From positions 28,582,001 through 28,646,000 of the forward strand of contig OZ004607.1 of the NCBI GenBank assembly GCA_963924565.1: 64,000 nt of DNA. Reading direction: 5' to 3'. The translations under genes and the position numbers were made by a program. Source of the stretch: Ascidiella aspersa (Eukaryota). Positions 1-64,000 of this stretch are shown in pieces (within the stretch, counting starts at the first letter, position 1; every line of letters starts with the position of its first letter). Under the pieces are notes generated by a model that was not told where the DNA came from, made no database searches, and was given only the letters and a program-made list of their open reading frames with translations.

Positions 1-2221
1 GATTTGTGTATGGCACTAGTTGTAGTTAAAACTAGCTCCCACACAGAAATAGTTGGTTTCAAATCAGTTTTTATTTTGTAACAAGTCACGTTCAAAATGG
101 GCTTGCAACCTCCTCATACTGAAACTCTGTTCGGTTTTGAAAAATGTGATTGCCAAGAAGGCAGCAGCTGTAAAGTGCAACATATTTTAAAAAGATGCCA
201 CATGCAGGTGTTTAACGGTATTTTACGAGAAGTTAAAGTTTGCTGTCGTTACGTCAGCAGGCCAAAATCGGCGACAACTCAGTTAACAACCACGCCCTCG
301 GCGAAAGTTCCGCTATACATAGTCCAGTGATGGCTGGCGCTTGTTTTCAGCCCAAAATGGGCGCACGAAACACATTGGAACGCGATCTAACTGCGTCACG
401 CGGTATTTGTGGAATGCGATTTTGCGAAACTCAACAAAGGACTTTTTTGTTGCTGTCCCAAGCATTAGCGACGCTCCCGAAACAAGGCAAGGGTCAGTTT
501 ACGTTAACGTGACAGCTTTGAAAAAGCCTCCTACTATTTTCCAGCCTCATATGTCAAAAAGATGCGACCGCTTTAAAATAGCTTCTACTCCCATTTTCAG
601 CCTCATATTTTGCAAGAAAGATTGGAAAACTGAAGCCGGACGCTTTATACTGGCCGTGTGCCCAAAAACGTTGCCAAAAAGCGATTTTAATCGATAAATA
701 GCTTTAAAATGTCGCTTTAAGTCTAACCTGCTGCGCCGATGCTTCACCAAAGTTTTGTTGGCGATTTTACGACCTCTGTCCCCTGTGGTCACCGACTGTC
801 ACAGGCCTTTGTTGCGCTATAATCGGATCTGACAAGCCATGTTTAAAGAGCCTAATGTCATAAGCGACCCGACCTGCTGGAGTTAAAAATAAGGTCGTTT
901 CTAGTAATCCGGCTCGGTAATTTTCGCTTCCCAGGCATATTTGTTTGAGATTGGCCTGTTGAATTGTTGCTTGCGAACGTTTTTTTCGTGTTTATGGCTA
1001 TTTAATTCATGTTGCCTTACTACACATTGGTAGGATCAGCGTTAAAATTTTTGTTATTGTGCTTGGTATCGCTGATTAGCTTAAAGAACTTTTGGAAAAG
1101 TTTTTAAATATCGCTTTGTCGTAAAGCCAATCTTCTTATGATAGCTCACATCCTGTTTCCCATATCTTGTAGTTCGCTTTCTGTTGTTCAAAGAGATTAC
1201 TGCAGCCCCGTGAATGGGTGGTATCCTTATTAGTTCTAATTCCAAGTGTGTGACTTTTGTGTTGTTTTGATTTCATTATAAAGCGATTAAATAGCTAGAC
1301 GTGAAGATATGATGATTCTTTAAAGGGCCAAGTGGTGCCAACCTTTTCTTACTGCAGTGGTATTTGTTTGCAATTTTCTCAACTATAATAATTTGTATCA
1401 TTTTGTTTGTATCTTACATATCTACAACGTTCGTTTGACCATTGCCCTTTGATATTATGGTCCAAAATGTGAATAAAAACACCGTTGTTGACAATCGTCT
1501 TATTATGAAAAAAGTCCATTTTACGACCAACGCTTAACGGAAAGTGAAATGACTGAGTATTTAATTACTGAGATAATTTATGATTTTGTTGCTAATCCTG
1601 CGTTGTGTTGGTAATGATATACGAGGTGATTGTTTGCATCATGAATGCGACCTTTTGTGTTCCAAGCATAGCTCGGGCAAGGTAGGCCCAAAACCCTTGT
1701 TCAAAACTCACTTGTCATGGTTCAGCGTTGATGGAACAAAATTTTGCCAAAACCCTGCCAAATTGCCTCGTAACTGGCACCGTAAATCACTCGGGGACGT
1801 TTAGAGCCTGTAATATCTAATCTAATTGAGCTGTCGATGTTTTTCGTGGACTTTTCATTAGTAATCGCCAAAATAGGCTACAAATAGCGGCCCGTTGTGT
1901 GTTGATGGTGCCCGGATTAAGCGATATCGTCTACTAACGTTCGAAGATGGTCTTTTAGAGTTAACTTGCCGCCAAAGGGCAGATGCGGCGCGATGGGCTG
2001 CAGTGTTTACGTCGTAATATATACCGCGTTGAGTCAGCCTTTACATGCGATGGAAAATTAATACCAGGACAACACATTTGACGAAAATTCCGTGTTTTGT
2101 ACCAAAAAACTGATATAGCGGTCAATATTTATAAATCTGATTGATTGCGTTAGTTTTGCCACCCAAGGCTGCGAAACATACTATAGCACAAAGATAAAAT
2201 CACCTGTGTATGTGTATTTCT

Positions 2222-2412
2222 GTGCGTGGGGTAAAGAGAAATAGCGTATAGCTAAGCTTCTTTGGGAGACAGTTTTCTTTTCTTTGGTTGTTGAACTGGC
2301 AAAGTTCATTTGTAAAACATTGATTTTAGGCCTAAATAAATGGTTCCTTGGAAGTTGTTTTTTGTGTGGTGGGTAAAGAGAAATAACGTAAAGCTAAGCT
2401 TTTCTGGAAAGC
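2222..2412. repeat. Diverged direct duplication, about 141-bp spacing
   Basis: GGGTAAAGAGAAATAGCGTATAGCTAAGCTT versus GGGTAAAGAGAAATAACGTAAAGCTAAGCTT. Confidence 0.7.
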
Positions 2413-5400
2413 ACTTATATTCTTTGTTTGATGAAATATTCATTACGTCTAAATAAGGGAGTCTAGGAAGTTTATTAATCGGTTTAATAGTGCCCAAGTA
2501 GCAAAAGATAGCTCCATGAAAAAGATACGTATTTTAAACAATAAAATAAGCGACAGTGCAAATTTGAAAATCAACGACAAAAAAACAACATTCAATGATA
2601 GGTCGCACGCCTCGGACAAACCAACCAATCACGATTCAAAATGGCCTTCGACACAAAATGAAGGCTAATTGGTAGTTTCAAGTCGGATTCTTCTTTAAAT
2701 GCGATCGCTTTCTCGCTCTTAACGTCACACAATCTAAATGGCAATATTAAGATGAAAAGCGACCGCGAAAGAGGCCGAGGCCATCGCCTAAGTTGCTCCC
2801 TGCGCCAGACACCTGGCCATTACCATTCCGAAGCAACGCTTGGGTTGAAACCTCTTCTATGCGGTCGCTTCGTCGTTTTGGGCATTTTCGCCAGTCGGCG
2901 TTTTAATCTCGGAACGCGGTCGCCGTCATTACGTGTCTTCGACTGTTGGGCAGCGATCGCAGAAAGCTAGCGATATCGAACGCGAAGCTAGTAGACTGGG
3001 AAATAAAGTTAGTAAGTCGAAGAATCCAGTGTCAAAGTGTATAGCTTCGGAAATAGTAGAGCATGTTAGTGTTGTTTAAGTGACAGGTTAAATCGGTGAT
3101 TAAAATACGGGCTAAATGAATGGCAAACTGGCTATATGGATAGAGAAACAAAATCAGTGTGTTGCTTTGCTCGCATATTTTTCTGCATAATTAAGCGTTA
3201 ATCGCTATTTGTGGTAAGTTACAATTTTCAACAAGTTTGCTGCCGATTTTAGGCTAAACTTTTCTCTTTTAGAGTAAGCGCTATCCCTGAAAACGACAGT
3301 TTGCAAATTTAAAGGTCAAGATAAGAAGGAGTTCGTTAGAAGATATATACCAACTGAGAACTATGTACACCAATGAACTGCAAAAGCAGTAGAAAATTAC
3401 TTGAAACCTAGTCGATAACACGGTGGCCAGTTTTCCGAAGTTGGTAGCTGTTTATGATTTATCTGTTGAGCCAGTTAAAACAGCCTTGTATAAGTTCGTT
3501 GTGAATTGGTAGCACAGGTGCAAGGCCTTTGTATGCACATAGCTTATCACACTATGGTGTTACTTTCCTGCCCTCAAAAGCGCTGTTTCGAAGTTGAACC
3601 ATTGTAGCAGCACGCCGCAGAATACGTGTCTCAAACGGAAACACCTTCGCCTCTGCTTGATTTATGGAGTCGCAGTTTCCGCACAAACGTCCGTATTCTG
3701 TCCGATCCGTCATCGAGCAATTCCGTTTTCGCGTCACGTGACCCGATCCGCTTCACACCTAGGTCGATTAGCGACGTATTTGTGTTTGACTTGCGCCGCT
3801 CGTCGCTCACCGTAAAACGCCGTCAGCCGCCTACTGCCATATAATTACGCTCGCTCACAGTTTGTGTGCATTATTCTAACATCAACTTCGCGATTAGTAG
3901 GCCTTATTTCTACCCAGAGTGGGAAGGTACAAACCCAATCATGTTATTGGAGAGGGATCAGTAACCGAAGAAGCAGTTCCAGATTTGAAATGCAGTCGTT
4001 TTAAACCTTTATCAGTACACGTTTTTTCCTGTAAATACACCAAGTAATTATTTAAGCGTTATTTAGTGTTTTTACAGCAAGGCATAAGAGACTTAAGCTA
4101 CGCAAGGTGAGGAATATCGATATCCCACGAATTACTGCATATTAGTCAGTCGCCCGAAAATAGTTCAAAATACTGTGCAATGATTAAGATGTATCATGTT
4201 TGCAATCTATAAATTCAAGTTGAAAGACGCTCAAACCTCTTATACTTATATTCGTAAAGCATGTGCGACGCATAACCTCGAAGGGTGACAATTTTTCCGG
4301 GCCCCGCCCTGCAGAAAAATCCTGGGCATTTTTGGAATCCCGCAAGCCTCTGGCGTTCGAGTTCAGCATTTCGTACAGTAAAAGCCGCATTTTGCCGGTT
4401 TCGATGCTTATCTTTACTGTGCGACGATTATAGGCGCGTATAGGTGAACGCTCGTGACCCCAAGGCGCGAAAAGTCGATGACCGTCTTTGTCGTTCTCGT
4501 CTTGTTGCCATGCGACGTCGCGCGCGCCGCAATAAGCCGAAGGTGCTTGTTAACCGGGGGTCGATACGATCGCGTGCCGACGCTTATATCTGACCTGATT
4601 TGCCCTGTTATTTGAATAGCTGCCACGTTGTAGGATTAAATGCATCATGCTTTAGTGTCGAACGTGAGGTTTTAGGTAAAGACTGACTAGATTTACATGC
4701 CTGCTTGTTTTGGTTCCATTTTAACGCGAGTGGAAACATCGGGTTCCGTTTTTATAGCTCTCAAGAGCTGGCCCAACTGTACTGTTGCTCGCCATTCGTA
4801 TTGCTAATGGAATACAGTGTTTTGCGTGTAAATATGCCAAACTTGGTGCTCTTCATCAACTCGACTAGCGCAGGCAGTTGCCCGCAAAGTATTTACCAAA
4901 GGTCGTAACTTAGCCAGCCGCCGGTGTGCGGGTTTGCAAGATCTAGCTTAATGACCAGTGGTATAGAAGTTAATTTTTTGTAATAGCTTTCTCATCCAGT
5001 TGAGTCCATTTTTTCGTGGAATTCAATTTGTTTTGTTTAACTTGCCCTCAGGTTATTTGTTAAACCCTCGTATGACTTTAGTTTACTGTGTATTGCACTG
5101 GATTGGCAAATTCCCTGCAAGAGAAGATTCGGAATCTCTTTTGGAAAAAAGGTAAGTCCCGTTTACCTCAATGTGGCTTCACACATTATTTATTATTTGT
5201 GTGTACTAATATTTTAGTGTTAAATGAGTAAAGCATATAATCAATGCAGGATTCCTAAACGTGCGACAGATACACATTTTTGTAATATGCCAAATCACTT
5301 CTCGCATAATTCATACGAGGGTAACGGCTTGTAACATATACTAGTCATACTGGCTAAACTGGTTTGCGTGTGGACAGCAAGCAGAAGCTACAAGACAAGC

Positions 5401-6293
5401 GGCGCCTCGCGACAAAGAGCCGGGCGTTAAAGGACTCCAAGTGTCCACTCGACGCCAAGCCGCGAAAATACAAATAGCCAGTCACGTCATCTAATACTTA
5501 TCGCCTCCTTTCTCCCGCGTGTCCTCGTCCAGAACAGAGAGGCCACCACTACAGCTGGTTACTCAGGGTCCCACTTAGCAGTTCCAGGATAGGCACTCGT
5601 GGCGCTCTGTCCCTATCGCATGTTGCCGATGCCGCAACTTGCCTACTATCGTCAAGAGTGTGTGTGGCTTGTAGTGCTCTTGGGCTTGCTTAGATGTTCG
5701 CTCAAGAACGGAGTGCGGTCATCATTTATTCCCCCCGTTTTTTTCAGTTATAACCCCCTGGATGGTTTTACAGGGCTTGTTTCAATTAGGACTGTGGCTT
5801 TTTGACATAACACTTAAAAACAGCTATTGGCAATAAAAGAAAGCCACTGGAATCGTCCACTTGTATGCAGTACTGTATAATAAAGCGAATGCCCGAATCT
5901 CATCACGTCGGCCTCTTATCTGGTCGCCTCTAGTGGCCACTTGCTGTTCAGCACCGCACGACCCAGGCTGGCGATAATTTCGGACGCTTGGCTCTCGGCA
6001 GAACTCTCGAGTGCCCCTGCTTGTGTGCATTTACAACACGACGCAAAGTCCCCGGCTGTTGTTGCCTTTGTCCCCGACCCTTCATTTCGCGCGCTTCGTC
6101 CGCTCTCAATCTGCAGGGCAATGGAAATTTGACCTGGCTGTGATGCTGTTTTCGACTAACTTTGTTTTTATGCAACCTCGGCAATTTTTCGCTTGGCGGT
6201 CACGTGATCAGCTGACGTGACTGTTCGTTAGGCTAAAGGTTGATATTTTAACAAGATCGAAAACAGTGAAATTCATATCTTCTAAGTCTAAGT

Positions 6294-6562
6294 CAGTGGT
6301 TCTCTAACGTTTACACCTGGCGGCCCCTTTTTGTTTCCTTGGAATGTATAGCACTCCAATAATTTTCAAAACAAAAAACATTTAAGGTACTATGAATCTT
6401 TAAACAATTATATTAGAGTATTCGTAAAAACTATACGTTATCAAATGTCTATTTATGGTTAAAACTCATTTCGAAGCAAATATAATTTTTGCTGTCAACG
6501 AAGTTAACAGATGTTACATGGATCTCAAAGGTCCGAAAACCCTATACTTTAAAAACCTACTG
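6294..6562. mobile_element. Degenerate hAT-type MITE
   Basis: CAGTGGTTCTCTAAC ... AAAAACCTACTG; imperfect 8-bp TSD GTCTAAGT / GCCTAAGC; AT-rich interior. Confidence 0.6.
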
Positions 6563-7249
6563 GCCTAAGCTGTTTTTCTCAGTAAATTAAAGCAAATATT
6601 GTGCACTTCGTGTGTGACAGCCAACCACGCTTCAAAAACACAGACATTTTTTCACTTTAAGCTCATCAGTGGATTTCACCATAAGAATAAAACGTATTGC
6701 TGTGTATGGCGAAATGTCAGGACAAACCGCGGTCCGAATACATATATTGGGGGATGACTACTTGTGTGATCCCCGCAGCAGACGCACAACTGAAGCCCGA
6801 CGAGGCGTGAATCGCCTTCCGTGCTCCCAACTGTTGATTCCTGGTTCTGAAGCTCGCGACCTCACGCACGCAGCCATTACCGCCGCCGCAGAAATTCGCC
6901 CGAACATCGACCAACGAGAGGAGCTCATTAATTTAGCCGATCGGCAATAAAATGGATGTCCCCCGGTGGTGATATTAAACTGGCGCGTGATTGGCGTCTC
7001 ATTTCGGCCGCTTCAAATGCATTTTTTGTGCTGGGCGTGTGCAAAGTGCCAGTTTAGCTTGCCCTTTTTATAAAAGCATATAATCATATTACCGCAAAAC
7101 GGCGCAAACACGGGTTAAAAATAGCCTGCTGTCTTTGAAATACAGTGCGGATTCGCCGTGATAGGCAGACAGCCTTAATAAAAGTGAAGGTTGTCGTTTA
7201 TCGAATCGGTTTGGCTAGGTTTTATTAAGTTTGAACTGTTGGGGGAAAA

Positions 7250-7380
7250 GGTTTAGCCGTTAGCGGAAGAATCCAATTCGCTGAATCCAACAATGAACGT
7301 GCGGTCGCTGGTTCGATCCCCGTAGCGGCACGGAGACTTTCGGTCGCTCTTATTGGGCGAGGCGAACCTTTCACAATGCG
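7250..7380 (+). mobile_element. Possible degenerate tRNA-derived SINE
   Basis: Pol III B-box GGTTCGATCC at 7310-7319, weak A-box-like TAGCCGTTAGCGG upstream; no cloverleaf. Confidence 0.35.
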
Positions 7381-10300
7381 CCAGGGCAATTGTCGACTTT
7401 TGTTTCATTAAAACCTAGAATGTCGCTTTTTTATAGGATACGGCAATAGCTATAGCGCTCGAGTCATTCGACGAAAAAAAGCGGTCCGCAGACTGAAAGG
7501 ATTGGACGCTGCAGCCAGGCCCATTGAGCGTCGTCCCGCGTTCGCATACCGCGCCATTGTGCGATGATGGGCGGTTGTTTTCGAAGTGCGATTACGACTC
7601 AATTCACGCGACTTCATTTGGCGTCGTCAATGGTGTTCTTGCGTTTTTTTGTTCTTGCTTGGACCGTATTAGCCAGACCAACTGTCTGCTGGGTGCGGAC
7701 TGTTCTTTGGCATAGAATAGCGTTCGCGTTACAGATTTCGTGCTGCCCTTATACACAAGAAGGCCTTTGGATGCTAGTTATTTTTGCAATATACTTGCCG
7801 TGACCGTTAAAGTTTATTGAATTAACTATTGACTAAAATATAGATCACCTTTACCATTGTTTTAGCAGTTTAGATTGGTGAGATACTTCCGGTGAGTTAA
7901 GTTTTTACCAGTTTAGTTTGGATCACTTTACCTACAGTTGTTCAATATGCTTGATTATACAACTTTTTAGGGCTACAATAAATCCTAAGACGTTTGAGGA
8001 CGAAAATAGCATAACGTCGAAGGGGAGAAAAGCCGAAAAACACTCTTTCGTTGTGTTTACTACAGCCGTGAGGCCAAGCAGTCAATATGTCGCCGTAGAA
8101 AATAGCCGACCCGGGCTCGGACAGGCTTAACACCGACGTTTCCGTGTTTAAGCGATAGGTGGACACGAGTCGAACCGCTGTAAGACACCGACATGACTTG
8201 TTTGTTCCTCCGCGGATTACAAGCGAGCGTTTGGTCGTCTGCGATTTCTGGGAACTGCGGATCCTGGCAAATGTCGACTGCGTGTTTTTTTTCGCATTAG
8301 GCCAAAACACGTCGCGCTGCTTATGTAGTTGAAAAATAGGTTTTACATTCGCAAAAAAAACAAAACGAATTTGTTGTTTTTATGCAATATGTAAATTGGC
8401 ACCTTTTAATTTCCTTCTGCTTTGTAAACCACTTCCATATACATGTAAGTTTTTAGATTTTCAACTACTAGTTTTCGATTTAACTTTTTAGGTTTCTGTG
8501 TATAAAGGTAACTGACGTGTCAAAATACGTCAATTATTTCACATTAAGGTAGAGGCAAAGCAGAATTGCGAATGTGTGAGAATATTTTGTGTGATGAGCC
8601 AGCCCATTTAGTCAAATCGAAGAGTGCAGATTTTTAAGGACAGTTTTTATTGTCAGTTAAGGAGCGAAAAGGGATCATGGCTTTTGAAGTGGACAAGTGG
8701 TGGATAAAACGCAAGACCATGCTTGGAAAAGGCGCAGTTGCGCATTTCGAAGTGGCCAATTTGTCTGTTTTGACAAAACGCAGTCCGCCGTGTGTCTTTG
8801 TAGCGCGTTCGCGTTTGTTGCCATAAGACGTCCACTTGTCGGTGTCAAGTGTGACGGTGGTCGGTGTGTCAAAGTGGCACCGGCCAGTGTGAACCTACGT
8901 CATCTAAGCCGAGCCCCTTTGACCTGTTCAAACTCCGACCAGCGACTGTATCAACAGTACACACGCACACGCCCTCTGTGAAGCTTACTCATACTGTAAG
9001 TCCGGAACCCTTCAGTGGTCTTCATGGCGAACCTATATGTGTCATCGAATACGCCCATTTAAATCGTACACAAGACTAAACACTAAGTATTTAACACTGT
9101 AACAACTCGATAACAAATACCTTATAGGTCGTTTCTAAGTATGTTGTTTGCTTCTGGGCATGGTTAAAATGGCGTTATACTGGGCTGGGAGACCAAGACC
9201 CTGGTAGAGAAACAGTGCAAATTATATATAGACCGCGCAATTTTCTCTAGTGTAGCAAGGTGTCACAGAAGGTGTTATGCACGTTCAGTAGTTCATCCCA
9301 CCTAATTTGACATTACCAAGTGAAAGACTGACAGCTTCCGGTTCGCAGGCTGTACGCTACTGAGGTTTCAGCAAACCAAGCGATTGAGGTGGCATCAAAG
9401 GACCGCCTACGGAAAAGGTGCCCGACTTAAACAAACGCAACCCGAGACGGCTTTCGACTGTATACAGTATCGAATGGTGGCGTGTGTCAGACGGGCCCTC
9501 GCTTTGTTCTTCGAAGCTTGGCCAACCCAAGACCCAACACAATCCCAAAACCGACGCTGTATTAGCACTCACTACTCGTATACGTTGCTTCAAGTCGATC
9601 CGTGATCGTAAAAAGGCCGACTGCCGTTCCCACGCCGATCTGGACTCTTGAATCCGTCTTCCCATAGCACTCAGCGCCGCCCCTGCTGCTATTTGTATTT
9701 GTTGACCCGATCAAGGTGCGCTGACGCGGGCTCGATTAATATTTGCCTTGCCCCCGAAGGCGAAAGTCCTATGTGCTGCCATTGGTTTGCGCAATCGATC
9801 CTGTCATGTTCTCGCGCGGTCTGCTGCTCGTTCTCGTCGGGAGAACGGACTCGGGATTTGTGCGCGATGATGGTTGTAGGCCTTGTATACAATGTAAACA
9901 CGTGCCGCTTTTTGGTAGAATCATCGCCATTTGCCTCTGCTGTATGTTGTTTCTAAGTTTGGAGCTGTTGCCAAAGATCGCTGATTTGTTGGCTTAATTG
10001 TTAGTGGAGAAAAGTAGAGGTGCAGGTTCATGTTGTGCCAACACCACAGTGCTCAGCATTAGATTAGAATGCTATATAGTAAGAGGCTGATGTAAGTCAT
10101 AGGAGAAATATCAAAGCCCATAGGCAAAATAGTCCAATCGTTTTGAACACACTTTTATTTATTTTGAAATGCGAACAGTCAAGCTCAGTTATAAACTTAG
10201 GATTGTTAAATGACTCGGTACGTTAAATACGTGTTCCTATTTTTATTGCAAAGAACGTGTTGCTAAAGTGGAAGGGTGTTGTCGTAAGGTCATTTCAGCT

Positions 10301-12502
10301 AACCTGTTTATGCTACTCAACGCTTTATTTTTACCTTTTGTCCGTTGACGTCTATTGATTTATTGATTTTGTTTGTAAAGTGCACATTTCCTGTTTATTG
10401 TTATTTCAAGAAAAGTTAGATCAAGGGCTACATTTCGAGTAACGGCTTAGTAAAGCAGACATGTAAAAGCCATTTAGGTTGTGTTCAACGCAGATAGACT
10501 AACTTCCAAGGCAACTTGAATATTCACCGGGGACCCTTTTCCCTGCCGTTTGGATAGGCAGTTTGTTTAGTGCCTTTTAGATTGGCAGTTTGTTTAGTTT
10601 ATGCACGCTTTTGCTTTTTTTAAAGTTACATGCCCGATTGAAAACAGACGACCAACACCTTCCTTCAAAGGAAAACAAATTGGTAGTCGACTGCTTTTTA
10701 GGTGGCAATATAAACAGGACTATCTAATGATCAGTCTAGGTCCTAGTATTTGATCATGCTCATTGCCGCCTGTCGCAATATGTGACGTGCACGCTCCAAT
10801 GCGCATGAACGAAGCCGTCGGCCAATTTGTCGTCGGTTCGCACCCTACCCTGGATAAATTGGCTCAGTCCAAAGGGCGCCCGCTATAGTTAGGAGGTTGT
10901 GGTTACATAACAATTTTTTATCAGTTAAGGACAACGGCTTTGTCTTCAGATCCGCATTAAGTTTACGATGTTACATAATGAAACTGGAATACTGGGATTA
11001 CTGGTATACAGAGCTGCTAACAGGCAATTTTATCCTATTACATTTTGTATGTACTTTTAGCTGTTATCGCAAACACCACTGTCCACTGTCGATAAATGGC
11101 TAGTTCATTTCGAGTAAAATGTTTAGTTGCGTTCGATATACACAATAAAGGATTTGGTTTGCTTGTGACTGTAAATAGATGCGCGACCAGAATCCTATTG
11201 CGGTTTCTAAATTTCCCTAATCGATTGGCCTCGTATAGCTGATAGCTGCGACATTATTTTAGGTAAAGGTGAGCTTGTGTTACCCCAATTTACCCCGCGA
11301 CGCTTTCTCATCCGTAAAAGGCGCCTTGGCTCTAGTTTTGGGGTTAGCGACCTGCCGCTCAGAAAGTCGACACCGCAATTACGCCGCTGACTGACAGGCG
11401 AAGATTGGATTTTATCGCCCGGACAAAGGTAATCCAAAACCCCATTTGGCCGGCACGACCTTCGTCTAGTTCGCAGCACCTGACGAATATTGCGCGCATT
11501 CGAAAGAGACGTGTCGGTCACCGTTGGCAGCCAGCGAATGGCTTCGTCCCAATACAGCATAAAATCTAATTTCGTCACGTTTTGAAATGATCCGCCGACG
11601 TCGTTCGCTGCTCTTCAATGCGGCGACGAATCGAGAGAACAGAACACTTTTGGGGGGGTTGTGTATAGGTGGGTGTAGCGGTAGGCGAGGTAATTCGCCG
11701 TGCTTCTTTTTTTAGAAAATCCTATTGCTGCCGAATGTGCAAATTGCCTTTGGATTCAGTGTGTTCAGCGTCAAATAATTTGTTCAGGTTTGCTTGCACC
11801 AGAAAGTGCCTTCTCACCCTTTTCCCAACATGGGACGCGGCACACGGGACTGCTTCCCTGCCCCGCCCAGTTTACGCCCCCTGTCTGAAAGACGCCGCTT
11901 TGGCTTATTTCGTGCGCTTCGAGCTTCGGCAAAACGGGAGCTTTGTGGCCTCTGTTAATATCCGTCGTCGTAAAACACGCCCGTGGCACCGAACACCGAA
12001 TTGCCTTTGAACGCGATACGCCGAACGGTTTCGACACCAAATCGTTCTCTTTATAAAGGCGCGACATTGAAGAACATCGTTATAATGGGCCGAAATCTCT
12101 CTTGCAGAAAGATCTAGGCGCTGAGTCATCGTTTTCGCGACGTTATTACGCCGATATGCGGCTTTAAGCGACGTCTATATGTAATGTGTATCGCGCCACG
12201 ATTACAGGTTGTCACGCCAACCGTTTCGACATTGGCTTTTTGCTCGTCCGGGGTCTTAGAGGCCGTTGAACCCTCCCTCGCCCGGTCATCAGTCGGGTTA
12301 AGTGCCGTGTATAAAACGTAACAAGCCGATCGTCGCTGTTTAACTGCGCTGTTTTAGGGTAGTTGAACTGATGGATTACACGCCTAACAAGGGCTGTATT
12401 AAGTTAACTATGGATTTTCCCAGTGAGATATAAAGCTTGTGTTTGCAGTTTACGCGAATTCTTTTTTTAAAACGTGATGTCTGAAATTTAGTTCCTGTAA
12501 CA

Positions 12503-12758
12503 CAGTACTTCTGGGTCGCCAAGCATTTCTAAATGTTACAGTTTTCAATAGATGGGAAATTATTTCATTACCATTACGTAACATTTATGCATCAATATCA
12601 CAAATACGTAATAATTAGATGTGTTGTGAGTATGTACGCCAGTAGTAAAGATGTAGGTTTTAGTTAACTTTATTCGTTTGGTCATAACTCATTGTGGGTC
12701 GTACAATAAAACTTGGATTAAAAGTGGGTCGCGAACTGAAAAATGTTGGGAAGCACTG
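12503..12758 (+). mobile_element. Right portion of a hAT-type MITE
   Basis: Ends GTGGGTCGCGAACTGAAAAATGTTGGGAAGCACTG, with repeated GGGTCG subterminal motifs; left boundary approximate. Confidence 0.5.
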
Positions 12759-15700
12759 CCTTAACCCAATTTGTTTGTATGGAAACGTGTTGGACCCGTG
12801 ATTGCGCCACTTCAGCAGCCCGAATGATTTATTGATTTCGCGGTGAGTTTATTACTCAACGCTGACTCGACAATCGTAAATAACTCGCACCGCTTACACC
12901 ATCACTCTAGCCGTGAGGAATCGCTTTCGCCATGCGATGAAATGTAACCGGAAAAATTTGCGTATTCAAACTTGATGAAAAAAGGGAGCCGCTTCGTCGC
13001 GGTGGGTCACGAGGCATCGTGACGTAACGAATTGCGTCACTGCCGGAAGCGTTTGGTAGTTAGGGTACCTGGGCCACCTGCTGAAGGGTTTCCCGCAATT
13101 TGCGCCAACCTGTTGCTTGTTAAAGTGAGTGTTTGGTGATTGCGGTTCGGATAAGCAGCAAAATAGTTCCGCGTTGCACCTTAAACGGACGTTATCGGCT
13201 GTGAATTACTGTTGGCGCGTTTCGCTACGTTGGTATTTTCATTGGAATATGCCAGCTGCACTTGTTTTTTTGTTTGGCTCTTTGGTTTATAGCAAGCTTA
13301 GGAAATGGCGATTGGCCTTATTCTGTTTCAACTGCTCGGTTAATTGTCCAAGATTTCTGTTTACCGAAGCAAAAATAATCCTTTTTTCCAATATTTTGTC
13401 CGATTCTCGTTAATGCCAGGGAAAATATTTATACGCCACGTTCAAATTTGGTGTTTTCTATTGACCGCAGTATGAAGCCTTTTGATCCGAATACGTTGAG
13501 GTAACAGCTGACAGAGACTTGTTCGACCTTTAATAAAGTGTTTGCCTGCGCAACAGGTGACACAGTGAACTTGGCAACTGCAGCTTCTCCTGTGTGGCTG
13601 TAAGTTGCCCCTTAGCGGCTTCTCCTGTATACTTGTGTCCGATCGCCAGTTGCTTGAACGTCAGTCAGGAAAACGAAATAACAGGAGTTTCTTATACGCC
13701 AGTTTATTCAGTTTTTTATGGTAGAACATCACTTTAAATCATTTGGAACGCAATGCGTAGTTTGAAATTCGGCTTGAAGATTGGACCTTTACGAGTAGCA
13801 ACATGTAAACTACTGATTACTTATGTGTTTAAGGCCTCAGTACCTCGGTATGTTCCGGTGGAATGAAGTAAGGTATCAACAATAAAAAAGGGTCGAAATG
13901 TTACAACACGGTATTAACTAACTATTCAAAAATAGCTTCCTTAATGTCACCCGAATTGAAACGCCAGCGGTGATCTAAATCGCACTAAAATTGTTGATTT
14001 AACCACACGATGGTTTACAGTTCAGACGTAACTCGAGCCTAAAAACTATTTTACTTTAAAAATGTGCAGCTTATCTAAGTTTGTATAAATGTTGAATGCG
14101 AAATAGTTTACAAAACATTACGCACTTTGTGATCTATTCTCGGGCGATATCAGAGAACGCATGTAAAATTAGGTTTTCAGAATTGTGCGTTCCTTTCATA
14201 CTATTCCGTACCTTAACCTAAACATGTTCAACGTTTAAATGAACTGTGCTAATATTTTAGTAGTTCGCCGTAACGCTTTAACTTTAAACCGCCTTCGCGT
14301 AGGCAATGTGTGAATAAATATCGCAGAAGCCGCTGACCTTGGCATTTGTGCCAACACGTTGGCCGCCAATCGCGATCAAGTGCCCCTCTTGTTTGCTAAG
14401 GGCCAAGATTAGCGTTTATTGTCAATTGAAAAATGCTGTTTGCGCTGCTTTCGCTAATTAGTAATTATTCCTGACTACTTGTCGTTCTCCGCCGTGTGAA
14501 ACCGACATTTCTGCAAACAAGAGAAGCACTTGAGTTGAATTTATTTGCGACGTTGCTCCAACGGTTGTTGATTGCTTTTTTCCTTCCGTCGCTTATACTC
14601 GACGTTTTTTACCGGAAACTCCGACTCCCATTTGACGGAAGCATGTATTTTTTTACGACAGTTTGTGTCGACTCGTTAAGCGGGACAACTAATGTTTTTG
14701 CTTAGTGACTAAAATGTCGCACCGTGGTGGTCTGTGCGTAATCGAGTCCCTTGTTTATTGTAAGTCGTAAAATATTTACTGCACCATAAACAATTGCCGT
14801 CTTTCGATTAAAAGCCGGTTAAATTTTCGCCGCCAACCAGCCGTGGATGATGTAACGGTCTTCCGTCGGCGCAAGAGCCTCGTGTCTATTTATTCAGTTA
14901 ATCACAATGGCGAGTATATATAAGTCGCGACGCTTCCTCGCTCGGCAAAACGGCCCGGCCAAGGTAAGCCCTGGCGCATTTTTCTGTTTTTCTTGAGCTT
15001 TACGACCGGACAAACGGACTCCCGTCCGGCTGCCTTAAACGCCCCGACACAGTTTGTTTTTCTTGGGTCGTGAGAGCCCCCTCCCCCCCCCAGCGAACGC
15101 CCCCTCTCCCTTGCGTGCTGCTGTGCCGGAGATGGATTACCCGCTCGCTTCGTTAAGAAGCTGGCTTTCGGTGAAAATTCAAAATTGTATTAAGCGCGGT
15201 TAAAGTCGCGGCTTTGCCCGGATCTTAACTTGGATTTCGGCATCTGGCTAGGAATTCGTTGTAAAGTCTGTTATGGGGGAGGCTTGGTTAGTCACGGCGC
15301 CGTTTTAGTCTTGGGAGGAAATGGCCACCAATGAAGGACGACAGCAATTAGCCGCAGTGAAAAACTAATCTTCAAGGCAGCAAATTTAGAGTTTTTTGCT
15401 TTGAAGACTGTCGTTGTTGAAAATTAAGTAAGGTTTTTTGTGAGTATGTGTCCGGGTTATAAGTAGACCGTAGTTGCAAATATTAATTATATTAGCAATC
15501 AAAAACGTGTTTTCTTCTGAAAAAGAGAACCTTTACCAGCGACGTTCCGATGGCATTGTATTGACAAAATCATTGCGCACAATTTTAATGCAAGGTATGT
15601 TGGTTGTAAGTTGAATGTTAAACAGCATATCATAAGACAAATTAATCGGTATAACATCAAAATCCCTGCTCCCCCGGGAACAGGAGGTGTTAGTCAGTTT

Positions 15701-17609
15701 ACCGCGTCCTTGGCTAAAGGAGACTAAAGGACGTATGCGCCGCGTATTGTAATACCGCGATTTTCCTGGCCTTCCCCCAATTAAAACCCTATCTCGAACA
15801 TCGAGAGGCCCGTTACATTAGTCATCGCCCGCCTGTGTACTTTGGGTAGCGCGCGGGGGGCAAGTGTACTCCACTGCACGAGTGCCCCCCTGGGCTGAGT
15901 CACCGGCATTCCCATTGTGACCCAAACAATGGCGGCGTGACGCACGACGAATTTTCGATTGTGACCGCGATGGCGAAATTCTGGCTTGTTCAGCAGTGGG
16001 CCCCCGTGACTCGACTTTGTATATTCAGCGCGGTCCGTTACCGCTCAAACTCAACAGAGGACTTGGCACCGGGTGCTTCCCCCCATCTTATAAGCACGCC
16101 CTCCATTAAAATATAGGAATGCGCGTTATGCGGATGAAAGAATCTCGAGTACGATGTTGTTGGATGAATCTATTGCGCCGTGATCTACACTCGTCGAGTT
16201 TTTTAAGTTATGGTTTAAACAACGTGGTCCATAAAATACTTCGCTAATTAGGGTAGAAATCATTTTTCTAATTTTAAATGTAACAAAACCTATTTCTATT
16301 AAGCATCGATAATTCGCTTTATCAATTAATACGGCGAAAAAACGCATTGCTCAAGTGTAAACAAACTCGTGCAAAAAGTTTGAAAGTGTAAACTCCTGTG
16401 CTAAAATCTAGATCGTTAAAATGTGAGGCCCTATAGTCGCTAGCATTAGCGTTAAAAGTTCTTTGAATTTGTTATTCATTTTTTTTTGGAATAAAATATT
16501 TTCTTCAAGGTGCTAAAAAATTGGCAGTAAATGCAGAGTATGATTATCCTAAACTTGGGTTTTTAAATGCGACACCCTTTAACTGCGCCTCCCTTGAAAT
16601 TGCTCTTCCAATTTAACCCGTTGGAGAACGATGGGCACTTATCTGGGGTGCGATATGACTTTGGAAACTGTGTGAAAGCAGTCGTTTGAACGAGCTGAAG
16701 GCTTATGCGGTCACAACGCACGTTTAAGGGGCGACAAGGGAATTAATATTTCAGACGAGAAACCTTGCCCCAAATTAGAGTTTACCGCTTTACAAGGCAA
16801 CTTTGCAAGCTGCTCGGTCTCTATCATGCATACTAATCCATTTGTTTAAAGTTGCCTAATGCATAAAAATTATTTGCATATTCAACTGCCTAATATTTGA
16901 GTTATTTGATTTTACCCATAGAATCGAGACCAGCGGTTTGAAACCGCTTACCTTTTCTTATTCCTAATCTTGCCCAAAAAACTTTTTGACTCTTTTAAGG
17001 TTCCATTTCATTGCTTAATTAGTTTTCAATACAATCGTAGTGTGTGATTTATAAGTGTCAAAATCATAAAATATTTCAAACATTGTGAACCACTGTAACA
17101 CTAGTAAGGGGTAGAGTCCTATTTGCCTCAAAAGGTTGTATAGTTTGAAACACAATATTAACGTTTAACCTATTTCGGTTCGCGTTTTGTCGCTTTGTAT
17201 AAAAACGGTGGTAAAACTGTGGAAAAGAGATCCGACCTCTCTACGTGTGGCCAACTAAGCCCGACCCCAGTGTTGCTCCTTTCGTCGGCCGCATAATCGA
17301 TCATTCCAAACGCTCGCCGTCATGAAAAATTCACTGAATCAACACTTTGCCTTCGGCGCGCGCCCCCTTTTCCAGTCCCAGTCTCGTTACGAAGCCCGCG
17401 AGCGGCGCAAAAATAAAAGGAGCAAAACGAAAACCAACAACGCCCCTGCCACTTTTCCGATCAGCAAAGACAACAAACAGCAATCGGTTTGCGCGCGACC
17501 GAAGGGCGTTTAGGAAACCAGAGGTGGCCAACCTGTGGCCGGGCGCAATAATCGACGGCAAAAATACGTGCCAGTAGTGCCGGGCCAGATTGTGAGGCTA
17601 GGTCTACGG

Positions 17610-17720
17610 CAGTGGTTCTCAACCTTTTTTTCACTGCGTACCACCTCGAGCCTCTATGATCTTGTTGCGTACCAACAAATTGTCGAAAAACTCAACTTCC
17701 TCAAAATGTATATATGATTA
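17610..17720 (+). mobile_element. Left end of a hAT-type MITE (right end not found)
   Basis: CAGTGGTTCTCAACCTTTTT, the same terminus as at 57636 and 6294; right boundary approximate. Confidence 0.5.
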
Positions 17721-17857
17721 TTAACAAGGGCGGATTAGCTAATTAGTTAGCCCGGGAATTTCAAAACAAATGCGGCCCACTACTCTAAAAAAAGTTTCTC
17801 TTTTTTAACTTGCAAATACTGGTAGTCAAGTTTTGTGATTGCAGTTTGGTTTAGATG

Positions 17858-17966
17858 CGAAAAAACATGTTTCAAAGAATAGATAGTTTTAAAGCTTATG
17901 CAGATTGCTCAAGACGCGAAAAAAATATGTTTCAAAGAATAGATAGTTTTAAAGCTTATGTAGATT
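17858..17966. repeat. Tandem duplication, about 60-bp period, two copies
   Basis: ATGTTTCAAAGAATAGATAGTTTTAAAGCTTATG occurs twice, 60 bp apart. Confidence 0.85.
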
Positions 17967-20900
17967 AATGCTTGAAAGCCTGATTATTAAATTTAGACGT
18001 ACTTTTGTGAGGCCTCAGCGGTGTAAACCAGTGTTTACTTGCCACAACAGTCGAGTGCTCGGCGCGCCACGTCCGCCCCTAAAAGGTCACGGTTCATGTC
18101 GGCAACGCCGGGCTTTTGCGCTATAGTGGCAACCAGGCCCCTGTCCGGGTTGGGTTTCGCTCGGTCTCGCAACTTTCCGTGCGGAGCAACCTCGGGCGCT
18201 GGCGCAAAGGAAACCGTGCGGCGTTTTGCAGAGAACTGGACAAATCCAGTGGCCGCTTTTATTAATCGACTTTTCATTCCCGCTTTGTGCGTTGGGTAGC
18301 TTTCATACCCGTTAATAAAACGTTTTTTTCTTCGTGGTCAGGTGTAAAAATATGGCGCAACAGGTGGGTAGGCGCAAGTATCGTTTTAAACCGGCTGATT
18401 TTTGGCAGGATGCCTGCGCTTTGCAAATCGACGGGCGACTGAGTTGTGTGAGAACCCTGGCCGTGGCGCGTTTCACTAGCTGCTGCCCAAGTAATCCGAT
18501 AGCGGCATCGACCGGCACTTTTCGTAACGCTCTCTCATAAAGGTGCGCTTGTGTCTGTATTAAGCCCGTGCCCGACCCGAAATTAACCTCACTGTATACG
18601 CGAGTTTCCTAAATTTAGCGTCGTCTGGCTTTCCTCAAACCGGCGATTCGTCTATATACATTTACTGCCGACGGCGCTCAGCTTCTGTGCTCGCAGCAGG
18701 GAATTTTCACATGAACGGTGCTGCAGCACTCTACATCTCGCGTTACGCCGATGCAAAATTGGTCTGCATGTGCACTTAGCAGTGAGTGGCCGCCGCTGCC
18801 CCATATCGTGTGAAAACGACGAGATTGGCGCGGGTCTTCAGCGTTTGCGATGCGAGTGATCTCCAGTCGGCGATGAACCGTGTTGTGGCTTATAGACTTA
18901 GCCTTGTGCCGCTATTTGCACTGATGCGTCTTAAATCGTGAGAAAGTTTTGACTGCGACGGTTGGCGCGCCGTCCAGAATAATTCCTCATTTGGATTTGC
19001 TGACATGCTGCTACATTGGGGTGTGGGAAGCTTCTGCAGAAACTCTTACATTAACGAGTATGGCGCCGTTACTGGCTTATGGCCGAATTTGTCGACCTCA
19101 AATCATTTTTTTCCTGCTGTATGGCAAAATTAAATTTTATTTGTTCGTATGCCTAGGGTGGAAACATACGTTACGATATGAAATAACCTTTATTGAGACT
19201 CTACCTTGACGCAACCTGAGTATTATCTTTCCCGGCCTCTCGCTAATTGTTTGGCTTCTCCGTAATTGTTTTCACACCGCATACTACCGCGTCAAGCATA
19301 TTTGCCCATCTCCGACTTGCTTGGTACGCCCGTCTCTAAGGCAATAGCAGCCTTCATACGCCCGTATACTATCGCGCGACTTAATAGCCCGCAATAATCT
19401 CGACCAAACATCCCGAAACGGCCCTAATTGCCGCCGCCTGGGTCGCCGTAATTGTGTGCTGCCCAGGAGAGCCTGTGCCCATTTTCTTTTTCCCGGCAGC
19501 TTATTTTTCCATTGCCCGTTGGGCCTACGACATCCGCCCATATATCGTTGTCGAAAAAGTTCTCTGAAATCGCGCTATCGACTGTCGGTGAAGGACGTTC
19601 AGAGAAGCTTGATATGCGCTGTGTGTATATTTAGACGCGTTCATATGAATAAGGCGCCCGAAATACTGAGCTGTGGGTAAACCGTAGGAATAGCATTCGA
19701 TATTTTAGCCAGCGATGACTCGTTTAGCCTTCAGATCAAGAAATAGCGTTCAGACCCCGCCAAAACGATGCGTTTAGCTGCGGAAAAGCCCCTCGAATTT
19801 TGCTCACGTGTATCAGGTGTTACAGTCCGCCGAAACGAGGCCTCTTTAAAATCTCGACTGTGTCGTCACACGTTAAGCACACAAGAGCGGGCGAGGGTGA
19901 CGGTCGCTGCCAGCAGTGGCAGTTGGAGACTCGGGAAGCGTTAGACGGTCTTCGGTCGCGCAGATCGTGCACGTTCGTTGCTTTTGTTTGCGTTGGGCCA
20001 CAGCAGCAGTGTATACGGACTGCTGGGTCCCGGCGTCGCATTCTGTTGTTTGCCTTCTCCAGCCGACCGGTGCAACGTCGCACCGTCGTTACACGTGTCG
20101 CGCAGTTTGCTCACCGATAAGGGGCCGCTCCGTTCGGCGAAAGGCTGGACCCATTTTCTTTAAGGAAAGAAAGGGCGCGTAGTGGCGCCGTATAAGACGG
20201 CAGTTAGCTTTTCAGAGTCACGTACTGCTTTTTTTATGACCATTCGACGGATTACAACACTCAGTAACGCAGTGTCGTAAAGGCGAGGCTAAATATATGA
20301 GGCCGTTTGCCTAAGCGGCTTTAACGAACTTGCCAGTAAACGAACCACAGGGAAGCTTAGCAGTTGGGCGTTCTATAAATGCAGCTATCAGCCGCCGTTG
20401 GTTTTGTGGTTATAGTAGGCCGTTCACATGTCGGCAAGTCGACGCGAATAGAACATTACGTAAATTTAGCATCAACATTGGCGAACAGTGTTATGAGATA
20501 CGCCTAACAGGTTCCGATGTGGCGATTAAAAGGGGCGCAATGTGTTATTATAACGCCCAATGTCGACGGCAGTGACTCTGTAGACGTGATACCGGACCTT
20601 GGCGATTTCGGGGCTGCCTAATTGTGTACAGCTGGTTATTTTCAGATGTAAGCCTCGAGTTAATGGCGTGGCCTCGGAGAAATCGGATTACGCCGGACGC
20701 CGCGCTGTAGGCACAGGCTTGGCGTTTCAGTTGAGTTCCGCGTCAGCCCCGTCGACTTGTTTTGTGACTCTCAATCATCTATCGAGTACTCGCCGACAGC
20801 TCCGCCGGCCAGGATTAGCTGAATCGCCGCAGAACGCCATCGCTAAGTGTCCAAGTGGCTACAGTGTGACAGCCCGCTCGAAAACAACTCGCATTCGCCG

Positions 20901-23900
20901 TGGGCTTTGTTTAACGGCAAGCTTGCAGGCTTTCGCTTAATCCAGTTCTAAGCGTGACAAGTAAGCGACGTGCTTACTTGTCTTTTGAGTGCGCTAATAA
21001 GGCGCACTTGATTAATTGAACTTGGACGCTGCGCGACACCGTTGTCGTGCTTTCTCACCAAAGGCATTCGTGCTGTTTTTTTTTTTGCAGCGAAGGTCAG
21101 AGGTCGCTGACCTCGAGTAACGCAAAGCCTCTTATCTCGCGAACCAATGGAAAGTTGCGGCTGTCCGATAGGAATGCCATGTCCTAATTATTGAGTTAGC
21201 GCTTTGACGCCGGACAACTGCGCGATCGGTTTAGCTTGTTACCGTGCTCACACGGCGACTACTATTCCGCAGGGAACGAGCAAATAATTTCAAGGCTTAG
21301 TTTGTTGGCAACTGTTGGATGGAGGTTAGCAATGCAGTTAGCATGTACAAATTAGAGTAGTGCTTAGTTGTGTAACTAAGGTTGATCTTAGAGTAGTTCA
21401 GTTTGGATTGTGGCAGTCAGAACAGCAGCTGAAGTATGTCTCAAGGTAATACTATTGTATTTGGGAAGCCTTATACGCTTCAGGCTCTTAAAAGCAAGGC
21501 ACGAAATCGGATTTTAATTTGTGGATATACAGTTTCGTCCGGCTTTGCGGCTTCGGTATTATCTCGAGCGAAAAAAAACGTAGCCTTGAGCGGCTCGAGT
21601 TTCCATAGCAACCCGGTAAAGTAGCGGTCTCGCTCCGTCGCACAGCTTGCAATTGAAGGGTGCAGTTTTCGCTCAAGCCGCCATTCGCCAGTGCGGTTGT
21701 TATGGCTGTTGCTACTACGTACACCGCGCGAAAAAATGCGGTCCTTGTGCCACTCAAGTGTCGAGGGTGCATCGTTATGCCAGCAACGGCCTGAAGCCGC
21801 CAGGGTCAGTCGTTTTACGCCGTGGCACCAGAACGGGCATTTCCTAGCTCCTTAGGCTTAAGTAAATGTCTCTCAGTTTTTTATTTAGATGAGTTTTTGA
21901 AGATAGATTTGTGGGGAATAAAAATGGTTGTTTTTAGTACGAAAATAACTTTAATCTAGTGTAGAATGCATAAAGTTACAGTTTTAATCCAGTTCGGTAA
22001 TTGTCTTGCTTTTTTTAGGAAAGAGTTCCTAGTAATAAAAACCTTTACAGTTATGATACAGCCTAGTGCTTGTACAGTTTGCTGGATGATTTGTCAGATT
22101 TCTAGAGATCATTAATTGTTAACCACCAGTTCGACATTTTTATGTTACGAAAAACAAAGAAATGTGCAATCCAGTGAGAGAAAATTCAATAAACTTAGTT
22201 GACAGAAAACGAACAGTCTTGGCGATGTGCAACCGGTATTTGGCACTTGTCAAAAATGTCGAACGGCAAACTTTCTTGCTAGACAGCCCTATGTAGTGAC
22301 ACGAGTTGTCAACGCCATGTTTAATAAAAAAAAAACCTTGGAATTTCGCGCCCGGCCCTAAGCGCAGGCTGTAATGCCCAGCAAATATAAGAACCTGAAT
22401 TTGGTGGCGGCGGTTTTGGCCGTTTTGCTTGTTTACCGTTGCGTGCATGCCAATGAACGGGCGGTAGCTCCCAGATGGCAAGTGTTGCCGAATGTTTGGT
22501 TGCGCATAGGCGGGATTAACTCGACCGCTTGCGACAAGAGAGACTTAACGCGTTGCGAGTGTTTAGGCCAGCTGACCGCAGCTATGCAGCGCCGACGCCT
22601 TTCGCAGCTTTAATTAGTGCCGCAATCGGGGTCAGGTTTATGGAAAGGCGCCGCTGTATCGGTTCTCGTTGCTTTGTTAAGAGCATCAAAGCACCCATCT
22701 CGAGTAAATGGTTGGAAGAGGCGTTTCAGGTTTTTCAGACCGCTCACCGTTTATTTGGGGCGGACATCAAACAATTTCGCAAAAGGCGGCAGCGTAGGCG
22801 TTTAAAACATCATTTTTTAAGTTCAGCTTGGGGCGCTGAAACGACTTGAAGGGATCTGGCGTCAAAGCCATAACACACTTGATATGTCTGGCTCTCTCTG
22901 CCGGACAGCCGAGCCCTTCAAGACGCATTTCGAAGCCATAGTAATTAAGCCGTGATAGCTCGCTGCTATACGCGCGGATCGATTCGGCCTAATTGTGCCT
23001 TTTCAAAAGCGCAATAAGCCGACGAGCGCGGCGTGTATTGAAAATCGTTCGCCACCGAACAGAGCCCAGCGACGCCGCGCAGTCATTTGCGCCACAGAAG
23101 GGGGTGTTTAGCGTCGCCATTTCGCCTTTGACCTGTCACGTACTTGGCTCGTATTAGGTGGTCTGACGACGCTCGTAGCCATTGTTTGCGGCCAAGTACG
23201 CACCTGCCGTTGGTTGGGTGTATGGCCATTGCGGCCCGCCGCGTTTTCAACGGCCAAGGTTCGCAAGGTCAAACGCGCTTTTAGAGAAATTCCCGAGGAA
23301 TTTATGCAGTTCGAAAGGTGAAAGACAAGCGAGATCGTTTTTCACGTATAAAATATTGTAGTATTACTTCCGTATTAAATATTGTGATTGGAACAGGTCG
23401 CTAAGTGCGCAGTATAATTGTAAACCTAAGTTTTAACTAATGCGCTATGCTCATTTCAGCTTCATGTAAATCTTTACCAAGCGAGTGTAACTTCAATATA
23501 AGGTTTAGCATATTCGTTACACTTATAATATCACTCCAGCGTAGTATAGGTTCATTGCGAAGCAAGTGGCGTAGAAATGTAGGCCTGGGTTGTAGCGCAT
23601 TGCTTACACTGGATGTTTTAATCCAGCCCTGTAATGATCTTTGGCAGCCGAGCACTGTAAACGCAAGCATACTTTCGTTGGTTCAGATCAGGTAGTTAGC
23701 GCCGATTTAGGAGATACGCGCCGAGCGTTTATTTACTGCTGGAAACTTTCCATGGCGTCGCCCCGTTTGCGCAAACCGACGTCAATCAAGTTTCCCGGCA
23801 CTAACGCGCAACTTAAAATTACCTATCGCCTTACAAATTCCCCTGAACCGCTTAGGGGAGGCAACTTGAACTTCCCGAAATTCTGATTCACGCCCGAACC

Positions 23901-24587
23901 TTAAGCGCCGGACTGAATTAGAAAAGGTGATGCATTGATTGGCTGGGTAATCGCGAGTCAGTCTTTATTGGACTTGGATGACTACTTGTGCTTGGTTGGT
24001 ACGTGGTACTTCTTAATACCCTTTGGGTGATTACAGTATTGTGACAGCAAAACAGACCTGTGATTGACAGATCTGGCGTTTGGTTCTATGAGACTGTTTA
24101 CTTGTTAGTTGTTACAGACATGATTTTTACCAAAGTAGTTTGTTATTTGAAGATTTCATCGTTTATTTCGTGCCGCTGTTCAAAAAAACATACCAGAAAA
24201 AATATAAGATGGTTCCTAGCCCGAATTTCTGAACGACCAATGCACTTGGACGTGCGTATGCGCAACCTTTGTTGCCGTAGCTCATAATTAAACATGCTAT
24301 TACTTTGGACCTGCAGACAACCCGTAGAGCAAAATTAAAAGCATTATAACGGTAATCTGAAAAGTGCCAAGCTTCGAAGAAGAAACCCGAAAACAGACAA
24401 CCGAAAATTTGACTGGCTACATCCTGCTATGGAATAAGACGTCAAAAGTGGCCTGTCTCTTCCATTGCGACACTCGTATCTCACGAAGTGAAAACGTCAG
24501 ACCGGCAAAATAGGCAGGCGCGGTTCGACTGAGCGTTCACGCCGTGGAACGCGCTGCCGTCGCTCCTGCTGCGGGACACGACCCAGA

Positions 24588-24660
24588 ATGGACGTGACAA
24601 GTTGTCTGCCCGACCTTCCTCTCTGCTTCGTCTTCAAGATGTCGTCGTCCCGTCCACGCG
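24588..24660 (+). CDS. Second candidate alternative first coding exon (MDVTSCLPDLPLCFVFKMSSSRPR)
   Basis: ATG at 24588, 73 nt, donor G|GTAAGG at 24661; phase 1 compatible with the 30175 acceptor; lies in a GC-rich patch. Confidence 0.4.
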
Positions 24661-26113
24661 GTAAGGTCTCGCACCCGAGTCCGAGCTTGGGGTAGCGAGC
24701 GTGCTTATTTTAAGGGTGGAGGTGTTTTGATTTGCAACCAACATATGCAGCAAATCGCTTGATATAGTATTCACGAATCTAAGGTTAACTTTTTATTCCA
24801 TTCTTGTAGAGGCCATTTTTTTAAACTCGTGTTTCAAAAGTGACCCAGGGATGAAAAAGGGCGTAGTTACTGTTAAACTGTTTACGCCTGTAGAACTGGC
24901 TATTTTCTTCGCAAACCATTTAGTAGCGAACAGTGTATTTCTAAATCGTTAAGTTATCGGAAATTTATGCTTTTACAGCCGATTTTGCGTTCCTTTAGTC
25001 TACTAAATTCCAGCCGCCATCCTAAATTGCCTATTGCCGCCCATTTGCTCCGTTTGTGGATTGCGCCGCTTTCCAATTAACTTTTCGGCCTCAATTTCCC
25101 GGCGGTTAGCGGCTGTGGCTCGTGTGAATTCGCCCGTCGGTCTTTTCACACCGAAGAGGCTAAAGCGGCGCTATAATGTGCAGCTCCGGGGCACGACCGC
25201 TTTCTATATTTAATGCTCGTCTCCCTCTGGAAAAGCCGAACATGCCGAGCACGCGCGTAATGATACAGGCGGCACAGCCAAAATGCCCCCCACAATACTT
25301 TAGGGGATAAAAGCTGGCGAGAATTCGTTCCGGGTGGCCCAGCAGGAAAAGTCGTCGATGTGTTTTCGACCTTCGCTTTCCGGCGGCCTTTTCAACCCGC
25401 CAGCGCGACTTTGTTTTGACTTTGTTGCCGTAAGACGCTAGCGTCAAACCCTCTCTTCGTGTCAAGAACCGAAAAGCGGCACTTGGCACTTGAGTTTCTT
25501 CGAGTGCGTTGTGTCAGCTCGGTCGTGGAAATGTGCTTACTCGGCGCTATAAATAAACGCGCAAAATAAAAAAGCGAATCGAGGCCCGGTGTTTTTCCAC
25601 TCAGCTACGGGAAACCGTTAGTCATGTTCCAAGTTTTTCCCCTTTTTTATCCGAAAAGCTCGGTGCGTCCCATCGCAGTTATTTAATCCCGTAATGTGTT
25701 TTCTCTCGTGCGCTTATCGGCCTCAAACACCCATACTAACGCGCGAGATGAGTCGCGATAGAGCGGGCAAACCGGGTTCGAGTAAATTCAAGTTCAACGT
25801 GTTTTGCCCGCGATGACGCCTTCTCGCGGTTGCGGCGTTTTTTGAGCCGCTTTTCGGTGCAAAACAATGGATAAACGCCCAAGAGAGACGTTCCCGAAAA
25901 CTACGTAAGCTTATGACCCAGTCCGGGTTAAGGATAACGCAGTTTGCTGCGGCAACAAACACTATCAGTCAAGCAACAAGATCGTGACCCACGGGCGCTT
26001 GGTTATGATCGGCGGCGCCAGCTCTAAAGTCTTTCCAGCAAGGCGGTCACCTGTAGCGAGCGATTCCGCGAAGGCCGCCGCCTTACCTGAGCTCTTGTTG
26101 TGACGGCTGCTGT

Positions 26114-26150
26114 CCAATCGCGTGCCGTCACGTGACCAGCGTCGACCAAT
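26114..26150 (+). promoter_or_regulatory. CCAAT - GTCACGTGAC (USF/TFE-type E-box) - CCAAT promoter-like module
   Basis: CCAAT 26114-26118, palindrome GTCACGTGAC 26127-26136, CCAAT 26146-26150, upstream of the candidate first exon at 26428. Confidence 0.5.
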
Positions 26151-26427
26151 CGGTTAACAGCGGCCTACCAAGCAGGCACTTGGGCAAACAAGGCAGTCGG
26201 AGAAACTCCCTTTACGCGTACGGCGTCTGACTGCCTTGTGCGGGTTTCTCGCTCGGCCCTCGGGCTCTATTTTTGTTGCGTCACGAGCTCGACGTCAGAG
26301 CCCTATTCACGCTCGCGTTTGTATAACGCGCGTCTTAAGCCGATTTTACCCATTTGCAAAACTCGCCCAGTTCGCGCGTGTGACGCCAAAGTGGTTTATA
26401 CACTTAACATATACGGCCGCGAGTTTG

Positions 26428-26482
26428 ATGAAGTTCGCCGGCGGTTTCAGGCATTTGCGCGAAGGAATGGTTTCACTGAAAA
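26428..26482 (+). CDS. Candidate alternative first coding exon of the ANKS1-like gene (MKFAGGFRHLREGMVSLK)
   Basis: ATG at 26428, 55 nt, then consensus donor GTAAGT at 26483; phase 1 matches the acceptor at 30175; promoter-like motif cluster about 300 bp upstream. Confidence 0.55.
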
Positions 26483-29400
26483 GTAAGTGTGTTGTTGTAG
26501 GTCGTTCATTCAACAGGGTAGACGAGAGATTAAAGGCACTGTAACGATTTCGTTGCTAGCCGAGGCAGATGTGTATCAAAGAGTTAGCCGATACTCTGTG
26601 TGTTTTTAGCAACAGACTTGAGGAAAGTCTGTCAGACTTAAATCTGTTTTTATGTAAATAGTCGTGATAACAGTGGGCTTTAAACTTCGAAAGATCACGA
26701 TTCACTTTGGTGTAGGACTCTAGGCTAAACTTAAATCCTAAATTTAAAAAGTTAGTCAGCCAAATATTTTAGGTTTCAATGCAGTCCAATAGTCGTTTCT
26801 TTTTGACGAAGGAAAATAGAAAGGTGTACCGAAGTTTTTAAAAGGTATACAGGTTAAACCGTTAGAGGGGCGTTATTAAACCGCAGCAGGCAAAGTTCAA
26901 TGGTACCTTCGGTTATGGCTCCATTGCTACCAAATATAGCTTGGGCAGACAAACGTTACCTTGTAGTTCCCCCGGTGAACATGACCTTGCGCGATCGTAA
27001 AGAGGTTTAACGTCGTCGGAAAGCAAACATTCCGTCACGCACGACACCGAAACTCGCCCATTAATCTACTGTCACGCGTTTATTAGGCCCTAAATCGGTT
27101 AGGAGGACAATGACTTTAAGCCAGTTTACGCACCTTTTGCTAAAACCACCAGTTTAGTTTTGAATCCAGTTTAACAAGATATTTTCGCATGTTATCGTTT
27201 AAAAGGTATAGTAAAATCACTAGGTGAATCCGCTAAAGATTTCATAAAAAATGGGTGTGTCTGTTGACTGCTTAAATTTGTTCCTATAGGTTCTGCACTC
27301 ATTTTATTCAACTCACATTTGTGGTTTGGTGCCGCGCTTTTTCTACACTCAACAGGGTTCGTGGTTCCTCCTTCGAAAAACCGATTACATAGTCGGGAAA
27401 TAAAACCGGCTCAGCCGGATTAACGGCGTTTTGCTATTTGCCGACAGTTAAAGCGAACCCTCATTTACGACCCGGCCCCGTAAAAAGCGCACGGCTTGGC
27501 TGGCACGGTCTAGCCACGACGCGACGACTTGTTTTCGCGGCGCGACTTTTGGACTTCTCTCTTGCTCCGCGCCTCACGCCAAGCACATCAACAACAGTCG
27601 CTGTAGTTGTTTGCCTGCCTGCCTTGCACATTCCGGTTCGGATTACTCTCGTCAATCGCGCACGGCACTTGCCAATCCGCCTATTACTTGCCCACAACAC
27701 TTGCAGCGTTTATTGTTGCCGATGTGCCTTTTTAAACCGTCCTGTATTGCGCACAGCCTTGCCTCTTTGGCAGTGAAGATAGGCGGTCAATACATTCTGG
27801 TAGCTTTACCTTTCAATCGCTGGTAAAGTAACAAGGCAACGAGTATAACTGAGCCAACCAAGTTTAACTCGCATGTTCCAGCATATGTGATAAGTCGCAT
27901 ACCTGCGCAGACATGGGTTGATGACTCTAAAATAGCGCTATTTGAATGTGATCCAACTCGATATTGAGTGATAAGAAATCTTATCGCCGAGCTGATGCAT
28001 GAAGGCAGTAAAAGTTTGTCGAAAAGAGAATAATTTGAACCCAAGACAGTGAGTCACGAGAACGACAGCGAACCGCCTTAAATTTTTAATGCCTTCCGAC
28101 GCGCCGAGTTTTAATTACGTCATCGTTCTTTTGCATTCTAAAGAGAAAATCGAGATCCCCTTGTTTTTCCCGGACACCTCGTTTATCCTACCCCGGCCTT
28201 GGCGCTGAATTATTTATCGCCGCTCGATGAGGAAAATTAAGACGTGCATATAGGTGGGACTATTACGTCATCTCACTGATGCAGTCGATTGTCGTCTGAC
28301 CCGCGGGGTCAAAGTTGGCTAAGTGCCCCATCCTGAACGAGTCGATGCAAAGGAATTTGATCCCACCGCGTTTCCCTGTTTCGGCAAGTTGTGCGTTTTG
28401 CGGATAGATGATTATCAGCAGCCATTTCCATGGCAGTAAATAATATTGGATTTCCTTGTGTTCGGTATTGTCGCGCTTGTAAAACTCGCACCCTTCACAC
28501 CTTACAGAGAGAAAACCAATCGCCTCGTTGGTTAGGTTCTTTTAACTTGTGGCGATTTTGTGTCGCCTGTAAGGAGTCAACAAGCCCTGACGTATGTTGC
28601 CTGTAATCCAGCCTTCATCTCATCCGAGCGCCGGATATTGTTGGCAGCCCTGTGTTCGACCGGCGCTGCTGCTGGCCTGCCTATTCATTGTAACGAGCGG
28701 CGACCAGTCGTCGCTAGCCAAAGAGTCGAATCAATATTTATAGCCCCCAGTCAGTCGGCTGGGAAATTAAGCCTGGCAGAGTTTTATGGCTTACGGGCGT
28801 GCTTTAGCCCGAAGATTGATTACGGGAGGTCGACGAAAGTTTAGGTCGATCTGAATTAGCTCTGATGGAAAACCGTGCGACGTTTGCGATGTCCGATCGC
28901 CGCAAATCGACTCAAGCCAGATTTGAGTGTCTCGCATTCGATTTCCTTCGCGGATTCGTAAAAGCGCCGCTCGCGGTCGATATTCCGACGGATTCCTTAG
29001 GATCGATCCGCCATTTCGACTGCATTGCGACATATATGCGCCCAGCAGTTTGCGGTTCCGTGCTTCGCCGCGCGCCCGCCATCAATATTTAATAGGGCTT
29101 TTTCAGCCGGCCTCGATGCGATGGCGGGGAAGAGCGAGAGAAAGAAGGAAGAGAAAAAGAAAAAAGCCGCCCGTTTCGTCGGAGAGATGTTATTGCGACT
29201 CCGCCCGGGCAGTAAGCCGATTAGCTCGCACAAGCGCAAACGAATCCTCCGGCGCTGTGGCCTTGAGAAGTATTGGCGCACGTTAGGTGGCCTTGAGACG
29301 CTTAGAAAGCCGTAAATATGCCCGGTTTTAGACTGTCCCGACGCACACGGCGTGTAATGGCGATTACGGAGCGGGCAGCAGCAGCTTCCAGCGTTATATA

Positions 29401-30174
29401 CTGCTGCTTTTGTACAGCGTGGCTCATTGACGCGGACACAAACTTTAGCGAGGTGATGAAAATGAGTGCAGAGATTAATCTGTCCGTCCGACAAGTTCCC
29501 GGCATCGGTAGGATGCGGTGCTGTCGAATCAGTGTTAACAGCGGGTGAACAACAATGACGAGCGCCATTAATTTACCAGTTAATCCCTAAAACCGCCGGG
29601 ACGATTGGCGAATTACTTCAGTGAAGTGACTAAATAGTGGCGCCTGCAATGAATGGTTCCATACAGCAAGGAGTTAGAATAACGCGCAGTTAGTGATTTT
29701 TTCAACGAAGTCAAACAGCATTTGCAGTTCTACGAAACTAAGGTTTTAAGGCGTCGGTCCAACAGCATTAGCGTTAACCAGTTTTATTCGGTTTTGAGGT
29801 TGCGTGACAACGCTGGCTCCGACCTCTCGTCAGGAAACTCCAACGTGTCGCGACTGCAAGCTGATTGCGAATTGCTTTCCTGTGCTATTTTCATCCTGGC
29901 AGGCCCGACCCGCTTTGGCGATCTTTAAAATCGAATTCGGTAGCTTCTCCCTAATAAGAGACCGACGCAATCGTTGTATTTCATGCCTTGGTATTTATGT
30001 TCGTTTGTGCCTAGCTTAAATAGGACAAATCGTTGTAGGCCCAGCCAGACAGCAAATAATTAGCAGAAAGCTGTTTTTAGCCATACTTTAGCTGTCTGTT
30101 TTGTGCAATATGCTGTTTAACAAAAAAAGTATAGTTTTGCAATTAGCCTAAAACGTGTCTTGCTCTCTTTCCAG

Positions 30175-33100
30175 GTTTGATACGTGGCGCTAGCTACAGA
30201 GGCAGATCCAAGAGTCGCTACGGCAACTCCCAAAAACCGACAGCACAAGACGACGACCAATACGTGTACGACGACTCACCTTACCAGAGCGACAGCGACA
30301 GCGACTGTTACGGCGACAAGCAAGAAGAGCACGACATCAACAACGAAGGGCGCATCTCGGAGAGCCGCGCCACCCCCGCCCTTATCCGCGACCACGTGCC
30401 GCCGCCCGCCAAACTCGCTGCAGCGAAACCGATGATGACCCTGGAAGGGGTGGCTAAGCGCGCGAGCCCGGGCAGCCTGGACCTGGTCATGAGCGGCGCC
30501 CGTTACCCCGGCAACAACGCCGCCATGCAGGGCAGGAGGGACCTAAGGAGGAAAAGGACTCCAGGGAGGAGCGACGGAGATGACTCGCCCCTCTCTTCTC
30601 CAACCTCATCCGCTGAGGAGTTCGACGCGCGCCTCGCCAAGGACACGTCGACTCCGCGTCTGCCAAAGACCAGAGGTGCGAGATTTTCTTTGCAGCTTTT
30701 TCGTGTTGCCTTCCAAGTGCGATTAATAATTCAAGCGCCATTCCTCCCTTTCCCCCGCGATGGGCTTTGCTTAAGGTCGCTTGTTTCGCGCCTGTTGAGT
30801 ATTAAGAATATTACAACGGCCACATAACAAGAAAAGGACTTATCGCTTATGCGTACGCTCCTGGCAATAGTAATGTGATTAATTTTAAGTAACAAAGGTG
30901 GAACTGTTTTAATTCATCTTCTCATATTTGTAGCAGGGCGAACCTAAGCATTCCGGGTGAAACTTGTCAGATACGTTCACTATAGTCATGCTTTACCTTG
31001 TCCGCGTTTGTCTTCACAAATCTACCCGAACTCCTACCCTTCTTTGAAATCTGTAAACTTCATATTGCCTGAATCTTTTTGCAAATTTACCGTTTTTCGC
31101 TCTTTGTTCGTAGAGGGCAGTAAGCTCCGCCTGTCGCAGCACATCCGCCAGCACTCGTACTACGACAACAACAATAACAGCAACTCGAACGGCACCAAGT
31201 CACCTGCTTCGTCGCCCGAACGAGATCCGGAGGTCGCCGGTTCGAATCGCCTGCCCGACCTTGACCAGATCGTCGACACTGTGACCGCCGTCCGCAGCCG
31301 ATCGCAAGGTTAGATGTTTGTGTAAAGCAATCTTTGTAATGGCCGTACTCGCGCTTGTGCTTTTACGTGCATTTTAATTGTTTTTTATTTATACTTTGAC
31401 CTGATGAAGCACGGTTGTGCGAAAGATTGTAGAGAAAATTTAATACAACATGGCTTACTTTAAAAAAAAAATTCCTGGAATTTTAAAATCAGTTTCTCAC
31501 TGCCAAAAAGCTAAATGACAATAAAACATGGTAAAAAAGATATTCGTCAGCTCATTGAAGACCGCTATTTTCACCTTCTTTCATCGTCTAGATTAGTTTA
31601 ATAGTTATACGTATTTAACAATTTCAAATGAAAATCGTGAAAATATTGAATTTGGAGTTTGTTAATACACCACAACCTCATTTCTATTTAAGTCTGTTAC
31701 TGTTTGTGGAAAAAGCACCCATCCTAACTTTTTCCATTTCTTCTTGCTCCAGGCAACAGCAGCAGCGATCCCGCGTCCGGGTCATCCGCCTCCTCCACCC
31801 TGGCCAAGCCCCAAGCGTCGATGTCCATTCCTCCTCCCGGAGCAAACCAGCAGCAGGGAGGAGCGGAGGTGGACGAAAACGAGGAGTGGGCGCAGGTGAG
31901 TGCCGCCGCCGCTGTGTAATTTTTTAATTCCCTAAAGCGTATGTTATTCCCAACGCGGACTATATACGAAATCTGGGTTTAAGTAAATTCTTGCCGGGAA
32001 TTTTAACGCTTTCCATCTAATGGACTGATGCCATTTTAGCATTACATAGTATATCAGGGTTTTGGTAAACATTTTTCATAATTTTGTTCTAGTTGTCCGT
32101 TTTATTCGCTTAAATTAAACTTGTTCAAATATAGTGAGTTTCCCAAAATTCTTGGGAGGATTTGTTATCCCGGTATCCACGCCTAACGACAGTTAAACAG
32201 TTATAAATTGGCGTTAAAAATCTGACCAACTTTAGTACAATTCCCGCTTTTGTCCTTGATGCGTATTTCCGCCACTAACACCAACTCTTCTGCATTTGCC
32301 CGCAGATCGCCAGCATCATGTCTTCGATCGGCGGTGGACTTAACAAGGGCCCGGTCTACGCCAAGGAGTTCGAGGAGACCTTCTGGAAGATTATGACAGG
32401 TGATAATAACGATAACAACCGCCGCTCGCTCGCAAATCCCTTGGGTCGATGCCCGCCGTGACGTTTTCGTCGATACTCGCCGCTGCTGCTGATGCACCGA
32501 CTGGCAATTATGACCGCCGTGTTTATTGCGTTTTCGCCCCCCTCCCCCCACATTTCCCAGAGCGCGAGATTTGGGCTTTTTTAGGTCGATGCACGCGAGG
32601 CCAGGTTCGGTTCGATCGATTTCGGATCGAAGGCAATAAATTAAGCACAAACGCAGTGGCGAACCGCGCTCTTGCTTTGTTACAGCGGCAAAGGGTGGCT
32701 TTACGGCGCATATTTCGTTTTTTTGTAGCGCTGGCCTACTAAAATTGGGTAAAGCAATCGTACGTTATCGCGTAATATAATGGTATTGTCGTTCTAGCTG
32801 ATGCCTAATGCGGATTTTCTTTCAAGGTTGCCGAAATACCCAAGTCTTTAAACGCAGCGCTCTTAGTATCTTGCCTTCGATTTTACGTTGCTCGTATAAT
32901 CTTGATGGGCCCTGCGATCACCATATGTCACACACTGTCACACACGCCATTATGGGCTTTATGAATTTGTTCGATTTAATCTCTATTTCGCAGTGTAATC
33001 ATTATTCGTTTTTTAGTCGTTTACGCAGCACGTAAAGCTCTTCACAAATTTCGCGTTAAAATCACTTATCGAAATGTTTGGCCAGTTTATATTAAATTGT

Positions 33101-36100
33101 TTATAAACCAAGCTAGTGTACTTTTGGTCGATTTCAATTGAAACACGCAATAATGTCACCAATGTTATTAAGAAATGTTATAAAGGCGCAGCTAGTTCTA
33201 TCTTGAGGCCGTCTAATTTGGTCCTTGCTTATAAATGAATCGATTGCACTGCTGGTCAGACGCGTGTTTTAGTGATGGACAGGTGCCACCCGTCCGCCGT
33301 TTGTTTTGTGCGTGGATCTTTGCGTTGCCACTAATCTTCTACACACTCGTTGCACCGCTGTATTTCGGCAAGAACGGCAGCGATGCGGAAATGCCAGAAT
33401 GATATTTAGTAACACTATAGTTTCAACTCGCAGTCGGAGAACAAACTTGAAGCTACACAAAGCGAGATATTGCCAGAAATTAAAAAAAAACTTATTCGCA
33501 AATTGTGTTTAAGATGTTTTTGTTTCATTCACTATTAAACTTATCAAAACAAACTGCCAAAAACGCCAACCTTCGCTATACAAGCGTTCACCTGCGCGCC
33601 AACCGACCATAAAGAAAGCGTCAAACAGCCAAACGATACTGGCCAAATAAGGATCCTTAATACTGCCGATGCGCAGACTGAATCACGGCGTATCGAGTTA
33701 AAATTGCACGTGCATGCGCGTCCGCGATAACACTTCACCCTGGAGTGGGCGTCTTTGTTCGCGAGTCAATCGACACCTTTCCCGAGAGTTTTTTAGGGAA
33801 ATCCTTGCGAAACTGCTGCGCTTTTCGGGGCTTCGGGCATGTTTGCGTCGTCCACAGTTTCCGAGAGCACCTGGGTTCGAATAGGACTGCTGTTGTTTGG
33901 CAAAATTTTTTTTTTTCTGTTGATAAAAACGTTCTGGTGTCCAATTGCCTTGCGTCGTGACTTGACCGTGTGGCTAAAACCGACAATGACTTTAATGCTT
34001 TATTTCGCGCAGCTTCATTTACCTAAGACCAGCAAACTCTTTGTGGAAGCCTTATATTTAAAGTTCAATTATACCTAAAATGCGGGATAAACAGACCGGA
34101 GTAAATAAATGCTGGATAAACGGCCTGGAGGATTAGCTACGGCAAAATAATGGGGTTTTCTTTTTGGTTCTCACGCCTAATTGTCGACCACAACTTTCCC
34201 ACATCAACCGCACTAATAAAAGCTTCTGTTTTGGGCGTAAACACGAGATAAGGCGATGGGGCGATCTATGGTAATGATAAGCTAATCTTCTCTACGGTAT
34301 ATTTTTTCGTAACTTGAACCTTTGACTTAGCCATTTATATATACCTTATAGTCAACTCGTTTTCATATAGAAACGCGGTGGCTATTGAAGCCACCATGAC
34401 AATCGGACCTTTTTTGCCTAATATGTCATAATTTATTCGCGAAACGCTGGTTATATCCGTTTAAAACGCTGTGCCTTATTTTTCTATATACTTGCATCTA
34501 ACTCAATTGTTTTTATTCTTTCCAGGCTCGGAGCTGCCTCGTCAGATCAGCACCTGGCTCGCCGAGCTGGGACTCCCCCAATACGAGAAGGTTTTGTGCG
34601 GCAACGGATTTGATGACGTCGACTTTTTGGTGAGCGTTTTAAATGTAAAACGGCACCCTCGAACAAACACAAGGCACAAAATAGAAAACTTTGCATCCCG
34701 ATTCCTGCTAAGGCTTTTATTTTGAACTTACTTTTCATGATGTGCACTTTTATTAAATTTTATAAACTTATTCATTTGTTGAATTGACGGGCTATTTTCG
34801 GGCTCTTTAATAATAATAAAAAACATTTCACTAAACGGCAATCTTCTGTTTCTACAGGCCGGCGACATCCTCGAAGAGCAGGATCTCGTCGACATGGACA
34901 TTCGAGACGCATCGCATCGCCGTCGCTTGCTCGAGTCCGCCCAGAACCTGCCCCGCATCCACCCACTGGTTGCCCCTGACAACGACACGGCGCCCTCCAG
35001 TGTCGAGGAGTGGCTGGCCTCCCTCCACCTGCCCCAGTACGAGGCGGCCTTCGTGGCGGCCGGATTCGACACGATGCAGTTCGTTCGGCTGATGGGCGAC
35101 CTCGAAATTCGGCCGGTGAGTCGTCCCTTTGTGACGTGACAATCGCTTGTTTTCGTTTGAATATAAAAGTGAGGCAGCGGCGCTGTATACTTTTGCGTGC
35201 ATTGCATTACGCCTAGTCATTTTTGGCCGTTACTACGCCAGGGATAGCTTCTATACGTCAGACTTATCTATTTACCCTGTGTTTACGCTATTTTTTTCAT
35301 CACTGTGGAAATACCCCCTAAAACAAAGGCTTGGAAATAACGTAAAAAGTGGATTACAGTCGCTTAAAACGAGTGCTACAACTTTCTAAACTTTACCAAT
35401 ACAGATTTTGCGCGTCATAACCATTGTGTTACCTCATCGCAGTGTTTTCCTTATAGTAGTTTACCTAATTCTCCTGTTTAAATCTCAACATCGATCCTAA
35501 AGCGATTAACCATCCGGTAAACGTTTTCCTGTCGCTTTTTTCAGTTGGTTGGCAAGCGAGGCCACTACAAGCGCGTCAAGGCGTCGCTGCTGAGCAAAAG
35601 TGGTGAGGAAAGCAAGCCAACTGCCACCCGTTCCGCCCGCAGAACCAGCTCACACGGGGTGAGTAAAGTGTGTATGCTATTTATTGTGCGACTGTTTAAG
35701 TGAGTAGCAGAGAAGGCCCGCTATTTAGTTCCTTGCAAAACCACAGACAAAAACGACCCACCCACATCTCGTTTAACACGTTTGTTTTTTAGGAAAAAGA
35801 AAGTCAACTGATTTTAAGGCTGCGATGTATAGTTAAGGGCAGTCAGATGTGAAAGCGAAAGTCAATTTGTGGCTTGTTTTCTAGTAGGGCACGCAAAGCG
35901 ACGACAGCTTAACCACAAAGTTTGCCGCGCTAATATGACAGAATAAGCAAATCGCTAAACCTTAAAACGAAAGCTGCGAAGGACTTTCGATCAGCACCAG
36001 AAAAAAAACATCAATCAGTTGACCGCCACGTCACGGGCTTCTAATACTTTCCCCATGCTGACTATGTTATGGCATCGTTACCTCGAAATGAATCCACTTT

Positions 36101-39100
36101 CAGTTTGTCAGCGTTTAGTTCCATCCTGTCGCCTTGCCCCACGACCATTTTTAACGTTTCAACGCAAGTTGCAGTCAGAGAGTGGCCGCCCTCCAGTCGA
36201 CCAGGCCTGATTTCTATGCCGGAAGTGACGCAGCGCTCCGTGTTTCCTCTCTGCTCTAAAGTGGCGGATAAGGTTCGCGCGTTCGTGGTAGACGTGCGCG
36301 ACGTGCCACGCAAACCGGCGTAAAAAGTTGCAAATTGGCGAGCTTGTTTGAACCGGGTTTTGACGCTAGCGAAGCAAAGGCTCAGGACTCGTCAAAGCGA
36401 GCATTGTATTCATCTAGACAGCGGGAGGTGCGACATATGCCATTTGCAGACGGCTAACCTGACAGCCAGACAACCGCATTTATAAGTTAACTATATAGAG
36501 GCTTTAGCTTGATAGGCGCATAAACTTTTACTGAATTACTAAGCTCCTTTGACCCATTTTGCTTCTTTGCGGAGTATGCAGTTGGTTACTGGTTAGTCAC
36601 ATGATTGCATTGTCTGACTGTTAGGTGGCTGAATAAAATAGAAAGTCTAATGACTTCTCACAACTTGAGCATTAAGACAACACTATTTGAAAATTAGCTG
36701 CCTTCGAGCTGAGTGAAAAGACATTAGCGAAAAGTTTGATTGGGGTAAAATATTTTGAAAACTGCCGCAATGCATTTTGTCAGTTGTAACTTATCGCACT
36801 ACCACCAGTTATCCCACCATACTTTCCCCAGCTTAAAACTGAGCTGCGTCATTCAGGCAGAACATAAATCAGGAAATACGACCTGACAACGGAAAACACA
36901 GAGAAGTCACGAACAGCTTAGGAAGGTTGTTCCTTCGAAAGACGTCAAAGCAGTGACATTCAATGTTCCTAATGGCCTCACATTACGCGTTGAATGACAA
37001 CGCCTCGTTCCACCAACGCAACAATGGTTACTCATGGCACATTGCAGCGTATGTTGATTGTACCGAATGCCTCCATACAAACTCAGTAGTCAGGTGCTGG
37101 CGGCGAGGCAGTATGCCGCATAAGCTGTACCTAGGTATCAGTAAAAAAAAGAGAAACGTTGGAATTGCGCAATATAAATGTAGACGATTTGCGTTGAAGA
37201 ATGAAAGAAGCTTTACGACGTGTATTCGCTGCAGCATTTCTGCCCATATAAGTCGCGCCGCAGTATTAAGGCAGAAATGCGTCGCACGGGCGTGCCTGCT
37301 GGTCCCTGTGTACAGTTTGCGGCGCAGCGCTTCCGTTTTGAGACTTTTCAAGCAGCAGAGTTCTTTCACTTTGCACTACGTTCGTAAATCGGAGTTCGCT
37401 GCGCGGTTCTGTTTTAAAAATAGACTGCAGTTCGGACAATGCCCAACGCAAAGTTATGCCAGAAAGTATGCTTTGTCTGCTGGCAGAGGTTTACAGATAA
37501 TTGGGAGCAAAGGCAGGTCAGTACCATAGAAAGCTATTGAGACCTAACAGTGCTATTTAAAAGATTTGTAAGGCCACTTGTAAAGTAAGTTGCTCACCTA
37601 ATACCGTTACACGGGTAGAAACTGAGGTTATATAGTGAAGATATGAAAAAAGGCTAAGCAGTGTGGTTTACAGGCCACTAAAGGGCGCCTCTTTTAACAG
37701 TGTACTGCAAGTTACAAGAATATACTTTGAAAAGCTAGAACATGCGGTAGATTTGCCTTAAATTTCTTGTCGATTACATATGTACGTGTATTTACGATTA
37801 ATTTTGAGTTGTGCGTCTTGAAATTTCACCTCGCTTCGTTGCCTAACCTAATGTCGCCTTATCTTGCGCGCAGGCAACCAGGGCAAGTCCGCCGCTGTCG
37901 CGAAGCCCACTCCTCGACTCGGCCAACTTCTTCAAGGACTACAGCAACATCGTCAAGTCGCGAGCCGCCGCCACAGCAACAGCCACAGCAACAGGCTCGT
38001 CGGGCACTCGCAGCCACGACGACGACCGCTCGCCAGCCTTTCACTCGGGCACCGTAAGCAGCACTGGCAGTGGCAGCAGCAGCGTAGCCGCCGACTGCCA
38101 CCCGCATCCGCTTGTCACTGACACCTACCAGGCGTCAGTCAGTCGCCAGCCGGTGAGATCGCAGAAGTCGAAAGAAGAATCGGCGCCTAGACTCCCGCTC
38201 CCGAGCGATCTCCCGACCTCTGAGCAGCTCGTCACTTCCTCCGCATCTGCTCACCGCTCCTCTTCCTCCTCACGCCAACACGGACACAGGAGAAGGTCCT
38301 CCAGGGATAGCGAGCACACCGGAAAGCCCAGGAGTAGATCCGGGTCGCATTCGTCGCGCACGCGTCGCCCCGAGCTCTCGGTTTTCGTCGAGAAAGTCCC
38401 CTCGTCATCTTCTCCCGCGTCGCCGCCGCCGCACAAGGAAAAGAGCGGAAGGTCCTCCTCCCACCGACACAAATCCCATCACAAGTCCTCCTCGTCGATC
38501 AGAAGCGTCGACTCGGAGCGGAAAGAAACTCTCAGAATGGTAAGCGGCAATTGCAAATCCATCGCTTTTACCGGTGACAAGCGGTTAAGATCTTATTAAA
38601 GATTAAAATAATCGCTAATGTAATCTGGAGTATTGCTATCGGGTTTTTCGGGATTTTTGCCATGTCGTGCTTGTTGCAGATTGTAGTTTGTCGACGTATT
38701 ACTTTTGTATTCCTTTGTAATTATTACATGAAAGCAGGACAAGTAAATGGGTTGGTTGTAAAACACCTTCTGTCGTACACCCAGAGTGCAGTGAAAAAAA
38801 AACCAGGCGTTATACCTCGCATTTACACTTCGCCTTTTTGCGCGCAGAGCGGCAAGTCTACCAACGTATTCGATATCCCGGACATCCACCGCGCCATCTT
38901 CCTGGCCAGCGAGGCCAGCCCGGGCGGCGGCGCCGGCGGAACCGGTGGCCTTAACCTGCGGCCCCCCAACGAGGCCACCGCCGAAGTGTCGGTCCATTCG
39001 TGGCGCCACTCGGCCGAAACGCTCATCACCACCTGTTGCAATTACCAAGCTTACGTAAGTATCTTCTCTTTGCGATTTATTTTTTCTTCTATTTGGTATG

Positions 39101-41213
39101 TATTTCGCATTTAGGAGCTTGGTAGGAATACTCTATTGACCGTTAAGGCTGTACTGTAGTTTATTATATCACAGTTAACAATACTGCAAAATTTTGAATA
39201 AGCGCTTCGATTTTCGTTATACTACAAGTACAGCACGACAATGATTGTATTGTTTCACTTCTAACACAGCGTACTAAATAAGGCCACCTTGAAGACAGTG
39301 CAGTGCGCTGCAATGCCAATACGAGAACTAGGCACATTGGAATGCGTAAATTGCGCACTCACTCTCTTGCCACTGCAAACTGTCAAATAGGGTTATTAGG
39401 TCACCCTCCTATATACGCAGCAATTACTCATCGCGCTTTTCCGCGCGATTTTGCAAAGCGTAGTGGCGTACGTCCTGCGTGTATGGCCTCGGATTGACGC
39501 TCGTTGTCCATTTTTGCACCGTTGAATAAACAGCGGTGGTTGCACACTATAATGTTTTTCGCTTTTTTTACGGTTTGTGTGGAAAAGCAAGCTGGACATC
39601 GACCTATGCGCGCTTATTTCATTACACCTGCTCTCCACTTCTTTGGAGTTAGATGAATTGTCTAATAACAGTTAATTAATTAGGAAATCTCGCCGGCTGA
39701 TTTGTCTAAAAACCCTTAAAATCTCGCTCTCCTAAATTGTCCGAAACGCGAACATCAACAAAACAAACATATTCGTCCAACAAAAGTAAACTTGATATGT
39801 CTTTTCTATAGTACTTGGGCTCGATGCTGGTCCCGGAATTGAAGGGAGTCGAGTCGACGGTTGAGGCTTGCGCCAAAATGCGGAGGTCCACTGACTCAAT
39901 GAAGAAGATTCCCACAATCATGCTCTCCATCAACTACACGGGAGTCAAGTTCATCGACTCCAAGTCAAAGGTAGTTGGAAAATTTTCTAGTTGTCTAATA
40001 TCGCCAGACCAAAAGCGACTGGGTGGATGTCAAGGTCCTGATAACTCGTTGTGGCACCTTTTATTTGATTTTTACGAGCGAATAGGTGTTTTTTACGACT
40101 ATTTTATATTTCCATCTACATATAATCTTTTAAAGACCATTATTACGATAAGGTTAGCTGTTTAGTTTGGCGTTCGTCGTAGACAGGTTGATCATGTCCA
40201 GCACGGCGAACCTACCCATTTTTGTGTAAATTTTCAACCTAATTTCCAAGCAACAGCCGGTATTGTGCGGTAACATCATTGCATTTTAACGGTTCGGTCA
40301 AGTTTTGCCCATGCTTTTTTGTCATTAGCCGTATGTCTGTAACTGAACTACGACTACAATATTTTACTAGTAATATTGATAATGACATTAAAACACACTA
40401 CGATATTCACATACAACATTTCTTGGGTAGTTGTCTCACGATTTTGTAATCGTTTTTTTCACCAAAATGTTTCCAAACAATTTTCTTCCCGTTTACCTTA
40501 AAAAAATGCTTCCAATTTATATTAATCGATGTCTCCTGTTTGCAGCACGAAATCGCGGAGCACGAGATCTGCAACATCTCGTTCGCGTCGCAGGACTCGG
40601 AGGACCTCGCCACATTCGCCTACATCACCCACGATGTTCGCACCGGGCACCATTACTGCCACGTTTTCCGCGTCACCACCATGGTACGTTTCGAACTTAG
40701 TGATAATGCAGCCAATCGACCTTACTCGTTGTTTCATAGTATTTAGGGCGGTTATAATTCCTAAATTTTAGGCCCTTATAATTTCTAAAGTTTAGGGGGC
40801 TATCAAGTAGTTTTGGATAAGTTTTGGATAAGTTTTTGGCAATGCGCGGCGAAAGTATAGGCCTTCGCGAAATAAATAAAAAAAAATAAAAAAGCGTTAA
40901 AAATATCCACAATTATACAAGTTATTGTAAGTCAGGTTGCATTTAAAAAAATTAAAATGCTTTCGCACAACCATGTCTAAAATCTGGTAACTTCCCAAAT
41001 GCAATTCGTCTTTGCCGAGTGTTTGTAGTTTTGAGATCTAACAAATAATTGCTACCACCAGGTCGAAACCGATAAAAGCAGACGGTTAACAAGTGACTAT
41101 TCCCGCAGGACAAGGCCTACGAAATCATTCTTACCCTCGGCCAGGCCTTCGAGGTCGCCTACCAGCTCATCCTAAAGGACAAGGCGCTCAAGGAGAGCGA
41201 GTCCACCACGTGA
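30175..41213 (+). CDS. ANKS1: ANKS1A/ANKS1B (Odin/AIDA-1)-like adaptor with tandem SAM domains and C-terminal PTB domain; 5' end unresolved, no ankyrin exons seen in window
   Basis: 12 phase-compatible GT-AG exons: 30175-30675, 31114-31308, 31753-31895, 32306-32399, 34526-34629, 34858-35115, 35545-35658, 37874-38539, 38848-39054, 39812-39970, 40546-40683, 41109-41213 (TGA), about 894 codons. Motifs: [16 protein letters not shown]; SAM1 [28 protein letters not shown]; SAM2 [14 protein letters not shown]; [30 protein letters not shown]...[28 protein letters not shown]...HHYCHVF...[16 protein letters not shown], matching the ANKS1 family as I recall it. Confidence 0.93.
31394..31434 (+). ncRNA. 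Hammerhead-like motif (probable solo PLE pLTR remnant) in an ANKS1 intron
   Basis: CUUUGAC-CUGAUGA-A-GCAC-GGUU-GUGC-GAAA-GAUU-GUAGAG: both core boxes, perfect 4-bp stem II, bulged stem I, degenerate stem III. Confidence 0.5.
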
Positions 41214-42418
41214 CGTCATCGCATCGCCAAGTCATCAAAACGCGTTTGACAGTGCCGCGCGCGTAAAGGCAGAACACGAAATGGTAGAGCAGCGAGTAAA
41301 ATTTGCAGCACCGTTTGCCGATGGCTGCGATTTGCCGCTTGCCGTTTTCCCGGTGGTTCCCCGCAACACCAATCTTAGTAGACTCGCAATCATACTCAAG
41401 TTTGACTTTTCCGCGAAGCGACCGTCTGTACTTGCGTCGACAGAACTCTATTTGCAGCACGCCGATTGCGACTTTGTATAGTCGATGAAATCTTGACTGT
41501 GTTTTTTTTTTCAGATGCCTCGCATCCCTTTAACAAATCATGTCGAGATAGTACTTATTCGATCCAATTTTTTCGATATCAGTGATTGTGTCTTGGCGTT
41601 TTGTTTAGAAACACCGTAAAAATCGAGGCCGCACACCCAAACTCAAGTCGACCTGACATCAGCTTATTTTTGTAATATCGACTGATATCAGCTGTCCGCC
41701 GAACAATCATGTAGAATCAATGGCGCCGCGTTGCTTCCCGTTTGAAGTTGCAAAGCATAAAAAAAAACTTCTGTTCCTGTGAGGCCCGCTCTGCTGTGTG
41801 CTTCGTTTTTCTTGCGTCGTTTCTTCGTTGTTTTCCGTCGTCGTCGAATAACTCGCTGTTGTTTGGCTTTCTTCACACTCCCCCTATTTGTTGTTGATTT
41901 TTCGCGCGCAGTCCCCCGTGTTACTTTTTGTTCTTCTTTTTTCCTTTACGAGAGTTTTAACCTTATACCGACGAATACATTCGCTGTGGGCGAGAGTCAG
42001 CATGACGAGCGCGCGTGAAAAGTGAGTTGCTTTTTAAGGCAGTTTTCGTAAGTCTTTTCAATAATTCAGCGCAGGAAGTTTGGCCCATCGTCAATCATGT
42101 GCCGAAGTTTCGATGCAAGTAAATTGACAGAGATATTACACGGAAAGTTCGATACAGGCAATCTTGACACCGTCGTGGCATAGTTTCAGACTACAGTAAT
42201 AAGACCGAAATTAGATTAACATTTAGGATTAAAATAAGACCAAAATAGGTCTAATAATAAATCGTAGTATGGTCAAAATCAGGAATGGGCAAACTTTTCC
42301 ATGTCGCTGGCCAAAACTAACCTCAGAACGCCTCTGCGGGCCGAAATAACTTGCATAGTAAACTTATGAGGCATGAATTTATTTATATTTAAAATAGAAT
42401 CCTCTGGCATATATTTCT

Positions 42419-42467
42419 TTAACCAACGATTCGGCTTACTATCCGGCAAGCCTTCGTCAGGGACTAA
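42419..42467 (-). ncRNA. Minimal type I hammerhead ribozyme motif in the left pLTR (degenerate)
   Basis: Reverse strand reads UUAGUCC-CUGACGA-A-GGCUUGC-CGGAUA-GUAAGCC-GAAU-CGUU-GGUUAA; GAAA core mutated to GAAU. Confidence 0.65.
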
Positions 42468-43096
42468 CACACAAAGCCAACAGGGCGCAGAGTAAAATCA
42501 CACAAAGAAAAAAGGAGATAAAAATGTGCGAGACGCGTTCAAAATATACAGCGATGAAACAACGCACAATTCAGTGGTGATCTTTTAGCACCTGTCGGTA
42601 CGGCTCTGGAAACAAAACGTCCGTTTTGATGTTTATCGTACCCGGCCTTTGGGTTATATATCAGGATTCCCGAAATAGAAGTTTTTGGCATTAGCTCTCT
42701 CTTGCTCATTAAAGATGTTCTAAATACGTTAATCACGCCAGATGCGTTTTGACGATGGCGAAAGTGTCGTCCACATAGCGTTTCCAAAATCTGGGAGGGT
42801 CAAGAAAGGCTACGGGCTGTTCTTTCAGCAACGCCTGTAGAAACTCCGACGAATTACGTACTGTCCACCGTGTATTGCCCACTAAGGGTGATAATATTTG
42901 TGAAACAAGATTAACTAAGTTGTAGGTTTGTGTTCCAACAAAAAGAGAGCGACTACCGAAAACGTCTGTTTCGGGAATCCTGGCATATACACCAAAGGCC
43001 GGATACGATGAGCTGTATATTTTGAACGCGACTCGCACATTTTTATCTCCTTTTTTCTTTGTGTGATTTTACTCTGCGCCCTGTTGGCTTTGTGTG

Positions 43097-43145
43097 TTAG
43101 TCCCTGACGAAGGCTTGCCGGATAGTAAGCCGAAACATTGGTCAA
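43097..43145 (+). ncRNA. Minimal type I hammerhead ribozyme motif in the right pLTR (degenerate)
   Basis: CUGACGA 43104-43110, extra A, stem II GGCUUGC/GUAAGCC, GAAA 43132-43135, then CAUU instead of palindromic CGUU; short imperfect stem I. Confidence 0.7.
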
Positions 43146-45716
43146 AGAAATATATGCCAGAGGAACCTATTATAAATATACTATGCCTGGTAGCAACAGC
43201 ATATTTATTGAGGCATGTATTTAAAAGTACATTGTAAAGGACAGCAACGTTACACAAATGCATTATTATAGATACAATACTACGATCACTGGAGGCTGTA
43301 TAACTATCATATAAACCCGTTTGAATAGGACCTAAACGGCCCGTCCGAATAAGACCTAAATGTTTTACAGAACCTTTTATCAAATCCAAAACCCAACCCT
43401 TATTTGATCACTAACCCTCTTCAAAACTTAACCCCTAACCCGATTTTCTAACTCCACCCCTGGCCACAAAACAGGTACAATCAGCTAGGGTCCAAAGCGC
43501 CGTTCAAACTAGGGTGTCGATACAAAATATGGCCGATACCAGACCCATAACTTTCGATCGTTCCATACTTTCTCCTTAAAGTTTTAGTTAAGTTGCTATT
43601 TAGGCCTTTCAGGTATATTTCCGACGATTTTCGAACTTATTCCGACAGAGTAGTACACCGAAAAGCCATCGCAACTTCCGAGGGGCTAGATCACAGATGT
43701 TATTAAACACATATGTTTGTGTGTGTCTTTCATTTATTTCGACAGAATAAGATTTTGATTCAACCATTTTAGTTCGTATTTCGTCGTGTCTATTACTGCG
43801 CATTTGTCTTTATTGTGTTGGTCGTGATAGCCTACTATTCGCTTTAGTTATTGTTGATTAATAGGAAGAACATAGGTCCTTATTGTGTCTTATTACAGTA
43901 TGATCAATCAGATAGGCTTACAAAAATTATACCGCCATTGCATTCTTACTTTAACAACACATAACGTTTTTCCATCCACAACAGTGTTGATGTTACAAAT
44001 TAATTAGACTGGCGTAACCTAAATGTTCGCTTTTTAAGGTTTAAGTTTTCAAGCCTTTCAATGTCCTCTTAACTTTCGAAGCCAAGTTGGAATATCGATT
44101 GTTTTTTGTAAAAGTGAGACCTAGAGTTTTCGTCCACTACTGTTTTAATACGTTTAAAAATACCTAGAACTCATTTAAATCTGAAATAAAATGCCATATT
44201 CTATTTGCGACTATTATTATTTTACCATTAATTAAACTGGACGTGGTGTATAGCTTTTTAATACTAAGTGATCAATTAAAAACATTGTTGTAAAACATGC
44301 TTTCCATTTATTTACTTGTTTGTATGTGCAATTATCCAAGTAAAATGTATTTTTATCCATTAACCCTAAAAATATTTTTTTGTCACTCACTAGCACACCA
44401 AGAGGTTGTTACGATATCGTGTTGGCACGTCATGCTTGATTTAGCATGAAATGAAACCGTAAAAAGTTAAGTAGTTATGTCTGGTTGAACGGGTAGTAAT
44501 ATCTTAAGGTATTTTTTAATATTTCGTCAAAAAATCTAAAATACACAACAATAGGCGTATTAAATATATTTTATTCAACCATAAAACAATCAAATAGGTG
44601 CGTTAATTTTACAAGATACATAAAAATACATGCTACGCCTGAATAATTATTTTTACTAAACTACCCTAAGTTATTACGTTTTATACTATACCGGCTGATG
44701 TGGCACTGGCTTTGAATTTTAGTGAATATTTTTTATGACTTTAAAATATGTCCCTTTGCGATAATTTTAGTTATCTCAGTATAAAACTGGTCTTCAAGTT
44801 TTTCGAAATATGTAAATATTATATGCGGAAAATACATTCCACAGTGACGAAGTTAATGTACTGTTTTTGTCGAACAAAAAATATTGAAAATCAAACAGGA
44901 CAGTATATACGTTTTAGTTCACAGTTGACAGTATCATAAATAGGATACTTTTATATTCGAGAAAATTGTTTGTTATTTTAGCTCATGACAAAAGTAGGCA
45001 ATATCGAGAATATTGCATCTCAAATGCTACAGTAATGTTATTTATGTATACCTTTTGTGGGTAAGATTGTTTTTGAAGCCTAGATAATCATAATGAAAAT
45101 GATTAAAAAGTACTGTGGTATCACATTGTGGTGTGGTGTGTTACTGTTGAATGTAGCATTTCAGACCGTCTAACGCTGTTTTAGTGTTGCTTGTTCATAA
45201 TTAATAAGTAAAACAATAGTTTTAAAGCTATATCTAACACTTTACTTATCAATATATATGTCAGGTTGGAAAATTTGGCTGTGGCACACTCAGCCGCACA
45301 CTTTGTAGAAAATCACCAAGAATTTTAGATAGCATCGCAAACTTTAGTAGACAGCAAATACAAAAAAAGTATGAAAGATCTTGACGAGATTTCCCTTGTC
45401 CACCCACTAACAATTAGTGTGACTAAGTGCTTCAAAGTCAAAACTGCATCCGCTAGTTGGGTAAATAATTTGTCGTACAGGTTAGATCTGTTAAATAAAA
45501 CACTTGCATGTATACTTGGCCATAATTTTAACATTTTTTTATAGGATTTGTTTTGCAACACTAGGATATTTCTATGCTATTTAGTAAAGATTTTATATAT
45601 ATTTAATTACATTACAGTTTATATAAAAATGTCTTACTAAATCTATATATTTGTTCCATTTAGGAAGCACTATCCCTAATTGTTGTAGCATTTTGAATTG
45701 TTTTTTAATTAAAATT

Positions 45717-47004
45717 ATGAAGCACTGTTTTATTGCCCTTTTTGCTCTTTTATCATTTTGTGGATCAGTTTATTCTGAAGAAGGAGCAGCCAAAATTATT
45801 CTCATTAAAGATGTTCTAAATACGTTAATCACGGAAGGCAATGACTTGGTTGTTAAATACTCATTGTTCAACATTGGCGATGGGTAAGTTGTTCAAATTA
45901 CAGTAAAACTGTAAGCAAAAAAAGCCTATAGTTATTTTCAGTATAAAGTAATATCTTAAAATTTTCATGTTAGTAGGTAATAAATATTGAAACCAAAGCT
46001 TTACTTAAGCTTATGGTCAATTTCATGCGACATCAATTTGTAAACTTTTTTATCAACAGAACTGCTACTGATGTCCAGTTGGCAGACTCTTCTTTCCATG
46101 ACAGCGACTTTGAGCTGATCTCTGGTATGGTGAATGTAAAATGGGAGAGAATTCTTCCTGGTACTAATGTCTCGCATGTGGTGATTGTTCAGCCACTCAA
46201 ATCTGGGGCTTTCAACTTCACCTCGGCTGTGGTTCAATATGTTGCTGCTGAGGGTGATGAATCTACTGTAAGTGTGACTTAAGTGTTTTCTTCCTTAAAA
46301 TTGTTCTTGTGTTGTGAGCATTGCTATACACACTGTTTCATTGGTACTGTTATACTGTTTCATATATTAGTGTTTTTTGTAGTGTTTTGGCCTTAATTTG
46401 CATTACAGCTAAGTATAACATGTTGTTACTTGATTGCAGTTTGGCATGAGCAATGATCTTGGGGAGCTGGATATTTTATCTCAAAAAGAGTACAAGCGGC
46501 TTCATGCTTCACATATGGTAAATTGAAAAATGTCAATTGCTGTGTTAAAATCTTTGTTTAAAAATATGTTCTGTGCCATGATGATTTGAAATAACTGCGG
46601 TCTTGTGTTTTAAAAAGCAACCAATTTTCCACCTTTAGATACAAATATAGATTTTGTGAGAAACACATCTCCCCGCCTTTATCCCTTGTTTTTAAAGGAG
46701 TTTTGTTGGTTGACATGATTTAAAGGCTGTACATACATTCATCGAAAATCTAACCTCTTAACAAAGTTGCAAAAACTTCGGTCTATGTCAGAAATTTTGT
46801 TGCTGAAGCATGTTTGCTTTCCAACCGTTTAATTGCACCCACAATGCTACATCTTTATCGTAGCCCTATACGATTTTCCTCCTTTGTATTTTGCAGATTG
46901 AATGGGGCCTGTTTGCAGTCTGGTGCATTCCCTCTATAGCCCTGCCCTACCTGCTTTTCTACAAGAGCAAGAGCAAATATGGAACAAAAGCAAAGAAGAA
47001 CTAA
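45717..47004 (+). CDS. SSR2: Translocon-associated protein subunit beta (signal sequence receptor beta), 186 aa
   Basis: Exons 45717-45883, 46060-46267, 46440-46517, 46897-47004 (TAA). Signal peptide MKHCFIALFALLSFCGSVYS; motifs DLVVKYSLFNIG, WERILPGTNVSHVVIVQP, FNFTSAVVQY; C-terminal TM and basic tail KSKSKYGTKAKKN. AATAAA at 47322. Confidence 0.95.
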
Positions 47005-47865
47005 ACGCGTCGCCTATAAGTAATGAAAGCAGCAACAGCATCGTAACCGGCCGGTCTTCCATAGATCTGTTGGTCCTTTGTGCCGCTGCAACATTCCCTT
47101 TTCCTTGTTTTAGTGTTTTTCCAAATTTGGACGCGCGCGCACCCTTCTGCAACCAATCGCGATTGCCTTAAAATCACCTTAAATTGTGCAATGACGGCGT
47201 GAAGGTTCCGCCAGTGATTACTATTTGATACACTCGCGACTCGCTTTCTTTTTTCGGTTGTCGGTTGAATGAAGTTTCTCTCCTATTTTTAGGGCCAACG
47301 AAGCAGTTGTTGCATTGTTATAATAAAACGTGGTGATGGTTTGATCTATTTTGGAAATGTGTTATCATTTTTTTGTACGCACTTTAGTGTTGATAGTTCT
47401 GTTAAAAGGCCTGCAAAGAGTTTGATTATGGTTTCTTTAAACTATGTTTAAACAGTTCGTTCATGGTACTCTACCCAAAACCAATGTTTGTTACATTCGT
47501 AAAAGAACTTTAATATCTTCTGTAAGGTCACCTACCGAAGGCAAACTAGTTGTCGTCGTGAAGCTGTTACGACAATTATCTTGTGTGATTAAATATGTTA
47601 AGTCCGGTAAATTACCTAACTAAACACTGAACTGTTCGCACATCTACATGCCTTCAAATAATGAAATCCCCTTAAAACGTAAAAAAGTAACATATGGTTA
47701 TTTTTGGTGAGCAGCTATTTTGTTCTATTGTAAAGCGCTTACCAATGTAACAACACATAAGGCGACACACTGCGTTTATTTCTATACCTTTAAAAGCTAA
47801 AAAAAATTACGAACGCTACAACTTTCCATTAGTTTCTCAAAGGTCATGAACTTCTTGCTGTTAGG

Positions 47866-50607
47866 CTATATCCTGATGTGGAAGGTACTGAAAAAACAGA
47901 AATGTTGTTAACGAGAAAAAAGACCGATAAAAATGTAAAACAATGAAATAAATGCATAATGGAACACCCGGATTCTGATAAAAAATCAAGAGACGCCTAA
48001 GAAAATTTTCAAGAAACAATAAGTGTAAATTTTGCCTCAAATTATTAAAAGGCATCCTTAACATTGTTAAAAACGTGGGGAAATTAATGAAAAAAAGCTG
48101 GTATCCAGTAAAAAATGTACAGAAAGGTCGTACTCGTAGCATATGAATTAAATTGAAAAAAACCTAGATATCGACAACTTGAATTATTTATAACGCAGAT
48201 AAACACTATGTGTATTTATCCAAAACTCATATGTTAAATATATGAAGCCTGAGACCACCGACTTAATATATGTTTGCCCGGATAAGACTGTCGGCGGAAC
48301 GCATTCTCAAACACTAGCTACATTTGCCTCAACTGAAATGCTGGCATATTCAAGTCCGTTCTCAAAATATTACCTAAAATTAGCGTAACCTATAAACATA
48401 TCCTAAAACTACCCGACAGAGTATTCGTGCCACGGGCCTAAAATTAAAGCCTGTCGCGAGTTACATATTTTCGCTTTACGCCCGGGCTTGGGCCGCATGT
48501 TGCACACCCCTGTTGTACACGATGGCTCTTGTCTTATTTGCCCAAGCACAAGATCTCATACCTCAGGAAATCCGGCGCCCTAGACATGACGTGTTCGAAT
48601 TCCATGAACGATATTTGCATGTCGTCATCCATTTCTGCTTCCTCTAATACCTAAAAACATTTTGTTTCACTGCTGAATAACAATCAGTTTTTGTCATAAA
48701 GAAAGATGCTGTAGCCTGTGAGGTGTGTAGAATGCACACGTCAGAAATTTGGAAAACAGTGACAAGATTACATTCCACTTTAGGAAACAAATTTGAATGT
48801 TCTGCATTTGCCTATTGTTTGCAGTTAATACGTACGTACTGAAATTTTTCATAAAAAATAGTTTTGTCTAGGGGTAAAACGATGTGAAATAGAGTGACAA
48901 CAAAACTTAGCCGTTTTAAAGTTATCATCTATACACGTTACCAAACGATGAAAACGCAAGGCAAGGTTAAAAATGGAGATTGGTTGCATTTCGATTTTTG
49001 CGCTAGAAATGTAGCCGTTTGCGCTAACAGCTAATCTCGAGACCTTGTTGACGACCAGACTCAGTTCGTCGTTTGTCAGCTTCTGCCTTGTGAGACGTTG
49101 TAAGGTCCATTCCAGGTCGTCAACGCTGATTTGCTGGTCGTCGTCGGCGTCTAAATGGCGAAAATAGCGTTTTTTGTATGCTTTATCGTATGTTAAAATA
49201 TACAAACCTTACATTAGGTATAGGTAAAGGATTTTTATTCAAATGGCATGACTTTGATTAATTTTATCCGAGACATGTAAAGAAAAGTTAATCGATTAAA
49301 AAACGTTTTTATGCTGGTTAATTTGCAAGTTAGGGGGAAGATCGCGTTCCCGAGTTAGGCGACATGTGACACGCAACATAGCACACGTGTTTTATGCGAA
49401 CTTTTAGCTTGGTTTTAGGCGTTACACTTTTAGAAACCGTTCTGGTCTTATAGTAGAATGTCGAAAATTTCTTCAAATCTCAAAGCTTTCGTTAAACATG
49501 CTGTCAATAAAACAAATGTTTTCCTAATATTTTAGGCAACGTATTAGCTTTCGTAGTGCCGACTCATTATAACAATATAATCCTTCCGTACCGTATATTT
49601 TGAAGGCGTAAAATGCCTTAACTTCGCGAGAAGCGTGGTCGCTGAGCACACTAAACATGTTTAGAAAGTTCTCGAAGTTCATCAGTCCGCTGCTGTTTCC
49701 AGCAAACACCTGGATCACTCTATCGGCAAATGGGTTGTCCTGCAACAAGCCATATTCTTACAGTGAGAAGACTATGGTAAAACAATTGCCGGTTGATGGA
49801 TGTTTCGTGCTAAAAACTAAGGGGCACTGTTCAACATTCAATGTAATCTAAGTGTAAGCTGAGGGCTTAACAAAAATTATTGGAAAATGAAAAAAATTCC
49901 TTTGTCAAGCCTAAGTAATAGATTAAATATGACGAATCGTTGCCTCACCTTAAACTCTGGCATTTGCTCGATTAGCCTTGACGGCAGAAGAAGCTCTCTG
50001 CATTGCGAGTCCGACATAAGCTTGGGAATCAGTTCAGGGTTTAGTTGTCGAAAACGCTTAAAGAGGCTAAAAAGCAAAGAAGTTTAGATGTCAAGTTTGC
50101 AAGTTTTTGTATCACTTTAAGCTACGGCGTATAAGCTTAAGTAGCCTAATGGAAGTATGGCGTCAAAATATGAAAAATGGCTCCCCAAAATTATCGATTT
50201 TTTATATTTCTGTTGGTATTATCAAACTATATTAGATAAAAAAGGCTAGGCTTTTTATTGTAAGAATAAGATAAGTTAGTGGTTCTGGTCAATAGCATGC
50301 ACTTGAGTGCAACTTTTAGTAGCCTACTATCCAAGAACAGTTTAGTAAGAATCCCGACGAGACTACAGCACTGAATAAAAATATTTAATGAAAAGACTCA
50401 CCCTAAAATTTCATTCGCGGTGAAATACGTACAATCCTGTAAAACAAATTTACATTTAAACTAGACTAGACGTTCTGCTTGACCACTATAACCTACTGTT
50501 AATGATATCCACGTATTTTTTAAGAATAAAGAATGACTGTAAAAGAACTGTATTACCTGGTAACAGTCTAGTTGCTCTTGGGTAAAGACGGCTTGCTTGT
50601 TGCCCAT
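47866..50607 (-). CDS. CIB3: Calcium- and integrin-binding protein, CIB2/CIB3-like, 189 aa
   Basis: Exons (-): 50607-50557, 50436-50402, 50066-49949, 49739-49592, 49150-49044, 48650-48562, 47887-47866. Starts [22 protein letters not shown]; contains MPEFKDNPFADR and KAFYAFKIYD; ends RAPDFLSTFHIRI*. Poly(A) signal on - at 47775-47780. Probably a CIB2/CIB3 co-orthologue, so the symbol is approximate. Confidence 0.93.
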
Positions 50608-52255
50608 ATTATAACAGGTTTCGTCATCTCGCCTAAAATACTTAACATTCCTGTCTTTTAAATACCAAAACATAATTAAGGTTATCAACTGTGGCTTCAG
50701 TAGTAATACATTGTGAAGCTTGCTTTGCGCAATCGCCATTAAACTGTTGCGATTTTGAACCGTTATTTAATCTCTCCAAACCGTTCATATTTAAAATAAA
50801 AAAAATCAATGAAAGATGAAAGAGGTAGCCTATATTTAGCTAAATCGATGTGTAAATACAGAAATTACTAATTTTATAAATATATAATCTGGGGCTAAAA
50901 GTTTCTACACTGTAGCTCGAACCTGAATAATCCAAACAGCTATTCTACGCCACTTAACCAATTTGAAACGATTAAGCAACACTTCTTTTTGGCTATAGTA
51001 GGCTACACCACACTTATATACGCCTGTTGATTTTGTCTGTGTTTTTTTACTTGATGAGTCGTAATTAAACCATAAGAAATCGTACGCTAAGCCTCTTGAT
51101 TTTTAGACAGGGTTTTTTTCGTTTTAGAAAGCTATAGTTAAACAACCAAGGTAGGCGCAGACTACTGTATTCCTCACAATGTCACCGTTGCGGATCCAGT
51201 TTATTGACAAAGGCGCATCGATTCAGCTGATTACAACCGACCCAAATTAAAACGTCGATTCATGTCGAGGTCGCCTGGCCTTCTTGAGCCGGTTTGTTGT
51301 GGTAGCAAGCAGCCTTTTCAAACAAGTGTTTTTTGAAATAAGTTAAGTCCAAGTCGAATCTTTTGCAAACAATAACGAGAGCAAGACAATTAACTTCAAG
51401 TCAAGTCATTGACAGCAAATAAACGTTAAACTAATAACAATTAAATGAGTAACTCAACCAAGCAATATTCAATACCTCAACCAAGCAATATTCAGCAAGT
51501 AAATTGTTTTACGTGCAAAAATTAAGATAAATAACACAATTCTATGTAAAAAGTTTAATGAAAACACTTAATTTTAAGCCAAGTTATTCGACATAATCAT
51601 TTAATTCCGAGTGAAGTCAGGTTTTCAAAACACTTCAAGCCAAGTCACTTTACTATTAGGTCCCCCATTTTTGGAGAATAATTTTCAATTAAAATACTTT
51701 TCTCAGCTCAAAACAATGTTTATTTTATTAACAATGTTTCAGAAAACTTACCGTCAAAAAGTTGTATTTGGTAAGACTAAAAATATGCTTAGTTTAGTGT
51801 TCGAAACAAGTATAGGTATAGTCAAAAAATTAACGTAATAAACGAAGATGCTGCACAAAAAGTCCTGAATAAAACAATAGGCCTACCAATTTTACCATAG
51901 TGAATAACATACATATTTTACAAAACAATCTAGCAATACGAAGGCCTTCTTGTTCTTGAATGTAGTGCATTGCTTTTACCGACCATTGTTCAGCCATGTT
52001 GTTCAGCCAAGTCTTGAAAAAGTTGATTTGAATAAGGGTTAAAAGATGGTAAAGAATTGCCTTAACAATTGCACCCTTCTGGTTCTAGTGAGCTGACTGA
52101 TTATACAAAAAAAGCAGTGTTCGGCACACAAAACCTAAATGAAACATATAAACTTTGCACTACGCCAAAAAATATACCATCTTTTAGTAATTTGCAAAGT
52201 TATGTCGTATTCGGGCGAGGTTGTTGGACCAAATCAAGAATAACGTGCTTTAAGC

Positions 52256-53164
52256 CAGGGTTTCCCGAACTGTGGTCCGCGGACCATTGGTGGTCCACGA
52301 CTTCTGCACAGGTGTTCCGTGATTAAAAAGTCACACATATACTAGGGCTACCATATTTTCAGCACCCAAAAAGAGGACATTGTTTTGCCGGCAAGTACAA
52401 CGAAAGCAGAATTGTTACGTTTGAGTTTCATGATGTTTTACATAATTCAGACTCAGCCCTTGTATACTTTGCGGTCCCTTTAACATTTGCCAATAAGGAA
52501 TGATAATTTTTTAACGAGATTGTGAAATTTTTTATACGAAATATAATTGAAATTATATACAACCGCCAAGATGCTCGAAACTGATCCAACTAGTAGGCTG
52601 TCTCTTTCTTTTGCGGCTGGATCAGAGAAAAAAATGTTTTTTTTGGCGTAATGTTTGCAACAACAAAATGCTAAACAAGAGGACATTTCAGCATTTTTAG
52701 CGTCCTCGGAGGACCGTTCACTTCTTTTGAGAAAATAGGACAAATCCTCCTAAAAAAGGACATATGGTAGGCCTGACATATACCTTGTAAACCACGTACC
52801 CTTTCAAAGATAATTGCCGCAGCTATTCACAACTTTGATTTCGAAAGCTTCTGCTATCCAGTATCGTAAATCTTACTTGTTGCGCCTTCGTTTTAGTCCA
52901 AAAGTTGTTTTCTATGACGTAATAATATATTCTTATCGCCATTCGAAAAAATACGGGTCCGTGGACTCCGACTTACGAGTTTCTTTCTCAAATAACTCAG
53001 AGAATTGAGGATTTATGCAGAAAGAAGCAATCGCATCCGTCCTATTGATGTTGCAGTTTTTTAAATAAATAAAATTCGTTTTTTTTTTGCTTTTGTATTG
53101 CGGTCCTCGAAAAAACAGATTCACAAATAGTGGTCCATGGTCCAAAAAAGTTTGGGAAACCCTG
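52256..53164. mobile_element. Non-autonomous hAT-type MITE
   Basis: TIRs CAGGGTTTCCCGAACT / AGTTTGGGAAACCCTG; 8-bp TSD CTTTAAGC / CTTTAGGC; subterminal GGTCC motifs. Confidence 0.85.
52343..52775. mobile_element. Second hAT-type MITE (Blackjack-like termini) nested in the previous one
   Basis: TIRs TAGGGCTACCATA / TATGGTAGGCCTG; perfect 8-bp TSD ACATATAC on both sides; repeated AGGACA motifs. Confidence 0.85.
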
Positions 53165-54107
53165 CTTTAGGCTACATGTATATAAAACAGTTTTACAATA
53201 AAATTAGTGAAGAATGAGCTTCTGTTTTTATAGCAGCATACAAAGCAAAGCCCTTAAATGTAAACGGACGAGCTTACTTGATTATCTTTGTAGGATAAAT
53301 CTTAGCAAAGTTGCCTCAATTGGCATGCTGCGCGTTTATTTTTTCAGTGTCACGAGTGCGCTACACAAATCCAATAAATGACCCACGTTTGCGGCGTGCA
53401 ATTAGCGTGCGAGACACGGAAATTTGTCCTGTTTGATTTAGTTTTGCCTTGACCAGGGCAACCAACTTTTAGCAAGTTTAAGAGTAGCTCGCAACGAAAC
53501 CTTTTACATTTGCTTGGATTCTGACAGCGCTTGTAAGCGGTTTTGAGGTAAGAAATTATTTATTAAATACTAATTTTTTTTCAAAATATATCGAGATCCA
53601 ATCCAATACCAGTGACGTTATTAATGTGCTCAAACAAGCAAAATTTGATGCAATTTATGGAACATTCGTAGGCGATTTTTTACTGGTTATTGGGCTACAA
53701 TTGCATTAATGTTAAAGAGTTTGATTATTTCCTGCTATTAACCTACTAGTTTTAATAAATAAACAAAAGTAAGTCGACATAAATTGCATATTTTCGCACA
53801 AGTCACAACGTAATAACAAATTCTTTAGCTTATTTGTTTTATACCGTCAGGGTATGACGTTATATTGCGTGTATTTCAGATCCTATTTTTGACACGTCTC
53901 GCCACAACATTTTAAGTTTCTCATGCGGTCCGCGGCAAAAAAAGTTTCCCACCACTGGTCCACATGCTACGGAATACGAATCAATGCTACCACTAGCTCT
54001 AATATGTCAGTAATAAGCTAATATTTCACAAATGCCATTTTTTTAATTTTAAAAATTAATCAATTAATGGTATGAATGAAGTGATCTATATATCACTGTT
54101 TGACTTT

Positions 54108-57100
54108 TTAGTCCGGCGTTGATTTCGTCAAGGAAGCAATCTCTAATTCTTGCGTTTTCTCATTTTTGTCAGTATAATGGAGATTCAAAGAAGATGTTTT
54201 GCTGTTGTCAAATGTTGATAGACTCTTTTCTGGAACCCCCAAACGGAAGAATTGTCGAAATTTCTCAGGAAAAGCATTGTTGTCGAAAATCGGCGAAAAG
54301 AGCTTTGCGTCGAGATTCTTTGGATTTTGGGCTCCTACACATATGGCAAAAATAAAGTAAGTTTTTTTAAGTTGTTGATCAAGTGTTTTGCTGCTGTCAA
54401 ACGATTCATAAATAATATTACCTAAACAAACATATTTAAAAAAAGTAAAAACTTTAAAACATTTCGACGAAAAATAGCAATTTTAAAAATTCCCGGCTTT
54501 CATGATTTTTAATGAAATATCGCAATCCGATATTCCATTAAATATCTGAAATCAGAAATCCCCTATAATACAATGTTGTACGTTGTTATTTGTTGTACGT
54601 TTTAAGGATGTAAGAGCCCTATAGCATGGTTGAAGTCGCTTGTTTCAAGAAAAGTCATATCGGCCTGTTCCTTATAATCAAGGTGAATTGTTTTTTTTTT
54701 GGCCAAAGGGGTCGAACGCTAATACTTTTAACAGCAACTCACAATAAGATATATAAAGCTACGGAATCCAAAAATAAATTTTGTATATACCTTAGTAGCT
54801 TAGTTCTAAGACAAACGACATAATGAAGCGTAATACGCAGTAAAATCTCCCACGCCTACGAATTAAAACGTAAAATCGTCGGAACAAGACGCAAACCTGT
54901 CAGAATAAGCAGCAAATTTGATAGATGGATAAATTAAAATTATAACTTTGGTTAGGTTTAAAATTATAAGGTGAATAGGGCTGAAGTTAGGGGTATTTTT
55001 TGGAATAAGTAAAAGGCCATTTAGACTTTATTCTGACCGATATGGTCTGATTCCGAATCATATTTTTTCCTACTATTAGGTATTAGTCCTATTTTGGCCT
55101 CATATTTAACTGTGTGTTATTCCGACCTTGATATTGTTCTAGTTTCGGTCTTATTACTGAAGTTTGTCTTAGCCGACCCCCTTATGACCAAACAAGAGAG
55201 AAAATTATAGTGCGATGCATCGAACAGGAAAAAAACACATGTAGCTACCGTTTTGAAGATTTTGTAGAACTAACGAAGAGAAATGTTACTCACCGGTAAT
55301 AAACGAGACGAGTAATCCGATAACGACTGTTAGTATTAGTCCCATAGCTGCCGTGTACATCAGCGAAATTGCATAGAACGGGTTGTAGTATTTCGCAGTT
55401 GGCTGCGCCACAGTGCTAATTAAAAATACTATATTACAACGCGGTTTTTTAATCTAATATTACACAGTTTGTCTAGCATGGAAATATTTTTTGGACGACT
55501 AAGAATAGTAAAACAATATTTTGCACTTTCGAGCCTCGTATTATGTGAGATTATTCTGGTAACCGGCCAAATAAGAATTCGAATTATAGATAATTGATTC
55601 ATACCTCATATTAGCAGTCATGTAACTAGCTGGCGTAACATTCGCATTTATATTGGTGATGTTGTAGTCTAAACATCGGTCAATCGAAGTTGGCAAGACC
55701 CGTTGCGTTTCTGGGGATCTCCCGCTTAGTAATCCACCCAATCCAATCCAAACCATGATCACGGTTGAGATCAAATGACCTGCTATTGCCCCCTTCAACA
55801 CAAAATACAATAATTATATTTGTTTAATTTAAAAAGCGGGACTTATAGTTCGAAGCATTAATATCTTCAAAAGCCAAAACTTTGAACCCGAATAGAATAG
55901 GTTGAAGCTAAAATTTAAGACGAAACGTTTGAAACAAGTAAATTTTTTTACCTTTTTCATGAAAATTTTTTTCCGTTAGGTTGCCCTTGTTATAAAAAAA
56001 AATAGATGATTTATGTCGTTTTGTTGAGACTTTGAGCGACAAGGTTTTATAAAAAAAAAATCAAATAGACCTAACTATCAGGGTCTCAAGTTTTGCGACA
56101 CAGTTTTTCGCCAAACATTACCCTGTAGCTCGCTCTTCTATTGTAAACGAAGTTATAAAGGGACGTTTCGGCAGAAGATACCAGCTCACCTCATCCGGGG
56201 TAATATTTCAGACGAGAATGCGTTAGCCAGCTTATATAATCCAAAAGAAAACAAAGAATATAATAAGAATATTTCAAAGCCATACAGAAGTAGGTATCAT
56301 TTTGAACTTTTCGAATAACTTTTTATTCATGAATAATATAATGAATAAAGATAATAACTAAAGAGTTATTCGAAACGTTCAAAATAATACCTACTCCTGT
56401 ATGGTCCTTGATATTCTTTTTGCGTCTTACTATAACCTCCAACCATTACGCTCTAGATTAACTGTAGATTTAAATAAAAAATCTAGACGTCGCTGAAGTA
56501 CACGATAAGCTGTAAAGCGACGGGGTCATCCGGTGCAGAACTGCAATGTCGGACAACAAGCGTTTAGCGTTAGCTCCAACGACGACTAGATAGAACTCAC
56601 TTTCGTGTTCGTCCACGGCAAAAACACGCCGAGTGTAAAGACGCCCAGAATGGGTCCGGCGAACGCACCGCGGATCGCTATCACCATGGAGAGGACTGTG
56701 CCTGATGTAAGGGAAGCGCCGTACGCAAGAGTTGTTACCGTGACACCGAGGAGGAAAACTGTAGGCAGAAAAACTTGCCGTTGTTTTGTGGAGGTATAGA
56801 ATGGCTAAATGAAACCTGGGCGGCTTGTAGAGGTAAGACGTCCGAAACTTTTGTTGCAATAACGAGATACTTGGAAATTTTAAGAAAATGAGCGTTTACT
56901 TAATTTCTTAAAGCCATAATATTCGTTAGTACTTTTATGTTTTCAAACTTTTTGGCAACTCAAAATGGTTATTGTTCCGCTTTATATGAATTTACTATGG
57001 CTCTTTGAATGGCTTGGTAAGTTTCTGTACGAGTATGTATATTGACACCACGCGTTGCTGAACTTTAAAAAAAAACGCGGTAGTATACTATTGGATAAGA

Positions 57101-60100
57101 CACAGTTGACGTTTTTTTAACAACGCTCACTGACACGTTCTAAAAATGTTGCACGATAAGGTAAGCCAAATTGCATGGCTTACAAAATCGTTCCACAAAC
57201 ATGTTGCAATTGTGATATAGTACCGAATCCAATTGTGATATTTTGACCGAATCCGTAATAAAGCAGTCCAGTTATTTGGCCCAACCTGTGACTTTTCCAA
57301 TGGCGAGTTTCGCCACGTTGCTTAGGTTGGGGCGTCGTGGAACCACAAAGTCTTCGAGAAGCTGGGCGCTCAACGAATTTATGCCAGATGAAACCGTACT
57401 GAAGTTGCAATGCAATTGGTAAAAACTCGTTTCAAAGATGATGCGTCTTAACGTGACGTCATAAAATAAGCCATATAAGAAGAAGCTTGCGGTTCCCGGC
57501 TTACTCGTGTGCAAAATATCAATAATAACAAAGAATATGATAAAATTAATACCCCAAAAATATAGCTAAAATTATTTAAAAAAAATTGTGTTCATGCATT
57601 GAAGCAAACAAAAAGATAAGGAAATCGCTTTATGGCAGTGGTTCTCAAACTGGGGTCCGCGAGACAATTTTCTGGGAACACGAAGCACCCAACAAAAAAT
57701 CTACAACCCGACGCTCCTGAAGAAGAAAACCTCTTGTGCAAAAAAAAATTCAGGAAACTTACTTTTCCAAAGCAAGCTAATAGTTGTTCATTCACCTTAT
57801 TGTACACTTTATGTTGAATTGTCCATTGTGACTCAAAGTATTGCATTGTGCTAATGAGAGTTACGTTTTTACAGCTTGCTGCGCTGTCAGTGTCACTGTG
57901 GGCTGTACGGTCATGGTTTTAAAACTGTTCGTGATTGCTTCACACAAAAAAGTGATTCGTTAGAGGTTAACATAGCCGAGCTGATAGCATAGAAGCAAGT
58001 ACACCCATCCCATTGATAGCATATAAACAAATGTTATTTTGTGTATATTTTTAAGGGACCGTGAGCAATTTAAAAAGTTGCTGCGGGACCATTGCGCAAT
58101 TTTTCTAAAAATATTTGAGAACCATTGCTTTATGGCATTTAAAGGGATGCTTTTGACGAACAAGTTGCGAGCCATTTACTCAACAATTATGACTGCACAT
58201 CACTCATCTCACAGGCCTACCCGCGTAACCTGATAATGTGGGCCAGGATGTAATTATATTTTTTGGTTTACTACAGTAATATTTTAAAGAAGTCTTGATT
58301 GTATATTGCGCGATTTCACATAATTGCTGTAACGACTGGCAAAAATAACAAAGCGCATATAGTTGGGTAATATGTATAATAGTTGGATTGAGTGTAGAGC
58401 ATTAGTGATGAACCATTTCATCTCAAAATACTTAGATGCGGCCCCGATCAATGTTCTCACAACATATACCTCATTGTTCCGCTATACGCGGCTGCCACAA
58501 AGAATCCAGCCATTCCCGGGGTCTCTCGAAAAACAATCAGCACCAAGTAGGGCATCATCTGATCCTTTTTGCTGATTTTTCCCGAACCTAACGGATCACA
58601 ACCTTCGAAGTAAGTGTACGCCGCGCAACCGCTCAAAATCGCTATCGAATACAATAGGATTTTCGGAGGAATAGCGGCCACGGCCGCCCTGAATAAAAAA
58701 GTCCGCGTTAACGGTTAGATTTTACAAGAAATCATTCAATTCAAAACAAAGAGCCTACTTATAAATCTTAGGTGAATATTATTTAAAATCGGTTTGGTTT
58801 TTGGCGAGGAAATATAGATGAAGTAGAATTTTAAGGCAGCATCAAAAACAAAAAAACTATATCTTATACAAATGATTGCAACTTTGATTACTGCGCCACG
58901 TTCAAATATATCACAGGCAAACAGACTTTAGTTTAATCTTCTACCTGCATTGGGGGGAAAGTTACTTACTTCCTGGCACCGTCGACAGTTTTGCAAGACA
59001 GATAGCGCTGGTAGATCGACTGGTTTGTACAAGCATTTTGGCACATTTTGATGCTCCCTCCCACAAAAAGTGTCCAAAAGGTGCTCCGAATGGTCGGGTC
59101 GGGATTAAAACTGAATGCAAAATTTTCAGTTTGTGTATCTATGTACTTCGCAAACTTTTTACACTCGATTATACAACGTACTCACTCAAACAAGTTGTTT
59201 CTCCCTCCGCGTTCAACGGCTTTAAACACCTCACCCAAACCTCCAACCACAATAATCGCCTTTACCAAAGCTGCCAAGGCACCAAACAGCATTATGCCTG
59301 CTTGGGCCACGTCCGTCCAAACGACCGCTTTCATACCACCCTGCAACATTGGATCATCGTCGAACCCAGGGGGCACAGGGGCCATGCCCCCAAAAAATAG
59401 AAATATTGTCTCTTACGTCACAAACTTTTTTTTTAGTTTGTTACCTCTATTAATGTAGTTTTACTCCTTTTTAGTCATTTTGTTTTTAAATCTTTGAATG
59501 ATTTTGGAGTATTGCGTTAGGACTCAGATGCTGCTCGAAAAAGTTTGCTAGCATATTTATTTGTGTTCGATACGGCTGTTTATACAATGTAAAAAGCTAA
59601 ACAAAAAAGTTCAAACCCCACCTCCAGAAAAAATCTTCGGCTGGCTACGCCACTGGTCGAACCCACACATTTTAAAACGTTACAAACGCAAATGCATATA
59701 TCACTTCAAAAAACATATTAAACGACCTAAAATGAAAACTGACTTACAAATGTTGTGTACAATGTACATATGCCACTGGTCAACAGGATGCTCCATTGCA
59801 TTGAAATTGGCGTCACGGCACTTAAAGCAATAGCAGGAACGTACACCGTGATTCCCATGTAAAAAAGCTAAAAAATGTAAATCTGGCATAAAGCGAGTCA
59901 GTCAAATAGGCAAATACACAACACTTTGCCTCTTCTGGTCGATCACAATAAGCTGTGTTTACTTTCAAGTGAATAAGTTAATGAACGTTTTTTACATTTG
60001 ACGAAATCTTGTTGAAAATAAAATTTTGTGATACCAAGCTTGGAGAAATGTGTGTGGTTAATCAGGTACAAACAGTCATTTACAGCTGTCCCACATAAAC

Positions 60101-61410
60101 AGTTATAGTTAAATACTGTATAAAAAAATTCAAACACTATAGTAAATCCCTGTCCTTTACATACCATCGATACGAATTCGCTTGCGGACACCAACCGACG
60201 TAAAACCGGGTTAAACCGCAACTCCAAATACTATTTGGCAAAGACAAACAAATATTAAAATAACATTACGTTTCCACCCGACGTAGTACGTAAAGATACA
60301 CTCTCTTTAAGAAACATATACAAGAAACACTTTGCTATAGGTGTAATTATTTTGATTTTGGATGGATAAAAGCAAAGTCTATGTTTGCCAAACTGTATTG
60401 CCTCTTCACACCTGATATATAGTGGTAAGTTGCAGTTTGTGCATCAGCGGAATGTAGTAGATGCACGAAACTGTCGTTGCCACCGTTAGGGTTACCGCGT
60501 TCCACAATGTCACGAGCCCGTAGACGTACATTTCGGTCGGAACCGCGATCACTGTTAACGCTGATATGAAAGTCACCGCCATGGAAATTCCAAGCGGAAT
60601 CTAGGAAAACATTTTAACGTGCAAATTGTATAGGGCCTACAAGCATGTCGCATCGTCTTTATCAATTTCAGTCATATTATAGAATAAAGAAGATACAAAA
60701 GTGAATATTTTCACCAGAATAATTGAATCGACAGTCTCTTTTTTGAAATAAAATCCTAATAGTCGCCTACTCGATGAAACAAAAAAAAAACATTGTTGAT
60801 AATCTTATTGTGTCTTGTATTTATTATTTATAGGCCCCCTTTTCCCCTTTTATATACGTCTAATCATTCTCCATTTATATACAGTAAAACATTTCCTTGT
60901 AGTTTTAAGCATTTTACCGGGTGCATCACTTTTCCTCCATAGTAATAGTTTTCTGTGTTCTTGACTTTACGATCCTTAACAGCAAAGTAGACCCCGATTA
61001 GTCCAGAAAGGACCAAAGTACCTGAGTAAAATTGTTAAACAATATTTGAAATAACATATTATGTGCACCATGGCCTTTGGGTGTTTTTACCACGATTTAA
61101 TGAAAGTCTATCTATTTTGTTAACTTTAACAAAATTTATCGGCTTTAATGTTAGCTTTATTTTCGAGTAACGATTTTTTTTTTAAGTTGCCAGACAGAAT
61201 TGAGAAAGCTTATAAAAATCAACTTTCTTAATTCTATCTTGCAATATACTTCAAAAATCTTTACTCGAAATAGACGTATAAAGTTATTACACGATATTTG
61301 TCAGTTCAATTAACTATATGACAACGTATTGATCTCTTTTTTTACAACATACCTACGAAAACAATGACATCAGCAATACCAAAATATTTTCTTTCAATGT
61401 TTTCTTCCAT
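54108..61410 (-). CDS. Sodium:solute symporter, SLC5A8/SLC5A12 (SMCT)-like within the SLC5A5/6/8/12 clade, 619 aa
   Basis: 13 exons (-): 61410-61353, 61021-60918, 60600-60412, 60230-60165, 59867-59748, 59340-59186, 59110-58970, 58688-58470, 57398-57286, 56758-56601, 55792-55605, 55415-55294, 54334-54108; all phases are compatible. Motifs YLELRFN, GGMKAVVWTDV, FNPDPTIRSTFWT, NQSIYQRYLSC, CDPL...DQMMPYLV, SGTMSTVSSGINS. Confidence 0.93.
54950..55159 (-). repeat. Fragment of the same repeat family as 42194-43898
   Basis: Ends TTTCGGTCTTATTACTG (17-bp exact inverted match to 42194-42210) with further patchy similarity. Confidence 0.5.
56265..56418. repeat. Fold-back inverted repeat (about 60-bp arms), MITE-like
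   Basis: CCATACAGAAGTAGGTATCATTTTGAACTTTTCGAATAACT pairs with AGTTATTCGAAACGTTCAAAATAATACCTACTCCTGTATGG. Confidence 0.75.
57636..58127. mobile_element. hAT-type MITE in an SLC5A intron
   Basis: TIRs CAGTGGTTCTCAAA / TTTGAGAACCATTG; perfect 8-bp TSD CTTTATGG. Confidence 0.88.
59367..59655. mobile_element. hAT-type MITE (CAGTGGCGTAGCCAG end) in an SLC5A intron
   Basis: Right end CTGGCTACGCCACTG; left end CAGGGGGCACAGGGGCCATGCCCCC (TIR partly lost); perfect 8-bp flanking repeat GTCGAACC. Confidence 0.7.
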
Positions 61411-62085
61411 ATTGTGTATTCCTGTATTTCAGTGTTTTCAGGCTTTTACAATCATCTTTTTTACCGCTAAAGCCTGCTGATCAACAAAAAATAGCAAGAC
61501 CAATGTTTTTGCATAGTAACTAAAAGTATTTTTTAAGTCGGCTTTTGACTAATTTAATTTTTACAAAAATGGGTTTTGGCGCTTCTTGTACGTTTTATTG
61601 TTGAACAATTTTTTTGCAAAGCAAGTTTAGAAAAATGGACGGAATAAGGGTCAGTTGAACGACGTGGACACATGTCAACTAATAGATAAACCTGCTTGAG
61701 ATGTGTACATCCTGTGTTAGTCAATATAAAAATGTGTAAAGCAAAACCACCGCATAGAATTTCGCACGTTGGCAACGAGAAACACCATGTAAAATTATTT
61801 GCATAAAATTGGACGAAATATAGTTTCAAAATGCATTGAGGTTACTTGTGTATGTTGCGAAATACACCTACATAGCTTTCGTCACTAATCCATTCTTGCT
61901 AGTGTAGACTTTATAGCCTAACCCACTAATTTGTTTGAATACGTTGGTTAGTTTAAAACTGAGCAAATTACTTGGAGAATACATTGTTTGTCAGAAGAAA
62001 CCACAACTTGTATTCGCGGAATTAGGTTTAAATAAATTTTGATGTGCATAATTTCTTTCGGAACTTGTTTCGTCAATAAAAATAG

Positions 62086-63980
62086 TTAAAATTCCATAAG
62101 TTTATCATTTTGTTCTTCTTCTTTCTGAACTTCAGACGAAATATTTTCGTGGATTTTCTTAACGCTTGACTTGCTCTGCAGTGGAACACCAAAGCGAAAA
62201 AATGTCTTAACTTTATCCGGGAGTCTTTTGTTGTCGATGATGGGAGTAAACAGTTTTGGATCAAGATTTTTTGGATCGTTTGCTCCTGCATATAAAGTAA
62301 TATAAGTGTACATGGTACCTATACGGTGTCAGTAAAATTCTCACTTCTTTGTTATCTTTGTACCATAAAATTCAAAATGCAGTTTGTTTCAATACCTGTC
62401 CAATTTGAGCTAGCGTTAAGTACAGGCTTCTCTTGTCGGCCATACTTTGTTTAAAGAAACATGAAAACAATATGGGACAATGACCCTCACATAATATGGT
62501 TATTTTTTCTGCGGTCATTGGTGTCAGTGGTTTTGTAAAAAGTTAATAAATAGTGAGTTGAATCAGTAGACAATTTATGCAGTCACATATAGTTACTGCA
62601 ATACTTGGCATAATGAGAACTCACAGTTAAGGGTATTTGCGAAAACATTAGCTTGATTTTACAATCTATATTGCGCAAATGTTAAGCCGATTTAGCCTCA
62701 AAAAGATTTATGGCAGGTATTCCACTCTAAAAAACAAATTGAATATACCAGTCTTATCTAACTTGATACGTTGTACTCCTTACGGTTGAGATTTACAAAA
62801 CCAAAAAATAACCAACCTGTAGCGAAAGACACGGCAAGACCGATAACGATCGTAAGAAAAAATCCCATTGCGGTAGTATACATCAGAGAGAGTGAGTACA
62901 TCGGGTTGTAGTATGGCTGACTTGAAGTGGCTTCAGTGCTAAACACCACAACAACCATAATACGGCTTTAAGTTAAAATTTTATACCAAATGACAGGCAT
63001 TAACTTTATACTTGGTTTCTACTATAATAGGTACATTATTTTACTGGACCGTTGCATATTGCAAGAAGACAAAAGCATTCAGTCTTAACAAGCGACGCGT
63101 ATTAACGTTATTTGCATTGTGAAGTAAAAATATCTTACCTCAAATCAATAACTTAAAAAATGTCTAACCCAAAAGGTTGTTGCATCAAGTTGGTGGAATT
63201 GTAATCAAGGCATTTATCAACCAAAGTGGGTAGAACTCCTTGAGATTCAGGGGATCTCCCGCTCAGTATTCCACCCAGACCAATCCAAATCATAATCGCT
63301 GATGACGTCAAATGACCAGTTATCGCCCCCTAATAATATTAAATGAACCACATCAGCACAAACGCATTAGAAATGGGTAAAAAATTCAGTTAAATTCCGT
63401 TCTCACGTGTGTTCCTCTTGACCTAGAAATATACGCCTATAGGCTATGGACTATGGTACATCACAATACTTTAAATAAAAAGGGAAGCACTAAACTGCAC
63501 CTAAACTTCGCAAAAAACCTGGTTATTTTTAAGCGGAAGTTTTTTGTACCTGCCTGCCACATTTCCCAAATTTTACACGTTTTTTACAAAAAAAAACACT
63601 TGAGTATTTTTAATACAAATAAACAACTTAACACCATACCTTTGCATTGGCCCAAGGAAAGAAAATACCAAGCGTGTAAATACCCAGGATTGGACCCCCG
63701 AAAGCTCCTCTCATCGTCAACACCATCGAAATCACAGTTCCGGTCATCATGGAAGCAAAATAAGCAAGCGCAGTCACAGTCAAGCCCAGACTGAAAACTT
63801 AAAAAAAAATGTTGCTTATGTTAAGCTATTAAACAATTTCAAATTTTAATATGACTAGAATTTTTACCTGATAGTTTGCCAATTACGAGCTTGGAAGTGC
63901 TACTGAGGTTAGGTCGCTTTGCAGCCACAAAATCCTCTAACAGCTGAGCGCTCAAGGCGTTGATTCCTGACGATACGGTA
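62086..63980 (-). CDS. Tandem paralogue of the SLC5A8/12-like symporter, last five exons (5' part beyond window)
   Basis: Exons (-): 63980-63868, 63797-63640, 63329-63139, 62938-62817, 62285-62086; the first four are 113/158/191/122 nt versus 113/158/188/122 in the neighbour. Shared motifs TVSSGINALSAQLLEDFV, YYNPMYSLSLMYT, GANDPKNLDPKLF. Confidence 0.9.
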
Positions 63981-64000
63981 CTAAAGTAGACAAATACTAA

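What the first reader, a model, noticed from the sequence alone, without database searches (positions are those of the whole stretch)
42705..42737. Exact 33-bp piece of the neighbouring SSR2 coding exon captured inside a retroelement junction
Seen: CTCATTAAAGATGTTCTAAATACGTTAATCACG at 42705-42737 is identical to 45801-45833 (SSR2 exon 1, codons LIKDVLNTLIT), 3.1 kb away in the same orientation. It sits where the Penelope-like RT fragment is joined to the endonuclease/pLTR part. The two pLTR arms differ at several positions but this piece has no mismatch, which suggests a recent event. Inference: a templated insertion, made either by repair synthesis copying nearby DNA or by RT template switching onto an abundant mRNA. 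In the element's sense (minus) strand it is antisense to SSR2 mRNA and sits at the base of a long hairpin loop, so small RNAs from this locus could target SSR2.
Basis: partly seen in the sequence, partly recalled or inferred. Interest (0 to 1): 0.75.

Follow-up and report, generated by a model that had tools for sequence, protein, structure and literature searches.

The report
Repair scar copying a neighbouring exon
A 33-base stretch of the SSR2 gene's first exon was copied into the junction of a large deletion inside a decayed retroelement 3 kb upstream, which looks like an ordinary DNA-repair scar and not a regulatory device.

Summary
Window 42705-42737 equals 45801-45833 at 33 of 33 bases, and identity stops sharply at both ends. 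These are the only two places in the 308.6-Mb genome, even allowing 3 mismatches. The donor is 11 in-frame codons of SSR2/TRAP-beta exon 1, which is expressed and spliced.

The recipient is a private, heavily deleted head-to-head copy of a Penelope-like element. Fuller copies elsewhere in the genome carry about 725 bp where this copy has the 33-mer. No other copy scored carries it. It is therefore filler DNA at a deletion junction.

- **Best reading (0.6):** templated insertion during DNA break repair or replication template switching, using DNA 3.1 kb away in cis.
- **Support:** donor proximity (chance 2e-5), one shared base at the left junction, a left breakpoint within 5 nt of the end of the inverted-repeat stem, and a private mutation cluster just left of the filler.
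- **Rival:** reverse-transcriptase switching onto SSR2 mRNA fits the orientation poorly.
- **"Recent event":** not supported (P of 0 mismatches is 0.25-0.50).
- **Small-RNA idea:** no support. RNA depth over the loop was 0.
- **Junction in reads:** only indirectly supported.

Unchecked scan notes report similar kb-range scars elsewhere in this genome. This is an ordinary kind of event, in a tidy example.

The parts
42705..42737 (+). 33-nt filler: an exact copy of part of SSR2 exon 1. It sits at the junction of a ~725-bp internal deletion of the retroelement copy. The first base (C) could equally belong to the element.
45801..45833 (+). Donor: 11 in-frame codons of SSR2/TRAP-beta exon 1.
45717..45883 (+). 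SSR2 first coding exon, from the ATG to the splice donor. It is expressed.
46060..46279 (+). SSR2 second coding exon. The 3' limit was not mapped precisely; RNA reads leave the stretch near 46267.
42384..42704 (-). Left arm: the 3' end of the sense copy of the Penelope-like element (last ~44 codons of the nuclease region plus 3' UTR). It is collinear with the RT fragments.
42635..42704 (.). Cluster of private substitutions just left of the filler. 7 of 70 positions are private, against 6 of 435 in the rest of the arms. Between the two arms, 12 of 69 mismatch here against 7 of 169 in the outer part.
42738..42808 (-). RT fragment a (YVDD region), 96-97% identical to fuller copies.
42809..42943 (-). 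RT fragment b (upstream RT region), 94% identical to fuller copies. It is joined to fragment a across a private 282-bp deletion with a 2-nt overlap.
42944..43209 (+). Right arm: an inverted, 5'-truncated copy of the element's 3' end. It has a private 107-bp deletion at 43011|43012 and a 29-nt outer tail (43181-43209) that the left arm lacks.

Best explanation
The 33-mer is filler DNA, a templated insertion, at the junction of a ~725-bp deletion inside an old, non-functional head-to-head copy of a Penelope-like retroelement.

A break or a stalled fork arose in the element at the inner end of its left arm. One 3' end was extended for 32-33 nt on the chromosome's own DNA 3.1 kb away, in SSR2 exon 1, primed by as little as one base. 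It was then released and joined without homology to the other end in the RT region. The event removed the segment that encodes the thumb/HTH region and the GIY-YIG core.

- **Shown:** the deletion, the filler, its donor, and its uniqueness.
- **Inferred:** the enzymology (polymerase-theta-type end joining, or replicative template switching of the FoSTeS/MMBIR type); that the hairpin-forming inverted repeat provoked the break; and that the event came after the element inserted.
- **Function:** none is proposed. It is a neutral scar.
For: 1. **Deletion with filler.** Against fuller copies (L033, L034) the window copy is collinear. It lacks 725 bp exactly where the 33-mer sits: window 42705 corresponds to L033 2492 and window 42738 to L033 1766.
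2. **Private to this copy.** None of the 150 matches (40 of 746 candidates scored) covers the 33-mer. The same holds for the 41 matches (40 of 70 scored). The genome holds the string only at the two window places.
3. **Donor in cis.** The donor is 3.1 kb away in the same orientation. A random genomic donor would lie that close with probability 2e-5.
4. **Junction anatomy.** One base (C at 42705) is shared by element and donor at the left junction. This matches the single-nucleotide priming reported for polymerase theta (PMC5068794, passages read).
5. **Breakpoint at the stem end.** The left breakpoint (L033 coordinate 2492) lies within 5 nt of where the inverted right arm ends (L033 2494-2497). 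The deletion and filler therefore begin at the stem-loop boundary of the fold-back. This coordinate is not a family-wide boundary: 0 of 43 matches end there.
6. **Mutation cluster.** Private substitutions cluster in the 70 nt left of the filler (Fisher p 6e-4; p 0.0013). The matching part of the right arm is 100% identical to another copy. This fits local error-prone processing.
7. **Other private deletions.** The same copy carries two more private internal deletions, of 282 bp and 107 bp. An 80-nt contig of run X2 at single-copy depth spans 43011|43012.
8. **Leads only.** Unchecked scan notes report similar short copies made 3.6 kb and 11 kb from their sources in unique DNA of this genome.
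Against: - The right junction shares no base with the donor.
- The donor distance is far beyond the usual polymerase-theta pattern. About 85% of inserts arise within 10 bp of the break and only ~3% from distant sites, and the average insert is ~10 bp (PMC5068794).
- If an error-prone polymerase made the adjacent mutation cluster, a perfect 33-nt copy is unexpected. P(0 mismatches) at that rate is 0.0018. The cluster and the filler may therefore be separate events.
- Before the deletion the loop would have been ~1.2 kb. Work cited in PMC3300023 found no replication stalling at 320-bp inverted repeats once the spacer reached 52 bp, so hairpin-provoked breakage is uncertain.
- Whether the genome has a polymerase-theta gene was not settled. 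An A-family polymerase gene exists, but none of the 10 open stretches tested upstream hit any Pfam family.
- Nothing here dates the filler relative to the insertion.
Confidence: 0.6

Rival explanations
1. Reverse-transcriptase template switching at the time of retrotransposition. While copying the element's RNA, the Penelope RT left its template at the end of the arm, copied 33 nt of an SSR2-derived template, and rejoined the element RNA 725 nt further on. The 282-bp and 107-bp gaps arose in the same round.
For: - The pieces are collinear and in the right order and orientation (arm, RT fragment a, RT fragment b), as forward jumps along one template would give.
- One 830-bp copy holds three private internal gaps.
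- Internal microhomology-mediated deletions and inverted pLTR structures are described for Penelope copies, and an antisense-template model was discussed (PMC3846280, passages read). With an antisense template the observed orientation would fit SSR2 mRNA.
- A nascent SSR2 transcript would be physically close.
Against: - Under canonical target-primed reverse transcription, the first-strand cDNA of this copy is the + strand. It carries SSR2 sense sequence, so SSR2 mRNA cannot have been its template.
- No antisense SSR2 RNA was seen: depth 0 against 55 (one run).
- An abundant-mRNA donor gives no reason for the donor to be the adjacent gene.
- The break coordinate is not a family hot spot: 0 of 43 matches end there.
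- No comparable unique-gene filler was seen in the roughly 30 other places examined. Internal non-family gaps there were 1-14 nt, 137 nt (the 137-nt one, L035, is another repeat) and 953 nt (L018, not examined).
- The donor lies within one exon, so no splice junction can prove an RNA origin.
Confidence: 0.2
2. Capture of a free 33-bp patch by classical end joining. The patch would be a small cDNA or DNA fragment of SSR2, ligated into a double-strand break, as in class 2 templated sequence insertions.
For: - The right junction is blunt and the left shares at most one base.
- Class 2 templated sequence insertions show end-joining features and are enriched for transcribed sequence (PMC5110952, passages read).
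- SSR2 is expressed.
Against: - Such patches come from anywhere in the genome. A donor 3.1 kb away would be a coincidence of about 2e-5 for DNA, or about one in the number of expressed genes for RNA.
- The same orientation as the donor is not required by this model, so it explains less.
Confidence: 0.1
3. Assembly artefact: the 33-mer was placed at the junction by a mis-join in a hard-to-assemble fold-back repeat.
For: - No read or contig that crosses the junction was individually displayed.
- The exact look-up and the homology search of the junction-spanning ORF found nothing in public assemblies.
- The metagenome scan found 0 matches.
Against: - The independent Illumina run X6 gives normal single-copy depth (8.9) in bin 42588-42734. 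The nearest other copies are at most 87% identical there, and reads had to be at least 95% alike.
- No joint or loose end at the junction appears among the rows shown.
- An assembler has no reason to insert an exact 33-bp exon piece between two retroelement segments.
Confidence: 0.05

Closest known systems
Polymerase-theta-mediated end joining with templated inserts ("delins"), as in C. elegans (PMC5068794)
   Same: A deletion comes with a short insert copied exactly from existing DNA. One shared base at the priming junction is enough. The scar is neutral.
   Different: The donor here is 3.1 kb away rather than within ~10 bp. The insert is 33 nt rather than ~10. The second junction shares no base. 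The enzyme was not identified in this genome.
Replicative template switching (FoSTeS/MMBIR) - name and properties recalled, no paper read here
   Same: Short stretches are copied from templates a few kb away in cis and joined with little or no homology, often with several switches in one event. This would also account for the 282-bp gap.
   Different: Those events are usually described for larger copy-number changes. Nothing here shows that a replication fork was involved.
Class 2 templated sequence insertions (PMC5110952)
   Same: A patch of transcribed sequence sits at a break, with end-joining-type junctions and an intact donor.
   Different: Those patches come from distant loci and are thought to be RNA-derived. 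This donor is the neighbouring gene, in cis.
Host-gene capture by Penelope-like elements in Adineta vaga (PMC3846280)
   Same: Host gene sequence lies inside Penelope terminal-repeat structures. Inverted pLTRs, a one-sided ~31-bp tail and internal deletions are described there.
   Different: There, whole intron-containing genes lie between pLTRs and were mobilised. Here, 33 nt sit at a deletion junction of a dead copy and were not mobilised.

Membership tests
Penelope-like element (the recipient) | Reverse transcriptase with a YVDD-type core | tested here: inconclusive
   The YVDD box is visible in the window ORF and in the L033 ORF. Pfam RVT_1 scored only E 0.05, 13.7 bits against a cut-off of 29.6. 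The nearest Atlas clusters carry HTH_animal, GIY-YIG and RVT_1 and are animal (scores 0.94-0.97, leads only).
Penelope-like element (the recipient) | C-terminal GIY-YIG endonuclease in the same ORF | tested here: inconclusive
   A GIY-YIG-like motif lies downstream of the RT in L033 ORF 1592-2626. Pfam GIY-YIG scored E 0.029, 15.1 bits against a cut-off of 22.6. The motif-bearing segment is deleted in the window copy.
Penelope-like element (the recipient) | Terminal repeats in direct or inverted arrangement, with an optional short tail on one inverted repeat | tested here: met
   Inverted arms are present in the window and in L033, L034, L036 and L037. A 29-nt tail occurs on the right arm only. 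The feature is described in PMC3846280.
Penelope-like element (the recipient) | Hammerhead ribozyme motif in the terminal repeat | tested here: not met
   Rfam found no hammerhead at E<=1 in window 41000-47500, L033 or L036, nor at E<=10 in 42340-43230. Decayed or minimal motifs could be missed.
Templated insertion of the polymerase-theta end-joining type | The insert is identical to existing DNA and accompanies a deletion | tested here: met
   33 of 33 bases are identical, and 725 bp are missing relative to fuller copies.
Templated insertion of the polymerase-theta end-joining type | At least one base of identity between the primer end and the donor at the start, and between the insert end and the acceptor | tested here: inconclusive
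   The left junction shares 1 base (C). The right junction shares 0.
Templated insertion of the polymerase-theta end-joining type | The template lies in the immediate flank of the break | tested here: not met
   The donor is 3,096 bp away. About 85% of known inserts arise within 10 bp and ~3% from distant sites (PMC5068794).
Templated insertion of the polymerase-theta end-joining type | Dependence on polymerase theta | not testable with these tools
   An A-family polymerase gene is present at C3:8475229-8480893. A helicase part was not found in 10 open stretches upstream.
RT-mediated capture of host mRNA | Orientation is the complement of the mRNA on the first-strand cDNA | tested here: not met
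   The element's sense strand is minus, so the first-strand cDNA is the + strand. That strand carries SSR2 sense sequence.
RT-mediated capture of host mRNA | Evidence of an RNA origin (a spliced junction or poly-A) | not testable with these tools
   The 33 nt lie within one exon, so there is no splice junction and no poly-A.
Hairpin small-RNA locus targeting a host gene | The locus is transcribed and the targeting segment lies in a processed duplex | tested here: not met
   RNA depth was 0 on both strands in 42588-42881, in one RNA run of which about 6% was read. The filler has no complement in the opposite arm. Small-RNA libraries were not available.

The most novel reading that the evidence does not exclude
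The filler records the Penelope reverse transcriptase jumping from an antisense element template onto the nascent SSR2 transcript next door. This would be sequence-level support for the antisense-template model of Penelope retrotransposition discussed in PMC3846280. A still bolder variant is that minus-strand transcripts of this fold-back yield piRNA-type small RNAs against SSR2.
Probability: 0.1. Interest if true: 0.55.

Novelty: new member of a known kind. Interest (0 to 1): 0.22.

Why it matters
In itself it matters little. It is one neutral scar in a dead retroelement copy, with no sign of expression or regulation.

It is a clean natural example of a templated insertion whose donor lies kilobases away in cis, in a sea-squirt genome. 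Unchecked scan notes report similar kb-range copies elsewhere in that genome. If a census confirmed that such long-range fillers are common there, it would say something about how tunicates repair breaks.

The breakpoint at the stem-loop boundary and the one-sided mutation cluster also make this a possible case study of how fold-back retroelement copies decay.

Tried and rejected
- **Family consensus.** The idea that the 33-mer belongs to the family consensus is rejected.
- **Chance.** Rejected.
- **Natural boundary or ribozyme cleavage point at the break coordinate.** 0 of 43 family matches end there and truncation points are scattered. Rfam found no hammerhead.
- **A deleted master copy.** No other copy is contiguous across the 282-bp gap: 0 of 12 candidates, all scored.
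- **A closer source for the mutated left inner arm.** The best match was 87% (40 of 70 candidates scored).
- **A second templated patch inside the mutated tract.** Only two 12-mer matches turned up elsewhere in the window, about what chance gives by my estimate.
- **Fillers in other copies.** Internal non-family gaps were 1-14 nt, plus a 137-nt piece that is another repeat and a 953-nt piece in L018 that I did not examine. I read the 14-nt piece in L029 by eye only.
- **Flanks as part of the palindrome.** Only 10-mers matched.
- **Independent support for the junction.** The exact look-up failed for 2 of 2 ORFs. The homology search found no candidate.
- **Polymerase-theta gene.** Not settled.
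- **Window-wide scan for short exact repeats.** It found 2 direct repeats of 22 nt or more. My low-complexity filter was length-biased and dropped long repeats, so the inverted-repeat list (0) is invalid and I do not use it.
- **MIR1023 match in L036.** I take it as a generic long-hairpin score. This is inference and was not tested.
- **Papers.** PMC5068794, PMC3846280, PMC11167929, PMC5110952 and PMC3300023 were read as passages only. Other papers appear only as search listings. Supplements were not opened. S5 Fig of PMC5068794, on the distances of distant donors, may bear on how unusual 3.1 kb is.
- **Recalled, not from any call.** FoSTeS/MMBIR and flap trimming by XPF-type nucleases.

Full report
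**Observation**

The string at window 42705-42737 is identical at 33 of 33 bases to 45801-45833, on the same strand and 3,096 bp downstream. Identity stops at once on both sides: 42704 G against 45800 T, and 42738 C against 45834 G. None of 100 dinucleotide-preserving shuffles gave two matches. A scan of the whole 308.6-Mb assembly with up to 3 mismatches found these two places only.

The downstream copy is 11 in-frame codons of the first coding exon of a TRAP-beta/SSR2 gene. I searched the two exons apart and made no joined model. Exon 1 (45717-45881) matched Pfam TRAP_beta at E 2.8e-6 and exon 2 (46061-46279) at E 8.9e-24, both above the curated cut-off. In RNA run X7 both exons are covered at depth 26-55 on one strand only, and 46 reads splice out the intron at about 45884-46059. 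Because the Pfam match to exon 1 covers these codons, SSR2 is the donor and 42705-42737 is the copy.

**What the recipient is**

Window 42384-43209 is a fold-back. Arms 42384-42552 and 43012-43180 are 96% complementary (7 mismatches in 169). Arms 42635-42703 and 42941-43009 are 83% complementary. The loop is 237 nt. As RNA, the minus strand folds at -467 kcal/mol, z = -25.

The genome holds many relatives of the arms and about ten places with the RT region. Two fuller copies (L033, L034; ~2.6 kb) have inverted arms around a frameshifted ORF. That ORF carries a YVDD box and, downstream, a GIY-YIG-like motif. Pfam sees both domains only weakly: RVT_1 at E 0.05 and GIY-YIG at E 0.029, both under the cut-offs. 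The nearest ESM-Atlas clusters are animal proteins with HTH_animal, GIY-YIG and RVT_1. The head-to-head arrangement and a ~29-nt tail on one arm only (43181-43209) match what is described for Penelope-like elements (PMC3846280, passages). Rfam found no hammerhead in the element. I therefore call it a Penelope-like element, with the ribozyme feature not met.

**The filler sits at a deletion junction**

Laid on L033, the window copy is collinear but has gaps:

| Window | L033 | Note |
|---|---|---|
| 42384-42705 | 2844->2492 | left arm |
| 42738-42809 | 1766->1695 | RT fragment a |
| 42808-42943 | 1412->1277 | RT fragment b |
| 42944-43011 | 579->512 | right arm, inner part |
| 43012-43209 | 404->~230 | right arm, outer part |

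About 725 bp are missing exactly where the 33-mer sits. That segment encodes the region from just after the YVDD box to the GIY-YIG core.

A further 282 bp are missing at 42808/42809, with a 2-nt overlap. A further 107 bp are missing at 43011|43012. The place 42943|42944 is the head-to-head join.

No other copy carries the filler. None of the 150 matches covers it (40 of 746 candidates scored). None of the 41 matches reaches past 42705 (40 of 70 scored). The 282-bp gap is also private: 0 of 12 candidates, all scored. An 80-nt contig of run X2 at single-copy depth spans 43011|43012.

**Junction detail**

Element homology runs through the C at 42705, which the donor shares at 45801. That gives one base of overlap on the left. 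On the right there is none.

The left breakpoint (L033 coordinate 2492) lies within 5 nt of the coordinate where the inverted right arm ends (2494-2497, depending on a 3-4-nt ambiguous run at the join). The filler therefore begins at the stem-loop boundary of the fold-back. My rough post-hoc estimate for such a coincidence is about 1% (11 of ~1,050 possible positions). The coordinate is not a family boundary: of 43 matches to a 301-nt probe centred on it, 0 end there, and truncation points are scattered.

**A mutation cluster beside the filler**

The 70 nt left of the filler (42635-42704) carry 7 positions whose base is shared by no other aligned copy. The rest of the arms carry 6 such positions in 435 (Fisher p 6e-4).

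Arm against arm, the inner part has 12 mismatches in 69 and the outer part 7 in 169 (p 0.0013). The matching inner part of the right arm is 100% identical to another copy, L003. No closer source for the left inner arm was found; the best was 87%.

At that local rate a perfect 33-mer would be unlikely (P 0.0018). The cluster either predates the filler or was made by a process that spared it. I cannot explain it further.

**Mechanism**

The best-supported reading is DNA-templated synthesis during break repair or replication template switching. A 3' end at the inner end of the left arm was extended on DNA 3.1 kb away and then joined to the RT region.

In favour:
- The donor lies in cis and in the same orientation (random expectation 2e-5).
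- The left junction shares a single base, which is sufficient for polymerase theta in C. elegans (PMC5068794).
- The breakpoint lies at the stem end.
- The flank is mutated.
- As unchecked leads only, scan notes describe similar short copies made 3.6 kb and 11 kb from their sources in unique DNA of this sea-squirt genome.

Against:
- The right junction is blunt.
- Polymerase-theta inserts mostly come from within 10 bp, with ~3% from distant sites.
- The ancestral spacer of ~1.2 kb is long for hairpin-provoked stalling (PMC3300023).
- I could not show that the A-family polymerase gene at C3:8475229-8480893 is a helicase-polymerase fusion.

**Rivals**

*RT template switching at insertion.* This would explain the collinear, multiply gapped structure. 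However, under canonical target-primed reverse transcription the first-strand cDNA of this copy is the + strand, which carries SSR2 sense sequence. SSR2 mRNA cannot have been its template, and no antisense SSR2 RNA was seen (depth 0 against 55). The model survives only with second-strand switching, a DNA template, or the antisense-template idea discussed in PMC3846280.

*Capture of a free cDNA or DNA patch.* This fits the blunt junction (class 2 insertions, PMC5110952) but not the donor's proximity.

*Assembly artefact.* This is unlikely but not excluded. DNA run X6 differs from the assembly at many sites, for example 42556 G>A in 10 of 10 reads. It gives depth 8.9 in bin 42588-42734, where other copies are at most 87% alike and reads had to be at least 95% alike. 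No joint or loose end at the junction is among the rows shown. Many rows were not shown, and no junction-spanning record was displayed.

*"Recent because it has no mismatch" does not follow.* At the outer-arm divergence, the probability of 0 mismatches in 33 nt is 0.25 if both copies drift, and 0.50 if only the filler drifts.

But it has no partner in the opposite arm, so a stem-derived duplex would not contain it. RNA depth over 42588-42881 was 0 on both strands in the one RNA run laid (about 6% of that run was read). Small-RNA libraries were not available.

**Verdict**

This is a real, unique, well-defined templated insertion at a deletion junction of a decayed Penelope-like fold-back, copied from the neighbouring SSR2 exon. 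The kind is known and the example is tidy. No function is indicated.

Noticed in passing
window 42635-42704: One-sided cluster of private substitutions next to the filler. 7 of 70 positions are private, against 6 of 435 in the rest of the arms. The matching part of the other arm is 100% identical to another copy. The cause is unknown.
   Followed up: yes
window 43617-43763: Very high-copy short repeat. DNA depth is about 2,100 against about 6 in unique bins. More than 1,600 reads join opposite strands at 43651/43671, which suggests a small palindromic dispersed element.
   Followed up: no
window 42253-42256 and 43340-43342: Reads and contigs join these two places with 13-38 varying letters between them and only 21-23 matching letters on the shorter side. 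They look like other copies of a short dispersed repeat whose two boxes flank the retroelement here, not an empty-site allele.
   Followed up: partly
L036 680-858 (G000:C9, centre of another fold-back copy): Rfam MIR1023 (a plant microRNA precursor family) matches on both strands at 59-60 bits, below the gathering score of 90. This is probably a generic score for a long perfect hairpin.
   Followed up: partly
window 43181-43209: A 29-nt tail is present on the right arm only. It is shared with other copies and followed by diverse flanks in the reads. It resembles the one-sided ~31-bp tail described for Penelope inverted pLTRs (PMC3846280).
   Followed up: partly
L029 1698-1711 (G000:C2): A 14-nt non-family piece at an inverted junction of another copy. 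By eye it looks like the reverse complement of nearby family sequence, a snap-back-type filler.
   Followed up: partly
window 17867-17900 and 17927-17960: The only other short exact direct repeat found in the window: 34 nt, with copies 60 nt apart.
   Followed up: no
window 42000-46400: Runs X6, X1 and X2 differ from the assembly at many sites in all their reads, for example 42091, 42556, 44227 and 44232, plus indels at 43908 and 44316. They represent other haplotypes or individuals.
   Followed up: no
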